Assembly: GCA_028710985.1 (NCBI GenBank)
Contig: JAQTTB010000002.1
Span: 6,888-70,887, forward strand
Origin: Patescibacteria group bacterium
Lineage (GTDB): Bacteria; Patescibacteriota; Patescibacteriia; JAHJFT01
Length of the DNA: 64,000 nt
Direction of reading: 5' to 3'
Position numbers and translations under genes: made by a program. Shown here in pieces: positions 1 through 64,000 of the stretch. The notes beneath the pieces are model-generated. The model saw only the letters and a list, made by a program, of their open reading frames with translations. It had not been told where the DNA came from and did no database searches. Within the stretch, counting starts at the first letter, position 1. Each line of letters begins with the position of its first letter.

Positions 1-435
1 ATCGGCCACAACCCCGGGATTGATGCCGCGAAAATTAAACCAAAATTATTTACTGATAAATATTCCGCCTCCGGCGGAACCGAATATTTTTTAAGTTTTG
101 AAGACGCCCGGCGCCGCGTTGTCTTGGGATTTCTGCGCCTGCGCCTGCCTTCAAGCTCGAATCAGGCGGTTCTCTCGACCCTGCCCGAACTCGAGGGTGC
201 GGCCCTGATCCGCGAGCTTCATGTCTACGGCCAGCAGATTGAACTGGGCAAATCAGCCAAAACCGCGTCCCAGCACAAAGGTCTCGGCCGGATTCTCATG
301 AATCAGGCTGAATCAATCGCCAAAAAGAACGGTTTTTCCAAAATCGCGGTTATTGCCGGCATCGGCGTGCGTGAGTATTACAAATGCCTCGGATACGCGC
401 AAACCGGCTCATTTATGATTAAAAAACCGCGTTAA
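1..435 (+). CDS. C-terminal GNAT domain of an Elp3-like radical-SAM/acetyltransferase (5' partial; start lies upstream of the window)
   Basis: Frame 1 is open from nt 1 to the TAA at 433-435. The C-terminal pattern 'IRELHVYG...KIAVIAGIGVREYYKCLGY' resembles the Elp3 C-terminal acetyltransferase domain. Confidence 0.5.
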   Translation: MGHNPGIDAAKIKPKLFTDKYSASGGTEYFLSFEDARRRVVLGFLRLRLPSSSNQAVLSTLPELEGAALIRELHVYGQQIELGKSAKTASQHKGLGRILMNQAESIAKKNGFSKIAVIAGIGVREYYKCLGYAQTGSFMIKKPR

Positions 436-627
436 TCAACATCTTTTCCACAGTCAATCAACATCTTTACGCACTTTTAGGGGTTGACGCGATGTTTTAG
501 CCACTGTACACTGGCTAAGCTGGCTTCATTGCCAACAAATTGAAGAACCGACTAGTTAATAATTGGTAAACCCCCTCGGGTCACTGATTTTGACCAGCCG
601 GTTTTTTCTATATATAATAGTAGGACT

Positions 628-1857
628 ATGAAACACGACATTGATGACAATCAGGTGGATACAATAATTGAACACGAACTCCGGCGCCAGCAGGATGTTC
701 TGGAAATGATTCCGTCGGAAAACTATGTTTCTCCGGCCGTGCTCAATGCCCTTGGATCCGTCCTGACCAACAAGTACGCCGAAGGCTATCCCGGCAGACG
801 CTACTACGGCGGCTGCGAAAATATTGATGAGATTGAAACACTGGCAATTGAACGCGCAAAAAAATTGTTCAGCGCCAACTTTGTTAATGTTCAGCCCCAC
901 TCCGGCGCGCCGGCCAACATGGCGGTTTATTTCGGCCTGCTTGAACCCGGGGACATCATTCTGGGCATGGACTTATCGCACGGCGGCCACCTGACCCACG
1001 GCCATCCGGTGACATACACGTCAAAAATTTTCAACTTCATCAGATACAAGACCGCGAGCGACGGCCTGCTTGATTATGAAAACATTCATGAACTTGCCGT
1101 CAAACATCATCCAAAAATGATTCTTGTGGGCTACAGCGCGTATTCGCGGGACATTAATTTCCAAAAAATCCACGAGATCGCCGAGGAGATTGAAGCCTAC
1201 ACCATGGCCGACATTGCCCACATCGCCGGCATCATCGCGGCCGGAGAAATGGCCAATCCGGTTCCCCTCTTCGATGTTGTCACCACCACGACGCACAAGA
1301 CTCTCCGCGGTCCGCGCGGCGGCATGATTATGTCCAAGGACGCTGACGTGGCCAAACGCATTGATAAAGCCGTGTTCCCGGGCCTGCAGGGCGGTCCGCA
1401 CGAAAACAATATCGCCGCCAAAGCCGTGGCTTTTCACGAAGCCCTTCAGCCGGAATTTAAAACCTATATCAAGCAAGTGCTTGCCAATGCCAAAGTTCTT
1501 GAACAGGAATTCAAAAAAAGCGGCATCAAAATCTGCTTTGGCCAGACCGACAATCATCTGCTCCTCCTGGATGTCACACCGCTCGGCCTCACCGGCAAGC
1601 AGGCTGAAACCGCTTTGGACGCCGCCGGCATTACGGTCAACAAAAACATGATTCCCGATGATCCCCGCTCGCCCATGGATCCCTCTGGCATCCGGCTCGG
1701 AACGCCGGCCATCACCACCCGCGGCATGAAAGAGCCGGAAATGAAACAAATCGCCGAGTGGATTATCCAAGCTCTGAAAAACCATACAAACGAATCGGAG
1801 CTTGCCAAGATTAAATCTCAAGTCAAAAAATTAACTTCAAAATTCCCCATATATTAA
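628..1857 (+). CDS. glyA: serine hydroxymethyltransferase
   Basis: 409 aa with strong SHMT motifs (PSENYVSPAVLNALGSVLTNKYAEGYPGRRYYGGCE; TTHKTLRGPRGG). Confidence 0.95.
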   Translation: MKHDIDDNQVDTIIEHELRRQQDVLEMIPSENYVSPAVLNALGSVLTNKYAEGYPGRRYYGGCENIDEIETLAIERAKKLFSANFVNVQPHSGAPANMAVYFGLLEPGDIILGMDLSHGGHLTHGHPVTYTSKIFNFIRYKTASDGLLDYENIHELAVKHHPKMILVGYSAYSRDINFQKIHEIAEEIEAYTMADIAHIAGIIAAGEMANPVPLFDVVTTTTHKTLRGPRGGMIMSKDADVAKRIDKAVFPGLQGGPHENNIAAKAVAFHEALQPEFKTYIKQVLANAKVLEQEFKKSGIKICFGQTDNHLLLLDVTPLGLTGKQAETALDAAGITVNKNMIPDDPRSPMDPSGIRLGTPAITTRGMKEPEMKQIAEWIIQALKNHTNESELAKIKSQVKKLTSKFPIY

Positions 1858-1871
1858 AAAAATATCAATAA

Positions 1872-1908
1872 CAAAAACCGTCCCTACTTTATCCAGGGGC
1901 GGTTTTAT
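1872..1908. terminator. bidirectional rho-independent terminator between glyA and the convergent gene
   Basis: Hairpin AAAACCGTCCCT...AGGGGCGGTTTT flanked by A/T runs. Confidence 0.5.
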
Positions 1909-1915
1909 GATTATA

Positions 1916-2299
1916 TTAATTTAGCCGCGGAAAGGCGCTCATATCCAATATCTCCTTCTCTTCGTCACGCGAAATCACATCTTTATCTGCCAGATTAACA
2001 ACCAGGGCGGAATCCTTTGTATCCACTTTTTTAATAATCGGAATCCATTCAGCCCTAAAGTCAGCCAGCTTATCGTCAAGATAATCCTTGGTTACCATTA
2101 ATGCCTCTATTCGATTAAAGCGTTTATCAACTTGCTCAAACCTCTCGTCAATCTTATTAAATCGCTGTTCAATGCTCATGAATCGCTGGTCAACGCCATT
2201 GAATCTTTGATCAACTTTATTAAAGCGATCGTCAACACTATCGGCAAAAATATGCAGGGCATCCAATATTTCGTCAATTTTTGTCTCTAATTTATTCAT
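1916..2299 (-). CDS. hypothetical protein with tandem heptad repeats (DQRFNKV-like x6)
   Basis: 127-aa ORF with internal repeats DQRFNKV / DQRFNGV / DQRFMSI / EQRFNKI / DERFEQV / DKRFNRI. Confidence 0.45.
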   Translation of the reverse strand: MNKLETKIDEILDALHIFADSVDDRFNKVDQRFNGVDQRFMSIEQRFNKIDERFEQVDKRFNRIEALMVTKDYLDDKLADFRAEWIPIIKKVDTKDSALVVNLADKDVISRDEEKEILDMSAFPRLN

Positions 2300-2367
2300 A
2301 TATATCGTTTATTAATTATAACAACTACAGTGCGCTCAATCAACGATCTGTCAAGCCCGGACAAACG

Positions 2368-3180
2368 TTAAAGCGGGCTTCGGATATTTTTAAGCCCGGG
2401 ATTGGTCACGTGCGTGTATAATTGCGTAGTCCGGATATTCTGATGGCCAAGCAGGGCTTGCACATAGCGCACGTCAGTGCCATTTTCCAGCAAATGCGTG
2501 GCAAAACTGTGCCGAAGCGCGTGGAATCCGGCGGGCTTGTTAATCCCAGCGCGCTTCACGCAGTCAGAAAATACTCTTTGCGCCGTCCGGGTCGTAAGCC
2601 GGCCGCCGCGTTCGCTCAAAAACAGGTATTCATCCCCTGTTTTTCCGGCCGCTAAATTCAGCAGTTCGGCCTTAATTCGCTCCGGTATAACCGAAACCCG
2701 ATCCTTACCGCCTTTTGCCTCGCGAATATTCAGCATAAGCTCATCAAAATCCACATCGCGTACGCGCAGTCCGACAACCTCACTCACCCTCAACCCCGCG
2801 CCATACGCCAGGGCAATGAGAAGCCGGTGCTTAGCATTACGGCAGACATTCAGAATCCGCCCAATCTCATCGCGCGTCAGAACCACCGGCAATTTTTGCG
2901 ACCTCTTCACCGCCCTCACTTCAAGCAACCCGTGGCTTTTTACCACTTGCCGGTAAAAAAATTTAATCGCATTCAGCCATAAATTAATGGTTTGCGGCGA
3001 TAATCCCCTATCCCGCGCGTACAATATAAAATCCCGCACATTTTCCGAATCGGCAACCGCAAAATTATGCTTTTTGAATAAAAAATACTCCTTAATCGCC
3101 CGCCGATAACTATCAATTGTCTTGGGACTATAATTACGCACTTTAAGCTCTTTTTCCGTCTGTTCTAAATATTCTTGCAT
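2368..3180 (-). CDS. tyrosine recombinase, integron-integrase-like but with Xer-like architecture (no IntI-specific extra domain)
   Basis: 270 aa. Box I region (AYGAGLRVSEVVGLRVRDVDFD), KGGKDR, box II (HALRHSFATHLLENGTDVRYVQALLGH...LYTHV) and a C-terminal 'IRSPL' tail. The motif LPVVLTRDEIGRIL is reminiscent of IntI1. The gene is divergent from the adjacent attC-separated cassette array. Confidence 0.8.
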   Translation of the reverse strand: MQEYLEQTEKELKVRNYSPKTIDSYRRAIKEYFLFKKHNFAVADSENVRDFILYARDRGLSPQTINLWLNAIKFFYRQVVKSHGLLEVRAVKRSQKLPVVLTRDEIGRILNVCRNAKHRLLIALAYGAGLRVSEVVGLRVRDVDFDELMLNIREAKGGKDRVSVIPERIKAELLNLAAGKTGDEYLFLSERGGRLTTRTAQRVFSDCVKRAGINKPAGFHALRHSFATHLLENGTDVRYVQALLGHQNIRTTQLYTHVTNPGLKNIRSPL

Positions 3181-3301
3181 ATATCAATGAATTATTGCTA
3201 AAATACCCTTATGCCCTTATATTCATTATCCCCCAACCACCACCCAACACACAACTTTTGGGTGTTGTCATCTTTTTTCAACATATAAGAACGAGTTAGC
3301 T
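3181..3301. promoter_or_regulatory. attI-like region with first cassette junction (GTTAGCT at 3295-3301) and likely cassette promoter
   Basis: GTTAGCT is the reverse complement of the R'' (AGCTAAC) of the first attC. Small inverted repeat CAACAC..GTGTTG at 3244-3270. A TATAAAT -10-like box precedes 3474. Confidence 0.4.
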
Positions 3302-3473
3302 GAAATATTCCTTTTCTTTTTTGGGCTATCGCCCAATTGTTTTAAGAAATTTTCAAATTTCTTTTTCATTAATTATAGAGGGGAATATGGAGTTTTCTTC
3401 GCTCCGCTACGAAAACGATTTATTTATAAGGGGAAAACTAGTACAATACATTTGCATTACTTGAATATAAATT

Positions 3474-4532
3474 ATGATGTCTCAAACAACGCTGTTCGGC
3501 GAAAAGTACAAAATACACCAATTTCCAAGAACTCAATATTTGGGAAGCAAGGAGAAGCTTATCAAGTGGATTCTTGAAATTGCCCCAAAAGATATTGGAA
3601 CTGTTTTTGATGCTTTTAGTGGCACATCTGTTGTTGGTTATTATTTTAAAGATGGAGGCTATAAGGTTTATAGTAATGACTTTTTAAAATGTAACTCTTT
3701 AATTTCTAAAGCTTTAATTGAAAATCAAAATATCACTCTTGATAAAAATGATATAGATATTTTGTTAGACGAAACTACAAAAGCTGATAATCTAATCGAA
3801 AAGATTTTTACTGGAGTTTTTTTTGAAAAAGACCAAGCAAAATTTTTAGATATATTTAGAGCCAATGTTGAAAAACTAGACAACGAGTATAAAAAAGCAT
3901 TGGCTTTAGCTTTAATGAATAGATCTCTGACAAGAAAAATTACATTAGGTCATTTTGCTCACTTAAAAGCAATTGAATACAGTAAAAATCCAGATAGAAT
4001 TAAAAGAAATGCAAGTTTAGCAAAACACCTAAAAGATATTTTTCAAAGTCTTGTTCATTCATATAATCATGCAATTTTTGATAATAAAAAAAGGAACAAA
4101 GTTTTTTGCGAAGATACAATTTCTTTGCTTCCAAAACTTCAAGATGTCGATTTGGCTTATTTTGATCCACCTTATGTTGGCTGTCACCCAGACTACCAAG
4201 CATTTTATCATTTTTTAGAAACTTTTGTTCAGTACTGGAAAAATAAAGAATTTGTAAATGGCACAAAGTCATATTTTCCCAAAAAAGAAAGTGGATTTGT
4301 TCAAAAAACGGATATTGAAAAATCTTTTGAAAAACTTTTTGAAAACAGCAAACATATTCCTTATTGGTTAGTTTCTTACAATAGCAAGAGTTATCCAGAG
4401 AAAGAAAGAATGATCGAACTTATCAAAAAGCACAAAAAGGTAAAAGTGTACGAAAACGAATACTCAAATCATTATGGCGGGAAAGGAAGCCGTAAAGGAA
4501 CAGTTGAATATTTATTTTATTGCTATAACTAA
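3474..4532 (+). CDS. N6-adenine DNA methyltransferase, D12 class (Dam-like)
   Basis: N-terminal 'QYLGSKEKLIKWI' and the 'FDPPYVG' DPPY motif. Confidence 0.8.
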   Translation: MMSQTTLFGEKYKIHQFPRTQYLGSKEKLIKWILEIAPKDIGTVFDAFSGTSVVGYYFKDGGYKVYSNDFLKCNSLISKALIENQNITLDKNDIDILLDETTKADNLIEKIFTGVFFEKDQAKFLDIFRANVEKLDNEYKKALALALMNRSLTRKITLGHFAHLKAIEYSKNPDRIKRNASLAKHLKDIFQSLVHSYNHAIFDNKKRNKVFCEDTISLLPKLQDVDLAYFDPPYVGCHPDYQAFYHFLETFVQYWKNKEFVNGTKSYFPKKESGFVQKTDIEKSFEKLFENSKHIPYWLVSYNSKSYPEKERMIELIKKHKKVKVYENEYSNHYGGKGSRKGTVEYLFYCYN

Positions 4533-4538
4533 AACATT

Positions 4539-5630
4539 ATGAATCATAAAATCTACCAACAACTCAAAAAACTATACGACGCAAACGACTTTGAAAAATT
4601 ACTCAAAGATTCAAATAGTTTGCTTTTTCTGAAAATTCGTTCAATCACAAGAAAAGCCTTGCTTGTTGAATTTGCAGAAAAAATTGACATCGATCCCAAT
4701 CAGGGTACCAACGATTTAATTGAACAAATCGTAAATAACCCAAAAACTGAAAAAGCTATTGATAAATTTATCAATGACAAATTCCAAAATGAAAGAAAGG
4801 AAAGAAAAATCTATGAAGATAAACTCATTTCGGAATTATATAAACTGAAAATTTTCGATTGGGGTGGTCTGTATCAAAACAATCTTGAACGAACGATAGT
4901 TGATAACTACATCAAAAAAATTAAAAACTTTGATGTTTTAATGGACAAAATTGATAACGAAATACACGAAAGTTTAAAGGGATATGTTTTGTGTTCTTGG
5001 TTTAATCACTGGACTTCAATTTTGATCGAAGATATTTTTAAGGAACACAAGAGAGTGTTACCAACGATTGGGTTAATCAAAAAAGTTGATTTTTTTGTCG
5101 ATCAAATACCTTTCGACCTTAAAGTAACTTATTTTCCGGACGGATTCATGGCTTTAAAACGAAAAGAAAAAGGACTAAAACCGGAACTTACTGAACTCAA
5201 ACAAATCGCCAAAGCAAATAAAATCAAATTTGACTCAACACAAAAAAATAAATCTCTCCTTTCTGAACTGTTAATCAGACTATCCGAGAGTCATCTTGAA
5301 CCAGCTAAAAAAGCGATAACAGAATTTCACAAAACGAGATGGAAAATAATTGAAGAAGCAATGGAAAATAAAAAAGGGCTCATTAAATGGCTTTATGAGG
5401 AACAAGGCGAAAGGCGTTTTGATTCTGCTAATCGTTTATTTTTAGTATTGATAGAAAAAAATAATCTTGAGGAAAGCTGGAAACTCAAACGCAATATTGA
5501 TTTTCTAAAAGAAAGTGTCGGGTCTTATCTTGATAAGTTTAAAATCAACGATAATTTAGAGATCAATTTTGACTGGAAAGATGAAAAATACACATCTGTT
5601 TCAGATGCCTTGTTTATAGTGAAAGAATAA
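4539..5630 (+). CDS. hypothetical protein; candidate cognate restriction endonuclease of the adjacent Dam-like MTase
   Basis: 363-aa ORF lying 6 bp downstream of the MTase in the same cassette. Possible PD-(D/E)xK-like 'VDQIPFDLKV'. No firm motif recognised. Confidence 0.35.
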   Translation: MNHKIYQQLKKLYDANDFEKLLKDSNSLLFLKIRSITRKALLVEFAEKIDIDPNQGTNDLIEQIVNNPKTEKAIDKFINDKFQNERKERKIYEDKLISELYKLKIFDWGGLYQNNLERTIVDNYIKKIKNFDVLMDKIDNEIHESLKGYVLCSWFNHWTSILIEDIFKEHKRVLPTIGLIKKVDFFVDQIPFDLKVTYFPDGFMALKRKEKGLKPELTELKQIAKANKIKFDSTQKNKSLLSELLIRLSESHLEPAKKAITEFHKTRWKIIEEAMENKKGLIKWLYEEQGERRFDSANRLFLVLIEKNNLEESWKLKRNIDFLKESVGSYLDKFKINDNLEINFDWKDEKYTSVSDALFIVKE

Positions 5631-5635
5631 AGATT

Positions 5636-6451
5636 ATGGAAGAATTTATAACTAAATGGCAAACATTGATTGGCTCCGCACTTGGTCCTTTTCTTGCGGT
5701 TATTCTTTCAGCTATAGGTTTTTGGATAAAATCAATCATAGAAGGTAAGAAAGAGCGAAAAGAATTTTTGCGACGAATAGAAATTGGAATTACTCGAAGT
5801 CTTGATGATACATTCAAAACTCGAATAAAACTCCAATATTTTGTATCAAGATTGAGAACACTAATTACAGACATCAGAAAAATAACAGACATTAAACATT
5901 TTTCTCTTGAAACCATAAACTACCCAACCATACGCGATATTTATAAAGACGTCGATTTAGCAAATTTCAAGGTTAAAAGCTACTATCTACACAACATGCT
6001 TTTATGGGCTGACGCAGGAATCAAAGAAACAAATGAAACAGTAATCAGTCTAAAAAATGACTTTGCTGAATTGCAGAGAAAAAACGAACTACATATTATC
6101 TTAATGAGACAAAACCAAACACCAAATCCCGCCCAACAAAGAGCAGAATACGCCGACAATCTTGAATCATTTGCAAACGCCATAGATGAATTTATAACAA
6201 AATTCATGAAACAGGGCGTCGAGATATTGACTCAAATTAAAATTTATAACGAACATTTACGGAAAAAACATGGTTATTGGTTTTTATGGAAATGTGAAGG
6301 AACTAAATTTAAGTATTTTCGCAATAAAACCGAACAGAAAAATTTCTCAAGAAATCTTGACTCAATGGAAAGAATTGACAAAATTATCCAGAAAGAAGTT
6401 GGTGATGCTATCAAAGACGCAGAAGCCAGAGCCTCGAAACTACAACAATAA
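5636..6451 (+). CDS. hypothetical membrane-anchored coiled-coil protein
   Basis: 271-aa ORF with an N-terminal TM segment, in the same AT-rich cassette. Confidence 0.45.
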   Translation: MEEFITKWQTLIGSALGPFLAVILSAIGFWIKSIIEGKKERKEFLRRIEIGITRSLDDTFKTRIKLQYFVSRLRTLITDIRKITDIKHFSLETINYPTIRDIYKDVDLANFKVKSYYLHNMLLWADAGIKETNETVISLKNDFAELQRKNELHIILMRQNQTPNPAQQRAEYADNLESFANAIDEFITKFMKQGVEILTQIKIYNEHLRKKHGYWFLWKCEGTKFKYFRNKTEQKNFSRNLDSMERIDKIIQKEVGDAIKDAEARASKLQQ

Positions 6452-6524
6452 GATGTTTTCGGTCGGGGCAATTCACCCCTTTAATTCCCCTCTTGCCACT
6501 CCCTCAAACGAAAAAGAAATATTG

Positions 6525-6577
6525 TGTTTTGGATTTTGGGCATTCACCCCTAACCCCTCTGCCCAAAATCCAAAACG
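6525..6577 (+). other. 17-bp-stem hairpin in the cassette-1 3' region
   Basis: TGTTTTGGATTTTGGGCA / TGCCCAAAATCCAAAACG with a 17-nt loop. ATTCACCCCT is repeated at 6469 and 6542. Confidence 0.5.
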
Positions 6578-6645
6578 GAAAAAGAAATTTGAAAATTTTT
6601 TAAAACAAGTTTTCTTATCAGAAAACAAAAGAAAAGGAATACATC

Positions 6646-6743
6646 AGCTAACAGCGTATATCTGGTTCGCGCTTGCCTAACGGCAAATGCTCACCCATAT
6701 TGCTCCCTGCGGTCGCAACATCAGATATACGCGAACGTTGTGC
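6646..6743 (+). repeat. attC-like site 1 (R'' AGCTAAC, L'' GCGTATATCTG, L' CAGATATACGC, R' GTTGTGC)
   Basis: Perfect 11-bp L''/L' inverted repeat. R'' is complementary to the cassette start at 3295. Confidence 0.6.
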
Positions 6744-6796
6744 GGCATTGGCTTTCCATTTTTACTTCTTGAACATTCAATTATTTGGGCAGTTTT

Positions 6797-6838
6797 TTGA
6801 AAAATAAAATGACCCGTCAGCAGTTTGCCAAACGGGTC
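6797..6838 (-). terminator. rho-independent terminator of the reversed cassette gene
   Basis: Minus-strand hairpin GACCCGTTTGGCAAACTGCTGACGGGTC followed by ATTTTATTTTTC. Confidence 0.55.
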
Positions 6839-6882
6839 GTACAGATGAGGGGCGGCGGGGCGCGTTATTGCTCAGCAAGACT

Positions 6883-7164
6883 TCATCCTTCCAGTCTCGA
6901 AGTCACCTCCCTGAAGTGTTTACCGAGTTCCGGAAATGCAGAACCGCCGCGGATCTCATGAACTCGTCTGCAGATGGTCTTACGTTGCCGTTCTGGAAAA
7001 ACAGATTCCTTGAGAACTTCCAGCAACGTAATAGCCTTCTGTCTCCGCGCGTTGTCTTCTGCGTCCATGGTAGCGTCGCGATATCCGGAAGGATTGTACC
7101 TTGGCTTCACGGCTTCCTCAATCTTGTCGAGGAGTACTTGTGCCACTGATCTTTTTTCGCTCAT
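6883..7164 (-). CDS. hypothetical 93-aa protein (GC-rich gene in reverse orientation inside the cassette array)
   Basis: AAGGAGGTG Shine-Dalgarno 7 nt upstream of the ATG and its own terminator downstream. Chosen over the overlapping plus-strand ORF 6868..7149. Confidence 0.55.
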   Translation of the reverse strand: MSEKRSVAQVLLDKIEEAVKPRYNPSGYRDATMDAEDNARRQKAITLLEVLKESVFPERQRKTICRRVHEIRGGSAFPELGKHFREVTSRLEG

Positions 7165-7275
7165 GTCGCACCTCCTTTTATTACGCTAGCGACTCTTTCT
7201 TTTACCACAACCGCGCCCCGCCTGTCAAGAGATGGCAACTGCCCAAATAATTGAATAAAATGGAAAGTCAACATC

Positions 7276-7423
7276 GTATAACAAAGTATATTTGGCTCTG
7301 CTCCTCTCCCGCCGTTGGCGGGTTCGTCGCTCCGCCCAAATTGGCTTCCGTTCCGGCGGTGTGCTTTCGCACAATTAAACCGCCTCCACTCCAGCCAACT
7401 TCATATATACTTAAACGTTAAAT
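7276..7423 (+). repeat. attC-like site 2 (R'' GTATAAC, R' GTTAAAT)
   Basis: Imperfect palindrome TATAACAAAGTATAT...ATATATACTTAAACGTTAAAT. Centre contains TCGCTCCGCCCAAATTGG and a GTGTGCTTTCGCACA hairpin. Confidence 0.5.
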
Positions 7424-7506
7424 CCAATAGCGATTGTAATTGATAATCCCATCCCAAAGGCAGTGCTTAACGATAACTTAATAAATGTCTAAAATTTTAT
7501 AAAATT

Positions 7507-8343
7507 ATGAAGATAAAAATTTTAGGTTCGGGTGCATGGGAAGGAATTCCAGTTCCATTCTGTAAATGTAAAATTTGCGAATCAGCAAAGAAACCTAATT
7601 CAAAAGATAACAGAACAAGACCGCAAATTTCAATTGAATCGGATGAAGGGCAATTTTTGATAGAAATAAGTCCTGACATTCGCATTCAATCCACAAAATT
7701 TAATTTACCAAATATTAGCAATTTCCTAATAAGTCACTGGCATTTTGACCACATGTATGGCTTATTAGAACTTCATGCATGGATAGAATTTGTTTTAGGA
7801 CAAAAATCAAAATTATTTTGCTCTCAAAAGACAAAAGAATGGCTCGACCAGAGTTTTGGACATATACCAAAAGAAATAATTGTAGTCAAGCCATTTGAAA
7901 AATTTGATTTATTTGGCACAAAAATTACTCCGATACCTCTTTATCACATGAGTGGGCGAGATAATAATACAAAAGAAAACGAATTAGATAATGCGTATGG
8001 TTTTCTTTTAGAAAAAAATGGTAAAAAGGCAATTTATCTCGCCGATTACTATAAATTGCCAAATAAATCTTTAGAACTTGTAAAAGATTCCGATATTATT
8101 ATTGCTGATGGAACTTATCTTTTTGAAGAATCTTTTCCAGACAAACCAGAGCAAAATAATTTAAAAACTGACCCAGACCATTTGCATGGAAAACAAATTC
8201 TTGATTTTGTTAGCGGATTGAATGCTAAGAAAGTGATTTTTCATAGTATTTCACATTTAACAGAAAAATCACATGAGGAACTTCAAAAATTGCTCCCAAA
8301 AAATATGTTTATTTCTTATGATGGAATGGAACTGGAATTATAA
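7507..8343 (+). CDS. MBL-fold metallo-hydrolase
   Basis: HWHFDH motif; 278 aa; single-gene cassette. Confidence 0.7.
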   Translation: MKIKILGSGAWEGIPVPFCKCKICESAKKPNSKDNRTRPQISIESDEGQFLIEISPDIRIQSTKFNLPNISNFLISHWHFDHMYGLLELHAWIEFVLGQKSKLFCSQKTKEWLDQSFGHIPKEIIVVKPFEKFDLFGTKITPIPLYHMSGRDNNTKENELDNAYGFLLEKNGKKAIYLADYYKLPNKSLELVKDSDIIIADGTYLFEESFPDKPEQNNLKTDPDHLHGKQILDFVSGLNAKKVIFHSISHLTEKSHEELQKLLPKNMFISYDGMELEL

Positions 8344-8443
8344 ACGCACTGCCTTTTCCCACCCTTAAAATAGCAATCGCTACTCCTTCGCTCCATTTCA
8401 TTCCGCTCGGGCACGTTGCACTCTCCTCACTTCGTTCGTCGGC

Positions 8444-8538
8444 GGATTTAACAGGGCTTAAAGGGTTCGCTCGTTACACTTCGCTCTCCCAAATTTTTTG
8501 TGTGCGACAAAAAACTTCCCTTAAGCCCGATGTTATGT
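8444..8538 (+). repeat. attC-like site 3 (R'' GGATTTAAC, L'' AGGGCTTAAAGGG, L' CCCTTAAGCCC, R' GTTATGT)
   Basis: R'' is the exact reverse complement of the 9-mer GTTAAATCC that starts this cassette. L'' carries one extra A relative to L', as for an extrahelical base. Confidence 0.7.
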
Positions 8539-8564
8539 GAAATTTTTGTCCTATTTTTATCTAT

Positions 8565-8954
8565 ATGAACATAAAAAAAACTATTTTTAAAACCATTCTT
8601 ATAAATATTCTACTAGTTACAATTACAGCTATTATCTTAAGTTCGGTGTATTTACTTTCAGCACAAAAGACCGATCCAAAAAATTACTTACATATGGAAT
8701 ATTTAGATGACGAATTGCAGAATGGTCATTACATATGTCCGCATTTATGGGACAGATACTCCTATGCATGTGGCACAGGGGACTTAATTTATACTTTTGT
8801 TGTAGGTACTGTTGGTATAATTTTCCTTGCGTACATTCCACTTGGTCCAACTGCAGAATATGCGATTTTGAATTATGCAATTCTTTTGATAATTTTTATC
8901 ACTGTTTATATTGTGTCCAAAAATAGTACAAAAACATCACATAACAGCGTATAG
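8565..8954 (+). CDS. hypothetical small membrane protein (cassette-encoded)
   Basis: 129 aa with 2-3 predicted TM segments. The stop codon lies inside the attC R''/L'' region. Confidence 0.5.
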   Translation: MNIKKTIFKTILINILLVTITAIILSSVYLLSAQKTDPKNYLHMEYLDDELQNGHYICPHLWDRYSYACGTGDLIYTFVVGTVGIIFLAYIPLGPTAEYAILNYAILLIIFITVYIVSKNSTKTSHNSV

Positions 8955-9015
8955 CAGACTACGCTTCGCTCCGTCCAAATTGCTATGCAACTTCTGCTAT
9001 ACGTAAACGTTAGGC
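8938..9015 (+). repeat. attC-like site 4 (R'' CACATAAC, L'' AGCGTATAGCAG, L' CTGCTATACGT, R' GTTAGGC)
   Basis: R'' is the exact reverse complement of GTTATGTG at 8532. Centre contains TCGCTCCGTCCAAATTGC. Confidence 0.7.
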
Positions 9016-9036
9016 GAAATAACAAAAATTACCAAT

Positions 9037-9378
9037 ATGATATATATAATCTGGTTAGTCTTACTTAGCCTCTTTGTTTTTTCTTTCCTTGTTCCCAAAT
9101 TTCCTATCTGGATTCCTGTTTTAGCCTATTTATTGGTAGTTGGCGTGAGAGTTAAAGAAAAATATGGGAATTACTTAGATTGGATTGAAAAAAACCACCG
9201 CGATGAAGAGCGAGCGATTGATGCAAATTTGCATGATTTCGAAATTAAAGGGTTGGCCACAAGCGGAATGCGACTAAAGCAGGAAAATCATATTAAAAAA
9301 GACTTCGAGTATGAACGAAAAAAACAAAAAAGACAAAGAGACACAGAGCTAATCGATTGCTTATTCATAAAAAAGTAA
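9037..9378 (+). CDS. hypothetical small membrane protein (cassette-encoded)
   Basis: 113 aa with a hydrophobic N-terminus and a K/E-rich tail. Confidence 0.5.
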   Translation: MIYIIWLVLLSLFVFSFLVPKFPIWIPVLAYLLVVGVRVKEKYGNYLDWIEKNHRDEERAIDANLHDFEIKGLATSGMRLKQENHIKKDFEYERKKQKRQRDTELIDCLFIKK

Positions 9379-9390
9379 TTTTTGTTACAT

Positions 9391-9824
9391 CGCCTAACAC
9401 GGCATATCTGACTTCGCTTAAAAAACAGATAATTTTATTTACTAATATGCTACAATTATGTACGTACCCGCATGGATTTTCTTCGTCATTATGATAGCTA
9501 TGGCAGCTGCAACTATAGTAATTGATGATCACATAAAAAAGCAGAATAACAAACTAGAAGATCGAATTGATGATATCGAAAAAAGAATTAATGGTATTGA
9601 GGATTTTGTTGGTTTAGACGAAACGGCCCTAAAAGTACATAAGGAGTTGAAGATGGAGCAAGAGATGGATGAAATAACAAGGAATTCTTTTAATAAACAA
9701 GCTGGAAGGAATGTAAAATGAACATAGGATTATCTATTTTTTTAGCTCCGCCCATATTCCGCGCACACATTTTAATTAATAAATTGGGAGTGCGCGAAAC
9801 ATCGGATATGCCGAAACGTTATGT
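9391..9824 (+). repeat. attC-like site 5, enlarged to about 430 bp (R'' CGCCTAAC, L'' CGGCATATC at 9391-9411; L' GATATGCCG, R' GTTATGTG at 9804-9825)
   Basis: R'' is the exact reverse complement of GTTAGGCG at 9009. L''/L' match 9/9 although they lie 390 bp apart. The conserved centre (AGCTCCGCCCATATTCC plus a CGCGCAC..GTGCGCG hairpin) sits in the 3' half. Confidence 0.5.
9458..9721 (+). CDS. hypothetical 87-aa TM/coiled-coil protein carried on an insertion inside attC 5
   Basis: ORF lies between imperfect inverted repeats TAAAAAACAGATAAT (9419-9433) and ATTATCTATTTTTTTA (9729-9744). Confidence 0.4.
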   Translation: MYVPAWIFFVIMIAMAAATIVIDDHIKKQNNKLEDRIDDIEKRINGIEDFVGLDETALKVHKELKMEQEMDEITRNSFNKQAGRNVK

Positions 9825-9855
9825 GAAGTAATAATAATTCACTATTGCCCTTAAA

Positions 9856-10245
9856 ATGGAAAAAAAGATTAACAAATTCATCTATTGGACGCCGAGAATA
9901 TTATCAATAATGTTCATTTTATTCTTGATGCTGTTTTCTTTGGACATCTTTGACATGGATTTGAATTTTTGTGAAACTCTCGTTGGTCTGTTTATGCATA
10001 ATATCCCCGCATTATTCCTGTTGATCATTTTAATAATTTCCTGGAAATATGAAATTGTCGGAGGAATCGCCTTTATTCTCGCGGGGCTACTCTATATCCT
10101 GTTGCTGGCAATGAATCCCGTATTTGGATGGTATATGCTGTCATGGCCGGTAACAATTTCCGGTCCGGCATTTTTAATAGGAACATTATTTTTGGTTGGC
10201 TGGTTTTTAAAAAGAAAATCCAATAAAAATATTACTAAAATTTAA
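9856..10245 (+). CDS. hypothetical polytopic membrane protein (last cassette-like gene)
   Basis: 129 aa with 4 predicted TM helices; follows R' GTTATGTG at 9818. Confidence 0.5.
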   Translation: MEKKINKFIYWTPRILSIMFILFLMLFSLDIFDMDLNFCETLVGLFMHNIPALFLLIILIISWKYEIVGGIAFILAGLLYILLLAMNPVFGWYMLSWPVTISGPAFLIGTLFLVGWFLKRKSNKNITKI

Positions 10246-10256
10246 CTAAAAAAATT

Positions 10257-10736
10257 ATGAAAAAAACATTTTTTATGTTTGCCGCATGCCTGGGATTTAT
10301 CATAATTTTATCCGGCTGCCAAACTTATTCTCCGGATATATCAACCGAATCACCCGGCATAGAAGACGCCCTTCAGCCGGTCGGCCTGGCAAATCCGGCA
10401 TCGGAAAATTGCGTACAAAAAGGCGGCACCTTGGAAATGCGAACGAACAAAAACGGCGAATACGGAGTTTGCCTTTTTGAAGACAACCGCCAATGCGAAG
10501 AATGGGCGCTTTTCCGCGGCAATTGTCCGGTTGGCGGTTTAAAAATCACGGGCTATGACAACGACGCCGAGATATATTGCGCCATCACCGGCGGACAGGT
10601 TGAAGGCGTGGGAACCGAAACTCCGATGTGCAAAAGAATCGACGGTACATATTGCAACGCCCAATCCAACCTGGATGGCGAATGCCCGGACCCGAATGAT
10701 CCGAATCCCAACGCCGGAAATGTGGAAGCGCCGTAA
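10257..10736 (+). CDS. DUF333-type lipoprotein (two Cys-rich repeats)
   Basis: Lipobox ILSGC. Duplicated 'NC...GG...C' modules (ENCVQKGGTLE...; EIYCAITGGQVE...). Confidence 0.55.
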   Translation: MKKTFFMFAACLGFIIILSGCQTYSPDISTESPGIEDALQPVGLANPASENCVQKGGTLEMRTNKNGEYGVCLFEDNRQCEEWALFRGNCPVGGLKITGYDNDAEIYCAITGGQVEGVGTETPMCKRIDGTYCNAQSNLDGECPDPNDPNPNAGNVEAP

Positions 10737-10746
10737 AAAGATATAA

Positions 10747-11202
10747 ATGAAAAAACCAAAACTGATAAGAATTGATCTGGACAAGCCGATTACCCGGCTT
10801 GTGGGCAAGAGTGATCACAAAACACTGGGAATCTGGGCGGCTGACTGCGCCGAGCGGGTATTGCACTATTTTGAAGAAAAATATCCAAAAGATAATCGTC
10901 CCCAAAAAGCAATCAAGGCGCTCCGAACGTGGGTTAAGACCGGGGTGTTTAAAATGGCGGATATACGCGGATATTCGCTTGCGGCTCACGCGGCCGCCCG
11001 CGAAGTGAAGGAAGATGACGACGCGGCCCGGTCCGCCGCCCGCGCCGCCGGCCAGGCGGTGGCGACCGCGCATGTTCAGACTCACGCGATCGGCGCCGCA
11101 ATCTATGCCGCCACCGCGGTCCGCGACGCGACCGGCTCAATTGATGCCGCGGCCAAGGAACGCGACTGGCAATACCGCCGCCTGCTCAAAATGATAAAAT
11201 AA
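10747..11202 (+). CDS. hypothetical Ala-rich protein, possibly an immunity-protein-like family
   Basis: 'WAADCAERVL' motif and an Ala-rich helical C-terminal half. Confidence 0.45.
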   Translation: MKKPKLIRIDLDKPITRLVGKSDHKTLGIWAADCAERVLHYFEEKYPKDNRPQKAIKALRTWVKTGVFKMADIRGYSLAAHAAAREVKEDDDAARSAARAAGQAVATAHVQTHAIGAAIYAATAVRDATGSIDAAAKERDWQYRRLLKMIK

Positions 11203-11206
11203 ATTT

Positions 11207-11692
11207 ATGGAATTTCTTGACATCGTTGACCAAAACGACAATGTCATCGGCACGGCTTCCCGGAACGAAGTCTACGAAAAATCGCTGTGCCACCGCATCG
11301 CGCATGTTTTAATATTCAACGAAGAAGGAAAAATTGTTTTACAAAAAAGAAGCGATAAAGTATGCTTTTGCCCGGGCCACTGGTCAACCGCGGTCGGCGG
11401 TCATGTGCAAACCGGCGAAACCTATGAGCAAGCCGCTCTGCGCGAATATCAGGAAGAACTAGGGGCGAAAAGCATACTGGAGTTTGTCGGGAAAGACTTA
11501 TATAATGTTCCCCATACTCCCAATAAATTTCTAACCACCTTCAGAACACAGTTCAATGGTCCATTCGATCCGGACGCTGAAGAGGTTTCCGAAGTCGGAA
11601 TGTTCGATATCCAGGAAATACAAACAATGCTCGAGCGCGGAGAAAAATTTCACCCTGAATTAATATTTATTCTAAAAAAGTATTATCTATGA
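11207..11692 (+). CDS. NUDIX hydrolase
   Basis: Nudix box GGHVQTGETYEQAALREYQEELG. Confidence 0.8.
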   Translation: MEFLDIVDQNDNVIGTASRNEVYEKSLCHRIAHVLIFNEEGKIVLQKRSDKVCFCPGHWSTAVGGHVQTGETYEQAALREYQEELGAKSILEFVGKDLYNVPHTPNKFLTTFRTQFNGPFDPDAEEVSEVGMFDIQEIQTMLERGEKFHPELIFILKKYYL

Positions 11693-12357
11693 AAATACCA
11701 AAAAAGGCAGTAACTATTTCATTAATAATCATCGCGACTATTTTCGCGGTCTTCTTCGTGAGATTTTTCCTCGGCGGGCCGGAAGACAGCTGGATTTGCG
11801 TTAACGGCGAATGGGTTCAGCATGGAGCGCCGAGCATGCCCATGCCGGACGAACCGTGCACTCCTGTCAAAAATACCGCCACTGTAACAATCTCGGACGT
11901 CACGCTCTATCGCGGAACATGGTTTGATATTGAATATCCCAACGGCTTTACTCCAAGCCCGACAACTCCGACCGAAATCCGCGAAGGCGCAACGTACGTA
12001 CAGACCGACGAAGCGCGCTTTGTTTCTCCGGACGGAACGATTGAATTTTTTGTCTTTTCACCGCTGTGGGGCGGAGATCCGGCCGATTATCTGACCATCG
12101 GCCCGGCGGAAGAATTGGTTGATGAAGAAACCCAGGAAAGCGGAGCCGGCGTTGACAGTAAAATCACGCGATGGGTCACCGTAAGGGCAACCGACGGCTC
12201 ATACTACCGTTCATTCGTATCAATCAAAAGCCAGGTGGGAACCGGGAGCGATTTGCATCATGTATTCGGCATAAAATACCGCGACAATGAAACATACGAA
12301 TTGTACCGGGATGCTTATGTTGATTTCAAAAATTCTTTAAATCAGTACTCTGATTAA
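11689..12357 (+). CDS. hypothetical membrane-anchored/secreted protein
   Basis: N-terminal TM segment; 222 aa; start overlaps the upstream gene by 4 bp. Confidence 0.5.
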   Translation: MKIPKKAVTISLIIIATIFAVFFVRFFLGGPEDSWICVNGEWVQHGAPSMPMPDEPCTPVKNTATVTISDVTLYRGTWFDIEYPNGFTPSPTTPTEIREGATYVQTDEARFVSPDGTIEFFVFSPLWGGDPADYLTIGPAEELVDEETQESGAGVDSKITRWVTVRATDGSYYRSFVSIKSQVGTGSDLHHVFGIKYRDNETYELYRDAYVDFKNSLNQYSD

Positions 12358-12360
12358 AAT

Positions 12361-13296
12361 ATGAAAAATATTATTGTCACCGGCGCCACCGGACAAATCG
12401 GTTCCGAGCTGGTCATTGAATTAAGAAAAAAGTACGGCGAGCGGCAGGTCGTGGCCGTCGGCCATTCCAAGCCCATGTCCGGAGAATTAGCCAACGGTCC
12501 TTTTGAAACCGTTGATGTCACCGATAAAGCCGCGCTGGAAGAACTGGTGAACAAATACCAGCCGGACGCGATTTTCCACCTGGTCGGAATATTATCCGCC
12601 ACCGGCGAAAAAAATCCCGAACTGGCCTGGAATATCAACATGGGCGGCCTAAAAAATGTTCTGGACATCGCGCGCGACCGCCATATAGAAAAAGTTTTCT
12701 GGCCGAGCTCAATCGCGGCGTTCGGACCGACCACGCCCCGCGACAACACGCCGCAGCATACGGTTCTGGAACCCACTACCATGTACGGCGTGACCAAGGT
12801 CGCCGGAGAGCTTTTATGCCAGTATTATTGGAAAAAGTACGGACTGGACGTCCGGAGCTTGCGCTATCCGGGTTTAATCAGCTATAAAACACCCCCTGGG
12901 GGCGGCACGACCGATTACGCCGTGGCGATCTATTTTGAAGCCATAAAAAACAAGAAATATGAATGCTTTGTCGGGCCGGATACCGTTCTGCCCATGATGT
13001 ATATGCCCGACGCGGTCCGCGCCACTATTGAGCTCATGGAAGCGCCGGCCGAAAATATTAAAGTCCGAACCAGCTATAATTTGACGGCCATGAGTTTTTC
13101 CGCCGAAGAACTTGCCCGGTCGGTTAGCGATTCAATAAAAGACTTCACCTGCACTTATCATCCCGACGAGCGGCAGAAAATCGCGGATTCGTGGCCGCGG
13201 TCAATTGACGACCGCGCGGCCCGGGCGGACTGGGGCTGGAATCATATCTTTGATCTGAAAAAAATGAGCGAAGATATGTTAAAAAATATTCAATAA
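12361..13296 (+). CDS. NAD-dependent epimerase/dehydratase family protein (L-threonine 3-dehydrogenase-like)
   Basis: GATGQIGSEL Rossmann motif, YGVTKVAGE catalytic YxxxK, 311 aa. Confidence 0.7.
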   Translation: MKNIIVTGATGQIGSELVIELRKKYGERQVVAVGHSKPMSGELANGPFETVDVTDKAALEELVNKYQPDAIFHLVGILSATGEKNPELAWNINMGGLKNVLDIARDRHIEKVFWPSSIAAFGPTTPRDNTPQHTVLEPTTMYGVTKVAGELLCQYYWKKYGLDVRSLRYPGLISYKTPPGGGTTDYAVAIYFEAIKNKKYECFVGPDTVLPMMYMPDAVRATIELMEAPAENIKVRTSYNLTAMSFSAEELARSVSDSIKDFTCTYHPDERQKIADSWPRSIDDRAARADWGWNHIFDLKKMSEDMLKNIQ

Positions 13297-13298
13297 TC

Positions 13299-14123
13299 AT
13301 GCAGCTAATTGACGGCAAATCATTGGCCAAACAAATTCGCGGGCAGGTTCGCGCGCGGATTTCGGAAAGCGGTATTGCGCCCGGGCTCGCCATAATTCTG
13401 ATCGGCGATAATCCGGCCAGCGCGCTTTATGTTTCTCTCAAAGAAAAAGCCTGCCTTGAAGTCGGCGTCCGTTTCGAAAAATTTATTTACTCGGGGACTG
13501 AATCATCCGAAGAAATCATCGCCAAAATCCGTGAACTTAATGCCCGGCCCGATATCCACGGCATTCTTGTCCAGCTTCCCCTGCCCCCGGCCTACACGAG
13601 CGATGACATCGTGCAGTCCATCGATCCGGCAAAAGACATCGACGGCTTTCATACGGAAAATATTGACGCCCTGGTCCAGGGCAAGCCGCGCATTATTCCG
13701 CCCATTCACCAGGGCATCGTGCGCCTGATTGAATCGACCGGCATTGAGACAACCGGAAAAAAAGCCGCGATTTTTGCGAACAGCGCGGTCTTTGCCCTCC
13801 CGCTCCGCAAACTCCTGGAAGATAAAAAAATCAGCGTCACCGTCGCCCTTCCTCCACTTGAAAACACCGAAATAATTGCCAACGAATCGGATATAATTAT
13901 CGTCGCCGTCGGACGGCCGAAATTTATCAGCTGCGCCGATATCAAAGATAACGCCGTTATTATTGACTGCGGCACCAACAAAATTGACGAAAAATTGTTC
14001 GGCGACGTTGATTCCGAAACCTGCGCGCAAAAAAACGGGTTTATCACACCCGTTCCCGGCGGCGTCGGTCCCATGACCATCGCCATGCTCCTCAATAACC
14101 TTTACGAATTAGCGCGGAAGTAA
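13299..14123 (+). CDS. folD: bifunctional methylenetetrahydrofolate dehydrogenase/cyclohydrolase
   Basis: N-terminal MQLIDGKSLAKQIR; VQLPLP motif; 274 aa. Confidence 0.9.
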   Translation: MQLIDGKSLAKQIRGQVRARISESGIAPGLAIILIGDNPASALYVSLKEKACLEVGVRFEKFIYSGTESSEEIIAKIRELNARPDIHGILVQLPLPPAYTSDDIVQSIDPAKDIDGFHTENIDALVQGKPRIIPPIHQGIVRLIESTGIETTGKKAAIFANSAVFALPLRKLLEDKKISVTVALPPLENTEIIANESDIIIVAVGRPKFISCADIKDNAVIIDCGTNKIDEKLFGDVDSETCAQKNGFITPVPGGVGPMTIAMLLNNLYELARK

Positions 14124-15245
14124 TTCATACACAATACCAAGCGCGTACAATATTATAACCGCGACCGGAATCACCATCGGCCACTTCATCACCGCGTGAA
14201 GCGGCTTTTTGTTTTTTCTCAGCCTTAGATACATGAGCACAATTAGAATACCGTTGATACCGCCGAAAATCGCGCCCGTAAATCCGATGATGCTGATAAA
14301 ATTATTCGCGCCGGCTAAAAAAACTATCAGTGGCACGATACTGACCGTAAACCAAGCCAGATATTTATTCATCTTTAAATCAAATGTCAGTGATTCCTTG
14401 AAGTTAACCATCACCACCATCACGCTGGTCGCGATGGCTAAAAACCCGAATATAGCGCCCACGTATTTGATCCAATCGCCCCATTGTCCGGCCAATCCGA
14501 GTATGGCATCCGGCGAGGTTGCGTCGCCGGTAACGCCAACGACCACCATGGTAAACGCCATAACAAGAATCAACGGAATCAGAGTTGAGATAACAATAAC
14601 TAGTCTTAAATTCCCAACATGGCCCTTGAGCACGTCACGAATTTCTGGAATCGCGTCCAGCCCGCTCAGGGCAAAAAGAATCACACCATATGGCAGAAAA
14701 AAATAAATCGGATTAAACGTCGATAAATTAATTAGATCAATATGCGGCGCGCCGTATCCCAAAATAATGGCCATAACCGCGACGAGCAGGGCGGTCATAA
14801 AAATTTCAACCGCTGAAACCAGCCTTAGCCCGTAAAATGTCGCCAGAGCGATCAGCGCGAAAAAAACTATTTGATACTGAAAGACCGTTCCGCCGAATAA
14901 TCCGCCAAAAATCGCGTGCATAAACGAGCCGCCGATGATAATATAAGCAACCAACGAACCGACCATGCCGAGAATCACGGAAAAATATGCCGCCCGCTTG
15001 CCCCAACGGCCCAAATATACAGAAGCCGCACCAATAAGACGATGTTTCTCGCGTAAATTTACCACCACGTCCGCGTAGAACAGGTGCGTAGCCAAAAGAC
15101 CGGCGCCAATCACGGTAAGATAAGCAATTCCGATGCCAAACCCGACCCTTGACACCACATAGGGCACACCAAAAATACCGGCGCCGATAATCAGACCGAA
15201 CATGGTTGAAATCGCTTTGATAATTGATTTTTGCCCCTCTTTCAT
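14109..15245 (-). CDS. amino-acid permease (HAAAP/APC-type, 11-12 TM)
   Basis: Polytopic membrane protein. Start trimmed to the internal ATG (MKEGQKS...) so that it does not overlap dnaB. Confidence 0.65.
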   Translation of the reverse strand: MKEGQKSIIKAISTMFGLIIGAGIFGVPYVVSRVGFGIGIAYLTVIGAGLLATHLFYADVVVNLREKHRLIGAASVYLGRWGKRAAYFSVILGMVGSLVAYIIIGGSFMHAIFGGLFGGTVFQYQIVFFALIALATFYGLRLVSAVEIFMTALLVAVMAIILGYGAPHIDLINLSTFNPIYFFLPYGVILFALSGLDAIPEIRDVLKGHVGNLRLVIVISTLIPLILVMAFTMVVVGVTGDATSPDAILGLAGQWGDWIKYVGAIFGFLAIATSVMVVMVNFKESLTFDLKMNKYLAWFTVSIVPLIVFLAGANNFISIIGFTGAIFGGINGILIVLMYLRLRKNKKPLHAVMKWPMVIPVAVIILYALGIVYELLPR

Positions 15246-15351
15246 AGTCGTAATTATACCACTTGAACCTGTATATAAAAAGTTAATAATTAACATCAAA
15301 ATCCCCTTGCCAAATATGTCCGGCTTAAGGTAATATGAGTAGACAAAACAT

Positions 15352-16818
15352 ATGACAGAGAAAAATATTTTAGACAAGATTCCGCCTCAAAACCTCGAAG
15401 CTGAAATCTCGCTTCTCGGGGCACTTCTTTTGGATAAAGACGCCATGATCCGCATTGCCGATCTTATCCGATCCGATGATTTTTATAAAGACGCCCACGC
15501 GAAAATATTTGACGCAATGTTACATCTCTATTCCAAGCGCGATCCAATTGATATTTTGAGTCTGGTAAACCGGCTTTCCGAGACCAATTTGCTTGAATCT
15601 ATCGGCGGACGGACCTACCTCATGGAACTTGCCAACGCCGTCCCCAGCTCTTCCCATGTCCTGCATTACGCCCAAATAATTCAGAAAAAGGCCACCCTGC
15701 GGCGCCTGATTACTGCGGCCTCGGACATTGTTTCCCTTGGCTTTGAAGAAGCCGAGGATGTCGAGATGCTTCTCGACCGGGCCGAACAAAAGCTGTTCGG
15801 TGTTTCTCAAAAATATCTCCGACAGGCATTCGTTCCAATCAAGGATGTGCTCACCGAAGCGTTTGAACGCATTGACGAACTGCACCGGGAAAAAGGAAAA
15901 CTCCGCGGTATCCCTACCGGCTTTCATGAATTGGATGATTTGCTCGCCGGCCTGCAGAAATCTGACCTGGTTGTGCTGGCCGCCCGCCCGAGCGTTGGCA
16001 AAACCAGCTTGGCTCTTGATATCGCGCGCCATGTTGCCTGCAGATCAAAAATCCCGACCGGCATCTTCAGCCTTGAAATGTCAAAAGAACAATTAGTTGA
16101 TCGGCTCATCTGTGCCGAAGCCGGCGTGGACCTCTGGAAAATGCGCACCGGCCGCCTCTCCGACCGCGACGGCCAGGATGATTTTCCGCGCATCGGACAT
16201 GCCCTGGGCGTGCTCTCCGAAGCCCCGATCTTTATTGATGACACCGCCATGGCCAACATCATGGAAATCCGCACCAAGGCCCGCCGCCTGCAAATTGAAC
16301 ACAATCTCGGCCTGATCATCATTGATTATCTCCAGCTCATGGAATCAAGGCTGACCAACGAAAACCGCGTGCAGGAAGTCGCAGAAATCACCCGCGCGCT
16401 AAAAGGCATTGCACGCGAACTCAATGTTCCGGTCATCGCGATCTCCCAACTGTCTCGCGCCGTGGAAATGAGCAAACCCGCAATCCCCAAACTCTCTCAC
16501 TTGCGCGAATCCGGTTCAATTGAACAGGATGCTGACGTAGTCATGTTTATTTACCGCAAGGCCGCGGATAAAAACTACCGTCTTGAAGATATCGCCCCCG
16601 AAGAGCGCCATCTCGCCGAAATCCACATTGCCAAGCACCGCAACGGCCCGACTGGTCTGATTCGGCTTTTCTTTGACGAAACGCGCGCCAGCTTCCGCAC
16701 TCTTGAGCGCCGTCCGGCAATTGCCCAGCCGCCAGTTCAACCAGTAACCGCGCCGGCCGCACCGCTCCAACCGGCTCAAGCGGTTCAACCGCCTTCAGCT
16801 CCGGAAATTCCATTTTAA
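15352..16818 (+). CDS. dnaB: replicative DNA helicase
   Basis: DnaB N-terminal domain, Walker A ARPSVGKTS, 488 aa. Confidence 0.95.
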   Translation: MTEKNILDKIPPQNLEAEISLLGALLLDKDAMIRIADLIRSDDFYKDAHAKIFDAMLHLYSKRDPIDILSLVNRLSETNLLESIGGRTYLMELANAVPSSSHVLHYAQIIQKKATLRRLITAASDIVSLGFEEAEDVEMLLDRAEQKLFGVSQKYLRQAFVPIKDVLTEAFERIDELHREKGKLRGIPTGFHELDDLLAGLQKSDLVVLAARPSVGKTSLALDIARHVACRSKIPTGIFSLEMSKEQLVDRLICAEAGVDLWKMRTGRLSDRDGQDDFPRIGHALGVLSEAPIFIDDTAMANIMEIRTKARRLQIEHNLGLIIIDYLQLMESRLTNENRVQEVAEITRALKGIARELNVPVIAISQLSRAVEMSKPAIPKLSHLRESGSIEQDADVVMFIYRKAADKNYRLEDIAPEERHLAEIHIAKHRNGPTGLIRLFFDETRASFRTLERRPAIAQPPVQPVTAPAAPLQPAQAVQPPSAPEIPF

Positions 16819-16821
16819 AAT

Positions 16822-17424
16822 ATGAACAACCTACCCGATCCCATGCATAATCTGATTGCCTGGTTCAATCGTTTGCCCGGCGTGGGCCCAAAAACCTCTC
16901 TACGGTTTGTCTACTCCCTGCTCAAACGTCCAAAATCAGATCTGGAGCAGTTTGCCCGCGCACTGACCGACCTGCAGTCGCACATCAAGGTCTGTTCACG
17001 CTGCCAGACGTACACGCTCAAGGATCCGTGCGCTATCTGCGCCAATCCGAACCGCGACACCTCCCTGCTCTGCATTGTTTCCGAACCGCGCGACGTCCAG
17101 GCGATTGAAAATACCGGCGAATACCGCGGCCATTACTTTGTCCTTGGCGGATTGATTAATCCGATTGAGGGCATCACGCCACAGGAGCTGCGTTTTAACG
17201 AACTGGAGCAGCGTCTCGCTAATTCCCCGGCGGTCAAAGAAATTATCCTTGCCTTCAACCCCGACATCCAGGGCGAAACCACCACTCTCCATATTTCAAG
17301 AATACTAAAAAAATACCCTGCTCGGGTTACGCGTCTGGCGCGCGGATTACCGGTCGGCTCAGAGCTTGAATACGCCGACGAAATCACCTTGACTGACGCA
17401 ATCAAAGGCCGGCGAGAAATATAA
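16822..17424 (+). CDS. recR: recombination protein RecR
   Basis: HhH NRLPGVGPKT, C4 zinc finger, Toprim; 200 aa. Confidence 0.95.
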   Translation: MNNLPDPMHNLIAWFNRLPGVGPKTSLRFVYSLLKRPKSDLEQFARALTDLQSHIKVCSRCQTYTLKDPCAICANPNRDTSLLCIVSEPRDVQAIENTGEYRGHYFVLGGLINPIEGITPQELRFNELEQRLANSPAVKEIILAFNPDIQGETTTLHISRILKKYPARVTRLARGLPVGSELEYADEITLTDAIKGRREI

Positions 17425-17455
17425 AAACACCCCGGTACGATCGGGGTGTTTTTTA
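17424..17455. terminator. bidirectional terminator between recR and rplU
   Basis: ACACCCCGGTACGATCGGGGTGT followed by TTTTTT. Confidence 0.55.
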
Positions 17456-17457
17456 AT

Positions 17458-17772
17458 TTATTTGATTGACACGATTTCCAGCTTGGTGTACGGCTGGCGA
17501 TGACCGAATTCTTTTCGGTATCGTATTTTAGGCTTGTATTTGATAACCCGAATTTTGTCCGCCCTTCCCTGCTCCAGAACCTTGGCTTCAACCGACGCGC
17601 CCTTAACCAGCGGATCACCGATTTTTATATCCGCGCCGTTTTCATCGGCAATCAGCAAGACTTCCTTAATTTCAATTGTTTTTCCGGCCTCAACGTCCAA
17701 TTTTTCAACCTTGAGTACGCTTCCGGGCTTGATTTTATATTGTTTTCCACCGGTTTTAATAATCGCAATCAT
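17458..17772 (-). CDS. rplU: 50S ribosomal protein L21
   Basis: MIAIIKTGGKQYKI...; start trimmed to the internal ATG. Confidence 0.9.
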   Translation of the reverse strand: MIAIIKTGGKQYKIKPGSVLKVEKLDVEAGKTIEIKEVLLIADENGADIKIGDPLVKGASVEAKVLEQGRADKIRVIKYKPKIRYRKEFGHRQPYTKLEIVSIK

Positions 17773-17825
17773 ATTCTTGATAATAATTTTTAATGAAAAT
17801 ATTTTATCATAGTCGGCCCATCGCG

Positions 17826-18887
17826 TCAAGACGCCGTCCGGCCCTTATAATTTTTCACTAAAATTAAACCCATTATTACCATCACGCCTGCCAAAACAAC
17901 CAATGCCACCATTTTATATTTACTCTGTAAAAAAAGCGTGGTTAAGCCAAAAATCGTCGCCAAAAGATAGAGTATAAGCACCGCCTGCCGCTGATTCAGT
18001 CCGATATCCAGCAGCCTGAAATGCAAATGCTTACGGTCGCCGCGGAACGGCGATCTTTTTTCAATAAAAATACGTCGAATAACCACCCATATTACATCCA
18101 GCACCGGGATTCCCATCACGAGCAGGGCGGTCGCGATCTTGCCGCCGGAGATAATCGCCAGAGTGCCAAGCAGGAATCCGCAAAGCGTACTGCCGGATTC
18201 GCCCAGAAAAATTTTAGCCGGATAAAAATTAAAAATCAGGAAGCCCGCCAGCGCGCCGGCAACAATCATGGCGAGCAGGGCAACGTCCGGCTGATAATAA
18301 ACCGTAAACAATGCAAGAAATGCTATCATCAGCGCCCCAATTCCGGTGATACCGGCCGCGAGTCCGTCCAGGCCGTCCAAAACCTTTGTCGTGTATATCA
18401 TAAGAAGTATCCAGACGAATGTCAGCAAATCCGACGGCAGCGTCAAGAACCACCATTCCCACTGATTGAGCTTTATTACTCCGCCGAACGGGTTAGTTAT
18501 CTGATCGATGCCCACGCCGGCCGCCACCAGGCTCCCTGCCGCAAGAATCGGCCAGACGAGCTGATATTTTGGACGAAGATTAAATTTATCGTCAAGAATT
18601 CCGCCGATCATCAGAAATATCGCGCCCGCAAGAACCCCGGCCAAATGCTTTGCCTTGATTGGACTATCAAAAACCACATCAAACCCAAACCAGCACACCG
18701 CAACTACTGCGACAACCGCCGCTAATATCGCCAAGCCGCCCATAAGTGGAGTCGGATTCTTGTGTATCTTTCTCTCCTCCGTGCCCGGGCGATCAATAAT
18801 ATTTAATTTTAAAGCAAGCCACTTTACAAGTGGCGTTAATATCAGTGTCAACGCGAACGCTGACAAAAAAACTATAAAATAGCTCAT
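17826..18887 (-). CDS. MraY/WecA-family phospho-sugar transferase (polyprenyl-phosphate, GT4)
   Basis: Motifs ILDDKFNL, VLDGLDGLAAG, FNFYPAKIFLGESGS and a His-rich segment; about 10 TM helices. Confidence 0.75.
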   Translation of the reverse strand: MSYFIVFLSAFALTLILTPLVKWLALKLNIIDRPGTEERKIHKNPTPLMGGLAILAAVVAVVAVCWFGFDVVFDSPIKAKHLAGVLAGAIFLMIGGILDDKFNLRPKYQLVWPILAAGSLVAAGVGIDQITNPFGGVIKLNQWEWWFLTLPSDLLTFVWILLMIYTTKVLDGLDGLAAGITGIGALMIAFLALFTVYYQPDVALLAMIVAGALAGFLIFNFYPAKIFLGESGSTLCGFLLGTLAIISGGKIATALLVMGIPVLDVIWVVIRRIFIEKRSPFRGDRKHLHFRLLDIGLNQRQAVLILYLLATIFGLTTLFLQSKYKMVALVVLAGVMVIMGLILVKNYKGRTAS

Positions 18888-21625
18888 AGTTCCGCGGCCT
18901 TTTCAATGCGTAATTGACCTCCTTTTTCCAAATAAACAATATCGCGCCGTCCAATTTTTCCGGTCAATAAATAATTTGCCAGCGCGTCATTCACCCTCTC
19001 GTGAATCACTCTTTTTAATGGACGTGCGCCAAACAGCGGATCGAAACCCGCAGTGGCCAATTCCTCAGCCGCCTCTTCAGTGACCCGAAGATGAATTCCC
19101 TTCTCTTCCATTACGCCCTGAAGCTTTGAAAGCTGCAGCCAGGCAATCTGCAGAACCTCTTCGCGCGTGAGCGGCGCGAAAACAATAACTCCGTCAAAAC
19201 GGTTCAAAAACTCAGGACGGAAATATTGCTTCAGCTTCTCCTGGACCAGCGTGGTCTGGATCTGCGCAACCGGCGTATTTTTTTTAATCTCTTCCTGAAT
19301 AAAATCCGTACCCGCATTAGATGTCATGATGATAATCGCATTTGTAAAATCGACGGTCCGGCCGAGATTATCAGTTAACCGGCCGTCATCCATGACTTGT
19401 AAAAACGCGTTTAGTATATCAGGATGGGCTTTTTCGATTTCGTCCAGGAGTATCAGGGCAAAAGGCTTTTTGCGCACCATCTCGGTCAAAATTCCGCCTT
19501 CCTTATCGCCCGGCGCGCCAATCAGGCGGTAGATGCTGGTTTTTTCCTGATATTCGGACATGTCCAGACGAATCATATTATTCTCGTCGCCGAAATACAC
19601 TTCGGCTACGGTTTTTGAAAGTTCGGTCTTGCCCACACCGGTCGGTCCGAGAAACAAGAAATTGGCAATCGGGCGCTTCTTTTCCCGAAGTTCGGCGCGA
19701 GCGCGGCGCAGAGCCGCGGAAACCGCTTTCACGGCCTCATGCTGACCAATCACGCGCTTATGAATCTCATCTTCGAGTTTCAATAGTTTCTCGCTCTCTT
19801 CTCCGGTTATCGCGGTAACCGGCACTTTTGTTTTTTCAGTAATAATTTTCGCCGCGTCTTCGCCCGTGACTAAGGCTTTTTCTCCCCTGGTCTTCCTGAC
19901 CTCCAACGCCGCTTCTTTAATTATTTCAATTGCTTTATCCGGCAGATATCTTTCATGCATCAGCTTGGCGGTCAGCCGCACCGCTTTATCAATTGCATCG
20001 TAAGTGAAAAATACCTTGTTTTCATATTCAATGGAGCCGGCCTTGGCTTCAAGCACGCGAATTGCCGTATCCTCGTCCAGCTCACCGACGTCAATCTTTT
20101 GCATGCGATTGCCGAGCGTACGGCTTTCAATCGCGCGGGTATAATCACCGGGCCTTGAAGTCGCAATGGAAATAAAATATCCGCGGCCGAGTTCATTGGC
20201 AAAAACCTCAGCCAGGTCGATGCTCTGTTCACTGCCCGAAGTAATACCCACCATTTTATCAATATGCGGAACGACGAGAATTATATTGCCCGAAACACCG
20301 ACCTCATTCAGAACCTTCAAGAGCCTCTCTTCGGCCTCCGAGGCCGTGGCGCCGGAAACAAGCTGCGCCGTGCTTAAACTCACCAGTCTTTTATCCTGCA
20401 AAATCTTGGGCACGTCTTCCTGCGCCATGCGCTGGGCCAGGCCTTCGATGATTGCCTGCTTACCCACGCCGGACTCGCCGATAAGAATCGCACTCTGGCG
20501 GCCGCCCTCAATAATGCGCATCAGCTGATTGATTTCCGACGAACGGTTGACGCACGGACTCAAATATCCGTAAGTCGCCATCATAGTTAAGTCCGTGCTG
20601 AACCGGTCAAGCATTGGCGTGGCGATTGCCGTCATGGCACGGTTCATTGCGCCGCGCGGCTTAAGTCGCGCTGCGGCGCGAAATTCACGCCACTGCTCGG
20701 ACAATATCTCCTGGATCCTGATCCAGGAAACCACATTGTTAAGTTTTACGGTATCCACATCCAGGCCAAAGAGCAGTTCCTGCAGGTTTTGGTTTGCCGC
20801 AACAGCCTGCACGAACAATTCAATCGGTCCGATCAAGCGGTGCCGATGGTTATAGGCGTCAACATATGCCCCGAGCACCGCGGCCCTGAGCGCGTCTGAC
20901 CAGACCAGTCGGCCGCCGGCCGCCGGCGGTAGTTTGATGAGCATACCACCCAGGCTTTCCTGCAATTTCTTCATATCCACGCCAAGCCGTCCAAAAACCA
21001 ATCCAATTTGCGGAGTAGAAAGCAGACTGGCAAACAAATGCGCTGGTTCAACCACGCCGTGCTTGAAATTTTGGGCCAACTCATAAGCCCGCTCCAGGCT
21101 GCGCCAAGCCGAAATATTAATTGAACGCGTCACGTCAACACGCTGTTTGGCTACGGCCGCCTGTTCCCAGGGCGCGGCGGCCAAGGCATCTAGGTTGATT
21201 TCTTCTTCTTCGTAGCCGCGGCGCGGAATTTTAATTAAAGCTTCTCCCTCAAGAGCAAGCCGGTAAAAAACAAACGTTAATATCGCCAAACCGATCCAAA
21301 AAATCAAGATTCTGACGTTAGGATTCAGCCAGGTCGCGACTTCGGCCATGGGCAGCCAGCCAAAATTATAAAAATAAATTCCCGTTTGCACGATCGCCAA
21401 TACAGCCAGAATCAATATTGCAAAATTCACAAAATTATTTGCCGCACGGCGCCAGCGATTGAATATAATCTCAAACGGATCAATGTTCTTCCCCCAATAT
21501 AGAAATATAAGTGGCAGGCTTAACCCAAATCCGATGCCACGGCAGACCGAACACACGATATTGCCGTCGATTCCCGAACCAGCGCATTTTGGGCATTTAC
21601 TAATTTTTTGCTCAAGATTTTCCAT
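18884..21625 (-). CDS. ClpB/ClpC-family AAA+ ATPase with N-terminal zinc ribbon and two TM helices
   Basis: CPKC..CSVC zinc ribbon, two hydrophobic helices, two Clp_N repeats, two Walker A motifs (GESGVGKQA, GPTGVGKTE); 913 aa. Confidence 0.8.
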   Translation of the reverse strand: MENLEQKISKCPKCAGSGIDGNIVCSVCRGIGFGLSLPLIFLYWGKNIDPFEIIFNRWRRAANNFVNFAILILAVLAIVQTGIYFYNFGWLPMAEVATWLNPNVRILIFWIGLAILTFVFYRLALEGEALIKIPRRGYEEEEINLDALAAAPWEQAAVAKQRVDVTRSINISAWRSLERAYELAQNFKHGVVEPAHLFASLLSTPQIGLVFGRLGVDMKKLQESLGGMLIKLPPAAGGRLVWSDALRAAVLGAYVDAYNHRHRLIGPIELFVQAVAANQNLQELLFGLDVDTVKLNNVVSWIRIQEILSEQWREFRAAARLKPRGAMNRAMTAIATPMLDRFSTDLTMMATYGYLSPCVNRSSEINQLMRIIEGGRQSAILIGESGVGKQAIIEGLAQRMAQEDVPKILQDKRLVSLSTAQLVSGATASEAEERLLKVLNEVGVSGNIILVVPHIDKMVGITSGSEQSIDLAEVFANELGRGYFISIATSRPGDYTRAIESRTLGNRMQKIDVGELDEDTAIRVLEAKAGSIEYENKVFFTYDAIDKAVRLTAKLMHERYLPDKAIEIIKEAALEVRKTRGEKALVTGEDAAKIITEKTKVPVTAITGEESEKLLKLEDEIHKRVIGQHEAVKAVSAALRRARAELREKKRPIANFLFLGPTGVGKTELSKTVAEVYFGDENNMIRLDMSEYQEKTSIYRLIGAPGDKEGGILTEMVRKKPFALILLDEIEKAHPDILNAFLQVMDDGRLTDNLGRTVDFTNAIIIMTSNAGTDFIQEEIKKNTPVAQIQTTLVQEKLKQYFRPEFLNRFDGVIVFAPLTREEVLQIAWLQLSKLQGVMEEKGIHLRVTEEAAEELATAGFDPLFGARPLKRVIHERVNDALANYLLTGKIGRRDIVYLEKGGQLRIEKAAEL

Positions 21626-21626
21626 T

Positions 21627-22052
21627 TTATGTAAATTCGATAAATTGCAAAACGATCATAATCGCTAAAAATACCGGCCAGGCAATATAAACGGCAAAAA
21701 CAATCAGTGCAGCTATCGCGCAACCGATCAAGCCGATTGAGCGAATAATAATCATAAAAATTCTCATCAAAAAACTGATGATGCGTCCGGGGATATCCGA
21801 CACGGCGTACATTGGCCGGAAAATATTGACAATCCAGACGCGCACGGCAAGCCGCATCTCCATACCGCCCACGAACTTAAATAAAAAAACGGCCACGCGT
21901 ATCAATCCGCGCGTGTACCACCAAACCGGAAAATAAATCACATTGCCGGCAATATCCCACACAAGGGATTTTATCAAAATAAGTGTATTTGATTGAATCA
22001 TGGCGCCATTATACCAAAATTTTGGTTCAAAATAAACATCCCCATCCACCAT
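21627..22052 (-). CDS. hypothetical polytopic membrane protein upstream of the Clp ATPase (start uncertain)
   Basis: Hydrophobic ORF ending 1 bp before the Clp start; the longest ORF extends to 22160. Confidence 0.4.
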   Translation of the reverse strand: MVDGDVYFEPKFWYNGAMIQSNTLILIKSLVWDIAGNVIYFPVWWYTRGLIRVAVFLFKFVGGMEMRLAVRVWIVNIFRPMYAVSDIPGRIISFLMRIFMIIIRSIGLIGCAIAALIVFAVYIAWPVFLAIMIVLQFIEFT

Positions 22053-22113
22053 GGACATTATTTTAACGATATGCTTAAATGATCTGAAGGGCTCTTTCAA
22101 AAGGGAGGTTATC

Positions 22114-22941
22114 ATGGCCAATACTACCCCTGAACCCATTCTCTTGGTACTAAATCCCATTGCTCCATTTGAACTGATATTTTTCGGCTTACTGAGGCAG
22201 CTCCTGAGGAATCTGGGCTACAATGCGCACATCCTCAAGGTCGGGATCCCGCGCGATATCACGGGCCACAATTTGTTCACCTATTACACGACCAGGTGCA
22301 AATCCGAAACCCTCCGCATCGGCCGATACCTCGACCGGCCCATCACCCTAGTCGGATTATCAGCAGGCGGTGAAATTTGCCTCGAAACCGCGTCTTTCAA
22401 CCCCGAATTCGTGAACAAAATAATCCTGCTGGACTCCTACCTTTTTACCGAAGCTCAGAATCGCGTCGACATGATCTCGTACCGGCTCATCATCGCCTAT
22501 CTCAAAGCATTGGCCGGCCTAAAAAATAACCGGCTGGATAATCTGGGCATGCGCTTCCTTTTCTGGACGCAGGCCAAGGCCGGCGCGACCTTCCGGCAGA
22601 ATGTTGCGGCCATTGAGATGGCCAACGCGGGATTTGATTCCCTTGAGCCGTCCCGACACTTTGACGAGCTGCGCCAGGCGACCGTTGAGCTTGATCCCGC
22701 CTACCTTGCCAAGGCAATGGAAGACTGGCTTATCACCATCGCTAACTACGACTACGAGAGCCGGATCAACTACCTGCAGGATCGCATCTACTGTTTCCCG
22801 GCCACGGCTAACGCCAAACAGCTGAAAGGGAAAATCAAGCGCGTCAGCAAAATCCGGGACTGCCAACACATCGTTCCTTTGGACCGCCCGATCACCTGCC
22901 GCGACATCATCGCCGATGTCCTGAACGGCAAGTACGACTAA
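22114..22941 (+). CDS. alpha/beta-hydrolase fold protein
   Basis: GLSAGG nucleophile elbow. Start taken at MANTTPEP to avoid overlap with the upstream gene. Confidence 0.55.
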   Translation: MANTTPEPILLVLNPIAPFELIFFGLLRQLLRNLGYNAHILKVGIPRDITGHNLFTYYTTRCKSETLRIGRYLDRPITLVGLSAGGEICLETASFNPEFVNKIILLDSYLFTEAQNRVDMISYRLIIAYLKALAGLKNNRLDNLGMRFLFWTQAKAGATFRQNVAAIEMANAGFDSLEPSRHFDELRQATVELDPAYLAKAMEDWLITIANYDYESRINYLQDRIYCFPATANAKQLKGKIKRVSKIRDCQHIVPLDRPITCRDIIADVLNGKYD

Positions 22942-22946
22942 CGCAA

Positions 22947-22977
22947 AAATCGCCTCCCTTGGGGCGATTCTTTTTTA
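22947..22977 (+). terminator. rho-independent terminator
   Basis: AATCGCCTCCCTTGGGGCGATT followed by CTTTTTT. Confidence 0.55.
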
Positions 22978-23279
22978 TAAATTCTATTTATTCCTTACCC
23001 ATCCCCTGCCCCTTCCCGCCGCGAACCCGCGTGGCTATTGTTCGTTCATCGGGGCGGGAAGGGGTTGGATTAAGAAGGGGCTTCGCCCCTTCTCGTATCC
23101 CCTCTTTACGAACGTCTAAAACAGAACATGGGGTTCGGGGTGGCTGCTAAGCGTCGTATAGAAACACAAAGAGTTGCCTAATGAAATAGAGAGCGCATCA
23201 GCCACCCCGAAACTTTTTGGTTACTTTTTGGTTACAAAAAGTAACGCGCCGAAGGCAAGAGAAAAGAGGTAAAGAGGTG

Positions 23280-24392
<1,113 letters not shown>

Positions 24393-24444
24393 CTAAAACA
24401 AAAACGCGCGATTGTCGAGTCGCGCGCCATCTAAAATTATATAA

Positions 24445-24795
24445 TTAACGATTGACCGCAACGGCGCCCGGTTTTTTTACATAGCGGACATTTTCCACCG
24501 GCACCATGCCCAGAGTCTTCACCCGCTCTTCCACGCTGTCCAAAGACTGCAATTCCGCGATTTCCAGCTCCACCTTGCGGCTGCTGTCTTCAATGGCCTG
24601 GATCTTTTTTTCCAAATCCCGAATTTTATATCCCTTGGTCGTCACCTTATTAACTTGCACAAGATAAAATCCTCCCATAATCATAACCAATATCATGGCC
24701 ACGATATTGAGGTTTGTGATTTTAAAGAGCTTCAAGAATGTATCTTGGCGCTTAATTTCGTGCCGGATGTTTGTCAGCTTTTGGAAAGGTGACAT
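24445..24795 (-). CDS. FtsL-like cell-division protein (single TM, coiled coil)
   Basis: Positioned mraZ-rsmH-ftsL; TM segment plus coiled coil. Confidence 0.5.
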   Translation of the reverse strand: MSPFQKLTNIRHEIKRQDTFLKLFKITNLNIVAMILVMIMGGFYLVQVNKVTTKGYKIRDLEKKIQAIEDSSRKVELEIAELQSLDSVEERVKTLGMVPVENVRYVKKPGAVAVNR

Positions 24796-24798
24796 ATT

Positions 24799-25698
24799 TT
24801 ATTTTTGTTTTTTAATTTTTTCGCAGACGCGCAATTTCGCGCTGCGTGATCTGGGATTTATGTTAATCTCCCGCTCCGATGGTTTTATGGGTTTTTTTGT
24901 AATTAATTTTACCGTTGCCGCCCGGGCCTGACGCCGCATGAACTGTTTGACGATCCTGTCCTCCAGGGAATGAAATGTGATGACCGCCAGGCGTCCGTGA
25001 TTTCCAAGCGCTGATAAAGCGTCGGGCAATGCCTGTTCCAGCCCCTCAAGCTCGCCATTGGTTTCAATGCGCAGCGCCTGAAATGTCCGCGTGGCGAAAT
25101 GCAATTTTGAATGAAGATATTTCCACGGAACCGACTTTTCAATCACTCCGACCAGCTCCAGGGTTGTCTCAATCAGCTTTTTCTTTCTCTGCCGGATTAT
25201 CTGGCGCGCGATCGGCCGCGCGTAGCGCTCCTCGCCGTAGAGCAAAAATATTCTGGCCAAATCGGCCTCGGAATATGTATTCACGATTTCCGCGGCGGTT
25301 ATTCCCTGCTCCGTATCGAACCGCATGTCCAGCGGTCCCTGCTCGTGAAAGCTGAAGCCTCGCTCCGGAGATTTAATCTGAACAAGCGAGTAGCCAAGAT
25401 CTAATAAAATTCCGCGCGCATCAAAATCCGGGGCAGCATACTGACGTATGTTTTTATAATTATCGTTGACTAATTTGATTCTTTTACCAAACTTCGAAAG
25501 GTAATGTTGCGCGCGGCGCAATGCGCCTTCATCGCGGTCGAAACCAAGCAGCCGTCCGTCCGGCGCCGTAAGTTCCAAAATCGCCGAGGCGTGGCCTCCG
25601 TCTCCAACTGTCCCATCAACGAAGTTCTGGTTCGGCCGCGGATCCAGAAACTTAATTGTTTCTTCCAGCAAAACTGGTTCGTGTTTTAATTCATTCAT
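24799..25698 (-). CDS. rsmH: 16S rRNA (cytosine1402-N4)-methyltransferase
   Basis: MNELKHEPVLLEE start. ORF trimmed from the 395-aa read-through to 300 aa. Confidence 0.9.
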   Translation of the reverse strand: MNELKHEPVLLEETIKFLDPRPNQNFVDGTVGDGGHASAILELTAPDGRLLGFDRDEGALRRAQHYLSKFGKRIKLVNDNYKNIRQYAAPDFDARGILLDLGYSLVQIKSPERGFSFHEQGPLDMRFDTEQGITAAEIVNTYSEADLARIFLLYGEERYARPIARQIIRQRKKKLIETTLELVGVIEKSVPWKYLHSKLHFATRTFQALRIETNGELEGLEQALPDALSALGNHGRLAVITFHSLEDRIVKQFMRRQARAATVKLITKKPIKPSEREININPRSRSAKLRVCEKIKKQK

Positions 25699-25741
25699 GG
25701 GAGAGTGGGAGAGAGGAACCAAGGGGTTCCTCTCAGGAGAT

Positions 25742-26038
25742 TTAAGCTGCGGAGGATATGAAGCAGTACACGGTGGTCGATGCCGCGCGCGACCTTCTCT
25801 CGGCCGCATGATGCTGCTCGACAATCTCGCCGGCAAGCCGGAAGGCTTCCTCGTGGTCGTCGGAAAAGATGACCCTGTTGCGCGGAAACTCATCGCGCAC
25901 CTCATCAAGCTGCTCTGCACTGCAGAGCAAGAGGTATATATCTTTTCCCAACGAGTGAGACCGGAGTACCATCGGATCGTACACATTCGACACCCAGATG
26001 ATTACGAATGCCTGGGTCGAAATTCTGACTTGTGTCAA
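25742..26038 (-). CDS. hypothetical 99-aa protein (GC-rich, TTG start) inserted between mraZ and rsmH
   Basis: AAAGGGAGGTG Shine-Dalgarno 5 nt upstream of a TTG start codon. Composition differs from its neighbours. Confidence 0.4.
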   Translation of the reverse strand: MTQVRISTQAFVIIWVSNVYDPMVLRSHSLGKDIYLLLCSAEQLDEVRDEFPRNRVIFSDDHEEAFRLAGEIVEQHHAAERRSRAASTTVYCFISSAA

Positions 26039-26095
26039 GATGCACCTCCCTTTGCTTAGCCCCGGGTTTTGAATAGTAAAACTCAAGACCCGCGG

Positions 26096-26527
26096 TTAAA
26101 CACCGAGTTCAGCCAACTTCTCCGAAATATCGGATGAAGACTGCTCGGTGTTTTTTGAATACTGTTCCCACGAGGCAGAATCCCAGATCTCCAAACGATT
26201 GTATAACCCAGCAATTACCGCCTCTTTGGAGAGGCCGGCATACTGGCGGAGATATTCGGGTAAATTAATTCTGCCCTGCTTGTCTGGGATTACATCCATT
26301 GCTCCGGCCAGCATAAGCCGAGCAAACGCCCGCGCTTTGGCCTGGGAAATGGGTAAATTCGCTAATTTATTGGCCAAGATCCTCCATTCGTCCATGGTAT
26401 AAACAAAAAGACATTTATCAATGCCTCTTGTTATCACCGCTCCCTTGGCTAAATCGGACCGGAATTTTACCGGCACGGCCAGGCGGCCCTTTTCGTCTAA
26501 ATTGTGTTTAAACTCGCCGATGAACAT
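26096..26527 (-). CDS. mraZ: transcriptional regulator MraZ
   Basis: 143 aa with duplicated SpoVT/AbrB-like halves. Confidence 0.9.
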   Translation of the reverse strand: MFIGEFKHNLDEKGRLAVPVKFRSDLAKGAVITRGIDKCLFVYTMDEWRILANKLANLPISQAKARAFARLMLAGAMDVIPDKQGRINLPEYLRQYAGLSKEAVIAGLYNRLEIWDSASWEQYSKNTEQSSSDISEKLAELGV

Positions 26528-26551
26528 AAAATAGCTAAAAATCCCTTAGAG

Positions 26552-26665
26552 TTATCCACAACTAAACCAAGTTATCCCCACATCTCACCATCATTAACCC
26601 CTACATGCATATTATACCCCATTTTTCCCCACCCGTCCACCATTCAAATGCCGCACTTATCCACA
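26552..26665 (+). promoter_or_regulatory. cluster of DnaA-box 9-mers upstream of mraZ
   Basis: TTATCCACA (26552-26560), TTATCCCCA (26572-26580) and TTATCCACA (26657-26665), all in the same orientation within 115 bp. Confidence 0.4.
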
Positions 26666-26675
26666 ATCTTCCACA

Positions 26676-26711
26676 AATAAAAAAGACCGGCCATGCTGCC
26701 ATGGACCGGTC
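26676..26711 (-). terminator. rho-independent terminator of the 26775..27737 gene
   Basis: Imperfect hairpin GACCGG(C)CATGG...CCATGG(A)CCGGTC (1-nt bulge on each arm) followed by a T-run on the minus strand. Confidence 0.5.
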
Positions 26712-26774
26712 AGAACAAGAAACCATCCCCTAGCTGGGTACCGAAGCGTCCGGGCTCAACCGCTTGTCGACCCC

Positions 26775-27737
26775 CTACCCAAGATTCGCATCAATTTCTG
26801 CCGCTTCGAACACTGCCAGACGCATCGCCAGATCGTCACGAATCTTTTTCGCCTGCTTGGACCTGATGAATCGCTTGGTCGCGTCCAATTGGCCGATAGT
26901 CTCCTCCAGAAGTTCGCGTTCGTGCCGCTTGGCGGCCAACAGCGCCTCCATCACCTCTTCACGCTCGGCACGAATTTCGGCAATTTCTCGCCGACGTTCG
27001 CGCACTTCTCGGAGTAGGTTTGGCACTTCATGCCGCCACTCCTGAATACCGCCATGTATCTGATGCGCGAATCGGAGTGTCTCACCCACGGTAAGTGCGA
27101 TTGCGTCGCCTTTCCCGTCGATTAGCTCGACATACTGTCCGGCTATCGGATCAGTAATCGGTTTGGGCGCACGAACGCGCCAAGCCATTGTCAGCAGAAG
27201 ATAATCGCTGGAGTCGCAATAGAACAGCTGACCCTGCCTGCGTCTGAACCAGCCGCCAAGCGGTACACGGAGGAAGTTATTGTGTTTTCCCCTTGCAGCT
27301 AACGCGGAAGATGATTCAAGCGATCTATTTTTGAGCGACATATTTCCGCGCGAGACAATAATAACGCCGACGTCCGGGTCCACTCCCTGATTATCGAGAA
27401 TCCAGAACCACGCGTCGTAGCCCACGACGTTGCGGCGCCAGCAGGGAGTTATCTTTTCTATCTCTAAAAGTACCAACCCTACGCCGAAAAGTCCGCCCAG
27501 GACGAACCCTGCAGCCGTAACAAATAAAATAATAACGTCCATTCCCGATACTTGGTTTGGCATATGTGTGAGTATCCACAGATGCCAAACAAGGGACGGG
27601 ATGGCTAACGACAACAGGAGCATACCGATTAGTGCGATCTTCATCTTTCCCAGCTCCACCAGCCCCAATTCCATGGGAACCGCATCCTCGAGCCCCTCAG
27701 GCATCTTGTTCTCGTTCCTTTTCTCGTTCTCGCTCAT
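26775..27737 (-). CDS. hypothetical membrane protein (2 TM plus bPH-like and coiled-coil regions), GC-rich
   Basis: Start chosen at MSENEK, which has a GGAAAGGAAAC Shine-Dalgarno. The longest ORF extends to 27884. Confidence 0.45.
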   Translation of the reverse strand: MSENEKRNENKMPEGLEDAVPMELGLVELGKMKIALIGMLLLSLAIPSLVWHLWILTHMPNQVSGMDVIILFVTAAGFVLGGLFGVGLVLLEIEKITPCWRRNVVGYDAWFWILDNQGVDPDVGVIIVSRGNMSLKNRSLESSSALAARGKHNNFLRVPLGGWFRRRQGQLFYCDSSDYLLLTMAWRVRAPKPITDPIAGQYVELIDGKGDAIALTVGETLRFAHQIHGGIQEWRHEVPNLLREVRERRREIAEIRAEREEVMEALLAAKRHERELLEETIGQLDATKRFIRSKQAKKIRDDLAMRLAVFEAAEIDANLG

Positions 27738-27930
27738 CTTGGTTTCCTTTCCAACTTCCGCCTCGGGCGGAAAAGTGGGTGGCGCGGTGGAAGAGCCTTT
27801 CCTGATCCCGATAGCCCCAATGGCAATCAGGGGGGACAATCTCTTCAGCCCGCCGGGGAATTTTGTTTTTAAGGATCTCGACACTAAACATTAGCACTCT
27901 TTTTTCAAAATGTCAATACTGTCATGTTTT

Positions 27931-28330
27931 CGTCATTCCCGCGAAGGCGGGAATCCAAGCGCAATATACCGGGGGTATCTCAGTCAATATTATCGTACAA
28001 ATCACTCCAGAGAGGATTAAAATCCTCTATCAATCTAATCTTCCAACTGCGGTTCCATTTCTTTAATTGCTTTTCCCGCATAATTGCTTCTTCAATGCTC
28101 TCGTACATTTCGTAATATACTAACTTATTAATATAATGCTGCGCCGTGAAAGCGCTGTCTTCGCCTTGCTTATGCTCAAATACCCTGCGCTTTAAATTAT
28201 TCGTTACGCCAATATACAAAGTCCCGTTTCTATTGCTTGCGAGAATGTACGTATAAAATTGATAATAATCGAGCATCTGTACTATTTATTGTTTTCTGGT
28301 AGCTTATAGTATCTGGATTCCCGCCTTCGC
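27931..28330. mobile_element. 400-bp mini-element: 26-bp perfect hairpin-containing TIRs flanking a GIY-YIG nuclease gene
   Basis: CGTCATTCCCGCGAAGGCGGGAATCC at 27931-27956 and its exact reverse complement at 28305-28330. Each TIR folds as ATTCCCGC-GAAG-GCGGGAAT. Confidence 0.55.
27980..28276 (-). CDS. GIY-YIG nuclease family protein (COG2827-like, 98 aa)
   Basis: GTLYIGVTNNLKRRVFEH GIY-YIG motif. Confidence 0.8.
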   Translation of the reverse strand: MLDYYQFYTYILASNRNGTLYIGVTNNLKRRVFEHKQGEDSAFTAQHYINKLVYYEMYESIEEAIMREKQLKKWNRSWKIRLIEDFNPLWSDLYDNID

Positions 28331-28423
28331 GGGAATGACGGAAGAGTGATTTGCGTTAAAAAGCGATGCATGCCAGAATTTGACTTTATGCAAATGGAGT
28401 AGGAGATAAAAAACGCGATTTGT

Positions 28424-29671
28424 CTATAAAATCCGTCCTCTGATCTCGCGATGATACTTCACCGCAAACCGATGCGCCTCATCGCGGACACGGACTAAAA
28501 TTGCTTTGTATTGCTCGCTGACGCGTTTAAGCTCGGGATCGAGCCGGTCGTAAATCAATTCATCTTTTTTGCGCGTAATGCCCTTGGCAATGCCGACCGC
28601 CGGAATGCGCAGCCTAAACAGACTTAAAATTTCCAGAGCGGCATTCACCTGTCCCCTACCGCCGTCAATCAGAATCAAGTCCGGATGCGGCCAGCGGTTC
28701 CGGAAACGCCGCGCCAGAACTTCTTTAAGCATGCCGGTGTCATTGGTGCCGCGGATTGTTTTAATTTTAAATTTGCGGTACTCGCCTTTCGCCGGTTCGC
28801 CTTGATCAAAAACAACCATGCTTCCGACCGCGTGCTGTCCGCTGATCATTGATATATCGTAACCCTCGACCCTTCCAAAAATATTTATGAACTTCTCGCC
28901 GGCCAGGCCGATCTCCGGAGTCGGCTCATCACGCTTTAATAAAGCGATATCCTGAATATGCTCCAATGCGCGGATTTGATTACGGACCGTTGCTGCTTTC
29001 TCGAATTTTGAATTCTCCGACAATCGCTTCATTTCTTTTTTCAGATTCGCAAGAACCCGCGTCTTCCGGCCCTGAAAAAACAAAATCAGGTTGCGGATAA
29101 TTTTTGCGTAATCCGCGCGGCTGATCTTTCCCGCGCACACTCCCGGACATTTGCCAATCTGAAAATTAAAACACGCCCGCTTCTGATTCGGTTCACAGGT
29201 GGAATACGGGATCATCTTGCGGATAAGATCCAGAGCGGCGCGCAGAGAACGCGCCGAAAGATAGGGTCCGAACACGGCTTTGAATCTATTCCTATTCATG
29301 CGCCTGAGCTCAAGTCCACGAATCAGCATGGGCCGCGGAAAATCATCTTTGGTAATCGCGAGATATAAAAAACTTTTATCATCCTTTTCGCGGATATTGT
29401 ATTTGGGCAAATACTTTTTAATCAGATTGGCCTCAAGGATAAGGGCTTCGAGCACCGACAGCGTGATCTGATAATCAATGCGCCGGATGTCCCGGACAAG
29501 GCGCGCGGTCTTGTCGTCATGGGATTTTAGAAAATACGAAGAAACCCGGCTCTTGAGCGAAGCCGCTTTGCCCACATAAATAATCTCGCCGCCCGCGTCG
29601 CGCATCAGATAAACGCCCGGTTCGGCCGGCAATAGATTATTTTTAATTTTTACGTTTTTCGGAATTGCCAT
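28424..29671 (-). CDS. uvrC: excinuclease ABC subunit C, short form (lacks C-terminal HhH)
   Basis: N-terminal GIY-YIG (GVYLMRDAGGEIIYVGKA), Cys-rich region and UvrC RNaseH-like domain; 415 aa. Confidence 0.8.
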   Translation of the reverse strand: MAIPKNVKIKNNLLPAEPGVYLMRDAGGEIIYVGKAASLKSRVSSYFLKSHDDKTARLVRDIRRIDYQITLSVLEALILEANLIKKYLPKYNIREKDDKSFLYLAITKDDFPRPMLIRGLELRRMNRNRFKAVFGPYLSARSLRAALDLIRKMIPYSTCEPNQKRACFNFQIGKCPGVCAGKISRADYAKIIRNLILFFQGRKTRVLANLKKEMKRLSENSKFEKAATVRNQIRALEHIQDIALLKRDEPTPEIGLAGEKFINIFGRVEGYDISMISGQHAVGSMVVFDQGEPAKGEYRKFKIKTIRGTNDTGMLKEVLARRFRNRWPHPDLILIDGGRGQVNAALEILSLFRLRIPAVGIAKGITRKKDELIYDRLDPELKRVSEQYKAILVRVRDEAHRFAVKYHREIRGRIL

Positions 29672-29723
29672 GACTTGACATTTTTAAGTTTATATTGTAA
29701 GTTTCGCGTATAAGGAGGCTCCC

Positions 29724-30152
29724 ATGGACCAGCACCAAGCCAATAAACTGGAAGCTCTGGGCGGTGCGGTGGTGGAGATGGTTCTTTCCAATAACAGATA
29801 CGCGATCGGCGTTATGGACAATATCGGCAGCGGCACTCTGGCAATCTACTATAAGCGTAGTGTCACTCCCGCGACATTCCAACTCGGACAAATCCAGCAC
29901 CTGTTCAAACTCGGACCGGACAAAAGATTCAATCCCGACAAGCCAGATTATCACCCCAGAGACCGCTTGATGATTGAAGCAACCGACGGATCGACCGTCT
30001 ACGGCTACTTGATACGAGAGCATGAAAATCTCTTGGCCGTGGCCGGGGTAGTCATCATGCCGAACAAGTATCACCGACCCACCTTCTTCAAGCCACACGC
30101 CGAAATCGAACGCATCACCCGCCTCATCGTCATAGAAGAAATCACCCTATAG
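29724..30152 (+). CDS. hypothetical 142-aa protein (GC-rich, opposite strand between uvrC and uvrA)
   Basis: AAGGAGG Shine-Dalgarno 6 nt upstream and a terminator immediately downstream. Preferred over the antisense ORF 29643..30098. Confidence 0.5.
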   Translation: MDQHQANKLEALGGAVVEMVLSNNRYAIGVMDNIGSGTLAIYYKRSVTPATFQLGQIQHLFKLGPDKRFNPDKPDYHPRDRLMIEATDGSTVYGYLIREHENLLAVAGVVIMPNKYHRPTFFKPHAEIERITRLIVIEEITL

Positions 30153-30157
30153 CCCCT

Positions 30158-30189
30158 TAGTCTCTGCGCCTCGCAGAGCTATTTTTTTT
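30158..30189. terminator. rho-independent terminator
   Basis: CTCTGCGCCTCGCAGAG followed by CTATTTTTTTT. Confidence 0.55.
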
Positions 30190-32749
30190 ATCTCAAAACT
30201 TTTTTTAAATATTGTCCGGTGTAGGATTTCGGATTCGCGGCAATATCTTCGGGCGTTCCCTGCGCCACCAAGCTGCCGCCGCGGTCCCCTCCCTCGGGTC
30301 CCAGATCAATCACCCAGTCCGCGGTTTTTATGACATCCAGATTATGTTCAATCACCACCACCGAATTGCCGCGGTCAACCAAGCGATGCAGAACTTCAAG
30401 CAGTTTTTTTATATCTTCAAAATGCAAACCCGTGGTCGGTTCGTCCAAAAGATAAAAAGTCCGGCCGGTCGGCCGCTTGGCCAGTTCGTTCGCCAGTTTG
30501 ACGCGCTGGGCTTCGCCGCCGGAAAGCGTGGTCGCCGGCTGGCCGAGTTCCATATATCCGAGACCGACCTCGTTCATCACCTTGAGCCGGTCGGCAATCA
30601 GCGGAATGTCTTTGAAAAATTCGTAAGCATCCCCGGCCTCCATATCCAAAACCTGTGAAATGTTTTTTTCTTTCCATTTCACTTCCAGTGTCTCGCGGTC
30701 AAAACGCTTTCCCTTGCACACTTCGCAGGTCACGTAAACCGTGGGCAGAAAATGCATTTCAATCGCGATGTATCCGTGGCCTTCGCAATGTTCGCAGCGG
30801 CCCCCGCCTGCCATCCGGCTTGAGCCGTCAGGCGATTGGCGGGCAGGGCCCGGCACGTTGAAACTGAACCGGCCCGGACGGTATCCGCGGAACTTTGCCT
30901 CCGGCGTCTGCGTGAACAGATCCCGGATGTGCGAGAACGTGCCGGTGTAGGTCGCCGGATTTGAACGCGGCGTCCGGCCGATTGCCGACTGGTCAATCAG
31001 AATCGCCTTGTCCAGATATTCAAGCCCGAGGATCTGTTTTGCCGCGCCGAGCCGGTATCCGGTGCCGTTCAGCCGGTTGGCCAGATACTTGTAGACCACG
31101 TCATACATCAGCGAACTCTTGCCCGAACCGGAAACGCCGGTAACGCAGATGAAACGCCGGAGCGGAATCTCCAGATTCAGGCCCTTGAGATTGTGCTCCT
31201 TGGCGCCGATAATCTTAATCGCGTCGCGGCCGACCGCGCGCCGTTTCGCGGGCAGAGGAATTTCTTTGTCCCGGCGCAGATAAGCGCAGGTTGACGATTC
31301 CGTGTTTTTAAAAATCTCCGGAATTTCACCGCAACACACGACCTCGCCGCCGCGCTTTCCCGCGCCCGGCCCGAAATCAACCAGATAATCCGCCGCGCGG
31401 ATTGTTTCCTCGTCGTGTTCAACCACGATAATCGTGTTGCCGATGTCGCGGAGGTTGGCCAGAGTCTCAATTAATTTCGTATTGTCTTTTTGATGAAGGC
31501 CGATGGTCGGTTCGTCCAGCACGTACAGCGCGCCGACCAGGCGCGATCCGACCTGCGAAGCGAGGCGGATCCGCTGGGCTTCTCCGCCCGAAAGAGTGCC
31601 GGCCGTGCGGTCAAGCGTCAGATATTCCACGCCAACGTCAATCATAAACTGCAGGCGGTCAAGGATTTCTTTCATGGCCGCACCGGCGATTTCTTTTTCG
31701 CGCGCGGTCAGATTCAAGCTAAGAATGAATCTGGTCGCCAAATCTATATCCATGGAAACCAGCTCGTTGATATTTTTGCCGTTTATCAGCACATTCAGCG
31801 CCTCGCGCCGCAGGCGCTTGCCATTGCAGTCCGGGCATATTTCATCCGAATAAATAAATTCCGTGCCAATGCCGTGGCAGGTCGGACAGGCGCCGTAGGG
31901 GCTATTGAAAGAAAAAAGGCGCGGCTCGATTTCCGGAAAACTGAAACCGTCGTCCGGACAGCTGAATTTGGCGGAAAGCGAACGCTCTTCCCTGCCCCCG
32001 AAAATTACGGTAACCAGATTGTTACCGTATTCAAGCGCCACTTCAAGCGATTCCGCCAGGCGCTGGCGGTTCTCTTTGCCCAGCGCGAGCACATCGCTCG
32101 CCGGAATAATATCCGTGACCAGTTCAATGGTGTGCTTCTTGTTTTTGTCTAGTAAAATCCGTCCGCTTAATTTTCTCATCTTACCGTCGACGCGCACGAA
32201 CAAAAATCCGCTGTTATACCAGTCGTACAGCATCTGATAATATTCGCCCTTGCGCCCGCGCACCGCCGGCGCCAAAATATGAATCTCCTCCGCCTTGCCC
32301 GTACCGAGCAGCTTTTTCGCGGCCTTGCCGACCGAATCCACCATCTCCTCAACCGTCATTTTTCTGATTATCTTTCCGCAGACCGGGCAATACGGCACGC
32401 CGATGCGCGCGTAAAGCACGCGCAGATAATCATAGACTTCGGTGATTGTCGCGACCGTGCTGCGCGGATTGGCGCTGTGCGCTTTCTGGTCAATGGAAAT
32501 CGCCGGCGACAATCCCTCAATCTCATCAACGTCCGGCTTCTGCATCTGCCCGAGAAACTGCCGGGCGTAAGCCGAAAGCGATTCAACATAGCGCCTTTGC
32601 CCTTCGGCGAAAATCGTATCAAAAGCCAGGCTCGATTTGCCCGAACCCGAAACGCCGGTGAAGACAACCATTTTATTGCGCGGGATCTCAAGAGAGATAT
32701 TTTTTAAGTTATGTTCCCTAGCTCCCTTGATAATAATCTTATCTTGCAT
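30188..32749 (-). CDS. uvrA: excinuclease ABC subunit A
   Basis: Two ABC ATPase modules and Zn fingers; 853 aa. Confidence 0.95.
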
Positions 32750-32756
32750 GATTAAG

Positions 32757-32866
32757 TCTAAAATTAAAAGTTAAAAGTCTAAAGTCAAGTTAAAAGTCTA
32801 AAAGTTTATAATTCAATGACTTTTAACTCAACTTTTAACTTTAGACTTTTGACTAAACTTTTTCAG
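32757..32866. repeat. AT-rich long imperfect palindrome (AAAAGTCTAAAG repeats)
   Basis: AAAGTTAAAAGTCTAAAGTCAAGTTAAAAGTCTAAAAG ... CTTTTAACTCAACTTTTAACTTTAGACTTTTGAC. Confidence 0.45.
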
Positions 32867-32877
32867 AGAATATTATT

Positions 32878-33489
32878 CTATTGTAAATATGTCGGTGCTT
32901 TTCTCATATAAATATCCCAAAATGCGAGAAGACTCGCCATCCAGTCCCTCATGGTGAACCAGGCGATTTTTTGATAAGACCGGATGTCGACGCTGATTCC
33001 CCACGCATCCAATCCGATTTTATTGCACAAATAAAGGGCGCGCGGCAGATGGAAATTCTGCGTTACCAGAACAACCTTATTCTGGCCCAGTTCGTTCTTC
33101 AGGCGGTAGCAGCTGTCAAACGTCCGCGCGTTATTGCCGTCAACCAGCAGCATTTCATCCGGCACGCCGTTATCATACATATAAAGGACCATGGCCTGGA
33201 TCTCGGGCTGCGCCCAACGGCCGTCATCGCCGCTCAAAATGATTTTTTCGGTCTTTTGCGCCCGCCACGCCCGCACCGCGGTCTCAAGCCTGTCTTCCAG
33301 CGCATCGCTCGGCGTTTTGTCGCGTTTTACACTCGCACCAAGGACCACCATTACCGAATTCTCGGGCAGTGATTCAATGCTGTCGTAAATCTTATACGAA
33401 TATTCAGTCCGCACGCTGTAGGCCAGACCTCCGGCCGCGAGCATCGCCACCACGGTCAGTAAAATTACGATTTTAAGAAATGTTTTCAT
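32878..33489 (-). CDS. DUF218 (SanA/YdcF/ElyC-like) membrane-anchored protein
   Basis: N-terminal TM; DUF218-like core (VLGASV..., ILSGDDG...). Confidence 0.65.
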   Translation of the reverse strand: MKTFLKIVILLTVVAMLAAGGLAYSVRTEYSYKIYDSIESLPENSVMVVLGASVKRDKTPSDALEDRLETAVRAWRAQKTEKIILSGDDGRWAQPEIQAMVLYMYDNGVPDEMLLVDGNNARTFDSCYRLKNELGQNKVVLVTQNFHLPRALYLCNKIGLDAWGISVDIRSYQKIAWFTMRDWMASLLAFWDIYMRKAPTYLQ

Positions 33490-35486
33490 TGCTTCTTTTT
33501 GAGCACTTTAATTTCATCGCGTAAAACCGCCGCGAGTTCAAACTGCAGCTCAGCCGCCGCTTCTTTCATCTGCCGCTCCTTGTCAGCGATAATTTCCGAA
33601 ATACTGCGGATCTCGGCCGCGATTTCCATACCTAAAATATCCTTCACGTCCCTTTCTTCAAGGCCCAGTATCTTTGTGATATCTTTGATTTTCTTCTTAA
33701 TAGTACGCGGCGTGATGCCGTATTTTTTATTGTAGGCGGCCTGTTTTTTGCGGCGCCGGTTGGTTTCCCCCAGCGCCTGGCGCATGGAACCGGTTATCTC
33801 ATCGGCGTATAGAATGACCTCTCCGCGCACATTGCGGGCCGCTCGGCCGATTGTCTGGACAAGTGAAGTCGCGGAGCGCAGAAATCCTTCCTTATCCGCG
33901 TCCATAATTGCGACCAAGGTCACCTCGGGCAAATCCAATCCTTCACGCAGAAGATTAACGCCAACCAGACAGTCAAACTGGCCCTTGCGGAAACTCGTCA
34001 AAATACGGATGCGCTCCAGGGTGTCAATGCCGCTGTGCAGATACTTTGCTTTAATTCCCTGCTCGAGCAGGTAGTCGGATAAATCCTCGGCCATTTTTTT
34101 AGTGAGAGTTGTCACCAATGAACGCTCCTTGAGACGCGTTCTCTCTTTTACCTCATTGATCAGATCTTCAACCTGGCTTTTGTTCTTACCCTTGGCGGTC
34201 ACCGGCCGCACCGTCACCTCGGGATCAACGAGCCCAGTCGGACGGATAATTTGTTCAACAATCTTGCCGCTCACCTTCATCTCGTACGGACCGGGAGTTG
34301 CGGAGGTAAAAATACAATTCAGAATTTTTTTCTCAAATTCAGAGAATGTCAGCGGCCGATTGTCGTACGCGCTCGGCAGGCGGAATCCGTGATCAATCAA
34401 AGCTTTTTTGCGCGAACGGTCGCCGTTATACATGCCGCCGACCTGCGGCACCGTGACGTGCGATTCGTCGATTACCATCAGGAAATCTTCGGGAAAATAG
34501 GAAATCAAAGTATCCGGCGGTTCTCCGGCCTTGCGTCCGGCGAGATGCCGAGAATAATTTTCAATGCCCGAGCAGTAACCGATCTCGTTCATCATCTCCA
34601 GATCGTATCTGGTACGGCGCTCCAGCCGCTCGGCCTCGAGCAACAAACCGTTTTTATTAAAATATTTCAGACGCTCTTCCATTTCGGCGCGAATCTCCTT
34701 CAGTGCCCGCGCTTTATCCGGCCCCAGGGTAATAAAATGCTTGGCCGGAAAAATCCACGCCTCTTTGAGCGATTCGCGCCTTTTGCGCGACACCGGATCA
34801 ATAGCCTGGATATCCGCAACCTCGTCCGTCCCCAGTTCAACGCGGAAGATTATCTCCTGATTGACCGGCATTATTTCAAAAATATTGCCGCGCGCCCGGA
34901 ACTGTCCGCGCTTTACGTCAGCGTTGGTCCGATTAAATTGCAATTTGATTAACTCACGCATCAATTTAGTCCGTTCCATGGCCCGGCCGGTTTCAATTTT
35001 CAAAACAACCTTTTCGTAAGTTTCCGGCGCGCCCAGGCCGTAAATGCATGATACCGAAGCCACGATAATCACATCCCTGCGCGTCAGCAGGGCCTGGGTG
35101 GCCGCGTGGCGCAGGCGATCGATCTCATCGTTAATATCCGCTTCCTTCTCAATATATGTATCGGTATGAGGCAGATATGCTTCCGGCTGGTAATAATCAT
35201 AATAGGAAACAAAATACTCCACCGCGTTTTCCGGAAAAAATTCGCGGTATTCGTTGCAGAGCTGGGCGGCCAGGGTCTTATTGTGCGCGATCACGAGCGT
35301 CGGCTTCTTGACGCGCGCGATCACGTTCGCCACGGTAAAAGTCTTGCCCGAGCCGGTCACTCCGAGCAGGGTTTGATAGCGCATTCCCCGCGCCACGCCG
35401 GCGGCCAATTTTTCAATGGCCTGAGGCTGGTCGCCCGAAGGCTTGTATTTTGATTTCAGCTTAAAATTCATAAAAAGCTGGGCCAT
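33486..35486 (-). CDS. uvrB: excinuclease ABC subunit B
   Basis: 666 aa with helicase motifs and the C-terminal UvrB/UvrC interaction helix. Confidence 0.95.
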   Translation of the reverse strand: MAQLFMNFKLKSKYKPSGDQPQAIEKLAAGVARGMRYQTLLGVTGSGKTFTVANVIARVKKPTLVIAHNKTLAAQLCNEYREFFPENAVEYFVSYYDYYQPEAYLPHTDTYIEKEADINDEIDRLRHAATQALLTRRDVIIVASVSCIYGLGAPETYEKVVLKIETGRAMERTKLMRELIKLQFNRTNADVKRGQFRARGNIFEIMPVNQEIIFRVELGTDEVADIQAIDPVSRKRRESLKEAWIFPAKHFITLGPDKARALKEIRAEMEERLKYFNKNGLLLEAERLERRTRYDLEMMNEIGYCSGIENYSRHLAGRKAGEPPDTLISYFPEDFLMVIDESHVTVPQVGGMYNGDRSRKKALIDHGFRLPSAYDNRPLTFSEFEKKILNCIFTSATPGPYEMKVSGKIVEQIIRPTGLVDPEVTVRPVTAKGKNKSQVEDLINEVKERTRLKERSLVTTLTKKMAEDLSDYLLEQGIKAKYLHSGIDTLERIRILTSFRKGQFDCLVGVNLLREGLDLPEVTLVAIMDADKEGFLRSATSLVQTIGRAARNVRGEVILYADEITGSMRQALGETNRRRKKQAAYNKKYGITPRTIKKKIKDITKILGLEERDVKDILGMEIAAEIRSISEIIADKERQMKEAAAELQFELAAVLRDEIKVLKKKQ

Positions 35487-35612
35487 TAATACAAATCACC
35501 CCCCTCCTCGGCCCATGCAGGGGGGTATGAAAGATCCTTCACTTCGTTTCCGCCTTAGGCGGATTGAATAAATCAACGGTCTCAATTTAATCCGATTTTA
35601 GCACCTTATCGT

Positions 35613-36962
35613 CTAAAATTCAATTGTCTGCCCAAATGCCGGCACCGCGGCATCGAGCCCGAGCTCGTCGCGCAGTCTGGCCGCCAAGGCCCGGCTCGCC
35701 GCTTCATCTCCATGTACGCAAAAAATCTGCTTTGGCATTGTATCCGCGTTTTTTACCCAATTTATCAGCTTGTTCTGATCGCCATGCGCGGAATAGGAAT
35801 CCAGGGCCACGACCTCGGCCTTCACGCTGATTGCCCGACCGTGAATCTCCACGTGCCGGGCACCCTCGCTGATTCTCCGGCCGAGCGTGCCGCTCGCCTG
35901 ATATGACACAATGAGCAGGGTGCTATTCGGATCCTGGAGATGGCGCTCCAGATGGAACTGGATGCGGCCACCGGTCATCATGCCGCTACCCGCAATGATC
36001 ACCATCGGCGGCTTAATGTCATTAATTTTTTTGGATTCATCCACGCTCAGCGTTTCGTGCAAATTCTTAAAATCAAAGATATCATCTCCGGTTTTTTGCA
36101 GTCCAAGCGCGTCATTGTCATAATATCTGATGTAGTCGCGATAAACCTCGAGCGAACGAATCGCGAGCGGACTGTCCACAAAAATCGGCACGCTTGGAAT
36201 TTTATTATTTTCCACCATGCCATTGAGCTCATATAAAATCTCCTGCGTGCGCTCAATGGAAAAGGCCGGTATCAAAAGCGCGCCTCCGCGCTTCACAGTT
36301 CGGAGTATCACCTCTTGCAATTTCTCTTCACGTCCCGGCGCCGGCTCATGCAAACGGTCGCCGTAGGTTGATTCCAAAAGCAAAAAATCGCAGCCCGGCC
36401 GCGGCATGGTATCTTTAATAATCGGCACCCCGTCGTTTCCGATGTCCCCGGAAAAAATCACGGTTTTCCCTTCGGTCTTGACCAAAACAAACGCCGAACC
36501 AAAAATGTGTCCGGCGTCATAAAACTCAAAAAATATTCCCGGTTCGGGCTCAATGATCCGCCGGTAATCCGCACAATCAAAAAGATTAACCGCACGCTTT
36601 ACATCCGCTTCATGATACAGCGGCTCCTGGCCGTAATACTTCCTACCCATTTCCATGACATTGACGCTATCCATCCACATCAGTTCATTGAGCCGACAGG
36701 TCGGCGCGGTTGAAAAAATCGGCCCGCGAAATCCCTCGCGAACCAACCGGGGAATACGCCCGGTATGATCGATGTGCGAATGAGTGATAATTACCCAATC
36801 AATTTTCGTGGGATCAAACGGAAACGGTTCGTGATTACGCAAATCCGAATACCGCTCGCCCTGAAACATGCCGCACTCGACCAAAAACTTTTTACCGGCC
36901 GCCTCCACGAGATAACACGAGCCCGTCACCTCGCCGGCCGCGCCCAAGAAAGTGAGTTTCAT
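35613..36962 (-). CDS. MBL-fold beta-CASP ribonuclease (RNase J/CPSF-like)
   Basis: HSHIDHTG motif and beta-CASP region; 449 aa. Confidence 0.8.
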   Translation of the reverse strand: MKLTFLGAAGEVTGSCYLVEAAGKKFLVECGMFQGERYSDLRNHEPFPFDPTKIDWVIITHSHIDHTGRIPRLVREGFRGPIFSTAPTCRLNELMWMDSVNVMEMGRKYYGQEPLYHEADVKRAVNLFDCADYRRIIEPEPGIFFEFYDAGHIFGSAFVLVKTEGKTVIFSGDIGNDGVPIIKDTMPRPGCDFLLLESTYGDRLHEPAPGREEKLQEVILRTVKRGGALLIPAFSIERTQEILYELNGMVENNKIPSVPIFVDSPLAIRSLEVYRDYIRYYDNDALGLQKTGDDIFDFKNLHETLSVDESKKINDIKPPMVIIAGSGMMTGGRIQFHLERHLQDPNSTLLIVSYQASGTLGRRISEGARHVEIHGRAISVKAEVVALDSYSAHGDQNKLINWVKNADTMPKQIFCVHGDEAASRALAARLRDELGLDAAVPAFGQTIEF

Positions 36963-36968
36963 TAAATG

Positions 36969-37694
36969 TTATTGAATACTGGCAGTTGAAATCTTGCCGA
37001 GATTTTCAGACGTGATGCCCAACCCAAGCGTTCTCATGATATTATATGCATCTTCCGGCCGTCCGAGATAATATTTTTTCTTATCCTTAGGATAAATATA
37101 ATAAGCTTCGCCGTGGGATTGCACATCCAATAAGATTCGACCGACTACGTAATCAGGAAAATAAGTGGTGTTCGAGATAAAACTGTGCGTGGCGCCGAGT
37201 CCGAGCTTGCGCATGATATCAAAAGCATCCGCCGCCCGTCCGAGATAATACCGCCTCAGATTAACCGGATAGTAATAATATGCCTCGCCATGGCTCTGCA
37301 CATCAAGAAAAATATAACCCTTATACCGCGCCAGACTCGCGGCGGTTTCTGTCGATGCCCCGGACGAACCGGTTGAACCGGTCGTGGTAAGCGCCTTTGA
37401 GGTTGACTGCATCAGCGCCGCGCCGACCCAGCCCTCGGTTCCGTTTGACAATCGGACATTATTCCAACCGTCGGTATAACCAATGACACTAATCACGCTG
37501 CCCTTTACCACCGTGGTAAGTATCTTTGAATCGGTAGTGCATGGAAAATCGCGCACATACGCAGAGATAATCACTTCTCCGTTTTCATTTCTGTCGTAAA
37601 TCGGATCGCATCCGCAACACTCGCCTGCCCGGACCGGATTGGCCACAACCGCCATAGCGGCGAATAAAATCGCACAAATCACAAATATTCTCAT
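36969..37694 (-). CDS. secreted hypothetical protein with SH3-like region and duplicated 'LDVQSHGEAYYxYP...YYLGR' modules
   Basis: Signal peptide and two internal repeats of about 55 aa. Confidence 0.45.
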   Translation of the reverse strand: MRIFVICAILFAAMAVVANPVRAGECCGCDPIYDRNENGEVIISAYVRDFPCTTDSKILTTVVKGSVISVIGYTDGWNNVRLSNGTEGWVGAALMQSTSKALTTTGSTGSSGASTETAASLARYKGYIFLDVQSHGEAYYYYPVNLRRYYLGRAADAFDIMRKLGLGATHSFISNTTYFPDYVVGRILLDVQSHGEAYYIYPKDKKKYYLGRPEDAYNIMRTLGLGITSENLGKISTASIQ

Positions 37695-37762
37695 ATTATT
37701 AATTTAATCATTATCCATGTTTCATTATAACAAAATAGCTTCATCTTTGACAGATGAAGCTA

Positions 37763-39565
37763 TCATCGCGATCCTCCTGCCCTCCGCCGCGACGCCCGGA
37801 TCCTGTCCGTGTCCGTCAGCAGCTGCTTGCGCAAACGAACGCTCTGCGGCGTTATCTCCATATACTCGTCTTCGGCCATGATTTCCAGGCCGCGTTCCAG
37901 GGTCAATTCCACCGGCGGATCGAGCTGAATCGCGATATCCGAACTCGATGAACGCATATTGGTCAGATGCTTGCCCTTGATTGGATTAACCGTCATATCA
38001 TCGCCCTTGGCCGTATTGCCGATAACCTGGCCCTCGTACACCTCCACGTTCGGCTTTACGAACAGGGCCCCGCGGTTTTCCAGATTGGCGAGCGAATAGG
38101 CCAGTACCTTACCGGTTTCTCCAGAGATCATTGAACCCACATCGCGCTTCTCGATTTCTCCGACATGCGGTTTAAAGCCGATAAATTCACTGCACAGAAT
38201 CCCCTCGCCGCGCGTATCCACGATGAATTCACTGCGGTAGCCCAGCATGCCCCGCGTCGGTATTTCAAAAATCAAACGTGTATGATTTTGCTCGGGCCGC
38301 ATTTCCAGCATCTTGCCTTTCCGCTTTGACATTTTTTCAATCACCGTACCGACCGCATCTGAATTAATATCAATTGTCACCTCCTCGAACGGTTCTAGGC
38401 GGACGTCATTTTCTTCTTTAACAATAACCTGCGGCTGTGAAACCTGAAGTTCAAAACCCTCGCGGCGCATATTTTCCAAAAGTATGGCGATGTGCAATTC
38501 GCCCCGTCCGTAAACCTTGTACGACTCAACCGGCGAAAAATCGATTTTCAAACCCACGTTCACTTCAAGTTCTTTTTCCAGACGCTCCTTGATTTGCCGG
38601 CTGGTAACGAATCGACCCTCGCGTCCGGCAAACGGCGAATTATTAACCAAAAAATTCAAAGAAATTGTCGGGTCATCGATTTTTATGGCGGCGAGCAATT
38701 TCTGGTCCGGATCACGGCAGACCGTGTCGCCAATATATATCTGCGGCAATCCGGCGATCATAACGATGTCTCCGGCCGTAACCTCGGATACCTCTTTTCT
38801 GACCACGCCCTCAAAAGTAAAAAGCTTGGTGATCTCTCCAGGTACTATTTCGCCGGTGTGCTTTTTGACAAAAACATTGTCACCGACATGCGCCGCGCCC
38901 TGATATACCCTGCCGATACCCATGCGGCCGAGATAATTATCGTACGCCAAATTAAACGGCTGAAAAGCAAGAGGCAGATCAACCTCCGCCTCGGCCGGCA
39001 TCACCTTTTCCAAAATCGTATCCAGAAGCGGAGTCAAATCGCTTGACTCATCCGCGAGATTCATCTTAGCGATCCCCTGCTTAGCGATGGCATAGACCGT
39101 GGTGAAATCAAGCTGCTCATCGGTCGCACCCAAATCCATAAATAATTCCAGAATTTTTTCATGCGTCCAGTCAGGCCGCGCCGCCAGTTTGTCAATTTTG
39201 TTAATTACCACAATCGGCTTCAGGCCAAGGGCCAAAGATTTTTTTAAAACAAACTTTGTCTGGGGCATCGGACCCTCCTGCGCGTCCACGAGTAAAAGCA
39301 CGGAATCAATGGAGCGCAGAACGCGCTCCACCTCGGAACCGAAATCCGCATGTCCCGGAGTATCCACGATATTAATTTTTGTACCCCTGTAAAAAACCGA
39401 CGTATTTTTTGAATAGATAGTAATACCGCGCTCTTTCTCAAGAGCGTTTGAATCCATGCTGGTTTCATCATCGCTCACCATGCCGGTCTGACGCATCAGC
39501 GCGTCGGTCAGGCGCGTCTTGCCATGGTCAACATGGGCGATGATCGCGATATTGCGTATTTCCAT
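37763..39565 (-). CDS. typA: translational GTPase TypA/BipA
   Basis: AHVDHGKT G1 motif and EF-G-like domains; 600 aa. Confidence 0.95.
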   Translation of the reverse strand: MEIRNIAIIAHVDHGKTRLTDALMRQTGMVSDDETSMDSNALEKERGITIYSKNTSVFYRGTKINIVDTPGHADFGSEVERVLRSIDSVLLLVDAQEGPMPQTKFVLKKSLALGLKPIVVINKIDKLAARPDWTHEKILELFMDLGATDEQLDFTTVYAIAKQGIAKMNLADESSDLTPLLDTILEKVMPAEAEVDLPLAFQPFNLAYDNYLGRMGIGRVYQGAAHVGDNVFVKKHTGEIVPGEITKLFTFEGVVRKEVSEVTAGDIVMIAGLPQIYIGDTVCRDPDQKLLAAIKIDDPTISLNFLVNNSPFAGREGRFVTSRQIKERLEKELEVNVGLKIDFSPVESYKVYGRGELHIAILLENMRREGFELQVSQPQVIVKEENDVRLEPFEEVTIDINSDAVGTVIEKMSKRKGKMLEMRPEQNHTRLIFEIPTRGMLGYRSEFIVDTRGEGILCSEFIGFKPHVGEIEKRDVGSMISGETGKVLAYSLANLENRGALFVKPNVEVYEGQVIGNTAKGDDMTVNPIKGKHLTNMRSSSSDIAIQLDPPVELTLERGLEIMAEDEYMEITPQSVRLRKQLLTDTDRIRASRRRAGGSR

Positions 39566-39740
39566 ATTGATTAATCATATGAGTATAGTCCAAAATTATT
39601 AGTCTGTCAAACGTCTAGCCGAATGTAATCGATATTCAAGCATTGGGAATCAGGAATCAAGAATCATGAATCAGGAATAAAGCCCATCGCAACGCCCCTA
39701 ATTCCTGATTCCTAATTCTTGATTCTCTCCGTAGCAATTA

Positions 39741-39773
39741 CTCCTCTTGATAAATAAAACCGCTCGACTAAAA
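39741..39773 (-). terminator. terminator downstream of csp
   Basis: Hairpin CCGCTC...GAGCGG followed by a T-run on the minus strand. Confidence 0.5.
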
Positions 39774-39798
39774 GCCAGAGCGGATTTATTAAACGTGA

Positions 39799-39996
39799 TT
39801 AGGCGCGCGATACCTTGGTCGCGGCCGGGCCTTTTTCGGTGTCAATGAGTTCAAAGGTGACGACATCGCCGACCTTCAATTCATCAAACGTAACACCGAT
39901 TAATTCCTTTGAGTGGAAAAACAGATCCTTTTCCTCGCCTTCGCGGGCGATGAATCCGAATCCCTTGCCTGTAAGAGTCTTAATCGTGCCTTGCAT
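39799..39996 (-). CDS. cold-shock protein (CspA family)
   Basis: MQGTIKTLTGKGFGFI... RNP motifs; trimmed to the internal ATG (65 aa). Confidence 0.85.
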   Translation of the reverse strand: MQGTIKTLTGKGFGFIAREGEEKDLFFHSKELIGVTFDELKVGDVVTFELIDTEKGPAATKVSRA

Positions 39997-40260
39997 AGTT
40001 TTTATTGAATTTTGGTTTATTATATAGAAACTCGATGAGAAACTCGACGACTTTTCATATCTTATTTCACCCACACAGTATAGCACATATAGGATAATTA
40101 ATCAAGAGCCAACTAAAAAGCGCCATTTCACAATGGTGCCTCTTAGTTGGCTCCGAGCGGCGCGTGAACTTAGAACCGTTATTCTGAACGGCTGGCACTC
40201 CTACGAAATGGACGCGGCCGTCAAAATGCTCCGCCATGAATCACCGTTCGATATGATAGA

Positions 40261-43200
40261 TTAAGTATTTGTAGGTTCTTTCTCGGCCGTTAAAGATTCT
40301 ACTTCCTTCCAAAAATCCTTTTCTTCTTTTTTTGGATTAGACACTTTAAGTCCTTTAATTCGCTCTACAACAAAAGCTTTATTCTCACCCTCAGGCCAGT
40401 CCTTAAGGCGGGCTAACAAATCTTTAAAATCTTTTTCATAAGCTGGATAGGTTGGTTTCACTTCATCTAAAATTCCAAGAGAAGTCTGCAAGGAGTTCTT
40501 ATCACGATCCGGTCTCAACATATCAAACAAAACATAAACGAAATCTTTAACGGGAGTCTCCTGCATAATTCCTGTTAGGCTAGATACAGTTTTTAAGGCA
40601 AAATGATGAGCTGAAGTTAATATTTTTCCTGGTTGTCTGAGCCAATCCAGAATTTCTTTACCAATCTCTCGTTTTTTCTCTTCTCCCAAAAAGTCAGACT
40701 TGATTAAAAAGTTGAAGCCGGCTTCTTGAGACGCAAGTGCATCAGATTTTATAAGATTTTTAATTTGAGTTACTGCCTGATCTTTCAAATCTACTGGATC
40801 ATTTTTGCTTAATTGAATCGGCAGATAATCATAAACTGCAATTTGTTCTCCAAAAGGGATAGACGTTACTTTAGCCAATAAAGATTTTACAACCATTTGT
40901 CGATCCGGCAGATTATCGCCCAAACTCTTTATAAAATTCAAACTATTTGCACCCTTCTGGTTAATAATATTTTTAAGCAACTCAATCTTTTTATCCTTAT
41001 CTGCTTTTTTGTATACAATTTCTAATAACACATCATCACTCATACTACGAGATAGCAATGGTTTGAAGTAGGTAGATAGAAATTTTTCGGCAGTTTCTTT
41101 TTTCCAATAATCAAATACTAAACCAATCTTAGCGGCTCCAGCGTTTTGGAAGTAACCATTAATCTGAGCTACGAGTTCATTCTGTTGTGCTTCTGGCACA
41201 TAGAAGCTAATCCAACGTAAATTATTAACTAAGCCCGTGCGATTATCCCAAGCCCCAATACTATTAAACGCCTGGATAAAATTCTTTGTAAGCTGAATTT
41301 TAGTGCCGTCATCAACAATCTTAAACTGATCCTGAAATTCACTAAATATATCCCCGCAAGTAGCGAATAAAGTTTCTTTTTCTGCGCGGTAGTCTGGACT
41401 CTCGGTAGTCTCTTTATTTATTACTTCAGTAATTTTTTGCAGAATTATATTAAACTTGTTCTTCTCTGAAATGTATTCCTTAAACTGCTTAATTATTGTA
41501 ATCTGTCCCGATAGACTATCTCGGTTGAAATTAGCGATAAATTTGTCAAACGCCTGGGGAGAAATAAAGGTCGTCTGTTCTTCAAGTGTGCCAAATAGCG
41601 ATATAATATCGAAATTTGTTGAAAAATTCTCATCAATAAACTTAACGATCTGAATTTTATCTTCATCTGCTATTAATGAAGCGTTTTGTTTTAAGTTCGT
41701 AAGAATATCTTTTAATATTGACCCCATATTTGGCTTACGAACCTCTTCTGTTCCCACGGCCAAAACATAGCGCTTAATTAAGGGTGCGCGGAACTGGACA
41801 TCTAGTTCCTGCTTCGTAATAAGGTCAGAAAAAACTAAGTTAGTTTGGAGCTGAGTGAAAAATTGCCATAGATCAGCATCTAAAACACGAGCAAGGGATT
41901 CGTAATATACTTTAGTCGAAGACGAAATCCCCAATTCGTGGAAAGCCTCTAAGTGAGTAGTAAATATTTTAAGCAATATATCTCTCTGGCTCCTATACTC
42001 ACGCAAGAGATGACGGATAAAATCAACTAATGATCCTTTATTGGTTTCCGCCGAGGCAAGTTCCTTAAATTTATCTTTGTTGCCCTCGGCCAAACTCAGT
42101 ATCATTTCCTCTGAATTGTTGAGAGATTGATAAATGGTCGGTTCTTTGAAATAGATAAACGGGCGGGCGTTAGAAACGGTAATACGGCTCGTATTTAACA
42201 TGAAGTTACGTAAATCAGCAGAATCTTTATCTTTTAGAATGTTTTCTGGTTCAAACCATTTATCCTTTAATCGATGATAAGCGGGTGTAAATTTTTGTCT
42301 AAGCACCAATACTTTTGCTAAATAAGCGATATTGTCTTTAATCCTTTGCCATACCTCCGTTTTAGAAGCTAAGACTAATGCTGCTATTAAATTATTTATA
42401 AACTGTTTAATCTCACGAGGATTGTTAGAAAAAGCATTGCTAATCACATAAACAATATCCTCTGAATCTTGACCTTGGAGTAAACTTTTTATTTCGCCGG
42501 TATCATTAATCAGTTTTTTAATATATGCGTGAAGATCGGCTTCAATAAATTCGGGCGTCCAAATTACAACATTAAATAGCTTTCTAAGATATTCTGAAGG
42601 GTCAAAATCTTCATCATCCTGACCACCATAAAAACTTTTGATTTGGCTAATAATGGCTTCTGAATCGCAGGGAACTATAAAAACAAGTCCAGCAACACCG
42701 GCCGGATCAAGGAACGTTTTGATAGCAGAAAGAATTTTTATTGCCGCATCACCCTGAACACGATCAATGTTATCAAAAACTATTACAACTTTTTTATTAA
42801 CTTTTTGAAGTATCAGTCTAAACAGAGCTTCAAATTGCTCCGGGGAGTTTAACCGTTCCTCTTTTTCAACCCTTGTTTTAATAGAGGCAAGTGGATTTAA
42901 CGAAGATAAAAACTTTTCGACCGAGCGTTCCCAAACTTTCTCCAGTAAAGGCTTAAAAAAGAGAGCTAGAACAGAGAATGAAGCTACAACGGCCGCAAAA
43001 TCTTTAATTGTTTGAATAATCAGATTATTATTTTTGAAAATCAAATTTAAAATTACCCATCCGATTACTAAAATCAGAGATAAGACTAAAAGCCAGTTTG
43101 TTTTTAACAACAACCAAACTTTTTTAAGCCATCCGGCAGAGCTTACTTGCATTTCGGCCGTCGTTATTTCGCAACTTTCCTCTGTTGATTTATAAAGAGG

Positions 43201-43536
43201 GTCAAGTATTTTTTTATCCTCGGGCGAAAGTTGTTTTTGACTAATCAGAAAGTTTACTAATTCGATCAAAAAAATTCTGCGTAACGAATCTTCCTGATAT
43301 TTCCATGCATCAAAAACAAACATCGGGCTTTGTAGATCGTGACGTATCATTTCAATGATTGTACTTTTGCCCGTACCCCACCTACTAAAAAGTCCGATGG
43401 TATGAACACAAGAATCGTTTTCTAGTATCTCTTTCATAGCTGGAGCAACGTTCTCATGATAAAAGCCAAAAATACCATCTTGACCATTACCAAGCGGGAC
43501 ATCTTTCAAAAATTTAAATTTTAGTTCTTCGGGCAT
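40261..43536 (-). CDS. KAP-family P-loop NTPase (1091 aa, TM helices inserted into the P-loop domain)
   Basis: Walker A GLFSRWGTGKST; two hydrophobic helices after about residue 130; hhhhDNID Walker B-like (VIVFDNIDR). Confidence 0.7.
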   Translation of the reverse strand: MPEELKFKFLKDVPLGNGQDGIFGFYHENVAPAMKEILENDSCVHTIGLFSRWGTGKSTIIEMIRHDLQSPMFVFDAWKYQEDSLRRIFLIELVNFLISQKQLSPEDKKILDPLYKSTEESCEITTAEMQVSSAGWLKKVWLLLKTNWLLVLSLILVIGWVILNLIFKNNNLIIQTIKDFAAVVASFSVLALFFKPLLEKVWERSVEKFLSSLNPLASIKTRVEKEERLNSPEQFEALFRLILQKVNKKVVIVFDNIDRVQGDAAIKILSAIKTFLDPAGVAGLVFIVPCDSEAIISQIKSFYGGQDDEDFDPSEYLRKLFNVVIWTPEFIEADLHAYIKKLINDTGEIKSLLQGQDSEDIVYVISNAFSNNPREIKQFINNLIAALVLASKTEVWQRIKDNIAYLAKVLVLRQKFTPAYHRLKDKWFEPENILKDKDSADLRNFMLNTSRITVSNARPFIYFKEPTIYQSLNNSEEMILSLAEGNKDKFKELASAETNKGSLVDFIRHLLREYRSQRDILLKIFTTHLEAFHELGISSSTKVYYESLARVLDADLWQFFTQLQTNLVFSDLITKQELDVQFRAPLIKRYVLAVGTEEVRKPNMGSILKDILTNLKQNASLIADEDKIQIVKFIDENFSTNFDIISLFGTLEEQTTFISPQAFDKFIANFNRDSLSGQITIIKQFKEYISEKNKFNIILQKITEVINKETTESPDYRAEKETLFATCGDIFSEFQDQFKIVDDGTKIQLTKNFIQAFNSIGAWDNRTGLVNNLRWISFYVPEAQQNELVAQINGYFQNAGAAKIGLVFDYWKKETAEKFLSTYFKPLLSRSMSDDVLLEIVYKKADKDKKIELLKNIINQKGANSLNFIKSLGDNLPDRQMVVKSLLAKVTSIPFGEQIAVYDYLPIQLSKNDPVDLKDQAVTQIKNLIKSDALASQEAGFNFLIKSDFLGEEKKREIGKEILDWLRQPGKILTSAHHFALKTVSSLTGIMQETPVKDFVYVLFDMLRPDRDKNSLQTSLGILDEVKPTYPAYEKDFKDLLARLKDWPEGENKAFVVERIKGLKVSNPKKEEKDFWKEVESLTAEKEPTNT

Positions 43537-43603
43537 ATTTTTACTTTTTCACTACTTCTTCTACTAAAGATTTTATTTTCCAGATTTGGTCTAGTTACTT
43601 TGT

Positions 43604-44773
43604 TTACCGATTACCTTTTGCTCGATTGTGTGTCTTGCAAAGCATCTGGCAGTTTTTTGCTGAAGTTGCACCTCCCTTGCTCCAGGCTGCTACATGGTCT
43701 GCGTCCATTTCGCTAAAACTCCAAATCTTACTCTTGTTAGCATCATGCCCAATGGCACAATGCGGGCAGTTTGATTCGTCTTTTTTCTCTGCCTTGACGG
43801 TTTGTGTTGTATAAACCGTCTTTTTGGTTGCTTCATCAAAAACTCGGACTTCAAGTAATTTTGTGTCAATGGAACCACCAAGAATATACTCAAAAATACC
43901 TTTGCGATTTTTAACATACGGATCAGCATAGAGCTTCTGTACCTCGGCTGATACTTTGGCTGGATTGTACGATTTTTTATGGTGTTCCTCATAAAGTCGC
44001 CCCCACTCAAGACCGCGCATCTCGCTTTCAACATTAGTAAACACACTAGAAACCCAATCGATCACGCTGTTGAAATATTTTTTTAATTCATTAATATTTT
44101 TTTCAAAACGATGACGACTCATATAATCGCCGATATTACCTTTGCTTACCCAATCCAGCGCACATTCTAAAAATTCCTGCCGGTTAGCGCTACCGGATAC
44201 ATACGCGCTCCATTTTTGAATGTTGGCGTTTTGGCTATTACTAAATTCCTCCTTGCCGAGCGTTACAAACGGCCCGGAATACACCGCATTAAGTAATTCC
44301 TGACCATTAAGTGGAACACCGGCAATATTAATTGTTTTGAACCACTCTTTTATCTCGCTTTCTTTCCCTTCGCATTCGTAAATAAGTAAAGTAGTTTTTA
44401 AAATTTTACCCTGTTTGTCTTTTGCCATACCGCTAAAATATTGCTCCATGCCGTTTTCGTCTTTGATAGCAAATTTGTCAGTTATAAACCGCCCAAGACT
44501 AGTGATGCGTTGCTGGCCGTCTAAAACCTCTAAATTGTTGTCGCTTACTTTGTTAAAATAGATCAATCCTATCGGGTACTCTTTGAGGACTGATTCAATG
44601 ACGGCCATTTCTTTTTTACCACCATCAGAAGCATAAATATAATTGCGTTGATACTCCGGTTGAATGGTCAATTTACCAGACAAACCGAACAAACCCTTAC
44701 CTTCAAGTTCGTTATAGACAAACCCATCGCAAATATCTTTAACAGTAATATTAATTTTTAAAGTTGTTTTCAT
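43604..44773 (-). CDS. DUF262 (ParB-like) plus HNH nuclease; GmrSD/BrxU-like type IV restriction-type enzyme
   Basis: DUF262 motifs IQPEYQRNY and [11 protein letters not shown]-terminal HNH: CPHC...[12 protein letters not shown]...[15 protein letters not shown]. Confidence 0.7.
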
Positions 44774-45966
44774 ATTATTTTTTTCTTATGTTTAATAAGC
44801 ACTCTTTGATAAACTTTTTCCAATAAACCATCTCGAATAATTACTCCACTTGCGTTCAAGTCATAGGTTCCTGTTTTCCCGAATTTATCTAAATACGCCT
44901 GTTTACATTCTGCGGATGTATACACTTTTGTTTTTTGTTTATATAAATCTTCATTCTCACACATTCCAACAATCTTAAACTGCTCGGGGCTATATTTATC
45001 AAGAATACTGACCGGTACTCCCATTACGCCGCTGTAATCGCTCGGGATATTTTTTACTAACGACACTTCTATCGCGTTATAATTTTCATATTTCTCAAAC
45101 GGTTTTTTCATTACGAACTTTATCACCTCTGCCTTGGTCATGAGTGGGAGTGGCTGATGACGACGCCCATGGTCAAGATTGGTAAACCAGCGAACACCCT
45201 GCACTCTAGTGACATATACTTTTTTTCCGCTTTCATTTGTTTTTATTTCACGAACCTGCTCTAAATTGGCAATGTTTTCGGGTATCTCAAAAAACATTGC
45301 ACCGGCATTAACTTTGTAATTATTACCTAACCAAACTTTATTCTCTTTAAGTAATGGGAATATTTCTTTGTAGGTAATCGCGTTCAGGTTGCCGATGATC
45401 AAAAACTTTTTATCATACTTAACAAGTTGTTTTATGTACTCGCGAAATAGACTGAACGGCGGATTAGTTACCACAATGTCAGATTGTTTCAATAGATTAA
45501 TGGACTCATCGCTGCGAAAGTCGCCGTCGTCCTTTAGCGGCATCCATTCGTTATGTTTGTTTGCCTTTAACTGCTTAGCAATGTCTTTCAAGTTGAACTC
45601 GCCATCGCCGTCTATATCGCGCACTTCGTTAATAATGAACTTGTTGGCATTTATCTTTGGACGGCCTTTTGATTTAGTAAGAGTTTTGTCATCGCCAAAT
45701 AATTCCAGTTGCGTATTGGCAACGGGCGAGGGTTTGTAACTAGTGGTGATAAGCTGCTTCAATCCAAGCTTGTTGAAATTAAGCACGAAATAGCGGAAAA
45801 AATTGCTCTCAAACGGGTCGTCGCAGTTACAATACACCACCTTGCCTCGAAATACGTTAGGATCGTATTCCAAATACGCCTCAATCTCTTTCTGAATATC
45901 GCTGTACTGAGTATAAAACTCGTCATTCTTTACTTTTTTTGCGTTTGCAAGATTTTTGTTTGCCAT
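44770..45966 (-). CDS. N6-adenine DNA methyltransferase (NPPF motif; EcoRI-methylase-like family)
   Basis: N-terminal KNDEFYTQ and motif IV VVTNPPF. Overlaps the downstream DUF262-HNH gene by 4 bp. Confidence 0.65.
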
Positions 45967-45970
45967 AAAA

Positions 45971-46675
45971 TTATTTTTCGTTATCTAGGGCAAGCTTCAG
46001 TAAAAATATCGTCTCGGCTCTGAGTTTCGACTTCACCCAAGCTTTCTGCTTCTCGTCTAGAAGTTCGCCCATACCGGAAAGAATATTGCGGTCACTGACT
46101 TTCTCCAAAGAGTTAATGCATTTTTGTAAAAAATCTTTATAAGACGTTCCTGTTCGGCCCTCTATAATTTCTTTATTCACCGGCCAGTTATTATGCAAAA
46201 AATAATACACGTCAAAAATATCACGATTAGTCTTACCGATGCGTTCATACATCGCACAAAGTTTATGAGCCAACATATCTTCCTTCACCATGACTTTCAT
46301 AGAGATGCCAAGGTATGCCTTTACTTCATACCTCGATCCAAAATTCCGGCGATTTATTTCCACCTTAATATTTTGAGCACCGATTTCCTTATCATCGTAA
46401 GAAAGTAAAAATAAAAGATTGAACCTTTTCGTTTGAGCTTCTTTAATGGTGCCGTAGGCACTTAAAATCTTTTGAATTTGTTCAAAGACATAATCTTCCT
46501 TACTCTCTTCCAACAGATCAAAATCCAAGTCTACTGAAAAACGATTGAGATCATAAAAAAGAAAGGCGGCTGTACCTCCTTTGAATCCCAAAAGCGGTCC
46601 AATAGTTGAATCAGTGTAAATGTCTTTTAAAATTCTGACGAGAATATTTTTGTGTTTTACTGTATCAAGTGACAT
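45971..46675 (-). CDS. AbiEii/DUF1814 nucleotidyltransferase toxin
   Basis: GFKGGTAAFLFYDLNRFSVDLDFD motif. Confidence 0.75.
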   Translation of the reverse strand: MSLDTVKHKNILVRILKDIYTDSTIGPLLGFKGGTAAFLFYDLNRFSVDLDFDLLEESKEDYVFEQIQKILSAYGTIKEAQTKRFNLLFLLSYDDKEIGAQNIKVEINRRNFGSRYEVKAYLGISMKVMVKEDMLAHKLCAMYERIGKTNRDIFDVYYFLHNNWPVNKEIIEGRTGTSYKDFLQKCINSLEKVSDRNILSGMGELLDEKQKAWVKSKLRAETIFLLKLALDNEK

Positions 46676-46680
46676 AGAAT

Positions 46681-47313
46681 TTATTTGGGATTATTTATTA
46701 AAGACTCGTGATATTTTTTGACCATTCTCTCCATTCGTTTATTACCTCCGTAGATAGGCAAGATTAAGTTAACTTTGTCCCAATCCAAAACTGACAAATT
46801 ATCAAAATGATAATCCGTGTTTAAATAAACAACATCTAAAAATGCTCTTTCAGTCGAAGCAATACTGTAATTATCTTTTATTTCGATGCCGGCATTGTTA
46901 GTGAGAATTTCGTCTTTAATCCTTTTGAAAGCAACTACTTGCCCATCGCATTCAATTTCTTTATTTTGGTACGAAGCAACAAAAATTTTAGAGTAGTGTT
47001 GAAAGGTTACACCGGCCGATCCGAGGACGGTTTCAAAACTGACGTAAGAAGGCGTAAATATTTTGGTAGCTAACTCATATTTGTCGTAATTTTTGTCCTT
47101 GGCATAAAGACCGCGACGTATATGGTAAAGATTATTGTGTTTAGTATAGTAATTAACCCTTGAACCAGCGGTAAGCTTGTCAATTCCTCCCCAAAGCAAA
47201 ATAAGGTCTTTGAAAGAAAAAACCGTTTTGCTTGATCTCAATATTTCGTTTAAAAAGCCTTTTTCCATATGTTTGAAGTTAAATATAAGACCCTGCCTTA
47301 TGTTCAACTCCAA
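46681..47313 (-). CDS. AbiEi-like antitoxin / transcriptional regulator
   Basis: Directly upstream of AbiEii; N-terminal wHTH-like region with IRRGLYA; 210 aa. Confidence 0.65.
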   Translation of the reverse strand: MELNIRQGLIFNFKHMEKGFLNEILRSSKTVFSFKDLILLWGGIDKLTAGSRVNYYTKHNNLYHIRRGLYAKDKNYDKYELATKIFTPSYVSFETVLGSAGVTFQHYSKIFVASYQNKEIECDGQVVAFKRIKDEILTNNAGIEIKDNYSIASTERAFLDVVYLNTDYHFDNLSVLDWDKVNLILPIYGGNKRMERMVKKYHESLINNPK

Positions 47314-47367
47314 TTATATGATATAATCAATAAGAGTGCAAGAGCTAAGGGGATAAACAAAACAACT

Positions 47368-47445
47368 GATTAATCACTGTCTTATAATATAATAAGACAT
47401 GTAATTTTTTAGAAATAAAGAAGCCTTATTATATTATAAGGCTTG
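47368..47445. promoter_or_regulatory. two related palindromes in the divergent promoter region (candidate AbiEi operators)
   Basis: GTCTTATAATATAATAAGAC and AAGCCTTATTATATTATAAGGCTT sharing the core CTTATwATATwATAAG. Confidence 0.4.
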
Positions 47446-47453
47446 AATAACTT

Positions 47454-48398
47454 ATGAGAAAACAGCTTAAAGCAATAATTAATAAGCTAAACAAACGGCC
47501 AATATCTTCTTTGACCGGCGATGAATTTGATGTGTATTTTGAACACCGAATGGATAACTTGATATGTGATAAAAAGGTCCTCACTAAAAATGAGCTTGTC
47601 TATCTCCTTTCCGAAACCGGTCCCGGTAATCGACGCATTGATCCGCGATTAGTATTAAAGCTTGTCGATCAAAACATTCTAGTTTCTTCCATACTTGGGG
47701 CTTTACCTGAAATGACAAAATTAAAAGGCCAAAAAGAAAAAGTGGATAAATATATACTCGACCATAAAAGCTCTAAGGAAACTAAACAATCAATTATTAA
47801 ATTGATTGGGAGTTATCTAAAAAATGTAAAAATGATTTCAGATGATCCCTTTATAATCGAAGCCACATTTAAGAATATGCCAATCTCCTGCCTGATAAAA
47901 AACGGTGGCTGGATATTTCCGGATTCAGAATTATTTTCTTTTCTAAGCGCAGTTCAAAAACAAAAAAGGTTTCCAATAGTAATTGCTAAAAAGATATCGG
48001 GTATTCTTTTTCCGGTATTTAAGGGATTGTCGATTTTAGGTTTAAATCTATACAAAACCCTTTTGCCAGAGGAGGGAGAAAAGTTAATAACTAGCTCTAT
48101 TTATAAACCAAAAGAGAGTTTTCTATCAGAGCTGAAGTATAACGGTCAGTTTCAATTTTTAACAAGAGAATACGTTGAAAATATCCAAGACGAATATTGG
48201 AATGGCGATCCGCTAAAAAACTTCTTTGAGAATGTCTTGCTCGGAAATATATCTACTTATTACGAGAATTTCTCAAATTTGAAAATAAATATTACCGATA
48301 ATTTTGCCGATACTGTATCTCAGTTCAGAAAAAACAAAACGACAAAAAATTTACTTGAAATGTATAAAACGCAAGAAAAGATTATTAGCGCTAAATAA
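47454..48398 (+). CDS. hypothetical protein (314 aa, AT-rich, defence-island context)
   Basis: ORF only; no recognised motif. Confidence 0.45.
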   Translation: MRKQLKAIINKLNKRPISSLTGDEFDVYFEHRMDNLICDKKVLTKNELVYLLSETGPGNRRIDPRLVLKLVDQNILVSSILGALPEMTKLKGQKEKVDKYILDHKSSKETKQSIIKLIGSYLKNVKMISDDPFIIEATFKNMPISCLIKNGGWIFPDSELFSFLSAVQKQKRFPIVIAKKISGILFPVFKGLSILGLNLYKTLLPEEGEKLITSSIYKPKESFLSELKYNGQFQFLTREYVENIQDEYWNGDPLKNFFENVLLGNISTYYENFSNLKINITDNFADTVSQFRKNKTTKNLLEMYKTQEKIISAK

Positions 48399-48721
48399 TT
48401 TCCGTCAACTTCTTGTCAGCTTTTGTCAGAATAATTTATCCACAGATGGACCTATTGACCGCGGCCTTTCCGGTCCGCTATTATAAAAGCATAAGAGATA
48501 GGAGTTTGCCTGACGGCGTTCCGATTTATCGGAACTAAGTGTGACGGGGCTACGACTTCTGTCATCAAGCACTACGTGTTTTTTTGCTTGATGATGTGAA
48601 GTGGTAGCCCTTTTTTGTTTTTCAATTAAAAGTTAATTCCCTCTGAGGTTAAGTGCCTCGATAAGAAAGCTTAGTATTTGAATAGAAAGATAAAGGCTAG
48701 TCCCAGCGGGGCCAGCCTTTT

Positions 48722-48922
48722 ATGTTGCCCCAAGAAGCTATACAAGAATTTAAAGAATTATACGAGAAACGCTACGGCGTAAAACTCTCCGATGAGGAGG
48801 CTTCTTTGCGCGCCAACAATCTTTTTAAACTCTACAAAATAACTTATATGGGTGAGCCATCTATTGATGACTTCCAAGAAAAAGTAGTGAAAAGCCATGA
48901 CTTACAACCAAACCACAATTAG
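48722..48922 (+). CDS. small hypothetical protein (66 aa)
   Basis: ORF only. Confidence 0.25.
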   Translation: MLPQEAIQEFKELYEKRYGVKLSDEEASLRANNLFKLYKITYMGEPSIDDFQEKVVKSHDLQPNHN

Positions 48923-49208
48923 CGAAATCCAATTCTATCCGGTTAAACCCAAGGACGGTCTCCTCGGGTTTGTTTCGTTTGTCCTGGACGGCAAATTCTG
49001 GATGGGATCGGTGGCCGTGTTCAGCCGGCCGGCCGGCCGATACCGGCTGGTTTATCCCACACGCAAAGTGGGAGGCCAGAACATAAACATTTTTCATCCG
49101 ATTACCCATGAAGCCGGCCAGGAGGTCGAAATGGCCATTAATGAAAAAGTAGCTGAATTACTTAGTGAAAATTATGAATCAGACGAACCAACCCAAAACA
49201 CGTGGTAA
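48897..49208 (+). CDS. SpoVG-family protein
   Basis: IQFYPVKPKDGLLGFVSFVLDGKFWMGSVAVF...INIFHPITHEAGQEV resembles SpoVG. Confidence 0.55.
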   Translation: MTYNQTTISEIQFYPVKPKDGLLGFVSFVLDGKFWMGSVAVFSRPAGRYRLVYPTRKVGGQNINIFHPITHEAGQEVEMAINEKVAELLSENYESDEPTQNTW

Positions 49209-49608
49209 AAGCTTTAATTTCTTTCCGGCTCCTCACGCTCTCTTTGACGATGAAAAACTGCGTCGTACTTTGACTCACGCCGAACGCGACTTTTTAATGG
49301 CTTTATGCCATCTCACCAACCGCCACGGCAATAAGGACGGCTGGTTTTGGCACATCGACGAAACATTTATAACGCGAGAGAACAAAGAACACGGTTTCGC
49401 TTCATTGGGTTTTAGCCGGTCCACTTGCCGGCGCGTCAGAAAAAAATTGATCAACATGGGACTCATAGAAATAAAACCGGGCACGATGGAACGTGGCCGC
49501 TGGGTCGGAACGATGTACCGTCTCAACCCGCGATTGCTGAAAACGACGGGGGTTCAAAATGAAGCACGGTCAGGCACCATAGAGAACCCCGGCCCGGGAC
49601 CACCATGA
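49165..49608 (+). CDS. putative replication-initiator-like wHTH protein
   Basis: FFPAPHALFDD...ERDFLMALCHL...GFSRSTCRRVRKKLINMGLIEI wHTH pattern. Located directly upstream of an iteron-like repeat field. Confidence 0.35.
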   Translation: MKIMNQTNQPKTRGKSFNFFPAPHALFDDEKLRRTLTHAERDFLMALCHLTNRHGNKDGWFWHIDETFITRENKEHGFASLGFSRSTCRRVRKKLINMGLIEIKPGTMERGRWVGTMYRLNPRLLKTTGVQNEARSGTIENPGPGPP

Positions 49609-49689
49609 AGCACTAAGTAATAAAGATTGAGTAAGAAAAAATAATTAATAAAAAGCTTAAATAAAGCAAGCAAGCTTGCTGAAAAATTA

Positions 49690-50010
49690 AAAAATAGGGG
49701 TTGGGCAAAGCTTGGGTGAAACTTGGGTAGATTTCGATCCATTGAATGGCGACCAAAGGCGACTAAAAGGCGACCAGAAAATGAGGGTAAGGTGTGGGTG
49801 AAATGAGGGTGGAATTTGGGAATTATGGTTGCACTAAAATGCACTAAACCTGCACCAAAATTGGAGAAATCAGACTGGGGCAAAACTGGGGTGAAATTGG
49901 GGCAGCTTTTGGGAGAATCGTCTGCGACAAGGCATCGGGGAAACATCGGGTATTTTGGCGGACACGGCCGGATGAAATCGGTACAAAATCGGTATAAGAT
50001 TTGACCCTCC
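49690..50010. repeat. field of phased short direct repeats / A-tracts (iteron-like, predicted curved DNA)
   Basis: GGCGACCAAA / GGCGACTAAAA / GGCGACCAGAAA; TGCACTAAAA / TGCACTAAACC / TGCACCAAAA; CTGGGGCAAAA / CTGGGGTGAAA / TTGGGGCAG; AATGAGGGT x2; CTTGGGT x2; CATCGGG x2; AATCGGTA x2. Each unit recurs with a 10-11-bp period. Confidence 0.6.
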
Positions 50011-50119
50011 TCTTATTAAAAAATCAATAAAACGGTAAAATAGAAATATACGTTTGACTTACTTCGACCTTAGGCCCATGTTGTGTGTAGAAAGGTCGAA
50101 ACAAACAATTAAATAATTA

Positions 50120-50995
50120 ATGAACAAAACTATGACTAAAAACGCCAAAATTTACGCCGTAATCGCCATTGTAGCGGTTCTTGGGGCAGGTTACGGAGTT
50201 TATCACCTCTTAGGCAACAATGCACCGCGTGGGGCCGAAACAACAGACATGGCCTCCATTACGAACTTTGACCAGTGCGTCGAAGCGGGATTCGCCATAA
50301 TGAAGTCCTATCCCGAGCAATGTATGACTTCCGACGGACGGATTTTCGTAAACCAAAATCCGCCGGCAGAAAGCGAACTCAATAAAGCCGAAGAAGCGAT
50401 CCGCACTTTTATGGGAGAGCCGAATCTGGAGTTGCAATACACCGGCCAGAATAATCATCTCTCCAACTTCGCAGTCTTGAGCAACGTCAAACAAAACGAC
50501 GGCGGGTTCACGGCCGACAATCCAGAAGAATGGGATCGCCCGATTTACATTTTTCAACAAAAAGATTTTATCAACGACCGCTGTGAAATTTACGAATACG
50601 AAGTGAGCACGAAAACCTACCAGGTCATCCAGGTCGGCATCAGATATCCACAGGAGCGTAGCGCAGTCATGCCAGGCAACTGCCCTGGCAACGGATCGCT
50701 GGACTGGCCGCTTATGAGCAAAGACGAAATCGAACAGGCCGCGTTCTCATACCTCGGCCATGATCCGGAACACACTAAGTTTTTAATAAGGTCTGACATC
50801 CAGCCGCAATACATATCCAGCAAACCGGACGCGAAAAATCCGGCGGCCAATGAATGGCGCTGGGAGGATAAAAGCTACAAATTGCCGGACGGACTTATGG
50901 GCGACCCATGGCCTTATCCGACTATGAGAATAATAATGTCGGCCGGCGGTAAGTTGGTTTATTACCTGAACACCACCGACCTATTTAAAAACTAA
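50120..50995 (+). CDS. hypothetical membrane-anchored protein (291 aa)
   Basis: N-terminal TM. The stop overlaps the recombinase start (ATGA). Confidence 0.5.
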   Translation: MNKTMTKNAKIYAVIAIVAVLGAGYGVYHLLGNNAPRGAETTDMASITNFDQCVEAGFAIMKSYPEQCMTSDGRIFVNQNPPAESELNKAEEAIRTFMGEPNLELQYTGQNNHLSNFAVLSNVKQNDGGFTADNPEEWDRPIYIFQQKDFINDRCEIYEYEVSTKTYQVIQVGIRYPQERSAVMPGNCPGNGSLDWPLMSKDEIEQAAFSYLGHDPEHTKFLIRSDIQPQYISSKPDAKNPAANEWRWEDKSYKLPDGLMGDPWPYPTMRIIMSAGGKLVYYLNTTDLFKN

Positions 50996-50996
50996 T

Positions 50997-52607
50997 ATGA
51001 ACCAGGAAGTACAACCAAAATTCAAGTACTTCCTCTACGCTCGAAAATCTTCAGAACAAGAAGATAGACAGGTCCTTTCGATTGACTCGCAAAAGAGCGA
51101 ACTGGAAGCGCTTGCAAAAAGAGAAAAGCTCCAAATTGTGGAGCGTCTGGAAGAATCATACTCGGCCAAAGCACCGGGCCGTGAGATTTTCAATCAGATG
51201 ATAAAACGGATAGAGAAAGGCGAAGCTGAGGGCATAATCGCCTGGCATCCGAACCGGCTCTCGCGTAATTCCGTGGACACCGGATACCTGGTCTATCTCA
51301 TGGATCAGAACAGGCTTCAGGACATACGTACACCCGGTCAGGCCTATCGAAACACACCGAATGATAAATTTCTTCTTAACCTCCTGTGTAGTCAGGCTAA
51401 ACTTGAAAATGATAATAAGGGTATTGATGTAAAACGCGGACTAAGGCGCAAGGTAGAAATGGGTTGGCACCCTGGGCCAGCACCGGTTGGCTATATGAAC
51501 ACGCCAGATAAGCTGAAAGGTTTTAAAACGATCCGCAAAGACCCGAAGATGTTTCCGATTGTTCGGAAAATGTTTGATATGCTTTTAAGCGGAGATTTTA
51601 CCGCTCCCCGTGTTCATGAGATTGCTATTAGCAATTGGGGCGTAAAGAAATTAGCGCGAAGCGGATTCTACCGCGTGCTTTATAATCCTTTCTATTATGG
51701 CTGGTTTGAATGGCCACAAGGCTCAGGTAACTGGCACAAAGGCAAGCACGAGCCGATGATCACACGCGACGAATACGACCGAGTCCAAAAACTACTCGGC
51801 CATGGGAGCAAACCAAAACCGGAAACCCACACTTTCGCTTACACCGGCATGATTCGTTGCGGCGAGTGCGGCTGTATGGTTACGGCCGAGAATAAAATAA
51901 AGAAAAACAAAAACGGCAACGTCCATCACTACACCTATTATCACTGCACTAAAAGAAAAGGTCCGTGCAGTCAGAAATGCATTGAGGTGGATGAACTGGA
52001 AAAACAGATCAAAAAAACGTTGGCCAAAGTTCAGCCACCGGAAGAATTCCACGGCTGGGCAATGAAGTGGCTTCAGAACGAAAACGGACGCGAGGCGGCC
52101 GATCGAAACGCAATACTTTCCAACCAACAAAAGAATTACGAAGTCTGCGTGAAAAAACTAGACGCTTTAATTGATATGCGCGCCGCCGGCGAGATCAGCG
52201 AAGAAGAATTCACACGCAAGAAATCGGAAGTCAACCAGGAAAAAGCCAAGTTGCACGAACTTCTAAATGACACTGACAGCCGCATAGACAGCTGGCTTCA
52301 GACGGCCGATAACATTTTAACCTTCGCCGGCGACGCCAACGAAGCGTTCACAGAACGAGGCCAGCATGCGAGAAAAGTAATTTTGTCTGCCCTCGGTTCG
52401 AACCTCCTCTTAAAAGACAAAAACATAAGAATTGACACGGATTCCGCGCTTCTGCCGTTAATTCTTGTCTCATCCGGGTCAAATCAAAAAATTGGACGGT
52501 TAGAACCTGCCCAAATAGGCTCTAATAAAGAGAAAAGCGGAGCTTTTGGCTCCGCAAATCCCACATGGCTCTGGGGGTGGGATTCGAACCCACGACCAAT
52601 TGGTTAA
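50997..52607 (+). CDS. large serine recombinase (integrase)
   Basis: N-terminal resolvase domain (YARKSSEQEDRQVLSIDSQ), recombinase domain and zinc ribbon (CGECGC...YYHC). The ORF 3' end runs into the tRNA-Asn 3' end, so the true stop may be earlier. Confidence 0.85.
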   Translation: MNQEVQPKFKYFLYARKSSEQEDRQVLSIDSQKSELEALAKREKLQIVERLEESYSAKAPGREIFNQMIKRIEKGEAEGIIAWHPNRLSRNSVDTGYLVYLMDQNRLQDIRTPGQAYRNTPNDKFLLNLLCSQAKLENDNKGIDVKRGLRRKVEMGWHPGPAPVGYMNTPDKLKGFKTIRKDPKMFPIVRKMFDMLLSGDFTAPRVHEIAISNWGVKKLARSGFYRVLYNPFYYGWFEWPQGSGNWHKGKHEPMITRDEYDRVQKLLGHGSKPKPETHTFAYTGMIRCGECGCMVTAENKIKKNKNGNVHHYTYYHCTKRKGPCSQKCIEVDELEKQIKKTLAKVQPPEEFHGWAMKWLQNENGREAADRNAILSNQQKNYEVCVKKLDALIDMRAAGEISEEEFTRKKSEVNQEKAKLHELLNDTDSRIDSWLQTADNILTFAGDANEAFTERGQHARKVILSALGSNLLLKDKNIRIDTDSALLPLILVSSGSNQKIGRLEPAQIGSNKEKSGAFGSANPTWLWGWDSNPRPIG

Positions 52608-52640
52608 CAGCCAACTGCTCTGCCACTGAGCTACCCCAGA
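52566..52640 (-). tRNA. tRNA-Asn (GTT), CCA encoded
   Basis: Cloverleaf folded by hand: acceptor TCTGGGG/CCCCAGA, D arm GCTC-AGTGGCA-GAGC, anticodon loop CTGTTAA, T arm GTGGG-TTCGAAT-CCCAC. Confidence 0.85.
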
Positions 52641-52677
52641 AAACATTTGGCCATCTTAATACGTATGGCCAAAAAAA

Positions 52678-53988
<1,311 letters not shown>

Positions 53989-54013
53989 TGTTTGAAAAAA
54001 ATTTTACGATTTT

Positions 54014-55804
54014 CTAATCTGAGCTTTCCAATCCTTGGTATTTTTTCATAATTTTCTCAACCAGTTCCTTATCCCCTTTTTCTTCGGCTTCCCTCATCTG
54101 TTTGACAAGTTTTTGTTTTTCGTTCGTGTGATAAAGAGCTTCAGCGTAAGCGCATATTTTCAAAAGCTCTTTTTGCAAATCCGCGCTCTCAAAGTCTGGC
54201 CAGTCACGCTCGCCGGCCAGCGCCAGCTTCCGAAAAAAATCCACTCCCCCCTTATCCGGTGAACTCTTTTCAATAAATTTCTCTAATTCTTGATAAATAT
54301 TGCCTTCACCCGAACGCGCATCATTATAAAACAAAATCAGATTCTTGTACAGCTGTTGATAACTTTCCGACCAGATATACTCGGGATGGAAGTCGGCCTG
54401 GACCGCGGTAATGAGTTCGGGCCGGTTAATGAGTATGGAAATCAGTTTCGCCCAGACACGCTCTTCTTTGGTTTCTTCGGCCAGGACCGGCTTTGGCGGT
54501 TCCGGGGCGGCCTGCTCCTTAATGCGCGCCGGAGCGGGCAGGGATTCGCGCAAAATTTGTTCGCCCACGTCAATCATTTTTGAAAGCTGCTGCAGCCAAT
54601 GCGACTGCTCCACTCTATTTTTAATCCTGGCGATTTCCGAAAGCAGAAAAACTGACGCCTGCTTTTTTCCGGACGCGGAATTCAGATCAAAATTTTTCTT
54701 TGCGACTGAAAAATAATATTCCATGGCGCCGACTTTTTCTTTGATTGCTTTTTTCCAGAGTTCGGGGTCGCGGTTCGCGAGTTCATCCGGATCCTTTGCG
54801 CCGGAAATAAGAATCACGCTCACATTCATATCGCTCGCAAGCGCCATGTCAATGCCGCGCTTGACCGCCGTCTGTCCGGCCGCGTCCGCGTCAAACGCGA
54901 ACGCGATATTCTGGGTATAGCGTTTGATGATGCCGACCTGCTCGGCCGTGAGCGCCGTGCCGGATGAAGCGATGGCGTTCTTTACGCCGACGCGGTGCGA
55001 GGTTATCGCATCCATATTGCCCTCAACCATTACCGCGAGATCCTCCTGCTGGATGGCGCGCTTTGCTCGGTCCAGGCCGTAAATTACTTCGCTCTTATTA
55101 TAAATCTTTGTCTGCGGCGTATTGATATATTTTGCCTCCTTGGCTTCGGGGTCCAGAAGCCGCGCCGTGAATCCCACGGTATTGCCGTGGATGTTGCGGA
55201 TCGGAAACACCACCCGGCCGCGGAACCGATCGTAATACCCGCTGCCGCGCTCTTTGCGCGACACGAGCCCGGCCTCGTTGATATCCGACTCGCTGTATTC
55301 TTTCTTTTTTAAAAAATTCAATAATATCTCCCATTTATCCGGCGCGTAGCCGAGCATAAACTCCTCCACGACATCGGCCGGCAGATTTCTTTTTTCAATA
55401 TACTTTCTTGCCGCCTCGGCCGACTGTGATTCAAGCAGCACGCGGTGGTAAAACTTGGCCGCGAGATCATTGAGCGCGATAAGCTTCTGCCGCAAGCCGG
55501 TCTGCTCGCGGTTATACTCCGGCAAAGTAACGCCCGCCTTAGCCGCGAGTAACCGCAATGCCTCGGGAAAATCCACGCCGTCCATTTTCATGACAAACGC
55601 GAACTGATCCCCGCCCTCGCCGCAGCCGAAGCAGTGCCAAATCTGTTTTGACTTTGATACAAAAAAAGACGGCGTCTTTTCATGATGAAACGGGCAGCAT
55701 GCCTTAAAACTGCCGGACCCAGCCGGCCGGAGCTGCAGATACTCGCCGATCAAATCAACGATATCCAGTTTAGATTTTATTTGTTCAATCTCGCTCATAT
55801 CCAA
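54014..55804 (-). CDS. dnaG: DNA primase
   Basis: Zn ribbon CCPFHHEKTPSF...CFGCG and a Toprim domain; 596 aa. Confidence 0.95.
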   Translation of the reverse strand: MDMSEIEQIKSKLDIVDLIGEYLQLRPAGSGSFKACCPFHHEKTPSFFVSKSKQIWHCFGCGEGGDQFAFVMKMDGVDFPEALRLLAAKAGVTLPEYNREQTGLRQKLIALNDLAAKFYHRVLLESQSAEAARKYIEKRNLPADVVEEFMLGYAPDKWEILLNFLKKKEYSESDINEAGLVSRKERGSGYYDRFRGRVVFPIRNIHGNTVGFTARLLDPEAKEAKYINTPQTKIYNKSEVIYGLDRAKRAIQQEDLAVMVEGNMDAITSHRVGVKNAIASSGTALTAEQVGIIKRYTQNIAFAFDADAAGQTAVKRGIDMALASDMNVSVILISGAKDPDELANRDPELWKKAIKEKVGAMEYYFSVAKKNFDLNSASGKKQASVFLLSEIARIKNRVEQSHWLQQLSKMIDVGEQILRESLPAPARIKEQAAPEPPKPVLAEETKEERVWAKLISILINRPELITAVQADFHPEYIWSESYQQLYKNLILFYNDARSGEGNIYQELEKFIEKSSPDKGGVDFFRKLALAGERDWPDFESADLQKELLKICAYAEALYHTNEKQKLVKQMREAEEKGDKELVEKIMKKYQGLESSD

Positions 55805-55813
55805 TATCGAAAT

Positions 55814-56713
55814 TTAAATCGAAACCACAATCAATGACCGTTCATGCCCATATTTTTCCGGAGCATCCACCGTTGCTTTTCGGGCAGTGAATTTCTTAAA
55901 ACACTCTTCCATGTCGTGGGGCCATTGGCTAAGAATTGAAAGAAATTCTGGCAATTCCATATACTCCTCAAAACCATCGGTGATAACCGCGACCAAGTCG
56001 CCCGGCTCCACTTCGAAACTTCCGAAATTAAGATAACGATTGGCCGCTTCTTCGCCGGTCACCACGCCGTAACCGATCAGCTTGCCCTCGTCGTTTACTC
56101 CATTCCGTTTCTGACTCCATACATACTGCGCCTTGGCTTTCACGTCGTTTGCATCTCCCACATATGGCGGCGCTTCGGCCTCGACCTTTGCATTTATATC
56201 CGGTGATTTAAAAAACAGCGAACCGTCATTTTTAAAATGCATAATATATGAATCGCCAATCGAACCCCAGTACACTTTTTTGTCTATTATTACCGCAAAC
56301 GCGGCTGTGGCGGCGTAAAAATCATTATTCCAATAATCAACCGTTTCTTTTGTGCGTCCGTGCTCTTGATTATACTTCCCCGCCGCCTGGTTGGCTATTT
56401 GAAAAATTTCCCTAATGTCAGATTCATGAAATAACTCATATTTGTCTTCCGCGGCTTTTAAAAATTCTTCGCAAAACACGCGCGCAATCTCCCCGGCCGG
56501 CGACAGATTGGGATATTCTTTCCTCTCGACCAGATACTGGATCAGCGTAACTCCATCGGCCACCACAAAAATCGGATACTTCTCGGAAACAAGCAAAAAA
56601 TCTTCTTTTGGATGAAGACCATTCTTAATGTCTTCGAGCTTTAACCCAAATTCTCGAAGAGCGATTTTAATAAACTCTTTTGACGGTGGTTCAATGATAC
56701 TGAATTTTTTCAT
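55814..56713 (-). CDS. PP2C-family Ser/Thr phosphatase (SpoIIE/RsbU-like)
   Basis: VVADGVT...GSIGDS...VITDG metal-binding Asp motifs. Trimmed to the internal ATG, because the longer ORF overlaps tRNA-Ser. Confidence 0.65.
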   Translation of the reverse strand: MKKFSIIEPPSKEFIKIALREFGLKLEDIKNGLHPKEDFLLVSEKYPIFVVADGVTLIQYLVERKEYPNLSPAGEIARVFCEEFLKAAEDKYELFHESDIREIFQIANQAAGKYNQEHGRTKETVDYWNNDFYAATAAFAVIIDKKVYWGSIGDSYIMHFKNDGSLFFKSPDINAKVEAEAPPYVGDANDVKAKAQYVWSQKRNGVNDEGKLIGYGVVTGEEAANRYLNFGSFEVEPGDLVAVITDGFEEYMELPEFLSILSQWPHDMEECFKKFTARKATVDAPEKYGHERSLIVVSI

Positions 56714-56736
56714 GTTTAGGGTAAAGTTTTGAAATC

Positions 56737-56824
56737 TGGCGGTGGGAGTGGGATTCGAACCCACGATACCTTGCGGTATACACGCTTTCCAAGCGTGCGC
56801 CATCGGCCACTCGGCCATCCCACC
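56737..56824 (-). tRNA. tRNA-Ser (GGA), type II with long variable arm, CCA encoded
   Basis: Acceptor GGTGGGA/TCCCACC, anticodon stem CACGC/GCGTG with loop TTGGAAA, variable arm TATACC-GCAA-GGTATC, T arm GTGGG-TTCGAAT-CCCAC. Confidence 0.85.
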
Positions 56825-56943
56825 ATTGAGGAATTTTAAACGTTTTTAAATAATATCCATCCTTTCCTTATCTAGCTCTTTCGGCCACCCCCGCAAAACG
56901 GGGCCCCGCTGCGCGGGGTCGGCCATCCCACCATTAAGGAATT
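56811..56943. repeat. about 30-bp direct repeat duplicating the tRNA-Ser 5' end plus upstream flank
   Basis: TCGGCCATCCCACCATTGAGGAATTTTAAA (56811-56840) and TCGGCCATCCCACCATTAAGGAATTTTAAA (56914-56943). Confidence 0.55.
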
Positions 56944-57164
56944 TTAAATTTTAAGTTTTAAATTTTAATTCAATTTTAAATTACCAATCTCAAATGACTC
57001 AATGTAGGCATATTGTACCATTTTAGCCTTATTTTTTCAACCCCGCCCGGCTGCTAGATTCTAGATTCTAGCTACTAGATTCTGGTAATAAAAAAAAGAG
57101 CCGCTTGCGCGGACTCTTAGGGGAAGAAAAAAGAACTAACACAGACCATGGGCCTGCAGAATTG

Positions 57165-57281
57165 AAGGGACGGCGGGAATCGAACCCGCAACCTTTCCGG
57201 TTCCGGAATCGTGCTCAAGATAGGAGGTCAGTCCTTAGTCGACTCCGGTCGTTAACGCTCTGCCAGTTGAGCTACGTCCCT
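57165..57281 (-). tRNA. tRNA-like gene (117 nt) with canonical acceptor, D and T arms but a roughly 40-45-nt insertion in the anticodon/variable region; possible intron-containing tRNA or tRNA-derived pseudogene
   Basis: 5' AGGGACG-T-A-GCTC-AACTGGCA-GAGC-G ... 65-nt region with a 9-bp internal stem (CCGGAGTCG/CGATTCCGG) ... GCGGG-TTCGATT-CCCGC-CGTCCCT-T. A terminator hairpin lies downstream at about 57096-57125. Confidence 0.4.
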
Positions 57282-57778
57282 GTTGGGCACCGCGCTACCG
57301 CTGGCGCAAAGGCCGATGCGGTTTTTGCGGCGGTACCCTGCCCGGTTTCCCCCCTGCTCTGAACGGGCATATGCCTGATGCGGCGATCGGACTTTTTTGT
57401 CGGCCGGCTGATTTGTCGCCGGCTTGAGCGGGTCCGCACGCTCTTCCCGTCGTGCGCGGTTTTTGTTTCTCGGAGGAAACCGCGTTTATCCCCCATCGAG
57501 AGTGTTATCTGGTGCGCACCTCCGCTCGGCCGGAACGGATAACGGGGTTATCTCTTGCCCGCTATCCTCTCGCCGCTCTGATGGTCTTCTTCGGATCGTA
57601 CCACTTCTCGGTCTTCCTTCGCCTGGTTGGGCGCGCGCTCCGGATCTGCGACGGCGATGCCCTGGAGTAGCTCATCCTCGAGCTCCTTTCTCCCATGAAT
57701 GGTTGATGGGACCTCTCCACGAAAATATATTAATACATCAACCGCTGCCCGTCAACCAACTTATTCAAAATATGAATA

Positions 57779-57812
57779 TAAAAAAATGCCAGGTTCCTTG
57801 CGGAAACCTGGC
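57779..57812 (-). terminator. rho-independent terminator of the 57828..59390 gene
   Basis: CCAGGTTCCTTGCGGAAACCTGG followed by a T-run on the minus strand. Confidence 0.55.
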
Positions 57813-57827
57813 TTGAGAACGAAGGTG

Positions 57828-59390
57828 CTACTTCTTGGGAATGACCGGCTCGCAGTCGTGGATAACTATCCATCCGTCTTCGAGCGTGTAGTCCTCGCCC
57901 AGGCACTTGATGCGCCTGGGGATGACGAATTTCTCCTCGCTGACCTGGCTCTTGACCTGGCTCTGGAGTAACGAGATTTGACCCTCGAGTGACGAGATCT
58001 GGCCTTCGAGACCGGAGACTTGTCCTTCGAGTTCGCCTTTCTCGTTCTGGAGCTCCTGCACTCGTTTGGCATCCTCCCTGCCCTGCTGCAGGTCTTTGTC
58101 CAACGGGGGGCTGAAGACCTTCATCACGCCGTCGGTTGAGTACCAGGTGTAAATCTCCGGCTCCTCGCTCGCGGCGGAAGATTCGGCCGTCTCGGTCTCA
58201 TCCTCGGCTGAAGCGACAATGACCATGTCGGTCTGCTCCACCGGGACCGCGGTTTCCTCCAAGGCGTCGCCTGCTTCGGCATCGCTCGGCGCGATGACCA
58301 CGGGCTCGATGTCCGCCGGAGCGGGCACGGGCTCCACCTTGGTCAGGGCGGCCATGGAGTCATCCGTCTCGTGCTGCATGTCCTTGCCGCCGAACAGCCT
58401 ATTCCACCCCTGCCATTCATCCCGGCTGGTGACAACCAGGACGGTGACCAGGAACGCGGCCACGACTACGAAGCCGCCGACCGGCCACCATCTCTTGAAT
58501 TTGGACTTGGACTTCTCGACTTCCGCCATCGGCGCCTTGTCCGGAGAATCCTTGCCCTTTCCATTGTCCATTGCCTTATCCTCCTTTTTCTGCGCGAACT
58601 CGATCAATCGCTCGATCTTGTTCACTGTGCCGTTGTTGTCCCACTCGATGGCATACGCCACGGTTTCCGGCCGCACCGCGATCTGGACAATCTTGAACTT
58701 CACTAATCCGTTGCTGTCGGTCATGCCACTGTCGCTTTCCGCGGTTGGGCAGTCATCATCACTGAGACCGTCTCCCATGAGCATGATCTTGACATTCTTC
58801 GTATCCGGGACAAGGGTAATCATGATGCCGGTTGCCGCCTTATCGTGTTCGCGCACACGCGCGCGCACGGCGGCCGGCGAACCGACGTGCACCGAGTCCG
58901 GCGCTTCCACATCGCAGTGAAGCTCGCGCTGCGCCATTCTTTCCCCAATGCTGATGAACTCGGGTTCGGTAAGCAGCGCCTGTTCATCGCCGAAAACCGC
59001 CACCAGGCGCTCGATCGAATCCTCGACCCTGGTGTCCGGATTCAGCCACGAAATGTTAATCTTGGCGTCGCCCGGCCGGTCAAGACAGACCGTGAAATCG
59101 GCACGGCCGTCCGCGCTTGTCCCCTTCCCCACGTTCAGGCTGGGCGTTGATTCGAGCATTTCTCTCAGCTCGTTCTCCTTGCCCATCATGTCGTCCGGTA
59201 TGCACATACGCGTAATATCCGGATCGTCCAAGATATGCGCCGAACCTTCGGCCGTCACGAAAACCGTGACATTCTGAACCGGGCACGTGCCGCGCAGGGC
59301 AACGACCCTTATGATGACGATATCGCCGACCGACGCCATGTCGGTCGTATCGTCAACGATGACTTTAAAACCGTTTGGCTGGTCTTCCAT
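57828..59390 (-). CDS. hypothetical GC-rich protein (520 aa) with central TM helix, acidic tracts and C-terminal GQxSxLE coiled-coil repeats
   Basis: ORF with a GAGAGGGA Shine-Dalgarno. Repeats GELEGQVSGLEGQISSLEGQISLLQSQV. Composition differs from neighbouring genes. Confidence 0.5.
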   Translation of the reverse strand: MEDQPNGFKVIVDDTTDMASVGDIVIIRVVALRGTCPVQNVTVFVTAEGSAHILDDPDITRMCIPDDMMGKENELREMLESTPSLNVGKGTSADGRADFTVCLDRPGDAKINISWLNPDTRVEDSIERLVAVFGDEQALLTEPEFISIGERMAQRELHCDVEAPDSVHVGSPAAVRARVREHDKAATGIMITLVPDTKNVKIMLMGDGLSDDDCPTAESDSGMTDSNGLVKFKIVQIAVRPETVAYAIEWDNNGTVNKIERLIEFAQKKEDKAMDNGKGKDSPDKAPMAEVEKSKSKFKRWWPVGGFVVVAAFLVTVLVVTSRDEWQGWNRLFGGKDMQHETDDSMAALTKVEPVPAPADIEPVVIAPSDAEAGDALEETAVPVEQTDMVIVASAEDETETAESSAASEEPEIYTWYSTDGVMKVFSPPLDKDLQQGREDAKRVQELQNEKGELEGQVSGLEGQISSLEGQISLLQSQVKSQVSEEKFVIPRRIKCLGEDYTLEDGWIVIHDCEPVIPKK

Positions 59391-59512
59391 TGTTCCCTCT
59401 CTTTTTTTGGTTAAAGAGCTGATTTCACAACTTAACAGAAAAGTCTAAGATTGTCAATATCCTGACCAAGATTTGAAAAATTAGCCTATTTTTGCTATAA
59501 TTTGAGTAATTT

Positions 59513-60064
59513 ATGATAATAATTCTGCTTCAGGCTTTTTATCTTGCCCTGCCGGCCTATCTTGCCAATATGGCGCCGGTTATTATTGATAAACTCCGCC
59601 TTTTTCAGTTCCTAAACAAGCCCATTGATGCCAACCGCCTCTGGCGCGACGAACCGATTTTAGGCCGAGGCAAAACCTGGCGCGGCCTGATCTGCGGCGC
59701 TCTAACTGCCGTGGCGGTTGCCGGAATCCAGGCTCTTTTATATAACGAAAATCTGTTCCGGGAAATTACTATTGTTGATTTTTCCGGATATAATTTTCTG
59801 CTTTTTGGATTCCTAGCAGGCAGCGGCGCGCTTCTCGGCGACCTGATAAAAAGTTTTTTCAAGCGCCGCCTCGGCATCTTGTCCGGCGCTTCCTGGCCGA
59901 TTGCCGACCAGCTTGATTTTATCGCCGGGTTCCTGCTCTTCACCGGGTGGCTCGTCCGTCCCGAATGGCCAGTGGTCGTTGCCCTGATTATTCTGACCCT
60001 GATTCTCCATCCTCTGACCAATCTTATCGGCTATCTGATCCGATTTAAAAAAGTCTGGTGGTAA
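59513..60064 (+). CDS. DUF46/CarS-like CDP-alcohol (CDP-archaeol/CDP-diglyceride) synthase homologue
   Basis: LPAYLANMAPV and GRGKTWRG motifs; 5 TM helices; 183 aa. Confidence 0.55.
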   Translation: MIIILLQAFYLALPAYLANMAPVIIDKLRLFQFLNKPIDANRLWRDEPILGRGKTWRGLICGALTAVAVAGIQALLYNENLFREITIVDFSGYNFLLFGFLAGSGALLGDLIKSFFKRRLGILSGASWPIADQLDFIAGFLLFTGWLVRPEWPVVVALIILTLILHPLTNLIGYLIRFKKVWW

Positions 60065-60065
60065 T

Positions 60066-60935
60066 ATGAAAAAAGCGCTCGTATTCTACAATCCCAAGGC
60101 CGGCATTGTTTCCAAAAATAAAAAACGGCAGAAGCTCGTTGACGCGCTGGACCAGGCCGGCATCCAATCCCAGACTGTTCTGGTGCAGGATTATTGTAAA
60201 AAAAATTACCCGTCCAATGCACAATGTGATGTCGTGATTGCCGCCGGCGGCGACGGCACCATTTGCTTAGCCGCAAACTACATCATGAAACATTGTCCCG
60301 GAACGCCGCTCGGCATCATTCCCATGGGCTCGGGAAATCTTTTCGCCGAAACCATGTCCATTCCGGTAAATTTCGAACGCGCGATCAAAACCATCGCCGC
60401 CGCCAAAACAAAAAAAATTGATCTTGGCCTGGTGGACGGCCGTGAATATTTTGTATTATCATTTTCAATTGGCCACATGGCCGAAGTCATCTGCCGCACC
60501 CCGCAGTGTGATAAACAGCGCTACGGATTTTTTGCCTACCTCAAGGCCTTCATCATCCGCCGTATCAAAATTCGCCAGTTTGAATTTGAGGTTGACGGCA
60601 AGCCGTTCAAAATATTTGGCAATAATCTTTTTATATTCAACGGCATCCGCTTTTTTGGCTTCACCCCGGCAAAAAAATCCGATTGCCAGGACGGCGAGTT
60701 GGATCTTTTCATCACCTCCAACCGCTCGTTCATCGGCTGGTGGCAGGCCTTTTTATACATGGTACTTTTTAAAAAACCGCCGCACCTTGTCTCTACCACT
60801 TCAGGAAAAGAGTTTATCATTCACTCCACCGAAACTGGCGATCTTCGCGCCCAGATTGACGGCGACCGGCTGGAGCTCGGCCGAAGCGCCAAGATTACCA
60901 TCGTGCCATCTGTTCTTGATGTCATAACTCCCTAA
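60066..60935 (+). CDS. diacylglycerol-kinase-family lipid kinase (YegS/BmrU-like)
   Basis: DAGK_cat motifs VVIAAGGDGT and GIIPMGSGNLFA. Confidence 0.8.
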   Translation: MKKALVFYNPKAGIVSKNKKRQKLVDALDQAGIQSQTVLVQDYCKKNYPSNAQCDVVIAAGGDGTICLAANYIMKHCPGTPLGIIPMGSGNLFAETMSIPVNFERAIKTIAAAKTKKIDLGLVDGREYFVLSFSIGHMAEVICRTPQCDKQRYGFFAYLKAFIIRRIKIRQFEFEVDGKPFKIFGNNLFIFNGIRFFGFTPAKKSDCQDGELDLFITSNRSFIGWWQAFLYMVLFKKPPHLVSTTSGKEFIIHSTETGDLRAQIDGDRLELGRSAKITIVPSVLDVITP

Positions 60936-60939
60936 ATTT

Positions 60940-61530
60940 ATGTCAAACCGTTTTTTTGAAATAAAAGAAAAACTCCTCTCTTCCACTGTCCGGCATTTTC
61001 CGCGTTTTATAACGCCCAACCTGATCACCATAATGCGGATATTTTTTTTGCCGGTAATTATTTATTACATCCTCCATGGCAGGTTATTCGTAGCCATGAT
61101 TTTTTTCATTATAGTTTTTCTCCTTGACGTACTCGACGGTCCGCTCGCGCGAAGTCGAGGCCTGGTCACCAATTTCGGCGCGCTCGCCGATCCGTTTATT
61201 GATAAAATAATCTTCATCACCGTCCTGCTGCTTGTCACCTGGAACTCCCTGCCGCATTCGGTTATCTATACAATACTCGCCCTGGAAATTATGATGATGC
61301 TGGTCGCCGCCGTGCTCGCGCCTGTTGCTAAAAAACTTAACTTTAAATTCAAGGTCGGCGCCAACAAGTGGGGAAAATACAAAATGGTACTACAATTCGC
61401 CGGCATTGTCCTGATCATGGCCGCGCCGGAAAATCGAATTGTCATTGAAATCGCCACCGTATTTTTCTGCCTGGCGATAATCTATTCCGCCCGCAGCCTG
61501 GTCACCCACTGCAAGTCAATACAGCAATAA
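60940..61530 (+). CDS. CDP-alcohol phosphatidyltransferase (PgsA-like)
   Basis: D-G-x2-A-R...G-x3-D-x3-D motif LDVLDGPLARSRGLVTNFGALADPFIDK. Confidence 0.8.
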   Translation: MSNRFFEIKEKLLSSTVRHFPRFITPNLITIMRIFFLPVIIYYILHGRLFVAMIFFIIVFLLDVLDGPLARSRGLVTNFGALADPFIDKIIFITVLLLVTWNSLPHSVIYTILALEIMMMLVAAVLAPVAKKLNFKFKVGANKWGKYKMVLQFAGIVLIMAAPENRIVIEIATVFFCLAIIYSARSLVTHCKSIQQ

Positions 61531-61548
61531 AAAACTTTCAAACAATAA

Positions 61549-61572
61549 AACACGCTCCCGCGTGTTTTTTTT
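61549..61572 (+). terminator. rho-independent terminator of the lipid operon
   Basis: ACACGCTCCCGCGTGT followed by TTTTTTTT. Confidence 0.6.
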
Positions 61573-61575
61573 ATT

Positions 61576-61712
61576 TGTCATCCTGAGCCCCCCGCATAGC
61601 GGGGCGGGCGAAGGATCTCACATTTCTCGCAAACCGCTGTGGCGCCATGAATAGTCATCACGAGACCGTGAGATCCTTCGCCCCGCCTTCGGCGGGACTC
61701 AGGATGACGACA
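61576..61712. repeat. MITE-like palindromic element: two inverted copies of an approx. 45-bp hairpin-containing repeat (GTCATCCTGAG-CCCGC-NNNN-GCGGGG-CGAAGGATCTCAC)
   Basis: Left copy 61577-61620 and right copy (reverse complement) 61668-61708. Each carries a CCCGC-tetraloop-GCGGG hairpin, as in the GIY-YIG element TIRs. Confidence 0.5.
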
Positions 61713-61771
61713 ACGTCTTGCGCGTAAAAAAAGGCCCATGGCTATACGCAAGGCCTGTTTTATAAAAATTA

Positions 61772-62239
61772 TTAATTCAACCGCCAAACGTTTATCGCGA
61801 GAAACGTGGCGAACGCCACCCAGCCGGCGTACGGCAGCATGAGCCATGCCGCAGCGCGCGAGCGCGGCCATTCCATAATCATTATCGCGATGACCGTGGC
61901 CTCGAGAAATATCATCTCCAAAATCGCAAGCCCCATCAAATGCCACGCAAACCACAGCACGCACCAAAACGCGTTCAAGAAACCGTTGATAATAAAAAGT
62001 ACGGCTATCATCCTGAATCCCGCGTCATGTGGAAACTTATTCCACGCGATCAAAAGCGAAATGGTGGAAAGAATGTAAATCACGGTCCACGCCGCGCCAA
62101 TGACCCAGCCCGGCGGAGCGAACGCCGGAAGTTTTAACGTATCGTACCAGTCCATTCCCATCCCGGTAAAATATGATCCCAGCCAGCCGATGGCGAACGT
62201 GACAAGCGGTATAATTATGTAATTTGGTTTAATTTTCAT
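61772..62239 (-). CDS. tspO: TspO/MBR family tryptophan-rich sensory protein
   Basis: 5 TM helices and Trp-rich motifs; trimmed to MKIKPNY (155 aa). Confidence 0.8.
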   Translation of the reverse strand: MKIKPNYIIIPLVTFAIGWLGSYFTGMGMDWYDTLKLPAFAPPGWVIGAAWTVIYILSTISLLIAWNKFPHDAGFRMIAVLFIINGFLNAFWCVLWFAWHLMGLAILEMIFLEATVIAIMIMEWPRSRAAAWLMLPYAGWVAFATFLAINVWRLN

Positions 62240-62244
62240 ATTTT

Positions 62245-62946
62245 TTATTCCTTGCCCGCGCCGGCATTCGCAAAACACTGCAATAATTCTTCGGTCATCT
62301 TCCACCCGCATTTTCCGTCCACCCCGCGCTCGCAAATCGCGTTGCGGTAGCAGAGATATTCGGTCTTGAATTCGCAAGTCGTAATCGTATCCTCGTCGGC
62401 GCAAACCTGGCCACTGCATCCGGTCACCACGCAGCCACCTCTCGCCCGCCAGCCTTCGGTGGCTGAAAGGTTAAAACGCACCGGTATACTGATCTCCTTG
62501 TCATTCTCCGGCAAACCGGACGCATTATCATTCATAAGTATGATTGTCCCGGTCTCGGTCTCTGGCTTGTCATAAACAATGGATGCCGTGAACGGCACAA
62601 AATCCTCGGTCATCCAGTCGCTTTGCGCCGCGGCCGCCACTTGTCCGAGCAGGTTACCGTTTCCGTCAACAAGCCGCACCGGAAACGATGCCTCAAAATA
62701 CCAGCCACCGCGCGCCTGTCCGGTCACAACGAGCGGGCTCCCAACCAGCGCGTCTTCAAGCGGCGACGTAACGCGAATCATGTCCGATAAATCAGCCACC
62801 ACCGGTGTTTCGTTAATCTCTTCGCCGGTTGGCAGCTGTGGCTCGGGCGCGGTTACCCGGGGCACCAAAGTCCAGTAATAATACGCCATGGCTCCGATAA
62901 AAACCAAAATAAACAATGCGATTACGATTTTCCATGTTTTGTTCAT
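62245..62946 (-). CDS. secreted hypothetical protein with Ig-like (Gmad2-type) domain and C-terminal 8-Cys module
   Basis: Signal/TM anchor and a Cys-rich C-terminus (CVVTGCSGQVCADED...CEF...CYRNAICERGVDGKCGW). Confidence 0.45.
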   Translation of the reverse strand: MNKTWKIVIALFILVFIGAMAYYYWTLVPRVTAPEPQLPTGEEINETPVVADLSDMIRVTSPLEDALVGSPLVVTGQARGGWYFEASFPVRLVDGNGNLLGQVAAAAQSDWMTEDFVPFTASIVYDKPETETGTIILMNDNASGLPENDKEISIPVRFNLSATEGWRARGGCVVTGCSGQVCADEDTITTCEFKTEYLCYRNAICERGVDGKCGWKMTEELLQCFANAGAGKE

Positions 62947-62964
62947 ACAAAAAATTAATAATTA

Positions 62965-63648
62965 TTATAATTCATAAATCACATCCTTGCGTTCCACCAC
63001 GATCTTCCAACCGCGCCGCTTTGCTTCGTCATAAAGCTTGCGGTTTGGATTGAAACAAACCGGATTTTCAACGGCTCCAAGCAGACTGATATCCCCCTCG
63101 CTGTCGCCCACACCGTACGAACCCTCGAGCGTGAGATCTTCTTTCTCGCGCGCCCTCTCCAAAATCTTGGCCTTGTCGGCAATCAAATCCGCATATTCCA
63201 TCACGCCGGTGAACTTTCCGTCATCGCCCACCACGTAAATCCGGCCGTAGACTTTATCAAAGCCCATGCCGTTCCCAAAATCCTGCACAATCTCCATGGG
63301 CGAATGAGAAATCGCGAGTAAAAAATAATCCTTGGATTTTAATTCGCGAACAAGATCGCGCGTGTACCGATAGACGCGATTCTTCATTTGCCCGATCACT
63401 CGGCCAACCACATTTTTAAACCGCGCGTAATCCACGCCGGCAATGTTATTATTATAAGCCGAAACCACGGCATTGATATAATCGTCGTAAGAGCCCCGCC
63501 GGTCCAGCCAGGCGGCATATTGGTTTTCAAACGCCCGGCGGAAATCTTTTGGAAAAAGGCCCTCGTCAACCATCTCGTTTACGAGCTCAATTAAAAGGCT
63601 GGACCGAAAAATCGTGCCGTCGATATCAAATATTGCAACTTTTTTCAT
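62965..63648 (-). CDS. HAD-superfamily hydrolase (subfamily IB-like)
   Basis: MKKVAIFDIDGTIF DxDGT motif; trimmed to the internal ATG. Confidence 0.7.
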   Translation of the reverse strand: MKKVAIFDIDGTIFRSSLLIELVNEMVDEGLFPKDFRRAFENQYAAWLDRRGSYDDYINAVVSAYNNNIAGVDYARFKNVVGRVIGQMKNRVYRYTRDLVRELKSKDYFLLAISHSPMEIVQDFGNGMGFDKVYGRIYVVGDDGKFTGVMEYADLIADKAKILERAREKEDLTLEGSYGVGDSEGDISLLGAVENPVCFNPNRKLYDEAKRRGWKIVVERKDVIYEL

Positions 63649-63652
63649 AAGA

Positions 63653-64000
63653 TTAACATTTCCCCGCGAGCTGACCGCAGGCGGCTTCAATATCCTGACC
63701 AAAACTCCAGCGCTGGGTCACATTCACCCCGGCCTGTGCCAAAATTTCTTTAAAGGCTTTTATGCGTTCGGCTTTTGACGCTAAGAAATTGCCGGTCGGA
63801 TTAAAGCGGATTAAATTGACAAAATATAATGGATTATTCATGAGCCGCGCCAGAGCGCGCGCGTCTTCGTCTGTGTCATTTACCCCGTCAATCATCAGAT
63901 ATTCAAACATCACCTTACGCCGCGTCTTCCCGGCGTACTGTGCCACCTCGGCCATGAGCTCGTCAAGCGGATATTTTTTGGCAATCGGCATGAGCCGGAC
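63653..64000 (-). CDS. rlmN: 23S rRNA/tRNA m2A methyltransferase RlmN (radical SAM), C-terminal part; gene continues beyond the window
   Basis: C-terminal motifs EYLMIDGVNDTDEDARALARLM, NLIRFNP, DIEAACGQL. The ORF stays open to the window edge. Confidence 0.8.
   Translation of the reverse strand, partial: VRLMPIAKKYPLDELMAEVAQYAGKTRRKVMFEYLMIDGVNDTDEDARALARLMNNPLYFVNLIRFNPTGNFLASKAERIKAFKEILAQAGVNVTQRWSFGQDIEAACGQLAGKC

Follow-up and report, generated by a model that had tools for sequence, protein, structure and literature searches.

A gene-less hairpin doublet between convergent genes in a Patescibacteria genome, and its probable relation to the repeats of Ssn nucleases

Introduction

A 132-bp palindromic insert that carries no gene separates two convergent genes in the stretch of 64,000 nucleotides from a Patescibacteria group bacterium analyzed here (the window). 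It consists of two inverted hairpin units and is called the doublet below. What kind of sequence is it, and does it derive from the element with a GIY-YIG gene that lies at 27.9 kb in the same window? An initial annotation answered yes to the second question, taking the doublet for a MITE-like, non-autonomous derivative of the same element family, moved in trans by the GIY-YIG protein.

Two bodies of work bear on these questions. Small single-domain GIY-YIG proteins of the Ssn family (cd10448) bind NTS hairpins as single-stranded DNA (ssDNA) only, on one strand only, and cut a few nucleotides upstream of the hairpin (Chenal et al. 2025, PMC11893778). Cleavage is governed by the three bases ahead of the palindrome, no base matters more for binding than the C that follows it, and a change of palindrome with the hairpin kept abolishes activity; there is some cross-cutting between similar NTS variants, and the site of the most distant homologue is cut by its own enzyme alone (PMC11893778). 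The authors of that work raised the IS-like architecture of Ssn loci and a parallel to RAYT/REP systems as a hypothesis only. CGTC-tagged REPs, whose tag is often TGTC and whose stems begin with AT, lie mostly between convergent ORFs and occur mainly as HH dimers, with the tags outside and spacers of 20-100 bp (Di Nocera et al. 2013, PMC3733652).

Results

Anatomy of the doublet

The doublet and its immediate neighborhood contain the following features.

60940-61530, plus strand: CDP-alcohol phosphatidyltransferase gene, upstream of the doublet
61547-61575, plus strand: intrinsic terminator of that gene, called by the terminator scan, with stem AAAACACGC/GCGTGTTTT (hairpin 61547-61568) and T-run
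61576-61621, plus strand: left hairpin unit, from sequence and fold (unit 61577-61621; T at 61576 completes TGTCAT)
61588-61607, plus strand: GC-rich mini-hairpin in the loop of the left unit, CCCCCCGC-ATA-GCGGGG-c-GG, from folding
61622-61667, no strand: spacer of 46 nt between the units, from sequence
61668-61709, minus strand: right hairpin unit, from sequence and fold (unit 61668-61708; G at 61709 completes CGTCAT on the minus strand)
61680-61698, minus strand: mini-hairpin of the right unit, TCCCGCC-GAA-GGCGGGG, from sequence and fold
61727-61757, minus strand: candidate terminator of the TspO gene, AGGCC...GGCCT followed by T6, read from the sequence
ending at 61772, minus strand: TspO gene, convergent, downstream of the doublet

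The inverted pair of repeats of about 45 bp reported by the initial annotation is present at 61577-61621 and 61668-61708, and the region folds with a z-score of about -9. Both arms have the layout GTCATCCTGAG, GC mini-hairpin, GCGAAGGATCTCAC, in inverted copies. The arms had been described as near-identical, which holds for the outer 11 nt (GTCATCCTGAG) and the inner 14 nt (GCGAAGGATCTCAC), identical between them, but not for the central mini-hairpins, which are unlike in sequence (approximately CCCCGC-ATA-GCGGGG on the left versus TCCCGCC-GAA-GGCGGGG on the right) and pair each inside its own arm. In a repeat search, arm complementarity was 80% over 30-nt arms and 100% over 16-nt arms. The spacer, put earlier at about 47 bp, measures 46 nt, and inspection found in it no similarity to Ssn coding sequence and no Ssn-like coding remnant. 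Both GTCATCCTGAG and GCGAAGGATCTCAC have two sites each in the 64-kb window, all of them in the doublet, which is itself present there as one copy.

The edges of the doublet (...TTTTTTTATTT / ACAACGTCTT...) show no direct repeat and hence no target-site duplication, so that it is no classical MITE; a REPIN or an HH REP dimer is the better analogy. For an empty-site comparison, the adjoining phosphatidyltransferase has no close homologue, and the sole other contig found (Logan, L194) is identical to the window. A literature search with the literal sequence matched unrelated primers alone.

The 146-nt region containing the doublet folds as DNA at -48.1 kcal/mol, with a z-score of -8.8 against shuffles, and as RNA with z-scores of -8.7 for the plus strand and -10.1 for the minus strand; none of 200 shuffles equalled the fold. 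Taken alone as ssDNA, the left arm folds at -12.0 kcal/mol and the right arm at -11.1 kcal/mol. Each arm has a stem of 5 bp, ATCCT/AGGAT (in the left arm, 61580-61584 with 61612-61616), next to which stand tandem G.A/A.G mismatches forming a 2x2 internal loop, and then the mini-hairpin; the insert beyond the 2x2 GA internal loop is 20 nt long and structured in the ssDNA fold. Directly 5' of the stem, GTC is unpaired in both arms (TGTC at 61576-61579; CGTC at 61709-61706 on the minus strand). Directly 3' of the palindrome is a C (61617 on the left; the complement, G, at 61672 for the minus-strand unit), followed in both arms by an inner extension, CTCAC. The tags lie at both outer ends of the doublet, facing outward across the 46-nt spacer. 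The register of GTC, AT-start palindrome and C is that of the NTS hairpins at 27.9 kb. From this anatomy and the folding model, each arm is predicted to be a strand-specific ssDNA hairpin with the recognition anatomy of the NTS/SRM sites of Ssn nucleases.

Readings at the RNA level and other mobile classes

The initial annotation placed the insert between the terminator of the lipid operon and tspO, and that is its position: the terminator at 61547-61575 touches the doublet on the left, and the candidate terminator at 61727-61757 adjoins it on the right, ahead of the convergent TspO gene, whose end is at 61772. The terminator scan, limited to loops of at most 8 nt, missed the latter candidate, whose loop has 15 nt. 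A location between convergent genes, together with a very stable predicted RNA hairpin on either strand (-81 and -86 kcal/mol on the two strands), is what one would expect of a host feature acting at the RNA level, as a bidirectional terminator or a 3'-end stabilizer of the two convergent transcripts, and such action has been proposed for REP dimers. Both genes, however, have their own hairpin and T-run ahead of the doublet. A U-tract or T-run after the doublet is absent from either strand, and the terminator scan, which called the hairpin at 61547-61568, did not call the doublet, so the simple bidirectional terminator that the initial annotation had kept in view as a counter-explanation is not what is found here. 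Hairpins of the Ssn type are bound as ssDNA, not RNA (Chenal et al. 2025, PMC11893778), and elsewhere, as described below, such units stand on either side of Ssn genes in unrelated surroundings. Because the two genes have their own terminators, no U-tract is present and the units flank Ssn genes elsewhere, termination or RNA stabilization is very unlikely to be the reason for the doublet.

Strong predicted structure and an inverted-repeat layout would also fit a small structured RNA gene or another mobile class, either a RAYT-mobilized REPIN or the MITE of a DDE transposon. Rfam gave no match to the doublet at the gathering score, with chance-level matches alone at E<=1, and no promoter-like site was found within 61300-62000; both results argue against an sRNA gene. 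As to the mobile classes, the tag is GTC and not the GTAG of RAYT-associated REPs, and the target-site duplication is lacking. We consider these readings scarcely credible.

The Ssn element of the window

The GIY-YIG element that the initial annotation had described at 27.9 kb is real, with its gene between inverted copies of CGTCATTCCCGCGAAGGCGGGAATCC at 27931 and 28340.

27931-28340, minus strand: NTS-ssn-NTS element, an Ssn gene between inverted CGTCATTCCCGCGAAGGCGGGAATCC hairpins, from sequence
27931-27958, plus strand: CGTCATTCCCGCGAAGGCGGGAATCC hairpin, left flank of the P0001 gene
27980-28276, minus strand: GIY-YIG (Ssn-family) gene, P0001, Pfam GIY-YIG E 3e-17
28313-28340, minus strand: CGTCATTCCCGCGAAGGCGGGAATCC hairpin, right flank of the P0001 gene

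The flanking hairpins, tags outward, read CGTC-ATTCCCGC-GAAG-GCGGGAAT-C, and each folds at -8.9 kcal/mol. The right copy (28340) is an exact match to the NTS consensus CGTCATTCCCGCGMAVGCGGGAATCYRG and to the SRM pattern, and the left copy (27931) departs from the NTS consensus at the last base. That one Patescibacteria genome has hairpins so close to the NTS consensus of Neisseria meningitidis, one copy matching it and the other nearly so, points to little divergence of the hairpin type across phyla. In a regular-expression scan, the published SRM pattern, HGTCWYN(0-2)YYVSBRHN(0-5)WNVSBRGN(0-2)RNCYNB, had the unit at 28340 (minus strand) as its sole match in the window; the doublet arms at 61577 and 61709 fail it. 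A second Ssn of the source contig, P0002, is 82% identical to P0001 and belongs, like P0001, to the NTS-associated clade.

Is the doublet a non-autonomous derivative of this element, mobilized in trans by its protein? The two lie on the same contig and share the GTC tag, the AT-start palindrome and the trailing C. In addition, the loop of the right arm, CCCGCC-GAAG-GCGGG, resembles the NTS core CCCGC-GAAG-GCGGG, and the cross-cutting reported between similar NTS variants (Chenal et al. 2025, PMC11893778) speaks for this derivation as well. Against it, the palindromes differ, being ATCCT..AGGAT plus GA mismatches in the doublet versus ATTCCCGC/GCGGGAAT in the NTS pair, and the published experiments in which a palindrome change killed activity, and in which the most distant homologue's site was cut solely by its own enzyme (PMC11893778), tell against recognition of the one by the enzyme of the other. 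The nested CCCGC hairpin is without a GTC tag, AT base pairs or a trailing C, and it sits in a freely varying loop. The likeness between the two structures is limited to the tag, the AT start and the trailing C, and the CCCGC/GCGGG hairpin stressed by the initial annotation is no part of it. The comparison of nuclease clades bears on the same question.

Units of the doublet type at Ssn genes of another clade

The hairpin subtype of the doublet, here called CTGAG, has the form GTC-AT-NN-T-GA-G...C-GA-A-NN-AT-C. On FLOH01000012.1 an Ssn homologue (L213; HMM E 5e-32), 49% identical to P0001, lies between ...TGTCATCCTGAGCGGTAGTCGAAGGATCTCAC and GTGAGATCCTTCGACTCCGCTCAGGATGACA. The same contig, 976 kb long, has six gene-less doublets with the same arms as the Ssn element there, and their spacers start with TAGATG and end with GCTA, like the interior ends of that element. 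Because arms and interior ends are shared, the gene-less doublets on this contig are internal-deletion derivatives of the Ssn element.

Units including the CTCAC extension, tags outward, flank Ssn genes in L213, L229, L233, L236, L237, L239, L241 and L242. Units of the form GTCA-NNNN-GA(G/A)...GA-NNNN-T-C stand on both sides at L229a, L230, L233, L236, L237, L239, L241 and L242, and L231 is without them. We collected the nearest relatives of the L213 Ssn irrespective of their flanks and set them, over a few dozen kilobases per locus, beside a P0001-like set, selected for relatedness to the window's Ssn and comprising 84 genes from 80 loci. CTGAG-type units were found on both flanks of 7 of the 8 L213-like genes versus 0 of the 84 P0001-like genes (Fisher p 9e-10), with three of the eight L213-like loci syntenic, so that they represent about six or seven independent lineages. 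L229a and L242 are two further both-flank cases, recognized by eye. NTS-type hairpins on both sides characterize 64 of the 84 P0001-like genes. Some genomes (L229, L135) carry paralogues of both Ssn kinds, each with its own hairpin type. No L213-like Ssn is present in the 64-kb window; an Ssn gene between inverted copies of the doublet's unit type is a feature of other genomes, and the window's only Ssn gene has NTS-type flanks.

In other genomes, one clade of Ssn genes has CTGAG-type units as its terminal inverted repeats, and the hairpin subtype tracks the nuclease clade. Since the subtype tracks the other Ssn clade, action in trans by the window's enzyme is unsupported. Trans-mobilization by that protein, which the initial annotation had read from the structure, is not implied, given the 7/8 versus 0/84 contrast and the loss of activity upon palindrome change. 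Its phrase "non-autonomous derivative of the same element family" is apt insofar as the doublet is a gene-less counterpart of Ssn elements; the window's own element, among whose 84 relatives the subtype flanks no gene on both sides, is not indicated as the source. We therefore regard descent from, and mobilization by, the element at 27.9 kb as unlikely.

Several of these loci show arrangements of their own. In L228 (1085-1880, also FLOH01000012.1), two identical doublets lie 651 bp apart with at least 40 nt of common left flank, and the pair is apparently part of a larger local duplication, not two independent insertions. In L229 (7700-19800, Gracilibacteria MAG GCA_028685995.1), an F-type ATP synthase operon is broken by two Ssn genes of different clades with their own hairpin types; the region also has gene-less doublets and inserted RNase H, Fic and MazG genes, and its Ssn ORFs are untranslatable with table 11, consistent with an alternative genetic code. 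L135 (390-5390, a Parcubacteria MAG) has three Ssn paralogues in 5 kb, with flanks of the ATCCCGGCG, ATCCCGTAG and ATTCCCGC types, and a gene-less CTGAG-type doublet at 2239-2307. L233, L239 and L241 come from three related genomes that have the same Ssn element at one ABC-F / Ssn / argS locus, an arrangement suggestive of vertical inheritance. Unit number varies at that locus, with an extra forward unit plus spacer downstream in L239 and an extra reverse unit upstream in L241.

Further copies in viral and metagenome contigs

A search for further copies had been proposed by the initial annotation, and it returned many: 113 viral stretches with units and 34 metagenome stretches with doublets. 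In viral contigs, the pattern GTCATCCTGAG-N0-30-GCGAAGGATC retrieved 150 units in the 113 stretches. The base ahead of GTC is T in 132 of the 150. The loop is usually 4 nt, and roughly a quarter of the units hold unrelated mini-hairpins there; because loop contents vary across the family, the CCCGC/GCGGG hairpin of the doublet is a variable insert rather than a family signature. An Ssn gene was found near the unit in none of the 113 viral loci, nor was any recurrent or shared neighboring gene family, and a scan of viral contigs for Ssn-sized cargo between GTCATCCTGAG ends gave 0 matches.

The doublet inner-arm pattern GAAGGATCTCAC-N25-55-GTGAGATCCTTC, scanned against metagenome contigs, retrieved the 34 stretches, most of them complete tags-outward doublets. 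Spacers of doublets on other contigs measure 25-50 nt. Doublet subfamilies keep their spacer but lie in unrelated flanks, a 38-nt spacer in many soil contigs being one example, which is as expected of something that spread. Taken with the contig described above, gene-less doublets elsewhere appear to be internal-deletion derivatives of Ssn elements, present at multiple sites.

The stem of the unit covaries, as counted on units picked independently of the DNA pattern used here: TCCT/AGGA occurs 23 times, TTCT/AGAA 8, TGCT/AGCA 5 and CCCT/AGGG 2, besides others. Of 111 candidates, 46 have fully complementary stems, where shuffles predict 6.8; in 41 of these 46 units a C follows the palindrome.

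The repeat GTCATCCTGAG...GAAGGATC is often mistranslated as small spurious ORFs. In one IMG/VR contig (L053, 8595-8969), five units in the same orientation at a spacing of 87 nt form a tandem array, not a dimer.

Comparison with known repeat systems

Four described systems resemble the doublet in part. Like the NTS/SRM sites of Ssn nucleases (PMC11893778), its units are oriented hairpins with GTC 5' of an AT-start palindrome and C 3' of it, and in that system, too, inverted copies flank Ssn genes with tags outward and many extra copies are gene-less. The doublet differs in that its palindrome comprises 5 bp, tandem G.A mismatches and a variable loop that here contains a GC mini-hairpin, in that its unit type has the conserved CTCAC inner extension, and in that its subtype is tied to the Ssn clade that is 49% identical to the window's enzyme.

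The CGTC-tagged REP HH dimers (PMC3733652) share with the doublet the CGTC/TGTC terminal tags on the outside, the AT-start stem, a spacer within 20-100 bp and the location between convergent ORFs, and their partners may differ (heterodimers). Their stems are 8-9 bp and their loops 4-5 nt, unlike the 5 bp, GA internal loop and long structured loop of the doublet. No associated enzyme was known for them in 2013, and the doublet is one copy in 64 kb.

In the REPIN-RAYT system (Bertels and Rainey 2011, PMC3116915), two inverted hairpin repeats and their spacer likewise make up the spreading unit, the enzyme gene is flanked by the same repeats, and hairpins are recognized as ssDNA. RAYTs, however, are HUH tyrosine transposases that cut and rejoin at hairpins with GTAG tags, whereas Ssn is a hydrolytic GIY-YIG nuclease without known joining activity. 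The doublet has the tag GTC, not GTAG, and in other genomes such units enclose the gene of a GIY-YIG Ssn.

The Neisseria dRS3 repeats and intergenic mosaic elements, finally, are short segments bounded by inverted dRS3/NTS hairpins, dRS3 corresponding to both CGTC-1 and NTS (PMC11893778, PMC3733652). They form large mosaic clusters around surface-protein genes, whereas the Patescibacteria doublet stands alone and is of another hairpin subtype. The repeat class of Ssn-related motifs and CGTC/TGTC-tagged REP HH dimers is thus already known and widespread, and the CTGAG subtype falls outside its published consensus; our literature search found no paper naming that subtype.

Discussion

The reading that we favor, at a probability of roughly three in four, is that two Ssn-related hairpin repeats of the CTGAG subtype, head to head with tags outward and no gene between them, make up the doublet. 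Several results count against it. The arms fail the published SRM pattern and depart from the dimensions of the CGTC families (8-9-bp stem, 4-5-nt loop). The 64 kb hold one copy and no L213-like Ssn, and P0002 is of the other clade. The 113 viral loci have no Ssn gene near the unit. The eight L213-like loci include three that are syntenic, and no close relative of the host was found for an empty-site comparison. Finally, GIY-YIG enzymes are hydrolytic.

A mechanism for such a dimer can be sketched. In single-stranded DNA, as arises in replication, DNA uptake or cruciform extrusion, the 5' end of each strand would hold one forward unit; bound there, a cognate Ssn would cut a few nucleotides upstream, nicking just outside each end of the doublet. 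By analogy with REPINs and RAYT transposases, the doublet may have started as an Ssn element whose gene was lost, or have been copied from one, and copies would be made by some repair- or replication-dependent route. Mobilization by Ssn is a hypothesis, the known activity of these proteins being ssDNA binding and cleavage, not transposition. Because the cognate nuclease clade is absent from the window, the doublet in this genome is probably an orphan that is tolerated in a neutral gap with a terminator on each side, and a single insert in a terminator-flanked gap is probably of little consequence for the genome.

We advance a wider reading tentatively, as possible rather than probable. Ssn nucleases with their hairpins may constitute a GIY-YIG-driven family of elements, mobile or domesticated, that recognizes ssDNA hairpins and parallels RAYT/REPIN, in which nuclease clades and hairpin subtypes (NTS versus CTGAG) co-diversify, gene-less tags-outward doublets are the replicating non-autonomous form, and the doublet of the window is an orphan. 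If this is true, the orphan implies either a past enzyme followed by its loss or horizontal arrival, in a Patescibacteria genome that also holds an NTS-type pair. 

Apart from this wider reading, the analysis assigns to the Ssn nuclease system a bacterial repeat, GTCATCCTGAG...GAAGGATC, that is very common yet uncatalogued. The pairing of subtype with clade supplies concrete pairs of enzyme and site, useful for the ssDNA-cutting tools promised by the discovery of Ssn, and gene-less doublets that are deletion derivatives at many sites add comparative evidence for RAYT/REPIN-like behavior of Ssn elements.

Other features of the window

Matches to GTCAT plus a hairpin elsewhere in the window (18986, 48561, 4778 and others) were set aside after inspection. 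The match at 18986 is intragenic and probably due to chance. The match at 48561 belongs to an intergenic nested hairpin at 48541-48615, GGGCTAC...GTAGCCC with a T-run, which contains TGTCAT and has an 8-bp stem; because the base after its palindrome is G, it looks like a terminator and not like an Ssn-type hairpin.

The NTS-ssn-NTS element lies downstream of uvrC (28424-29671, minus strand), which ends 84 nt from it. The uvrC product, 414 aa long, has GIY-YIG, UVR and RNase H-like domains, and a C-terminal helix-hairpin-helix was not detected in it by Pfam; the gene may have been cut short by the insertion, or this length may be usual in the lineage. At 57165-57281 on the minus strand, Rfam reports a tRNA of 117 nt with 47 bits, above the gathering score, that ARAGORN does not report; it may be an insertion- or intron-bearing tRNA, or an unusual one.
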